From Diadema antillarum (lineage: Eukaryota): a DNA stretch of 64,000 nucleotides. The notes below the pieces were generated by a model. That model did not search any database. It was not told the DNA's origin and was given only the letters and a program-made list of their open reading frames with translations. The position numbers were made by a program, and so were the translations under genes. The stretch lies in NCBI RefSeq assembly GCF_040938485.1, contig NW_027271782.1, forward strand, positions 1 to 64,000, read 5' to 3'. Below are positions 1-64,000 of this stretch, piece after piece. Positions within the stretch are counted from its first letter, which is position 1; each line of letters starts with the position of its first letter.

Positions 1-3000
1 ACTTCTTCATCTGCAATTACAGAGAATGGGACGGCAACCAGGACACCGATTCATACGTGTGGGTCTACGACAACAGCACGGGTGAGGAATCATTCTGATC
101 AGTATACTGACTACGTTCCAAAAGCAGAGCTGTTCAGATTATATTCATGCATCTGTCTATTAAGAAATGAATTAGTGTCATTAAAATTATGTATTTGTAG
201 TAATAGAGTACCTCATTTATAAATGTATTTGTAAAGGTTATATTCATACATCTGTCTATTAAGAAATAAATCAGTAGTGTCATTAAAATTATGTATTTGT
301 AGTGATAAGATACCTCATTTATAAATGTATTTGTGAAGGTTATATTCATACATCTGTCTATCGAGAAATACATCAGTAGTGTCATTCAAATGATGTATGT
401 GTAGTGATAAAATACGGTACATTTAATGTATACATCTGTCTATTGAGAAATGAATTAGTGTCATTAAAAAGATGTATTTGGAGTGATAAAATACCTCATC
501 TATACATGTATTTGTAACAAGACTTGTGATATTCAAAATTTGTACCACGTGACATACATTGCTTTCGTTATAGTTAATGGTCGTGCGCTAGAACTTTTAA
601 TTGTTGCAAATACAGGGCGTAGACAAATCAACGTTATGAATACACTTTATCATAGCTAAAACAAAAGGCTACATGCTTTTGTGCGATGAACTTAGAACAA
701 AATCCGAAATTCCGACAATGTGTAGTAAAGTAGTCCATGGTCGACATATTAAATTAGAATAAATTTAAGCGAGAGATTATTCCGTAGAGGAGTGAAGATA
801 TGAGATTTGAGTGTTATTCGATAGTTATTTGTCTGCTCTCTGTACAAATGAAATTTTGAAGACAGCAACTGCTTTGATCTGCAGTAGATGACAGGTTGCA
901 TTTCCGCTGGTACTTTTTTTTCCCCCGATATGTTTGTTAAAAAAAAAAATGTTGGTCAGTAGTTGCGATCTCACAAATTTCATTTGCACAGAGGGCAAAC
1001 AAATCATGACCCTTCCTCTTAAAAAAAACCACTAAAAGTCTCATAACATGGCACTGTTATCCACGAGTGTCCCTGTATTCTCAATACAGGGACACTAGTA
1101 TCCACTATACCACAGCGCCCCAACAGTTATAATCATGTCGATTCTCTCTTTTTGTTTTTCTTTGTCTTTGCTCGCTACGCATTCACAGATTCGTTTGTCA
1201 CACACCAAACGATTGCGACGAAGGGCTGTGTAACGCCCGCCACCTTGAGATCGACCGAGCATGGCTTCTATCTCTTCATCAGCAACTACTACGCGCCCAG
1301 TAGCTACACCCAGAATTCGCAGGTTTACAAGGTAAATGCACTGTGATCATGTTTCATCTAAAGAGGGGGTGTACTCGAAAGAAACATGTGAGTTTTCGAT
1401 AGGCCTATAGTCCATTTGGGGAGCAATCATTATTGAACATTTTCAGCAATTTGTCGACATGGCGAACCGCAGAGGGTGCAGAATTCAGTGAGATGTGAAG
1501 CCGGAGGTGGCGAAATGTCCCGACCGACCATGTAATTTAAGCGCTTTTACGTTGCCACAATGTATGGGTTAGCTAAAAATCGCAGACAATGATAATTAAA
1601 AATGGTTCTTTTTTTTCTTTTCTCACCTCGCCTTTCTGTCTGGTTTTGCGAGAACATTAGACAGTACGCCGAAGCAAAATAGAATAGAAATGAACAAACC
1701 GACTCGACGTAACAGCTTAAACCTACACAAAAAGAAATGCCGATCGTGCAGAATTGGGATATGATAAAATCGCTACGATTTTATTTATAGAAATCAACAT
1801 CACATTTACTTTCACTCGTGAACCACCTCCCCCCCCCCCCCACATGCCAATATCTCATAGAGGTAATCGTATAATAATGTCATTATTGTCATTACTATAT
1901 CACTATCCCCAACATTGTCATCATCCTTGGTCATTATTTTTTGGTCGATAATCCGCAGTGGTACCCGCGATACGAACGCTTCGTTTGGATTCATGACATC
2001 TCAACCACCGGTGCCTTCATGAGTGACATCTTCGAGATCGACTCGGTGATCTACGTGGCGGTCCCATTCTACAGAGACGGTAGCAACTACGAGCTGACGT
2101 CGGAAGTGTGGGGGCAGTCCGGAAGTTATGGTACGTTGACCTTTCGACCCCTCAGTTTTGTCTTATTTTGTTACATTATGAAAGCAAGATAAACGCGATG
2201 GATCTTTCCCTTTTGTCGGCTGTTGTTTGTTCTTCAGTTTAAAACTATGTTGCAGTTGCCTTCCTCGTTCGAGTTGATTCTTTGACGTATTATGAATGCT
2301 GTATACGGTTAAAGTGTGGTAAAATTACCTTTTGATACAAGCTCTATGAGCAAGTCCATTTGATAAAGAGGGACTTTCCAAACTCCCGGCAACAATTAGT
2401 GTCCACGGGCGTACACACACTGTAGAATTGTGCTTCATTATGTTCATGAAAAAATAGATTCTAACCTAAAGATCGAAACACGTCTGTATGAAGTGATCCG
2501 TGATGTAGTAGACTTTAAGGGATGGTACAGTATTGGTGGAGATGAAAATCGGGCTTTAACTTTTATGCGAGATACCAAGAAAACACTTACGAAATAACAC
2601 AGAGCATACAATTTCAAGAGGAATACAAAGTTTATTAAGCTTTTTGATGAAAATCGGGTTTGAAATAGCTGAAACATTAAAAAAAAAGTAAAACAAAATG
2701 ATCGTAATAAAATGTGGGTCCCACACTTTATTAGGATCACTCTGTTTTGGATATCTCCGCCCTTTGAAAATCAATTTTTATCAAATAAACATATTTCATA
2801 AGAGGTTTCTCATTATCTCACAAAAAAAAAATGATAGAAACCTGAAGTTAAGTCTCTACCAAAACAATAGGATCCCTTTAAGAAAGACAGTGATGCGAGT
2901 AGAAATGCATTTAAACCTGCTCGTTGACAAACGGTCGTGTGATTGGATCGTCGCATCGCATCACTCTGCAAACAAACAACGCATAAACAAAACAAAACCA

Positions 3001-5966
3001 CAAAATGTCCAGAACATGGACAACCTCTGTCAGTGCTTTCTCTTCTTGTCATAATCATGTGTGGATCAGACATTCACCGGGGTTGCTATATCGACGGCAC
3101 GAGTCGGGCGCTCGACGGCGACTCCTTCTCCTCCGATTCGATGACGGTGACACTGTGCATCACGTATTGCCGAGATCGCGGCTACCCGTATGCCGGGCTC
3201 CAGGCGAGTAGCCATTGTTTCTGCGGCGACGAAGATTACAGCGAGCATGGGGAGGCCAGCAGCGGGGACTGCAACCAGCAATGCACCGGCGACTCATCTT
3301 CCTACTGCGGTGGCTCTTGGAGGAACAACATCTACTCTACAGGTGGGTGCATGATACTGACCCGTTCAGCGGTTCTATATATGACAAGTTACCGCCTGGA
3401 CAATTACCCCAGACCCTCACCCTGCTCCTAACCCTGATCCTAACCCAGAACCCATTTATATGAAATCCTTTCACAAACCAATATTTAGCCTGGCACTGCC
3501 TGGGGTAGTAATTGTCCATGTAGGGTAATTGTCCTGATACGTGTTCAGCACCAATACGCCAATTCGTAGTTCCACTTAGGCATAAGCAGAATAGGTTCAT
3601 ATCATGTAATAACGGGCATGTTGTTTTAGATTCACTGAGATAAAGCATCTGTAATAGAATGATTGCTATTTATGATGAATCCTTAAAATGGTACTTGCCA
3701 GCATGCCCCTCTGTCAAACAGTAACAAAGTGTCAAATAAAGCCTTTCAAGTGCTATTGAATTTGGCAATATCATAATGCATTATATCTGTCAGTGCATTC
3801 AAAGCAAAACATTGAAATGGATGCTTTCCCGGCGAATGTAAATTGACGAGATGTTCTAGTCACCTGATCTACACAGGTTTATTCTGCGCATCAACAAGAA
3901 TTCCATGAATTGTTACGTCGGGCAAGGTTATGCAGTATGTCGCTTTGAAAACGAGCGAAGTGCCTAACCTATCAATTGGTTAAAAAAAGAAAGTCTTTGT
4001 TTTCATTTTCATTAGTTCTACTAAAGTCTACTGCTACTTATAGGCTGATATAAAACGACATTAAAAGATTTGCCGCGATCGAACTTTGCCGGTGATTTTC
4101 TTTATGGAGAAAGAAAACATGTGTCTAGAGCTACCCTGCCATTTCGAAAGTAACGTTTATTGTATGGTATAGCTGTCGCAATTTCCATCAGATAATTTCA
4201 CTCCAAGTATACGAACCTCGCAATCTCATCATCAGCAAAGTTTGGTCGTTTGTAAATTAGGCAGTGCGTTCGGTGCCAACGTGTCATTATTTTGGGGGTC
4301 TCTTTTAAGATCAATCTTGGACGAATGTCCAGGACTTGCCCGGCTCTCCTGGCGCGGCCACGGGGGCGAAGTACTACTCTCACGGCGGCTCACACTACCT
4401 CGTGATTACCAGGTACGCCGATTCAGAAGAATGCAACAAGGATATGATGGTGTACGTGTGGAACGCGGGCTCGTCCGAGTGGGAAGTGCACCAGACGATC
4501 ACACTGGAATGGACGTGCCCGATCGATGCCGAAATCTTTGAGGTAGAATAAAGCTCGGTTTCTAATCATTCGAATACCCGTAACTCGACCTATTTTCATG
4601 CAATCATTGACATACTGCATTTCCTATATCGAAATTCTTCCACCCGTTCGTCTAGAAAAATTTATCTGTGCAATATGATATCCAGTGTACATAGATTGAA
4701 AGCAGCAATATCAGTAGAATGCATAGGTAAGATTTTGAGGAAAGTTGGACAATCGATTCAAAAGTTACGAATTTTCAAACTCTCCGAGCCGTCCGTCATT
4801 GCTGGGTGAGGTAATGCTTATTGCTACACTTCGTGACGTCATTATGGACAACAATTATAAAATGAAATGACAACGACACTCAACACAAATTTCACTTTTC
4901 TAGCATAGTGAAAGAGCCCTTGACTTACCTCTTTCGGAAAGTAGGAGAAATACCATACGTCAGTAACAAGTTGATGGAATGTAAATTTGACTGAAAAAAA
5001 AATGAGATTTTGTGGAATTCCGATATTTTTCTTATCTTATCAATGCTTATTGTAAAAAATGACATGAACAGTTGAATTCTTCTTTTGGCAGCAATGATGG
5101 TACCGAAGCTTTAAACATTTTCCTGCAACTTTGATTTCATTTCAATTTCATCTGCTTATGTGTTGCGTAGTATTGTTAATTTCACGTAGTTTTCTTTGTT
5201 ACTACATTGTAATGATATTGTGTATGTAAATGTTTTTGCATTGTTGGAAATGAAGTAAATGAAAATGAAAAAAAAAGAATGAAAAAATAACGTAATCATA
5301 ACATTTGAATCGATTATCCGATTTTCCTTAAACTTTCACTGTCAGACTGTTGTGTTCTACTACTAATGGAGTTTTCACTCAATCCACATTCTTATTTGGG
5401 CTTTGATTTCCTTGAAGGCCAATACAATCTTATACCAATGCATGGATGCATGCAGGGACGTGTAATTATGTCCCCCAATGCTATACCTGTAACAGTATTT
5501 TCTCCAAAGTTTTACTTTCTCTGCTTTCCTCGCGCTTTTATCTCCCTTTCTCCCCCCCCCCCCCCCCTCCTCACCCCTCTCCTTTTCACTGTTGAGTGAC
5601 ATCGATTTCATGTTACCTCTTCTTTCATATATCCCTATCTTATTATATCGTTTAAGTTATTTATCATTGATTTTACCCACCCTACCAAATCAATCTGCTC
5701 AGAAAAATGGAAGAAAGTTCATGTTGGTCACCAACCTCCGCATCGAAAGAAATATTGAGTCAGACGATGGTACTTTGGTGCAAACGCCCGTTCTCGAGCT
5801 CAAAGGAACAATGTGGGTGAGACACTCCAGCTTGGACGGGGTCACCGTCTACGACTTCTCGACGTTCGAACGCGACGGCGAGCTGTACATCGTCCAGGTG
5901 GCCGGACGGAATGCGACGGGCTCGACGTACAGAGACTGCCCGCACAAGATCTACCACTGGGTCTGA
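1..5966 (+). CDS. EAR/EPTP-repeat (TSPEAR/LGI-like) beta-propeller protein with an inserted WSC domain; 5' end lies outside the window
   Basis: Six GT-AG exons join in frame: <1-81, 1189-1331, 1959-2130, 3070-3342, 4310-4542, 5703-5966 (TGA). The translation shows six EAR-like units of the form F/W..Q.I.T.G...F...YL.(V/I).N...S.VY.W, e.g. SFVTHQTIATKG..FYLFISNY..NSQVYKW and RFVWIHDISTTGA..IFEIDSVIYVAV..TSEVW. Family assignment is from motif recognition. Confidence 0.85.
138..519. repeat. AT-rich ~100-bp tandem repeat, about 4 copies, in the first visible intron
   Basis: TATATTCAT.CATCTGTCTAT recurs at ~140, ~240 and ~341, with a shortened copy at ~430. Confidence 0.9.
2518..2877. mobile_element. 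Degenerate Kolobok-type (TTAA) MITE, family B
   Basis: AGGGAT..TGGTGGAGA / TCTCTACCA..ATCCCT terminal inverted repeats (19/25 match), flanked by TTTA and TTAA. The interior is homologous to 44030-44402. Confidence 0.7.
3070..3342 (+). other. WSC domain encoded by one symmetric phase 1-1 exon
   Basis: RGCYID..RAL..DSMTVTLCITYCRDRGYPYAGLQASSHCFCG..DCNQQCTGDSSSYCGGSWRNNIY is a canonical 8-Cys WSC pattern. Acceptor AG 3068-3069, donor GT 3343-3344; length 273 nt. Confidence 0.93.
3398..3534. mobile_element. Small inverted-repeat element with a degenerate (CCCTAA)-like interior
   Basis: GGACAATTACCC 3398-3409 and GGGTAATTGTCC 3523-3534 are perfect inverted repeats; interior reads ccctcaccctgctcctaaccctgatcctaaccc. 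Confidence 0.55.
3554..3995. mobile_element. Degenerate copy of the MITE at 59687-60130
   Basis: Colinear similarity with 59687-60085, e.g. GAAATGGATGCTTTCCC, TTTGGCAATATCA, TTATGCA.TATGTCGCT.TGAA. Confidence 0.75.
4670..5415. mobile_element. Old, interrupted Kolobok-type MITE, family A
   Basis: Left part (TTTGAGGAAAGTTGGACAATCGATTCAAAAGTTA) and right part (CGATTATCCGATTTTCCTTAAACTTTCACTG..CACTCAATCCACATT) match the arms of 18638-19195. Boundaries are approximate. Confidence 0.65.
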
Positions 5967-6889
5967 TGAGGGCGCGCTTTATCAGAAGGAAAGCACCAAT
6001 CTTATACTCGCGTCTTGTTGTGAATAGGGAGCTTTAGATGTGCGACGTTAATGTTTAGACGACGCCTACGTCGACCGTTCTCCTCTTTCCCTGCGTTGTC
6101 GTGTTGCAAAGTAGCCGATTTCGATTTCGCGAAGACGCAGCCTATAAAAAGTAAAGGCCTCACACGGGTAAAAATTCCCCGATGGAGACGTATGTTAAGA
6201 TTACAAAATTATGTTTAAAAAAAACTGAGAGAAATCAGGTGTTTCATTTTCGGTACCCTGAAAAAGTGAGGCATACCCTTTCATCCAATTTCAAGTCCAA
6301 GGTGGGTTCTTCAGCTCAAACTTTCCCCAAGGGTTCACAAAGCAAGACCACGAGTTCTTTTCACTCAAGAAAAAACAAAAACAAAACAAAACAAAAAACA
6401 CACACCCTTACACATTATCTGTACATGCACCAAATCAAGAGATTAAAGTCCCTTCAAATTCCATGAGAAAAGCTTTCATCTTCCAACCAAAATGCAGTTT
6501 GTAGAGGAATTCATACTCAATATCTGCAACTATGCAGTTTCTGCCAAATTACCTTTCCTGATTTTTGATTATTTTTGTCTTCATTTATTTTAGTATCTTT
6601 GGTACGATTTTGTGATGGGGTCAGGGGTATTTCATTATATTTACAGGTGTGAGCTCTAAAATGGCGCCCCTATTATGCCGTTCGTAATCATTGCAGCAAG
6701 CAGCTCTCTGTGTCTTGAATTTAAGCGGAATTTTGGCGGAACGGTCGCGAAAAATCAGACGACGACGCGAGATCGATGTAAGCGGTCTTGCGCATGCTCA
6801 GAACAGATTTCTTTTTCTCTTAACGTCCGCATCTCAAATCTGAAGCTCCCTATTGATTCAACAGATAACGCCAAAAAAGGAGCAAGTAG

Positions 6890-7035
6890 AGCCAGTTGCA
6901 TTACAAAAAAATACAATGAAACTATGTCAGAAAATCTGACGTAAATCAGGTATCAGCCAATCAGAAATGAGTATTCACAGACGCATGTTTCATTTTCTAC
7001 CATAAGTTTGCTATCAACTTTGATGCCACAGGGCC
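6890..7035. mobile_element. PIF/Harbinger-type MITE related to 26235-26389, opposite orientation
   Basis: Right end GCCACAGGGCC followed by CAG. The interior TATCAGCCAATCAGAA is the reverse complement of TTCTGATTGGCTGATA in the 26235 copy. Confidence 0.6.
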
Positions 7036-9188
7036 CAGGTTTTACACCCGTCCTGTAGGCTTGGTAGGTGCCTGCTCGTATTAGACTCGTTTTGAATCTA
7101 AATGATGACAAGAGTCCGAAAAAGTAGTCGTCAGAGACAATTATGTTTCATATGCTATTTCTGCCCTCTTTAGGAAAAAAAAGCCAGTAACTGCAATATA
7201 TGAGACATTAAAGATACTGCTTTTTTTGCTTGGGAGGGCAGATTTGCTACCCGTATACACTAACATCTGTTTAAGGGGGATACACTTGAACATAGCATAA
7301 GATATTCAAAAGGCAGATTAATTTTTGGAAGTCCTAAAGAGCATTATTTTCTTTTTACTAAAACTCTACTAAAAAAATAGCTCCTCCAAATAAAACAAAC
7401 AGACGTGTCTATATCCATGTCTAAAATGACACTATAATATTTCCGCCCAATCGCCTTTGGATGAGGCGTTCCAGTAATTCGTGCATTTACTATACCTGGT
7501 CCAGACAATAACCATTAAATGGATGGTTTGACACAATGAGTTTTGCTTTGATGAATAGAATGAAATATAAGTTTTCTTTGTACCAAAACAGTCATTTTTC
7601 TCCTCCCATCATCTGTAGAAAATGGATGCTATACCATAAATAATGCCGGGTTCAAGCAAAGTATGAAATTATGTTACGTACATAATTACTGAGAATTATG
7701 AAGGTTATTGTTTATATTATAGTCATTATTATATTTCTTTTTGACGTACGCTCATCAGTTCTACTTCTGAACAAGCGTTCATCTCTCTCTTTGCCTTGAT
7801 GTGTTAATTATTAAATTGTAAATACTTCTCAGAAATATGTTTCTATCGATGTGTTTCTGTGATCGTCGATGTTGAATGGAGTTGTAAATAAAATAAGACA
7901 TATGCGTGCATAGTGAATATTACAAGCCTCAAATGAAATGGTTTGTTGTTGTCATGTGTATTTGTACACGCAGCTCTTACGCACGCACACGGGGACGTAC
8001 ACACACATACACTTGCATAGGTCTCGAATGTACCATTCTAGAAAAGGATGCATTGTACTTATAGATAACTATGGTAGCTAAAAGCGATTGCAATCTTTGC
8101 ATTCATGAGGCCGAAAGACGGCGTTGTAACAATATTATAGCTCATGTCGTAGAATACACGATTTAAAAAAAAAAGGTTCTGTGGTGTATGTATACGTATA
8201 TACATTATTATTCAAATATATTGTGTGTATAATGTGTGTATTTATTAGTATATATGTGTATACATATATGTTTTAATCTATTTCTTTCCATCTTTATTCA
8301 TACATTTAAATTCATCTACTCATTAATCTTTACAAGTACAAAGAAAGACAGCGCTTTTTGATTCTAAATACTATTCACAAAATGGAGGTCAAGATATCTA
8401 ACCTTTTTACGGAAATCATTCCATTGTTTTCTCTCTGTCTCTACAACCATTACCAAATGCCTTTTCTTTCTTCTTGCATGTCCCCGAAATGAAATAGGTT
8501 CAGATTCATGGTTAAATATTGACCCTCCAGACCGCAATCCAGGAAAAGAATCTCAGCTGGGAACCGATATACCGTCTCTTTTAGGTCATACCGATATGTT
8601 GGTGGCTCCTCTCTAAACTAAACCCGTGGCGCGCACACACACATGATCAAGACCTGCGCAAATCTTTGCATAGACATTTCCCCTCCTGTGGCACGCAGTG
8701 GAACTCATGTAGACTTCATTTGAACAGGCTTTCACTCTATTCCTTTCATTTCGCTAGTATGATTACCATTTATACAGTTCAATGTTAATGTTACCACTAG
8801 CAAGACGTATAAACGATAAAAGCGGTAAATGGTGCGTGATCCGCAACATGGTCATGGATATGGATAGAAGCGGCTGGAGACAGAGTCTAATTTGGACAAC
8901 CGGGGAAGGGGTTCCATGCGGAAGAGGGTACTTTTCAAGTTAGTTTGGAACAAGGGGCGGTGGCGATACTGTATCGACAGTACTAAGGCATTGCCAACAC
9001 ATGAAAGGAGGGGAATATGAAGGCTCGTTTGTGCTAATATAGGCTGCTACATGTTCAACAGATAACGCCGAGGACCCCTCGCACCGTGCCTAATAGTCAC
9101 GTATATGATAAACGCACGCGTGCATTCCTCAAACGGGTGGAGAGCAAAAAGTTTCCCCCTCCCCACGTCCTGGAGTGGGTCACCGAAT

Positions 9189-9233
9189 CAAAATGGCGGC
9201 CGTGGAGACGAGGCGAGCCAAAAATGGCGGAGA
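9189..9233 (+). promoter_or_regulatory. Two YY1-like motifs (AAAATGGCGG) at the start of gene 2
   Basis: CAAAATGGCGGCC overlaps the ATG at 9193, and CAAAAATGGCGGA lies at ~9220-9231. YY1 consensus overlapping a start codon is a known feature of 5' gene ends; binding is not shown here. Confidence 0.45.
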
Positions 9234-12200
9234 CAACAATCGGCGACAAGAGCGCCCCGTCACTTTCGCCGAGTTCGGCCTGGATTTGAAACCGTACTTC
9301 ACCGAGTTCAAGGATCACGACAGGCCATCCACCTTCGCTGATTTCGGTGTCGACGTCGAGCGCGAGCGATCTACCATAGACACTCTCGTCGGACCGGTAT
9401 GTCACCTTTTTTTAGTGAATCATAAATTGACAATTTGCTTAAGTAGTTAATCACCCCTTCCCTCTTAAATGACAGTTACTAAATATGAGAATCATTGATG
9501 GGGGGGGGGGGGGTTCGATTCCATTCGGCCGATTAACACCTAATTCTTTCAAATATTTCTGCAAAGGTAGACCTGAATTCTGTTTTCTTTTCCTGTTTTG
9601 TTGAGTCGTGCTGTATTGGCGTGACCTATTGTTGCGAGAAAAACAAAGGGCAAACTGCCTTATCTTCCGAACTAACTCACCATGTCTTAGATATACCTAT
9701 TCCCGTATAGAAGTGTATATACAAATACTAAATGTGTATGACCACGTGTTCATTTGTCACCAACCAATTACAAAAGTGAGATATTTTTGAGGCACTGTGT
9801 AATAGGTAGCTAAATTGGCAATGTCATATGCGTAAGAGTGTGTAAGAATGATATTCAAGTATGAGTGAGTTTATTGGGTCAGTTGACTGTCGTCATTATA
9901 TGTAATGATATTGGCATTGCGTCACTGTTGATGATTTTGCTTTCATACAAATACGGGTAATATTTACACAAAGTTTATCCTTGACATCGTCATGTATGTC
10001 GTTTAATGTCTTTCAAGAATTCTTGTCAGATTAAATCAATTAGTAACTATAATGGAAAGACAACATAATTTACCTCATATTCTAGGAGTAATTAAACCTA
10101 AAAAACTGAACATTATAAATAGAAAGCATTGAGACTACATTTTCAACAAATTGCGACATAATGTATGATGATGATTGGTTGATTGATTGATTGGTTGATT
10201 CTATTTTATTTCTGTATTCCTTTTCATACATAAATGTAATACAAAGTCAATTGAACTAACTAATTGGGCACATTATCATTTGAATCTGAAAGTTGAAACA
10301 GATAAATCGTTGAATTCAAATATCCAACATCGTTCTACTAAAATACAAAATGAAAACGAGCAGGCGTTATTTCATGCATAAATGAATTCCGTGTTCCTGC
10401 CGTTCAAAAGAAAAAAATTAAGCAACTCTAGATATAACACAAATACAGGAGACTATCATCATAAGCAAACGTTTGACGAGGATAATTGCCTCAGAAATGA
10501 TTGTCTAAATATCAAAGACGACATACTAAGAAGATATATTCAAGTCATCACTCACTAAGTGCAAGGGCGAGAGAGAGCTTATAATGGCCTCGCAAACATT
10601 GTCTTCCTTTCATAATATTCAGTGGAAATTTGATGCTTGTCAGTCGTGTTGGTCCATTTCTCATCACCCGAGCCGAGCCTGCAGTGTGTTACCTCTGCGG
10701 AGCTAACAAAATCTTGTCCTCAGCGGGTTTGTAATGGTGCCCAAATCCTATACAAGCTGTTGCATGGGAGATAAACCTATGTGATATTTCAAAATAAGTA
10801 AACATACCTCCCCCCTTCCAAAAACAAAAAGTCGTGAGGATTGAAAGTCTTCCTTTGCAGAACACAGTGCGTGTTATTTTCTTCATGAAGTCACTCCATC
10901 ACAACAATTCAGTATCCTATTCCTTCATTCATTTNNNNNNNNNNNNNNNNNNNNNNNNNNNNNNNNNNNNNNNNNNNNNNNNNNNNNNNNNNNNNNNNNN
11001 NNNNNNNNNNNNNNNNNNNNNNNNNNNNNNNNNNNNNNNNNNNNNNNNNNNNNNNNNNNNNNNNNNNNNNNNNNNNNNNNNNNNNNNNNNNNNNNNNNNN
11101 NNNNNNNNNNNNNNNNNNNNNNNNNNNNNNNNNNNNNNNNNNNNNNNNNNNNNNNNNNNNNNNNNNNNNNNNNNNNNNNNNNNNNNNNNNNNNNNNNNNN
11201 NNNNNNNNNNNNNNNNNNNNNNNNNNNNNNNNNNNNNNNNNNNNNNNNNNNNNNNNNNNNNNNNNNNNNNNNNNNNNNNNNNNNNNNNNNNNNNNNNNNN
11301 NNNNNNNNNNNNNNNNNNNNNNNNNNNNNNNNNNNNNNNNNNNNNNNNNNNNNNNNNNNNNNNNNNNNNNNNNNNNNNNNNNNNNNNNNNNNNNNNNNNN
11401 NNNNNNNNNNNNNNNNNNNNNNNNNNNNNNNNNNNNNNNNNNNNNNNNNNNNNNNNNNNNNNNNNNNNNNNNNNNNNNNNNNNNNNNNNNNNNNNNNNNN
11501 NNNAGCACATTAATATGCCTCGTGAAACAACAACGTTTTCACAACAAAGAAATTTTAGCATTTAACAATTTGTTTCAAGTTTCTGTAGAACCAAGTATAG
11601 ACACTGTACTTTTAGTATGATACAAACTTTCCATACACTTTACAGCTAAATGGATGAAAAGAAACGGGGGAATTATGGGGATCATCATGTATCATGCGAA
11701 TATCAGTAGTGTGGGGATAAATGGTGACGAATATAATGAAAATCAAAATGTTTTACAGAAACCGCGACACCCAAGATCTAACACAATGAAATTATCACTT
11801 GGTCAACGTAGAGATCGTATATAAATATTTCCATTCAGAAGATGAGCAGGAAACGTGTTCACATTCGACGAATCACGAATAATGACAGCTACGATGAAAA
11901 CCTTGATGTGAGTTCATTTTAATCAGCTACTGCTTTATACGAGTACGTCGGACAAATTTATGAAGAAACCGTCAACTATGAACTCGGTATCATAAACCGT
12001 CCCATCACTCTCTTTAGGTAATTATATGCACATTAGCGTTCAATTTTTGTGATTTCTACAGCGTTCTAAGGCTGGAGTACAAAAACCAAGAGCACAAAAA
12101 AAAAGCAGGTAGCAATCCGTGCGAACACACTTGTGTTAGCATCTGTGTGCCGTCTCCATTCTACGTAAGATTCGCGTTACCTCTGTACAGCATTGTCCGT

Positions 12201-26200: not shown

Positions 26201-29200
26201 TCAGTCATCGCAGAGGGCGCTTCACGTAATGGTTGGCCCTGTTGCATAGAAGTTGAGATCAAACATAAGTTGGATAATCAAACATAAGTCTCTGAATCAG
26301 CTCAATTCTGATTGGCTGATACCCGACTTATACTTGATCTTCTGACTTAATTGTTATGTTTGATTGATGTGTTTTGATGCAACAGGGCCCTGGTTTCTTA
26401 CCCATAGCGGTCTATATCATGATGTCTATGCAGACGGCGGCATCTCGTAAAATGTAACATCACATTGCTCGCTTGAAAACTAACCTAACAAACAAGGGGG
26501 AAAAAAGCAGCAACACCCAAACCCATGGTTGTGGTAACAAAAAAAAAAAGAAGACATTTTCCTGATTTTCCCCCTGTTGGACCTACTTGTTGAATATTGT
26601 TGCCTGTTAATCTCAACTGGGAACCCGTTTACGTTCCTTACGAGATGGGTTTCCAAAGAACTGGGTGATATTGCTGAACCTGTGATCGCTTCTGAAATTG
26701 ACAACACGTTTTAACAGATTAAAGCCCCCCTTTGACCATCTCACATTATAGCCTCTTTGTTTGCGGGGATTTCTTTGTACGTAATACAATGCAATTAACA
26801 AATTCCATTTAATCTTTTTCCAATACTAATATAAGATTTGATTTGATCTGCCTTTTAGTAGATCCCCCACATTTCAAGTTTGTAGAATTGTCTTCTCTTG
26901 CATTCTTTGTAATTACGACGCTGTGTCCATACAATGTTCAATCGATTGTATCATGTTATTTGTATTTGAGTTGTGGAACAATAAAATCAAATCAAGATTT
27001 GTAGCGAAATAGGTGTTTATAATGATGACACAATGATGATGTCTACTGCAAAATCCCCTCGGTGTTGATGGGTTAATGGGAGAGAAAGAATTATCTAACC
27101 CTCTATTTGCCACGTTTATTTCCTGTCCATAGGTATACGTGTGAAATTTGTACACATTTGACTCATTGGAACAGAAAAGGTTAAGAGAGAAAAGGGGAAG
27201 GATCGCAGTCTACCACATTCTCCAAAAGAGCGATATTATGGAGATTGTTGTCTTTGTAATGATTCGGAATTATTTGTCCTGATTGTCTACACAGGCCCGG
27301 CTTGTACTGGTCTGTATCTTCTTTCCGTTCCAAATCGGCTTCAGCATCTACATGGGCGTGAAGTATCGGCGGGCCAAGAATCTCATCTTCCGAACCGTGG
27401 GAGCAAACATCCACCTGCAGGACCTGTGCGGCAACATGTACCTCTTCGTCGACCTCCTCAAAGTCGATCTCCAGCTCGAGGTGAATGTGAATGAATGCAG
27501 TTACGACCAGGACCAGGGCCCCGTTGCATTAAGCTAAAGTAACTTACGATATGTGGTGACTCCACAATCAATGGTAACTACCACTGATAATAATATAGCT
27601 GTATATACTGTTCCGTAGCCAGTCGAAGGTAAGATCTCACTGGTGGTTACCATTAATTTTGTTTACCGTAGTTCCACCATAGCTTCATGCAACGGGGCCC
27701 AGGTCCGAATTGTAACGACAGTGTACTTTTGGTTAACAAAAATGTCTCAATAAACTGTTTATGTGTGACTCTACTCCACAATCATATCGGTTTTAATGGC
27801 GAGAATAAAATCAATCCACCAGAATGGTATCATTTTTATCAAATGATGATGTCACATTGTTTTGATTTGAAATGGAAAAAAACAAAAAACAATTTGGTAT
27901 CCTTTGCAATCAATTATTGTTGTGTAGTGTAAAAGAACCTAACAATTAACGATGAGTTACACCAGAAGGGAGGTTACATCTGCTTAATTCTTGACCAAAT
28001 AATTATACGTTATTTCATAAACCAATAGAAAGAATGGGTGTGTGGCAATGACATCATCATAATCAATTTATTTGCATAGGTGAGTGCTACCGGTTAATAT
28101 TCATGTTCCATGAAAGCATTATTGATATCTTAACGTGTTCATGTTATACAAGCGGGGGCGCTGTGGCATAGTGGATACGACTCCCAACTCCCAATTGGAG
28201 GACCCGAGTTCGATTCCCGCCCAGTGCTTACATCCTTTGACAGGATGTTCTTATCCACCATGTCCCTCTTGACCCAGGTGTGTAGGCTGAGTGGATACCT
28301 GGTAACGCTAGGGTTATAATATTGGCAGGGCCCTCTGGTAGAGCAGTGGCAACACTGAAGAGGCTACCCTGGATAATAATGCGACCTTATTATTATTATT
28401 ATCATAATATCTGATTTCTCAGAAACATCTACCATCCCGCTGGATTGAGTTTGCTCTTATTTCTGAAAGTCAGCTGGAACATGGAAATGGCATTGAAGTT
28501 TAAGATCGTATAGTCATAAAAGACTGTGTAAGTTTGTGTATACATGTAATTCCTTACTCAAGGACAAGAAGGCAGTACGTTTATCATCTATCAAAACTTA
28601 TTATCCGGTGCCAAGTAACACTGTTGTTGAGGATAGGATGAAAACAAACTTTTGCCACGTTTCATACCGTTAGTGCCCCTCAAAAAAAAAAAGAAAAAAA
28701 AAGAAAGAAGTTGGAGCCCCTCGTTTGTGAAAGCAATGTATGTTTAGTCTTGAATTAAAAGTTGACTCATGTCAACACAAGATAATCTGAAAGTGTCCTG
28801 AAGGTATTGCTGTATTCCCTTACTAGTATTTGCCGAAACATCACACCAATATAACATTTGGGAACGGTGCCTTATCTCTGAAGCAGTGAGTGAAAACACG
28901 AAAAATGGGAAATATAGAGAATTCACGACTCATGCTGAATGCGATTTCCCTCACTGTTGCCTCCCTGGGAGTGCGTTCATGATTTTTAATGGGAATCAAA
29001 ACAATAACCCCAACAATAAAAGTGTGGGTTGAGTGTGGTGTTGCACTTACCCAAGGTTATCCGATGTTCGTATCTTGTGGAGCTGTTTGATAGCTGTGCG
29101 TTTATACAGTTGCCAAGACGTGATGATCTTGCAAAAAAATTATTCGAATCCTCATGAGCCAAGCTGAGTCACGAGAATTGCCGAGTCATTACGAAATGTT

Positions 29201-32200
29201 TTCCCGAGTGACTTACGAGGTATACCGAGTGAGCTCGATGAACACTTCGATATCAATATTTCGTCTATGGTGCCAGAATACCCATGTAGAAAAGGGGATG
29301 TGGATGAAATTTGTTATCGTAGATTGCATGCCTACTGCATTCTGTCGGGACTGCAGCTGGTTGCCGATACTCCGATGAATAACTTAAATATGAATATGAA
29401 TATAATGTATCTGTACTTTTTATATTATCCCGTTTAATATACTTTCAGTATACAAATCGTTTAGTCTCTAGTAATTCTCTGCGATGCTTTTCTCACCGTC
29501 ATTAAACTAACTTGGACCTATAAAAAAAAAATCCTCTTCAAGGACACCCAATTTGGCTATTTTATATATACATTGCATATATGTATGCATGTGTGTGTGT
29601 ATGTATTTATGTATCATATTTTATATACAATATATATATATATTATGCAAGAACTATTATCGGGATGAGCTGATGCTTAGAAGCTTACATCTGTTCACAT
29701 AAATACTTAGTTCCTTATAAATCGATGTCAGGTTCATCTTTGGTATTTTGTTTGTTTGTTGCAGTTGTTTTTAGTGTGGTATTTGTGCTTGTTTTCTAGG
29801 ACAAGACACGAGAAAATGAAAAAGACAATCTCGATCAGATCGCATCTCTCTATTATCCCCCCCCCCCCCCCCATATACACACACCCCACAGACCAGTATG
29901 GTGATTCTAGTCTTGGATGACGGTATCAACATAAATGGTTTCGAGAAGATCGTCCTAAGTTTGGGTCTTCCCCTGGGTCTCATGTGGAACATCCTGGGAT
30001 TTTTAGCGGTAAGTGCACCTGTACCTGATAGGACCATTGTGCTGACATTGAGCCTTACAACACGAGAAAATACAGTGATACTAACAATATTATTATTCTT
30101 TAACACAATGAACAGCAATGAACTATCTAATGACACAAAAGCTGTTCAGAACGTGGAATATATCTAAATTTTATTTGGACACTCTTATTTTGGAACTTTA
30201 ATTAGAAAGTTAGAAACTTTGCTTGCGAAGTAAATGACATGAGGCAGACTTTTTAGGCGAAGTTTGTCAAACGGAGTCAAGAGCAACATGATTGCGAGAT
30301 GCAATAATTATTCAACATTCACTGAACACATTTGAAAAGTAAGAAAAGCGGAATATCATAAGACTGCCGGTTCTTGGAACTGTACATCTGAAGGTCACGG
30401 GAAATTTAGGACACGCACAGAGGTGGCCTCAACCATACAATGAACTATCATTTTTATTCCTATCATGCGTAGATTCATACTATCAAGTCAACAACGAGAC
30501 ACACATAAACTACCTATTCATGAAATTTGAAGGAAAAAAAATCAAATTAATCTCTGCATGGTCCTAGATACAGTATACACTCATCCGTCACAACCACAAC
30601 GACAAGACAGTTTCACCTCTTAGTGTTTAGCTGCCCGAGGAATTTATTTACGTTTTGTTTTGTTTTGTTTTGTTTTGTGTTTTATTATTAGTCAGCATCA
30701 GTGCCAGGTCACTATTGTCGGAGAAAATGGTGATAGAAATGGCAAATTCTGCTAAAAATGAAACCATCAACCAACGTGAGCTAAATATAACATCACGACG
30801 ATAAAATAGTTATTTTTAGTTATAAAACATCTTTCTCTCTCCCTCCACAATCACAGCTGCGATACGAGAACAGAATACTTGTGGTTCTCTTTCTGGCAAC
30901 CGGCTGGATCTTACCCGCCTTCATCACCTACAAGTTTATTGACGTGAGTTTGATGACGTACTAGTGACGTATATACAGGGCCCTGAATGTTTCATAGAAG
31001 TTGAGATCAAACATACGTCAAAAAATCAAACATAAGTCTCTGAATTGGCTGATTGGACACCTAGCTGTCTCATGTGTGATTTTTTGAATTATCTTTAACT
31101 GCATCTTTTTATGCAGCAGGGCCCTGGTTATACTTGTATACCAAACATGAAAGTTTAAATGATGTATAAATGAATATGTGATATTTTATCCTATTATCGC
31201 GCCTGCTTCTTGTTACCGTATACTCAGTGATTACTTTGAGTTCTTGATGTTTTTGATGAAAGTTCGAGCTCTATTCATTATTTTCTCTTCAGATGACCGT
31301 TGTCAAAAGTCGTAGGATAACATTAGAGAAGCGCAATTCTGGATCATTAATTCATATAGTCAGTTATTATACAGTTATTAAATTGTTTTATTGCATTGTG
31401 TACTTAATTTTCAGAGCAATATTGTAAGAGAATAACAATCTTTCTTAATTTTTCTTCTCTTACTTTTTCTTCATATCTATAACATTGTAATGATAATATT
31501 TAAAAAAAATGTCATCAAATGATGATTAAGAGGCTGATGGTGGTGATGATAGTATTATCATAATTATCATCACCACCAGTACGATTAATCATACGCCCTA
31601 TAGAGGGATTGTTATTGCAAGTGCATTCATTATCGACTAAACCAAACAAGGGATTTATATTTTCACTTTACAATTGTTTTCACGTAGATTACCTCGTAAA
31701 GGAATTGATTGCTTTTGACTGAAGCTAAACACTTTCTCTTTTTTATGTGTGAATAATCATATTTATATCTTTTTGAGTTCAGTTATATGACCCGTTATAC
31801 TGTAAATCAACTGTTATGTTTTGACATTATTTTGTGTAGTTGCGAAGGATATTCGGCTGTTTACTTTAAACATGATGAAAGCTGTTCAGCGATTCCAATT
31901 TTCACTGAGGAGTAATTTTCCACGTAAATACGTAGAAAACATGTGGTGTTACCTCATCACCGTATACCTGTTGTGGTTTGGTTGACGCGTGTAATGATCC
32001 GTACGGGTGTGCAAATGTCGTGCTTCTTTTTCTTGTTTTGACTTTAAAAAAAAAATGAAAACCACATGCATTGCACCGATGCTTATCGCGAAAGTGAGTA
32101 AGCACTCTCAATAGTTGTGCAGGGTTTACGGTACGGTCAGAGGCACCACCCGTACATCGCCACATCTCGTGCGTGCTTATATGTTTTGTCCCCCTCTGAT

Positions 32201-34672
32201 CCTTCATGTGCGAATACTGAAAACATAATCTGTTTGAGGGAACACCCTTTTCTTTGTGTTTCCCTCTGGTTCGACCTCGAAGAAAATAATTGATTCGTCT
32301 TTGAGGTTTAGACATAAACAGTGAAATTAACCGTCTCAGATTCATATCACATTGGCAATTATCTCAACTTGACAGCATCAGTAAATTCATAAAATATCTT
32401 GTGTTTTCATGACTTCATAACTACAATGTAGTCACATGCCTATTATTCGCCTCATGATCGCGATTATGATTCTTTAGAAATTCTGATTGTAGGTAAAAAC
32501 AAGCAAACAAACAAAACGACAAAAACATGGTTCATGATTGTGATCTCCGGAACGCTCATTGTGATCTCTTCTTTTCTTCTTCTTTTTTTTTTCATTTTTT
32601 TAAGTAACGGGTACAATGTTTTTTATAAGCATTCCAGCGTCAAATGTGGGACAGTACCACGATTATCTTTAAAATACAATGTATTGGGAGTCATCATTAC
32701 ACAGGGTGCAACGTCTTATAACCGACTGTGTATAGATTGTCATAGCAGCTACTGTGGAGTTTCTAATCTAAATTACAGCAAAATACAACGCGTCCTCATT
32801 CTATCTTTTCTTTTTGTCAGGCTGTTAAAATGGATAGAAATTTCATTCAATTGCACTGGGTACATTCCGGAATGATTCCCTGTCATCCATTTAATATACT
32901 TCAGGCATTAGCATTTCATGTAATCAAACCACCCGTTGTGTATCAAAATAGGCTGGAAAACTATCGACATGAAATGATATTGTCAAATGTGGCTTCTTTC
33001 CAGGAATTGTGCGAAAAAAATGATTTTTTTTTTCATTGTTCACTTGGAAACGGTTCTGTCGCGAGTTTTGATGATACGGCCACACATTAAAAACGTTTTT
33101 TCCTTAGTAAAAATCATACAGTATGTTTACGGTATGCTTACACTGTAGAAGTGAGTAGGACTCTGACTGAGGATATCATAACGATTCAAAAGCGAGTAGA
33201 AGGTAACATGTCACAGCCTTTGTTACGGCCTTCGATCTCGCCCTGGTATTAATGGGTGAAATCAAGCAAAGCTAGCGGAGCGAGCCTCGGCAAGGACTCG
33301 GCAAGAGATATACGCGCTCCCGAGCTCGGTTCGCAACAGCGTGTGAAAGAGGGAGCCTTAAATTTATCAAAAAGCATTTAAGAAAGAACCAAATCATCAC
33401 GTTTTGCGATTGAAAAATTCGAACTTCTAACTGCTCGTGAAAATACGTACAAACACATTGATATAGTAGAACTGCCCTATTTCTCCCGTCCACAGCTGTC
33501 GATGAGGTGGGAGCAATGGCCGACGAAAGCCGACAAACTCCTGCCAACCTGCATCATCGTCTGCGGTATTCTCGGACTCATCATTCGGGTCTTTCTCGTG
33601 GTCGTCTGCGTGCATCTCACGATGAACTTTGGACAGGGACTCGGGGAAAAAGGTAACAACACCTCACACAATTGCGAAATTATATAACAATGTTATCTAT
33701 CATTGGGGTTCAATGTCAATAATCGGCAAGTCTCAGTTAGTCGTGAAGGCTAGAACACTTGGCTTGAACAAATGGATAAGGGAAACATTATTGCAAGTGA
33801 ATGTTTAATGAATCGAATTTAAATTTACAGTAGGGTTTGTCAAATTGTGTGCATAAGTGCGAGATGTGATTAGAATAACAACAGTGAGCAATCGACTATC
33901 AGTGATAATCCCATTAGATTATTAGTCACGTCGACTATAAGTACAATGACATTTCAAACTTGCATTCAAATAACATTTATTTCTATATTTGTACGCAAAT
34001 AACATGTTAGCTATAAGTTTTACACTTAAAACTTGCTTAAAAATTTGAATCTTAGGCCCGAATTCACGAAGGTGGTACAATCTTTGTCCATGGTTTAAAC
34101 CATGGACAAAGTCCGTAGTTTGTACGGGGCGCCAAGTGTCGCATGGCCTATTTCGTTACGGAATCAGTCATTTCGTAACGAAATAGGCCATGTGACACTT
34201 GGCGCCCCATACAAAACTATAGTCTTTGTCCGTGGTTTAAACCATGGACAAAGATTGTACCAACTTCGTGAATTCGGGCCGTCATGTCTGATTTTTCATA
34301 TTTTCTCCTCAGCCAATGATGCCAGTTCCCAATTGTTTTAGCTCTTGTACGTTATCATCTTATGGGTTTATCCTTTCTGATCATAGTCATGAAGCAACAA
34401 AAATAGGCCTACATATTTTTGTTCGTTTCTAATTTTTCCGTCTTGGATTTTCTTTGCTTCTCTTTGATATAGTCTATGGCGCCCGAAAGAGGACAGACAC
34501 TACCGACAACCTCACGAACCCACCCGTGGTGAGACGTAGTCGCCATCGGCTCCTCCCGAACAGGAGCCGACCGTTCAGCTGGCCGCAGTTCACGCTCAGT
34601 TCGAGCAGACGGCAGGCGCAGCGATTCCCGCTCGATCGGATGGCGGAGCGATCCCTAAGTGGGGCGGGGTGA
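9193..34672 (+). CDS. Uncharacterised multi-pass (about 8 TM) membrane protein, 416 aa
   Basis: Eight GT-AG exons with matching phases: 9193-9396, 25121-25280, 26043-26182, 27295-27480, 29892-30008, 30857-30943, 33496-33652, 34473-34672 (1251 nt in total). About eight hydrophobic helices; motifs NLIFRTVGA, DLLKVDLQL, ALRYENR, MNFGQGL. Candidate AATAAA at 34711. Extra exons could be hidden in the N gaps of intron 1. Confidence 0.85.
10935..11503. other. Assembly gap (N run)
   Basis: Run of N. Confidence 1.
13997..14048. repeat. (TA)n microsatellite
   Basis: Seen directly. Confidence 0.98.
14507..14600. repeat. (TG)n / (TGTGTC)n compound microsatellite
   Basis: Seen directly. Confidence 0.95.
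16228..16392. other. Assembly gap (N run)
   Basis: Run of N. Confidence 1.
16615..17079. mobile_element. CA..TG MITE with a 7-bp TSD (P-element- or hAT-like)
   Basis: TIRs CAGGGCTCGACACTAAC / GTTAGTGTGGAGCCCTG. Direct repeat CCTTATG on both sides. Several subterminal GGGCCACCAAA motifs. A solo right end of a related family ends at 43722. Confidence 0.85.
17688..17869. repeat. (ATG)n trinucleotide microsatellite, imperfect
   Basis: Seen directly; it explains the poly-M, poly-H and poly-I ORFs in the track. Confidence 0.95.
18638..19195. mobile_element. Intact Kolobok-type (T2-like) MITE, family A, with ~200-bp TIRs
   Basis: TTAA|AGGG...CCCT|TTAA (TSDs 18634-18637 and 19196-19199) with long inverted arms. 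A TTAA TSD with AG/GG termini is the Kolobok signature; piggyBac ends are CC..GG. Confidence 0.88.
20776..21298. repeat. (TA)n tracts plus two interlocking perfect inverted repeats
   Basis: (TA)n at 20776-20850 and 21033-21080; 40-bp IR 20885-20924/20995-21034; 32-bp IR 20925-20956/21267-21298. Confidence 0.9.
21900..21945. repeat. (TC)n microsatellite
   Basis: Seen directly. Confidence 0.97.
23133..23248. repeat. (ATT)n microsatellite
   Basis: Seen directly. Confidence 0.95.
24538..25175 (+). repeat. Old ~310-320-bp tandem duplication of [Kolobok family A right arm + intron end + start of exon 2]
   Basis: CCGTATGTGAC.TCACGAACTG at 24541 and 24863; arm ends at 24720 and 25024; GGTCCACAG|TACAGGAA at 24810/24811 and 25120/25121. 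Confidence 0.85.
24811..24918 (+). pseudogene. Pseudo-exon: truncated duplicate of gene 2 exon 2
   Basis: Reads YRKFSENREKVILVLL versus the true YRKFSKLNREEKVFLVLC, then runs into MITE sequence and stops at TAA 24916-24918. Confidence 0.75.
26235..26389. mobile_element. PIF/Harbinger-type MITE
   Basis: GGCCCTGTTGCAT..ATGCAACAGGGCC TIRs; right flank CTG, left flank not matching. Confidence 0.8.
27517..27699. mobile_element. PIF/Harbinger-type MITE with CAG TSD
   Basis: CAG|GGCCCCGTTGCAT..AGCT..AGCTTCATGCAACGGGGCC|CAG. Confidence 0.85.
28154..28402 (+). mobile_element. tRNA-derived SINE
   Basis: Pol III A box TGGCATAGTGG, B box GAGTTCGATTC, a non-tRNA body (GACCCAGGTGT..GGATACC) and a (TTA)n tail. 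Confidence 0.85.
30979..31123. mobile_element. PIF/Harbinger-type MITE, same family as 26235-26389
   Basis: GGCCCTG..CATAGAAGTTGAGATCAAACATA..AATCAAACATAAGTCTCTGAAT is shared with the 26235 copy; ends GCAGCAGGGCC; flanks CAG and CTG. Confidence 0.8.
34055..34280. mobile_element. Near-perfect palindromic (hairpin) MITE with GGCC termini
   Basis: ~106-bp arms 34055-34160 and 34174-34280 with about 7 differences; a 30-bp perfect palindrome at 34082-34111. No intact TSD. Confidence 0.85.
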
Positions 34673-36906
34673 GCGGAGTGCCTTAACTCACCACTCTCCT
34701 GAAGGTGTCCAATAAAAGAAAAAGAAAAATACAGTATATACCGTCTTTCTCCGTTGCTATGCAGTGTCGGCAGCTGACTCTTATACACATTGTGTTGCAA
34801 TCCTTACTTTCGACGGTGCAACTGAAGATGATGATTATCCATAAAGAGCACGTGTCTGAAAATGTATTGGCGTCAGTTTGAAGAGCGGGTGCTGCAGCAG
34901 CAGCCTACAGAATTTATGGGACAAACACGACAAAGGACTGACGGATATCCATCAGCCATCCCGGAGCAGCCAATGAAAGTGACCCAGCAAATGGTGCAAT
35001 GAAAAAAATGTATGGATAATTCAAACATCATGAATTTGCATGATAACAACATAGTTGTGACTTATAGAACAAGCCTGTGATCACCACGCGCACTTCAGCC
35101 CTCGTGGCGGATGAAACAATATGACACCACCGTATGATTGCGATATTCATGTGATGTGCTTAGAGGATATTATTGTCATGATGATTTCATAGCTATCAGT
35201 ATCCATTGACACTTAACTTGATTTTTTTCCCTCATTTTTGCATCGTATTCATGTAAACTGCATGTGGCCCATTATCATCATAATCGTCATCGTCACACTC
35301 TCATCCCTAGATAAGAGGGATGTTATTGCAACTTTTGATTTCCATTCAAATTTATAGACATTATTCACAGTGGTAACGTCTTCCAATAAATTGTCATAGC
35401 ATTAATGATAGCAATGTTAATGTAGGAATGACCAAAATGACCAGACTAAAAACTGCAATACTCATGATATTCATGATAATGATGTGATATAAGGTAACAA
35501 TATCTAAAATAATGATAATGACACTTGATAATGCCAATTATACAAACCTGTAATTCTATCTATGGTAATGCTGCTGCTGCTGCTGTTACTGATGGTTGCT
35601 AATCACTGCTAATAATCATGTGTCACATATTCTATAATATTTTTTTCTAATATCTTACTTCAGATTACTTGGATACGCCCACAAAAAAAAAAAACTCAGA
35701 AACGATGCATGGTATGCTGCATTTATCTTTAATGACAATATTACTTCTATAATAATTATGAAATGAACATTTTTTTTTAGACTTTTTAATACGAGCGTTA
35801 ACGTACAAAATAAAATAAGTGACAGACTAATTTTTCTACAAATGTTGATAACGATTTGATGTAGATTCTGAAAAATGTGATGAAAATTGAACATAGAGAC
35901 CAATGGCATGCACCCTTTAAGTTGACCTTAACTTTAAGATTATCTTGAATCCTATGTGAAACACCCCATGTTCTTACTCCACCATCTACCACAGTCTTTT
36001 ATTATCTATGTTCACGACATAAGAAAGGAGTGACTTGTCTTTGTTTTTGTTTATCGAGAAAAATTTACCGCAGCTATGCACATACCCCCGACAATTAATT
36101 TTATGTCTTGATCGTGATTCTGAATCGACAAGTAAGTCAATAAATATCACAGAACCACAAGTGCAATACGTAGGCGCCTACACGTATTTAATAGGTCTAT
36201 ATTATGTGTGAAGTGCATCGATCAATATTATGTATATAAGTGATTTATAACAGAAAATATTACGTTCTTCGAATGGTTGTCTGCGCTGCTAGATTTAAGT
36301 TGAACATCAAAACAAACCACTACCGTGTGTGTGATGACGGCATGAAAAAGACCATGTGTGTACAAATTTTGAATTGTGTGCATCTGAATATTTTGCGGGT
36401 CTTTCAGCTCTTCAGCGATCGAACGTCGATTATGTGTTTATCATATTACGTACTAAGTAATATTATTGTATAAAATCATCACAGCAAATATAAACTTGTA
36501 AAGATGATATCAACTACAGATGGCCTATAATTCGTGTTTCTTATGTATGAGTCGGTATTTTACATGAACTTTCCGCATCGCGTCCCCCGTCCAAACTTCA
36601 AAACGGCAACTCACAGATAAAAACATATCTAATCACATAATTGCATTGTCAATCAAATGACACTCATCACATGACCATTCGATCACATACACAAACATTT
36701 ATACTGTATGTCTTATATTGTATGCGCATTGGTATATCCAGACATATTGATAATAACTATACACACTCGAGTGGTTAGAATTTAACACGTGAACATTTCG
36801 TTGTTCTGCTGCACCAAAACAAACGATATATTACGAGCATCATAAATCATGAATAAAATATCATTAAGAACTATAATGGTACACCAGAAGGTGGTATATT
36901 GTATTC

Positions 36907-37044
36907 NNNNNNNNNNNNNNNNNNNNNNNNNNNNNNNNNNNNNNNNNNNNNNNNNNNNNNNNNNNNNNNNNNNNNNNNNNNNNNNNNNNNNNNNNNNNNN
37001 NNNNNNNNNNNNNNNNNNNNNNNNNNNNNNNNNNNNNNNNNNNN
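36907..37044. other. Assembly gap (N run)
   Basis: Run of N. Confidence 1.
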
Positions 37045-37269
37045 AAACCGATAAGTCCATTTTTGAAGATTTTGAAGTACGGTCTCTGTCATAAAGTACA
37101 AAGTAATACCTATTAAATGATATATTGGTCACTACATATAAAGGTACATTTTTGAAGTTACGGTCAAAAGAAGCAAAAAAATCTTATTATTCTCTTTATT
37201 TTTCTTGACCTTTAATCGCAAATATCTTCACAGGGCAAATATGGACTGGCGGTTTTTGCGAAGAAACTG

Positions 37270-37272
<3 letters not shown>

Positions 37273-37316
<44 letters not shown>

Positions 37317-37325
37317 TATATATAA
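37273..37325. repeat. (TA)n microsatellite
   Basis: Seen directly. Confidence 0.95.
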
Positions 37326-38549
37326 TAGTCTTAATCTCTCATCCGAAATCAGGACTTACTATATACTCAGAAGAATATAGAACTCTGATCAGTGTCAGTG
37401 AATCTTTAAACTTTTGGCACTCACCACACCAGTTGATGGTTGATTTGCAAGATGTTTAATCTGTTTTATGTTAGGTTTAATCTGCACCCTTCACAATATT
37501 TTATGAAAGCCGTAACATTCGACCACACAAACATATCACACGAAACCTAAATGCGATCATCAATCATTCAATCTCATATAACATCCATGTCACTTTTTTA
37601 TTGAATGCAGAAACAAACTATTTCAAACTCTTTATGCAGTTATATAAAGCCAGTGTGATGATATTTAGACAAAAGGGTCCTGAACTTTCGACCATAAATA
37701 GCAGAATGTTTGTACAAAGAAAAAGACATGCAAAAAAAAAAAACCACCAACAACAACATACACTTATGGACTACAGATATACGTAACAACATAACATGCA
37801 CTACCGGAGATTGGCTAATGACACTACGGAACAATGGAAAGTAAAGGGGCATAGGTCTTGATTTAATTCTGTTTTAAGGGAAACCTTACAGATCCAAAAC
37901 GACATGCAAGGATTCGTGAACACTGGAATTAGCATTACAAATAGTTTTTTTTTCTTTCATTATAACAGATTAAATCATAGCTGAAGAGCCAGTCATAAGT
38001 TTTTTTTTTAATGTATATTATGAAATCTCTCCGTTGTACTCGAACAATGTCACATGATTGTGGAATTCTTAGGAATTTCTAATTATCTATTCAGAGGTTT
38101 TTTTTTTAATAAAGAGGAACATCACTTCATGTTGACCGAGGACTGAGAACAATAAAATGTCTCTAACAAATTTTCCAATATTAACATATAAACATATTTA
38201 TTATATACGTGTATATGTATGTGTCTGTATACATGTATCCTTACTTGGCTTGGCAAGAAAGCAACGTAACAATAATTGCTCAAATGAATTTTAAACAGCC
38301 ATAATACAATCATATACCAAATTTCGTCTTTTCTTCCTACTGACTCCTAGAGTCTCTGACAACTCATTTCAAAGGAGAAGTGAATCATTGGGTACTTCTG
38401 ATGTATATAGCAACTTTTCCTTTATTCTTATGGTTGATTTTCTTTCCTTTTGGACTACATACATTAATATTATACATTTTATGCGGTGTGGTAAAAAAAG
38501 AAGTTTCTACAACTGTGCACGACCTACTTGACAAGACGGTAGCTTGTCC

Positions 38550-51049: not shown

Positions 51050-53657
51050 CTACCTTGGCATTAGCACAGTGCTGGCACTTCCATGTGACCTGTGATCATT
51101 TAGCTGTGAAACCGAGGTGAAGTGTGAGTCTGACATGGAGGTGGTTTCCGAGTTGGGAGAGGAGGTGGTAAAGAAGCTGCCTGGAAGAACCAGGGTGCAA
51201 CAGGACATCCTGAGGCTCGAATCCGGTAACTCGGCAACCACATCCCATTCGTCCGCATCCACGTTGTAGCAGTGGACATCCTTCTCCCGCTGCCTTCCGA
51301 GGCCGTTGTAGCCGCCGATGACGAAGATCTTCTTGTCCTCTGTTGCCACGCAACCTGCCATGCTGAGCCCCGTGAGCATCGGTGACATGGTGATCCACGC
51401 ATCATGCCGCGGGTCGTAGCGCTCAACACCCATTACGTCGACGCGATCACCGTACGGGTTGAGGTGGTTACCTCCCATCACATACATCATGCCTCGAATG
51501 CTGCACGTCATGTGGAACCCACGGGCAATGTTCATTTGGCACTTGGGGATCCAGTGGTCAGTCTCATGGTCATACATGTAGCACATTTTGCTAAAATTGT
51601 GGCTTGCAAATCCACCGGTAATGTATAAGTAGTTATTCACAACTGTACCAGAATGTGCGTAGGTGGGTTCGTCCAGCCGGTGGATGTATCGCCAGCGGTT
51701 TTCTGTCGGATTGAAAATCTCCACAGAAGCCAGAGGACCCTGCTCATTCTTGCCCCCGATGGCAACAAGGCTGTCGTTCAGAGTTGTGAGATAGAAGAAG
51801 GCACGCCGCTGCTGCATGGGACACATTTGTAGCCACTTATTGAATCGCGGATCAAAGCGGTGGACCGTTCCTATACTCTCCTTGCCGTTGGAGTTGAGCG
51901 TGACCTGACCCCCCACCACATAGAGGAAGTGGTTGAGATTAGCCACGCAGTGGTCAACCCTCTTCAGCGGCATGCGAGCCAGCTCCTTCCACACGAAGTT
52001 GAGCTCGTCGAGTACCAAGACCTTGTTGCTGACCCGGTGGTGGGGGAGCTCCCCACCCATCATTACGATCACCTCCCTGGTGGAGCGGAGACGGGTGCGA
52101 GGCGTCTGCATGGAGTGCTGACGGTGGGGGACGAGGTGGTAGTTGAGGGCCTCGATGAGGTAGTGGTGGCAGGCGGGATCTTCCATCATGAAGGAATGCG
52201 ACTGGACGTGTTCCACAAGATCATCACTTGCGATGAGAGGGAAGCGAATATGTTTCATCAGCTGGGGTGCATACCTGCCAGACAGTGATGAAACAATTAA
52301 AAAAGAAATTAATAACTAACTGTGCTTCTGGGAGATAGATGATAAAACAAAGCAATGGCGATAACCTTATCACTATCATATGAATGACATTTTTTTTAAT
52401 AACATTTCTGTGTTCCTATGCGGATGCAATCCAAAGAAAACATGTCAACATGATTATTCAGTGACACATTTGATGAAAAGAGTGTAAGTTTGTAATAGAG
52501 AAAAACAGACTCAATGCATTGTATTTTGTACTAGACTAACATAATCCTTTTTTCCCCAACATTTTCCAACATCCAACATCATGGAAAAGTGACTTTTTAA
52601 ACATTTCTTGGAATACTGAGCAAATTAATACCAGAATGCCCTTCAAAAGAAGCTTTGATAATCTGGGTCATATACTGTATGTGTGCTAAGGATTGGTCAT
52701 TTCTTTGCACACAAGTAAATTGTTCTATGAAATCAATATTTTATCTAAACAGCTTTAAATACACAATCATGCACACATTTTCCTCACGGTATATGTACAT
52801 TCTGGATTCATTGATATGATTATGAAAGATAGCTGATCTATAGCAAAATCATTATAATGATTACCAGCAACTCTACACTTCTGCCTCATTTACATTTCAT
52901 GTCGAAACATAGTGTGTTCTGAAAAATGATTGTGGATCAATATCAATGTACCATACCTAACTCTGTTGTGTTTGTCATGGTCAATCCACCTGGCTCCAAT
53001 CTTAAAGAGCTCAATCTCGGATCCGATGGACATGCGATCCTGTTTGAGGAAGAAGCACATGTCATCATATTTGAGCGACTGAAACTCCGGTCTCTCTGCC
53101 ACCGCTGTGAAGTTGTCCACAATAAAGTCATGCGCGTCCTTCTCCAAGTCTTTGAAGCCAAACTTTCTCGACAGGTGCAGGACACCGATGCAGTTCTCGA
53201 GGGCGAGGACTGAGGTGAGGTACTGGATGCAGATGTTGATGACACTATGCATCTTCAGCTGCACGGCCCCGCTAACCACCTTGCGCACATTCTCCAGGGT
53301 CAGCTCGATCTGCGAGGTGTAGGCGTAGTTGAGCAGGAGCTCGAGGCAGTCTTGGGTGATGTTGCTGTGTAGCTGGACGTCGCGCACCGTGTCATTCTCC
53401 ATGTAGATGGCGCGGAAGTACTCGCTGCACGAGGCCAGGACGGCCCGGTGGACGGAGAAGTGGCGGCCGTTGGCGATGATGGTGCCGTCGCAGAGGATGC
53501 GCTCTCGCCACAGCTGGTACAGTTGTCCCAGGACGTTGGCGCTGTGCTCGGCACACTGGTACTGCCGACTTGGTGGTGGCGCGTGGTTCCAGTGCGGTTC
53601 AGGCCGTATAGGCTTCTGCATGCTGAAATTGCTGGATATTGCAAGGCGGTCAGCCAT
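51050..53657 (-). CDS. klhl31-like: Kelch-like BTB-BACK-Kelch protein (KLHL31/KLHL14-type), 641 aa; probable CUL3 substrate adaptor
   Basis: Exon 53657-52957 (BTB CDGTIIANGRHFSVHRAVLASCSEYF, BACK) splices at phase 2 to exon 52274-51050 (R-YAPQLMKHIRFPLI, six GG..Y/F..W Kelch repeats). The motifs RFDPRFNKW, RRAFFY, GGNHL, GDRVDVM and SCCTLVLP match my recollection of KLHL14/KLHL31, so the symbol is tentative. 5'UTR acceptor at 53717-53718. Confidence 0.93.
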
Positions 53658-55171
53658 GTTTATCTTGAAGTTTTCTCTCTCTCCTTCACATTTCCTTCAT
53701 TACAGCAATTGATAACCTGCAATGATGAATGAAAATAAGCAATAAAGGCATAATTACTGTTGAGATCTTCAATAAAGGAATTTAAAAATAGTAATATAGA
53801 GTATTAAAAACCATCGGTTTTCAGGCACTTAAGCTTTTCTGCAATATTTGTTCCACTCAAAAAATACATACAAACCTACAACAATAGTTATATACTTCAA
53901 ACAACTTTTTCTCATTGTTGATTTCATTAAATGTATCATTAAATTTTACAAAATCCCAAAATATTATCACCTTGATAATACCCCACAATCTGTTCGGCCT
54001 CTCCAGAAGTCGGACATGCGCTATGCGTGTTCAATGACAATGTCAATGCACGTATAAAACCGCTGAAAACTACATGTACACCGCATCATACCTTGTTGGC
54101 ACAGGGTTGCATAGCCAGTGACGTTTCAGCGCCCGTCGTTGGTGTCCGAATTAATATTGTCAATACGGCGAATCCGCACTTGCATTCAACCCCTATACAT
54201 TAATTTACTATTTTTAATTTTATGAGTCATTCATTGCATCGGTACGCGTACGTAGAGATTTTGTTTTCTTGTGTTTTTGAGGATGCCATCACACTCTGAG
54301 TTTGGGATAATCTCTCAACAGATCGGCGTTTTTCTCTATGATTAGGAAGTACTAAGTAAGGTTCTCTATAGAAGGGTTCTAGTCTAGACTCTACTGTCTC
54401 TAGCGCTTCAAGCCTTCATTACCGTTTTTCGGCAAGCCTGATTCTTAACACAGAACTAATTCGCGAGCACTTTATTTGGAAAGTTGCTCCAATTCTGCAT
54501 TTTTAGATGGCGAAATTTGGGATTTTAAATAGACTTTTGTAGGTGACTAAGCACTTTCCTGTTGTGAACAACAATGCCAGTAGGCCCTAACAATGCTAAT
54601 GTGAAACGATGTGATATGCGTGATAAAAGCAGGCGTCGCGTCTGGATCTTCCAATTCTACCTCTCTGCAAAACCTCACATAATAACACGCATGTGGGACT
54701 ATCTGATGTGACATTGCAACGGAAACTGCGCGTCAGTGTTGATCGAAGGGCGATGCTATTTTCAAACAGTTATCGTTAGCCAAGCCTGAAATTTATGCAT
54801 AATGATTACATTACTCTCGCAATCATAATCATATTCTTGATACTTACAATAATGTTGGACAAATTTTCCTTCTGGCGAATTTACGTTTATTTCTTTTCGT
54901 CATCACAGTCCTAGGATGCAAAAAGCGTCAGCCGTTGCTATAATTATTAACCACAGCGAGGTCGATAGAGGGCGTTATTCTCTATTCTTTCTTTCGTGTT
55001 GTTTCACTACTCTTTTTTTCTCTTTTTTTTTCAGTTTTCTGGTACAATACTAGTATATTGTGCACGTATTTTTCTTTTGTAGTTAAACTTTTTATTCACA
55101 TTCACTTTGCGTTATAACTTTCTTTTCCCCTAAGGGTATATATTTTTATATTATTTATTTTTATATCTTTC

Positions 55172-55249
55172 TCCTGGCGAGGAAATTAAGCGCATGTTTT
55201 TTTGTTTGTTTGTTTTTTCTAAAACATGCGCTTAATTTCCTCGCCAGGA
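55172..55249. repeat. Perfect 29-bp inverted repeat with a 20-nt T-rich loop
   Basis: TCCTGGCGAGGAAATTAAGCGCATGTTTT 55172-55200 and its exact reverse complement 55221-55249. Confidence 0.97.
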
Positions 55250-55589
55250 TAAAGCGTTTTAATGCCATTTTAGGTTTTAATCTCATATATATATATATAT
55301 ACATATATATGATTATGCACACATATTATATTGTAGGAAAATAAAACAAACAAATATTGTATTGGATGTTAAAAAGAAGAATGTAAGAGCAGCACAAGCG
55401 AGAAGGACAGCTATCTGCATATTCTTCTTCAAACTACTCATTGGGAAAAAGTGCCCGATATTGAATGAAATTCAAATAAAGAATATCATTTCAAAAAAGA
55501 GTGTGCGCGTAATGTATATGTGCCTAATTAGAAGCAAACGCTTATTACTCTCATATTATGTAAACAGTGGTGGTTATTGAAAATCGAAC

Positions 55590-56400
55590 TTGACAACACT
55601 GCTGTATTACCGCCACCATTGATTATCACCTCAGAACAGAACTCTTGGACTTGTACCAAAGCAAGACCAAGACGCACTGCAGCAGTGGGAACGGGATTGG
55701 ACCATGGAATATTCAATCCTCCAAAGTGCTTGCCTATCCCTGACCAACAAACGGAAGCCCATCTTCACCGAGCCCATCACTCAGGGGCCTACCTTGGAAT
55801 ACATCTTACCAAAAATCTAGGCTGGAATATCATGTTAATACTTTAACTAAGAAAGCAATCGCAGCATTTGCCTTCGATCCTGTAGAGAAGGAACATTGGC
55901 ACATGCCAAGTGAAAAACCAAAAACTGTATGCTAATTAATGTACACATCACTGCTGCGCCCTATCACGGAGTATGATTGCATTGTCTGGGACCCCTCGAC
56001 GCTGGAGAACATAAACAAACCATACAGGAGGTCCAGCTATTATACGTTTTGCATGCTTCATCCCTATTAGACTGTAGATGGATTAGTAGGCGCTCGCTGT
56101 ACTGGCAAACCCTTCAAGAACCCTGAGCCCAGATGGAGGCAGCTATCATGTACAGTATGGACTGGACTATATGAACTCTCTTGTAGACTTCCCAAGGTTA
56201 CTTCGTACGGTAGTACTGGCGCCATCATCGTGGACTTGCTGTGAAACTTGTAACTCAAAAAATTAAAGGACGGCCACATACCAAGTCCAAAGATCGTTAT
56301 TTCCAGATGCCACCCGATTGTGGGATATAATATATACGGGATAGATCTTACGCCGGATGCTGTCTGTAGTGTAGTTGCACCACTCTCGAGCATTAAAAAA
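55590..56400 (+). mobile_element. 5'-truncated, decayed CR1/L2-type LINE (C-terminal part of ORF2)
   Basis: Frameshifted motifs QDQDALQQWERDWTME, YLGIHLTKNLGWN (55790), YTSLLRPITEYDCIVWDP (55942) and SLFPDATRLWD (56294) are typical of the RT thumb and C-terminus of CR1/L2 LINEs. Confidence 0.85.
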
Positions 56401-56554
56401 TGGGGTGCCGGAAATGCAACTATACCTTACAAGCAAAGCAGGTCCTTTTTAACAGCAAACAGTGAAAAAAGCACAGATATTCAATATCTTTGTTGAGTTT
56501 GTTGCCTTGTCTGAGTTTGTGGTGTGCAATGTGTGCAATACAATGACTGCCCCA

Positions 56555-56555
<1 letters not shown>

Positions 56556-56604
<49 letters not shown>
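56556..56604. repeat. (CAA)n microsatellite
   Basis: Seen directly. Confidence 0.97.
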
Positions 56605-56605
<1 letters not shown>

Positions 56606-57880
56606 GCAAACAATCAAAAACAAAATAACAAAACTAGAGAGGCACTCTGAGAGCGCAGACCTCCGCCAAGCATGCAGCTCATTTCAACGGCGTAAATCCG
56701 TACTGAGGAGTGGGGGGGGGGGGGATGATCGGCGATAGCCACCATCACCACGATTACAAGCCCATAACCGGACCCGTGCAGCCTTTTTTTTTTTTTTTGG
56801 GGGGGGGGGGGGGGGGGAGAAGCTTGCCCCCCCCCCCCCCACACACACACACACACTTTACAGGGATCAAAATAAAAATGTCTCACTCTTTTCCATTCAA
56901 AGTGGGAGGGAAGTGGCAGCAAAAATATGAAGACTTTTTGTTCTTGTTTTTATTTGTTTGTTTCTTGCTTGTCCGCCGACTTTCGGCGGAAAATCAGACC
57001 TTAAAAGTATGAAGAATTTTGTTGTTGTTGTTTCTCTTGTCTTTTGATGTTCTTTCTTCTTGACTGACAGGCGATTTAGACACCACCCCCCCCCCCCCTT
57101 CGCAGCCCTGAATAATGCCCAAATAAATTCAATAGATATGGATATCCATTTTTTTTGTATGCAATATTAAACGTAGTAGATATTTCCCTGAAGCTATTCA
57201 TTTTTCAATTTTCTTGATTTAAGTCAGTAAAGCAACATCCAAGGGGCATCGTTCCGTTTTAATGATGCAAATGGGGGGGGGGGGTAGGGGAGGGACTTGG
57301 AGTTTGAATATCTGTGCGAGGGTGCGGAGCGGCCTAGCGGGGGGAGGGTGTGAGAGGGGGGTATCCCCCTCCCACACAAGGAAAATTTGGCATTTTCAGA
57401 CCTGAAATTCAGCGATCTGGTGCACACTTTTGGTGAAATTTGTGATTCTTTTTCCTATAAAAAAAGTAAGAGAAAAATATTCATAGATGATTGAATGACT
57501 ACATCGTGGTATTCAGCTCTTGCTCCATCTGTGCGACATCACTGTGAAGGCCTACTAAATAGTGGGGCCTATCACCGGCGTAGCCAGGTTTTGATCTTAG
57601 GGGGAGCGGTTAGATGCGAGGGAGCGATGCGAGCGAGGGGGAGGGTGCGCAGGGGGGTTTCCCCCTCCCACAGTGAGAACTTTTTGCATATAGATGTTGT
57701 AAATGGTGCAATTTCATGCATTTTTTGCGTGTTTTATCGACTTGAAACAGTCCAACATGTTTAAGGTAGCAGTACATTTTATGTAGATTATTATTGAACA
57801 ATTTTACTTATGAAATAGTATCATTTAGAGAAACTTCTTGTATTAATTCTTACACTGAAGATCATGAATGCGATCATGAA

Positions 57881-58523
57881 TTTTGACATTGTACAGTCCC
57901 AAAACTGCCATTTGTAGCTATATTTTTTTCGCTTTGAAAATTAAGGGGGGGGGGGGTTCGCACCGGGCCCAACTGCTGGCATTTACCCGGCAGCAACTTC
58001 AGGAGAATGGCATAGCGAGTAGATCCGAGCGAGCGAAGCAAGCGAGCTTGAAATTTTTGATATTATTGTAAAGTCCAAAACTGCCGCTTGTAGCTATATT
58101 TTTTCGCTTTGAAAATCAAGAGGGGGGTCGCACCGGGCCCAACTGCTGGCAATTATCCGGCAGCCAAATCAGGAGAATGGCATGACGATTAAATGCGAGC
58201 GAGCGAAGCGAGCGAGCGAAGCGAGCGAGCTTGAAAATTTTGATATTGTACAGTCCAAAAACGGCCGCTTGTAGCTATATTTTTTCGCTATGAAAATTAA
58301 GGGGGGAGGGGGGGCGGACCGGGCGCAACTGCTGGCAGTTACCCGGCAGCAACATCAGGAGAATGACATAACGACTAAATGCGAGCGAGCGAAGTGAGCG
58401 AGCTTGAACATTTTGATATTTTACAGTCAAAAAACTGCCGTTTGTAGCTGTACTTTTTTCGCTTAGGAAATTAAGGGGGTGGGGGCGAACCGGGCGCAAC
58501 TGCTGGCAATTACTGGCAGCAAC
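57881..58523. repeat. Tandem array of 173-183-bp units, about 3.6 copies
   Basis: TTTTGA.ATT..ACAGTC unit starts at 57881, 58055, 58238 and 58411; each unit has a G run, GCTGGCA..CCGGCAGC and GCGAGCGAGCGAAG. Confidence 0.92.
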
Positions 58524-59686
58524 AAATATCTCGTAAATACATTTATGATGTATAATCTGGGGGATTTTCAATCCCAGAAGTGTATACTATTTTTTTAGGG
58601 GGGGGGGGGAAGCCTCCGTTAATTGAAAGTATCTAGATATCTCCTCCCACCCAAGGAACATTATTTTGCATTTCTTTAAACTGAAGTAACAGACCTGGTG
58701 CACACTTTAGATGAAACATTTTGAAATCTGTCGATCTAAAGTGTATTAAGTAGAAATGACTGAACGGGGAGGGTATGGGAGGGGTTAGGCCTATCCCCCT
58801 CTTACGCGAGGGAGCCAGAATTGAAATTCAGCCATCTTTGGGTGAAATATTTAGACAGTTTTCTATCAAAAAAATTTTTTTCCACATCTCGGGAGTTACG
58901 AGAAAGAGCAAAATGATCTGTTTGTCCCCAATACTTTTATGGGGGAACCATCCCCCTCCCCCTCCATCGACGCCTCTGCATATGAGGGAGCTTTTGTAAG
59001 TGAAAGATCCGCTGCACAATCTTTGATAAATATAAGGATATAAAACGTTAGTCTAAAAAGTGTACAAAGTCTATCGAAAGGGACCCAGTAGCGGATCTTT
59101 TGCATATTCATGATTGCAATTCAGCGATGCGGTTCATAATTCTGGCGGTACTTGTCCAATTTTCCATAAAGAAAGTTCGAGATTTGTCCCCATCTCGGGA
59201 ATTGCTTGGAGGACAAATGATTTGTCTGCCCCCAACATTTCCGTAGGGGCGGGGCAACTTGATGCCCCTTTGCCCCCCCCCCCCCCCCCCCCCCGAGATA
59301 GATTCGACGCCCTTGATCATCCCTGGGTATGCCCATAGATGTATCAGAGTCATCATCGTTTCAGGAATGATGCAGGAAATGGAGGGGGGGGGGTCAATTA
59401 TGGCGGTGTAGTTTTTGTTATTGTTTGTTTATTTTCGAACATATTAATTTGCAGATGGTCCCGAGTTGCTCGCTTCATAGCATGTTTACCTGTAAGCCTA
59501 TCCCGCCTATTTGACAATGTGTTTGACGTTGTCAACGTCTGGACCATACCTTATGTCGATATTACTTTCTTCGCGAGCGAGCGAAGCGAGCGAGCGCTCG
59601 AGAAAATTATGAATGCATTATCCTACAAGATAGAATACTGTTCAGCTCTGTTACCTGTCTGAAGGCGGGCGTACGAACGTCATGCA

Positions 59687-60130
59687 ATAAGCCAGTTCGG
59701 AGTTCTACTTTGCGCATGAGCAGAAAAAGGTCATTCGTACCACCTGGCATGTTGGTTTTTAAATTCACTGGGATAAGCATCTGTGATGTAATGATTATTC
59801 ATGTAATCCTTATAAATGCTGCTTGTCAGCACGTCCACCTGACAGTAAAAGTGGTATTTGGCAATATCAATAGAAAGAGACTGTTAACATATTCAATGTA
59901 AAATAATGAAATGGATGCTTTCCCAAGTGTTAATTGACGGGTCACTCTGGTCATCTGGTCTACTCAAGTTCATTCTTTGTTTGAACAGGATTGATGAATC
60001 TCATTAATTGTTACGTAAAAGCTTATGCATTATGTCGCTCTGAAGACTAGTGAAATGCCCCTAGCCGACTGAAAAAGAAGAAAGGTCATTCGTACCAATG
60101 TGCCCATCAGCTAACTCCGAACTGGCTTAT
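59687..60130. mobile_element. MITE with 18-bp perfect TIRs, nested
   Basis: ATAAGCCAGTTCGGAGTT / AACTCCGAACTGGCTTAT; an older copy lies at 3554-3995. Confidence 0.8.
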
Positions 60131-60873
60131 ATGACAAAAATGATACAATCACATTGCTGCTTCCTCCATTTTTTTCTCAAATTTCAGGGGGGGGGGGGGT
60201 GATTGTACAGGCCATCCCCCGTCCTCCATTTCAGGGGGGGGGGGGGGGGGGGGATATATCCCCCATCCCCCCCCCCCCCGGATTTACGCCCATGCTCATT
60301 TCCACCACTGATCTTGTTCTTCCATAGATATCAGTGATTTTCACCCATACGTACTACTTCTACTAGTAGTCGCCCGATTTCCCATATAGAAGCCTTTGTT
60401 ACGTCATAAACCCTCAGCTGTACGGCGCGCCTAGCCCCAGCAGAAACTACAGCACGCACCTGTAAAGTGCGCGCTTGCAAACCTCAAATACGCGCAGGCT
60501 GAACTCCCAAGTTCATTGACCCTACCTGCCAAAATATAAAAAATCCTTCATAAATTCCCCGAAAATTCTCGGATCACTACCAAAAGTTAATCGTTTGTTA
60601 TTTGTGTCATTCTAAACCTTTCCTGCAAGTTTCATCCAAATCCAATAACTACTTTTTGAGTTATTTTGCACTCGGACAAACTAACTAACTAACTAACGAA
60701 CACAAAAGATAACGGTAACGAAAACAGTCATAACCGTCCCCCTTGGCAGAGGTAAAAAAGGAACTGAGAACCTCTGCGTAATCCGCCCATCATTCAAGCC
60801 AATAAAAGTGGGAGATTGTTCATTGACACACAACGTCGTTTAACCTATATGATTACCATAGTAAAATATACAG

Positions 60874-61041
60874 GGGGTGTTTCATAAAGCTGTTCGTAAA
60901 GTTACGAACGACTTACGAGCGACTGGTGATTAGTTCTTGTGCTAAATTATGGAAATTCTGATAAGTATAGCACACCAGAACTGATCACCAGCCGCTCGTA
61001 AGTTGTTCGTAACTTTACGAACAGCTTTATGAAACAGGGCC
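60874..61041. mobile_element. PIF/Harbinger-type MITE with CAG TSD, sister of 44720-44888 in opposite orientation
   Basis: CAG|GGGGTGTTTCATAAAGCTGTTCG..CGAACAGCTTTATGAAACAGGGCC|CAG. Confidence 0.9.
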
Positions 61042-61706
61042 CAGGTATATATATTTCATATCATGAACATGTACCACCTATTGGGCATAGACAGGATAGA
61101 ATGCAGTGCATTAGCTTTAACTTTTCTGCACTGGAGCTGGGATATCTATGTAAGCGTCTAATCTTGGAAATAAATTACCAATACTATTTTTTTTCCCCTC
61201 CAAGCTATGGTACATACACGGGATAATATCGCATATTAGGTGCGGCAAATATGCGTGTCACTGTCGGGGTTGCAAGTACACGTACCGTTGTATTTAACTT
61301 TTAAACATCTGGCATGCTATAGCATGATTGATATCACATAAATCAATAACACCATATGGGTGGCGTGTGAACAATCCAGTGCAGATGGAAGGGATAAATT
61401 TTCATATTCATTAACATGACCCAAGTTTGCTGTCGATCACGCTGATAATAGGCCTGCCGTGCTCGTATCCGGTGCTGCTTGCCATACACTGGTATTGCCT
61501 ACTCAGGTGTTCAAGGAATATAATCATGTTAACTGGCGTTCTACTTTGTTTTACAATGTGTAATCAGTGGTGCTGCGCAAGCTACTAGTATATCTCATCT
61601 ATAGGAGCTACCAGTTTGTTCATGCATGGTAAATATAAACATACCGTTTGATGACTGCGGTATTACCATCATCGACATCACCATTAATGGTAACACCAAA
61701 ATTGAC

Positions 61707-62693
61707 ATGATGACTTCTCTTAAGTTGTTGGGTCTACACCTACTGACGTGCGTCGTGACTGTTGGTACTCTAACAAATGCTATTGACGTGTACAATTGTT
61801 GCGCTGACACGGATAATGATATAACTTTTCGCTCCTCACTTTGGAATAATTCAAAATATGACTATGACATGTATTATGGACATCTGGACTGTCTATTCTG
61901 TCAAAATGGAGTAATGATCGGGGAGCACTGTTTGAAAGCTGGACAGGTGGATCGGTTTAAAGTGAAAGCAAATGATACCAAGGATATGTTGACGGTGACT
62001 CTAAGTGTCAGATACGTGCAGAAGGAAGACGAAGGTGTCTACATACTTCTCGTTGCTCAAGGCAAAGATGATGACAGGCATATTGACGTCACAGATACTT
62101 ATATTGATGTAATCACTCCGCCTGGACCGGTCGATTGTGAGGTCGTTTCATCGTCATATTCTCCAGACTGGATTGAGGTACACTGCTCTGCTCCGCTTGG
62201 AATGGACTCAGATCCACAAGCATCTATCAGCTGTTTCCAAAATAACGTCAAGGCACCATTTTTGAGCCCACCTGTTTACTCCTCGAATCACATACAGGCT
62301 GTCTTCTGGTTGAACGCCCAGTCTTCCATCAATTGCTGTTCCTTCGCCCCTCAGTGTGAGAAACGTCCTGAGCTTTGCCTCGAATTCGTATATCCCAGTA
62401 AAAATTCATCAGATTTGTTTGAGGAAAATGATTCCGAGCAAAGAGAAGCGACAACTCCTCGCGAGTCAACGATTGGACAATCAACTGTTCTCACCATGCT
62501 CACTACGTTAAAATATGCTGATAGCTATGGGGAAACTCATCAAACTTGCGTTGTATTAATCTCATGTATTGCTGTATCGTGTTTGGTAACTCTTGCTGTC
62601 GTAGTTATTATTAGTTGGAGATATGTTAATAAACATCGAGTAAAATACCTGTCATATCAAAGACCTCAGATAATGGAAACGTGTGCGATGTGA
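61707..62693 (+). CDS. Single-exon type-I membrane protein: signal peptide, atypical V-set Ig-like domain, Cys-rich domain, S/T stalk, TM, short tail
   Basis: The ORF is open from 61626 (355 aa). The likely start MMTSLKLLGLHLLTCVV at 61707 gives a signal peptide. V-set hallmarks RFKV..TVTLSV..VQKEDEGVY; TM CVVLISCIAVSCLVTLAVVVIISW followed by RYVNKHR; AATAAA at 62742. Confidence 0.8.
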   Translation: MMTSLKLLGLHLLTCVVTVGTLTNAIDVYNCCADTDNDITFRSSLWNNSKYDYDMYYGHLDCLFCQNGVMIGEHCLKAGQVDRFKVKANDTKDMLTVTLSVRYVQKEDEGVYILLVAQGKDDDRHIDVTDTYIDVITPPGPVDCEVVSSSYSPDWIEVHCSAPLGMDSDPQASISCFQNNVKAPFLSPPVYSSNHIQAVFWLNAQSSINCCSFAPQCEKRPELCLEFVYPSKNSSDLFEENDSEQREATTPRESTIGQSTVLTMLTTLKYADSYGETHQTCVVLISCIAVSCLVTLAVVVIISWRYVNKHRVKYLSYQRPQIMETCAM

Positions 62694-63176
62694 TTTCAAC
62701 AACGTACGTTTCATTTATTCTTCAGATTCTTTTTAAAAGCAAATAAAATTCAGGTTATGGATTTTAAAATTTAATGTATAAAATCGTAGGTTGAATTGTT
62801 TAGGTCAGCTTTATTTCCGTATCGTTTCTATTAAGTGACTGAAGTGTGGTGTAACTCAGGATTCTTTGATAATAAAATCCAAGTGGGCCAGAGGAACAAG
62901 TACATTCCAAGTTTTTGTTTTTGTTTTTACCTTTATTTTCTCTCTCACCTTTTCGCTACTGCTGGAGGAATAAGTCCTGATGGTATAACTTACGAAGATT
63001 ATCCGCAATCTTCTTCGGGAACCTGCTCAAGAATAACGTCATCAAAATGCCCGAATAAAAGTGACTGTATCTCTTATCACAACCCCACAATAAAAGTCTT
63101 AATGGTAACATAGATCTGCCTGAGAAAAGCAGCGATCGTATCTCACATAGTACAATTTACAATCCTTACAAAAATC

Positions 63177-63478
63177 GTCAATGGCAATTGAATGGTAATG
63201 AAATGTAACTGTCAATGGTGAAGGGTAATTGAACGGTAATGAAAGGTAACTGTCAATGTGGAAGGGTAATTGAATGGTAGGTTTCCAGTAGTGGTCAGTG
63301 GTAACTGCCAGTGATGAAGGGTATTAGAATGGTAGGTTTCCAGTGGTTTTAGTAATTATCAGTGGTGAAGGTTATTTGAATGGTAGGTTTCCAGTGGTCA
63401 GTTGTAACTGTCCATGGTGAAGGGTATTTGAATGGTAGGTTTCAAGTGATCAGTGGTAACTCTCAATAGTGAAGGGTA
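63177..63478. repeat. ~52-bp minisatellite, about 6 copies
   Basis: GAAGG(G/T)TA anchors at 63220, 63261, 63316, 63367, 63419 and 63471. Confidence 0.9.
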
Positions 63479-63570
63479 CAGTGCACTCCCGTTATAACGA
63501 AATGCTCGGGACCGGCAGCTTTCTTTCGTTACAACGAAATTTCGTAAAGTTCGTTATAACCGAACAAATA
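63479..63570. mobile_element. Left end of a Tc1/mariner-pogo-type MITE
   Basis: TA|CAGTGCACTCCCGTTATAACGAA with repeated TTCGTTATAAC motifs; no partner end seen. Confidence 0.55.
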
Positions 63571-63789
63571 CATGTAATATCGAAAACAAGGAAACCACGC
63601 ATATATCATATTCTGTTAGTTGAATACTCATCATACACTTGAAAGCTATGTGAAATGGAATGGTACCTTTTTAAATTCGTTTGAATATTACATTTAAAAG
63701 ACAGCATAAAGTTGTTTGAATTGTAACATAATTATGTATAGAAAATGACGGTTTTTATAGAATTCGGTTATAGTTCGCTATTTCAAAGG

Positions 63790-63990
63790 TTCATTTCTTA
63801 TTTAAGATCGTTACTCCGAAGGCTCCTTATTCCGAAATTTCGCCATTCCCGGGATTCCGAGTGTTTGTTCATTTTCGCTCTTCCGAAGATTCGTTATTCC
63901 GAAAGTTCATAATCTTGATATAGATATATCGTTTGTTTTCCGAAGGTTTTTCTCATCCAAAATGAAATATGGTTCGTTATTCCCAGGAAG
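63790..63990. repeat. TTCCGAA / TTCGTTATTCC motif-rich repeat fragment
   Basis: The motif recurs several times, as in the subterminal repeats of a DNA transposon; the element probably continues past the window end. Confidence 0.5.
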
Positions 63991-64000
63991 GCTTGGCAAT

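Follow-up and report, generated by a model that had tools for sequence, protein, structure and literature searches.

A WSC domain nested in the predicted EAR propeller of an echinoderm protein from Diadema antillarum

Background

The closest described systems are LGI1-4, which combine leucine-rich repeats (LRR) with an EPTP/EAR propeller, and TSPEAR and ADGRV1. They share seven EAR/EPTP repeats with the Diadema antillarum protein described here, and they are secreted or extracellular, as the latter probably is, too. The N-terminal parts differ, as the Diadema protein begins with PAN and EGF domains, whereas the LGI/TSPEAR/ADGRV1 group has LRR or laminin-G domains. We know of no interruption of the propeller by a WSC domain or the like in LGI1-4, TSPEAR or ADGRV1.

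A domain nested in a propeller is familiar from the integrin alpha subunits, in which the I (vWA) domain sits between two blades of a seven-bladed propeller. The integrin FG-GAP propeller and its vWA insert are, however, unrelated to EAR and WSC, and in contrast to integrin alpha no membrane anchor was seen in the Diadema protein. An extracellular WSC domain with eight cysteines, as in Diadema, occurs among animal proteins in Kremen1 (Kringle-WSC-CUB), but there it is one link in a linear series of domains, whereas the Diadema WSC domain is nested in the propeller. Glycan binding is established for fungal WSC domains; to our knowledge, it is not established for those of animals.

The gene at the contig start

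The window, by which we mean the whole stretch of DNA analysed, comprises the first 64 kb of contig C894 of the D. antillarum assembly (1.75 Gb in total). It begins with what we read as the 3′ two thirds of a single-copy gene that RefSeq labels "uncharacterized protein". For this reading as a whole, comprising the domain architecture, an ancient insertion of the WSC domain and its constitutive inclusion, we estimate a probability of about 0.85. The 5′ end is missing from the window because the contig start cuts the gene. A 99%-identical sister copy, the haplotig C137, supplies the missing 5′ exons, which encode PAN/apple and EGF domains behind a hydrophobic N-terminus that resembles a signal peptide. 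The full order in the protein is thus signal peptide, PAN, EGF and seven EAR repeats, with the WSC domain nested between repeats 4 and 5. No paralogues were found in this genome beyond the haplotig copy, which makes the gene single-copy.

One non-synonymous change at window base 45 distinguishes the two haplotigs, which are identical throughout exons 2-6 and the adjoining splice flanks. For the C137 allele, RefSeq has a model of 548 amino acids (XP_071488444.1) that ends in ...EIFEVE, at the place corresponding to window 4540-4551, and omits the last exon. We rejected a true allelic difference as the explanation for this shorter model: given the identity of the two haplotigs in these exons and flanks, the model must be reading through the donor at window position 4542. 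Probably the annotation is inconsistent here, although a transcript with a retained intron is possible.

Farther upstream on C137, about 15-19 kb before the window start, lie open frames that by eye resemble a multi-pass membrane transporter, possibly of SLC10 type (12103-15564 of the reverse complement of the C137 stretch 2400001-2450000). They would belong to the upstream neighbour of the PAN-EGF-EAR-WSC gene.

Exon structure

Six exons of the gene lie on the + strand of the window. Joined in a script, they reproduced the partial RefSeq protein XP_071508151.1 (P0085) with zero mismatches; the same concatenation served the translation check against database proteins and the substitution counts. 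Searches were run with single exons or with database proteins. The exon cut by the contig start (1-81) holds the 3′ part of the exon for the end of EAR repeat 2. It matches residues 1-25 of the RefSeq protein exactly, continues upstream on C137 and ends in phase 1 with the donor GT at 82-83. EAR repeat 3 is encoded by the exon at 1189-1331 (143 nt, phase 1 to 0), and EAR repeat 4 by the exon at 1959-2130 (172 nt, phase 0 to 1), which is bordered by the acceptor AG at 1957-1958 and the donor GT at 2131-2132 and whose product ends in ...SEVWGQSGSY plus the G of a split codon. The intron between repeats 2 and 3 contains a tandem repeat of 102 bp at 139-415 (2.7 copies, 91% match), which is also present in Diadema setosum. 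It is intronic filler outside the protein.

The WSC domain is encoded by a single exon at 3070-3342 (273 nt, 91 codons, phase 1 to 1), which follows the acceptor AG at 3068-3069 and precedes the donor GT at 3343-3344. These splice sites are ordinary, with a pyrimidine-rich acceptor and the donor CAG|GTGGGT. The next exon, at 4310-4542 (233 nt, phase 1 to 0, acceptor AG at 4308-4309), encodes EAR repeat 5 and the first half of repeat 6 and opens with G|AT CAA (DQSWTNVQDLP). The last exon, at 5703-5966 (264 nt), completes repeat 6 and adds repeat 7 and the TGA stop. The split codon encodes Asp at both junctions of the WSC exon (G|AC and G|AT), and Asp would also result if the exon were skipped (G|AT).

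Domain assignments and predicted fold

The product of the WSC exon matches the Pfam WSC profile (PF01822) with 74.6 bits (E 7e-21, cut-off 27.8) over profile positions 2-82 of 82, and all eight cysteines can be read in the exon. The full-length profile match and the eight conserved cysteines make it a member of the WSC family; its closest solved relative is the WSC domain of Kremen1 (PDB, E 1.2e-16). Assigning the flanking repeats took more than single exons. Taken individually, the window exons score 14.9-20.4 bits against Pfam EPTP, all below the cut-off of 21: 14.9 bits for the open frame enclosing the repeat-3 exon, 17.5 bits for repeat 4, 20.4 bits for the exon at 4310-4542 and 15.3 bits for the frame enclosing the last exon. 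The allelic protein P0001, which contains every window exon except the last, reaches 43.1 bits against the same cut-off (PF03736) and thereby qualifies as an EPTP protein, along with 68.7 bits for WSC, 28.9 for PAN and 22.7 for EGF. Orthologues score 37-63 bits against Pfam EPTP. A phmmer search with the exon at 4310-4542 returned echinoderm orthologues and generic EPTP proteins.

AlphaFold2 was applied to the D. setosum orthologue in full length (P0086, with 95% identity to P0001), on the basis of an alignment of 12 sequences. The resulting model contains 28 strands in seven groups of four, with pLDDT values of 80-93 in the propeller; PAN, EGF and some loops of the WSC domain were poorly predicted, with pLDDT below 50. 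When the model was compared with the PDB by Foldseek, the top seven matches were all LGI1 EPTP structures, the best being 9kzc_B (E 6e-15, TM 0.80 by target). The solved LGI1 EPTP domain is thus the best match of the predicted propeller, at a sequence identity of only 11-13%. The WSC domain occupies residues 378-468, after the fourth strand of repeat 4 and before the first strand of repeat 5. According to this model, the seven EAR repeats fold as an LGI1-like seven-bladed propeller with the WSC domain nested inside.

Much of this had been anticipated from the letters alone. The earlier note had placed a 273-nt, phase 1-1 WSC exon at 3070-3342, which proved correct down to the GT-AG borders and an exact RefSeq translation, and its statement that Asp would be retained on skipping holds as well. 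It had named the domains as WSC and EAR/EPTP, in agreement with the Pfam scores, and had located WSC in the linker between two propeller repeats, which the LGI1-like model places between repeats 4 and 5. Structure prediction with the exon, which it had proposed as a check, gave the seven-bladed propeller with the nested WSC domain for the D. setosum orthologue.

Orthologues and conservation

Altogether, we read 15 database proteins, each with the WSC domain in the same place. Their ten source species are sea urchins, sea stars, brittle stars and sea cucumbers, and so cover four classes of echinoderms. A phmmer search with the repeat-5 exon against 1.84 billion representatives yielded the allele and the orthologues of Amphiura, Acanthaster and Holothuria, while word searches gave those of D. 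setosum, Lytechinus variegatus, L. pictus, Strongylocentrotus purpuratus, Patiria miniata and Asterias rubens. They include LOC594805 (S. purpuratus), LOC121427676 (L. variegatus), LOC110986543 (A. planci), LOC119743224 (P. miniata), LOC117302661 (A. rubens) and KAJ8022124.1 (H. leucospilota, named WSC domain-containing protein 2). These entries share the PAN-EGF-EAR-WSC-EAR layout and the intron positions of the D. antillarum gene. Each of the 12 proteins that were aligned has the WSC domain at the identical position; the entries for Patiria and Asterias are also annotated with WSC, EPTP and PAN. By both kinds of search, the protein was found in echinoderms only.

For six genomes, each annotated protein was mapped back onto its own genome. 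WSC is encoded by one phase 1-1 exon in every one of them, with lengths of 273 nt in D. antillarum and D. setosum, 267 nt in S. purpuratus, 270 nt in Acanthaster and Amphiura, and 276 nt in Holothuria. The positions and phases of the introns neighbouring the WSC exon are conserved in these genomes as well.

The WSC domain is also the best-conserved segment of the protein. Between Diadema and other sea urchins it shows 78-81% identity, compared with 34-66% for the repeats, and between Diadema and the other classes 48-53%, compared with 20-46%. The pair D. antillarum and D. setosum differs in the WSC exon by 16 synonymous and 2 non-synonymous changes (dN/dS 0.028); the same ratio is 0.057 in repeats 2-4 and 0.35 in repeats 5-7.

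The occurrence of the WSC domain at the same spot in ten species and four classes bears out the search for the insert in other echinoderms that had been suggested from the D. antillarum sequence. The accompanying claim that an EAR propeller interrupted by WSC was not known stands in part. The architecture is rare, since among 73 EPTP relatives from the phmmer search only three, the echinoderm orthologues, carry WSC (and PAN). The literature search found no paper on the combination of EPTP and WSC domains or on LOC594805. RefSeq and UniProt nevertheless already contain the layout for ten species of echinoderms, under the label "uncharacterized protein" and with Pfam domains. It is therefore rare and undescribed in the searched literature, but not new to the databases.

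Is the WSC exon constitutive?

The WSC exon could be skipped without loss of the reading frame, as it is of phase 1-1 and of a length divisible by three in all six genomes, and the earlier note had accordingly seen in it an optional lectin arm switched by splicing. Under that idea, a regulated cassette exon would allow the propeller to be made with or without the WSC arm. The model suggests that this might be tolerated: skipping would leave about 7 residues between the model strands at 373 and 472, where the other inter-repeat linkers have 2-4, and the propeller could probably still close. That an exon can be skipped in frame is, however, a consequence of phase-1 shuffling and does not point to regulation; extracellular modules that have been shuffled are as a rule symmetric, with phase 1-1. 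Cassette exons that are conserved usually have flanks of heightened conservation, too, which was not found for the WSC exon between D. antillarum and D. setosum. Its 100-nt flanking introns are 68% and 84% identical between the two species, compared with 93% and 89% for the flanks of the exon at 1959-2130 (range 87-93%), and its splice sites look ordinary. Every database protein contains WSC: no protein or isoform lacking it was found among the RefSeq, UniProt and other entries for the ten species, and the two L. pictus entries XP_063965515.1 and XP_063965516.1 represent one and the same 635-residue sequence (P0097) with the WSC domain present. A search with residues 26-299 of the partial D. 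antillarum protein (P0085:26-299) for partial or transcript-derived proteins of the skipped form produced nothing that scored. Finally, the domain presented as optional is the most constrained part of the protein, with the dN/dS of 0.028 given above. We therefore consider a regulated cassette exon improbable. Annotations and selection instead suggest that WSC is a constitutive, integral part of the protein.

Two further readings were weighed against constitutive inclusion. One combines skipping with a more general role of the gene structure, in that the phase-1 introns between repeats would act as landing sites for plug-in binding modules, and the WSC exon would additionally be skipped in some tissue or stage. 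We think this combination equally doubtful. The other attributes the WSC exon to a different transcript or to faulty annotation and takes the true protein to be an uninterrupted EAR propeller. Gene models in these genomes are indeed largely automatic, which gives such doubts some ground. Against this, six genomes from four classes, each assembled and annotated independently, have the WSC exon at the same location and in the same phase; the exon is under strong purifying selection in the reading frame used here; and the neighbouring + strand holds no further exons linked to WSC. An artefact of this kind is thus hardly conceivable.

Proposed origin and a second nested domain

The most likely natural origin of the nested WSC domain is exon shuffling, as had also been supposed in the earlier note, and the symmetric phase 1-1 exon in six genomes upholds that proposal. 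A phase 1-1 exon with the WSC domain would have landed in the phase-1 intron that separates repeats 4 and 5. This insertion would predate the divergence of the four eleutherozoan classes, those of the sea urchins, sea stars, brittle stars and sea cucumbers, and the domain would have been constitutive and strongly constrained since then. By analogy with the I domain of integrin alpha, the propeller probably serves as scaffold and protein-binding surface, to which the nested WSC and the N-terminal PAN domain could add further, possibly glycan-binding, sites. Ligand binding by the protein itself is likewise suggested by such analogy.

The Amphiura filiformis orthologues differ from the others by an extra F5/8 type C (discoidin) domain (89.8 bits) between EAR repeats 2 and 3. 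It corresponds to residues 242-389, approximately, of the Amphiura protein P0005 and is encoded at L017:12166-15927 by three exons of 192, 116 and 139 nt (447 nt in total), which together run from phase 1 to phase 1 and occupy the position of an ancestral phase-1 intron. The discoidin domain represents a second, independent nesting in the same propeller scaffold.

The gene thus offers a clean and datable case in which exon shuffling most likely put a whole domain inside a beta-propeller, and the same scaffold later took up a second, independent nested domain in brittle stars. This makes it a useful natural example for the study of protein evolution and for the design of propellers with inserted domains. 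It also points to an echinoderm-specific, probably secreted protein in which PAN, WSC and the EAR propeller come together as three putative binding modules. By itself, the finding answers no open question, and the gene models were already public.

Other features of the window

The remainder of the window contains several further open frames, judged here by their appearance. Runs of N, representing assembly gaps or masked sequence, are found at about 10930-11500 and about 36870-37010. On the - strand, a single open frame of 631 amino acids at 38550-40445 looks by eye like a receptor of the LINGO or AMIGO type, with an apparent signal peptide, leucine-rich repeats and an Ig-like domain as well as a transmembrane segment. 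Two more long open frames on the - strand, at 51050-52258 and 52890-53657, look like the BTB/BACK and Kelch-repeat parts of one KLHL-type gene. Close to the end of the window, the + strand carries a 355-aa open frame (61626-62693) that has a hydrophobic segment at the C-terminus and may encode an Ig-like membrane protein with a single pass.
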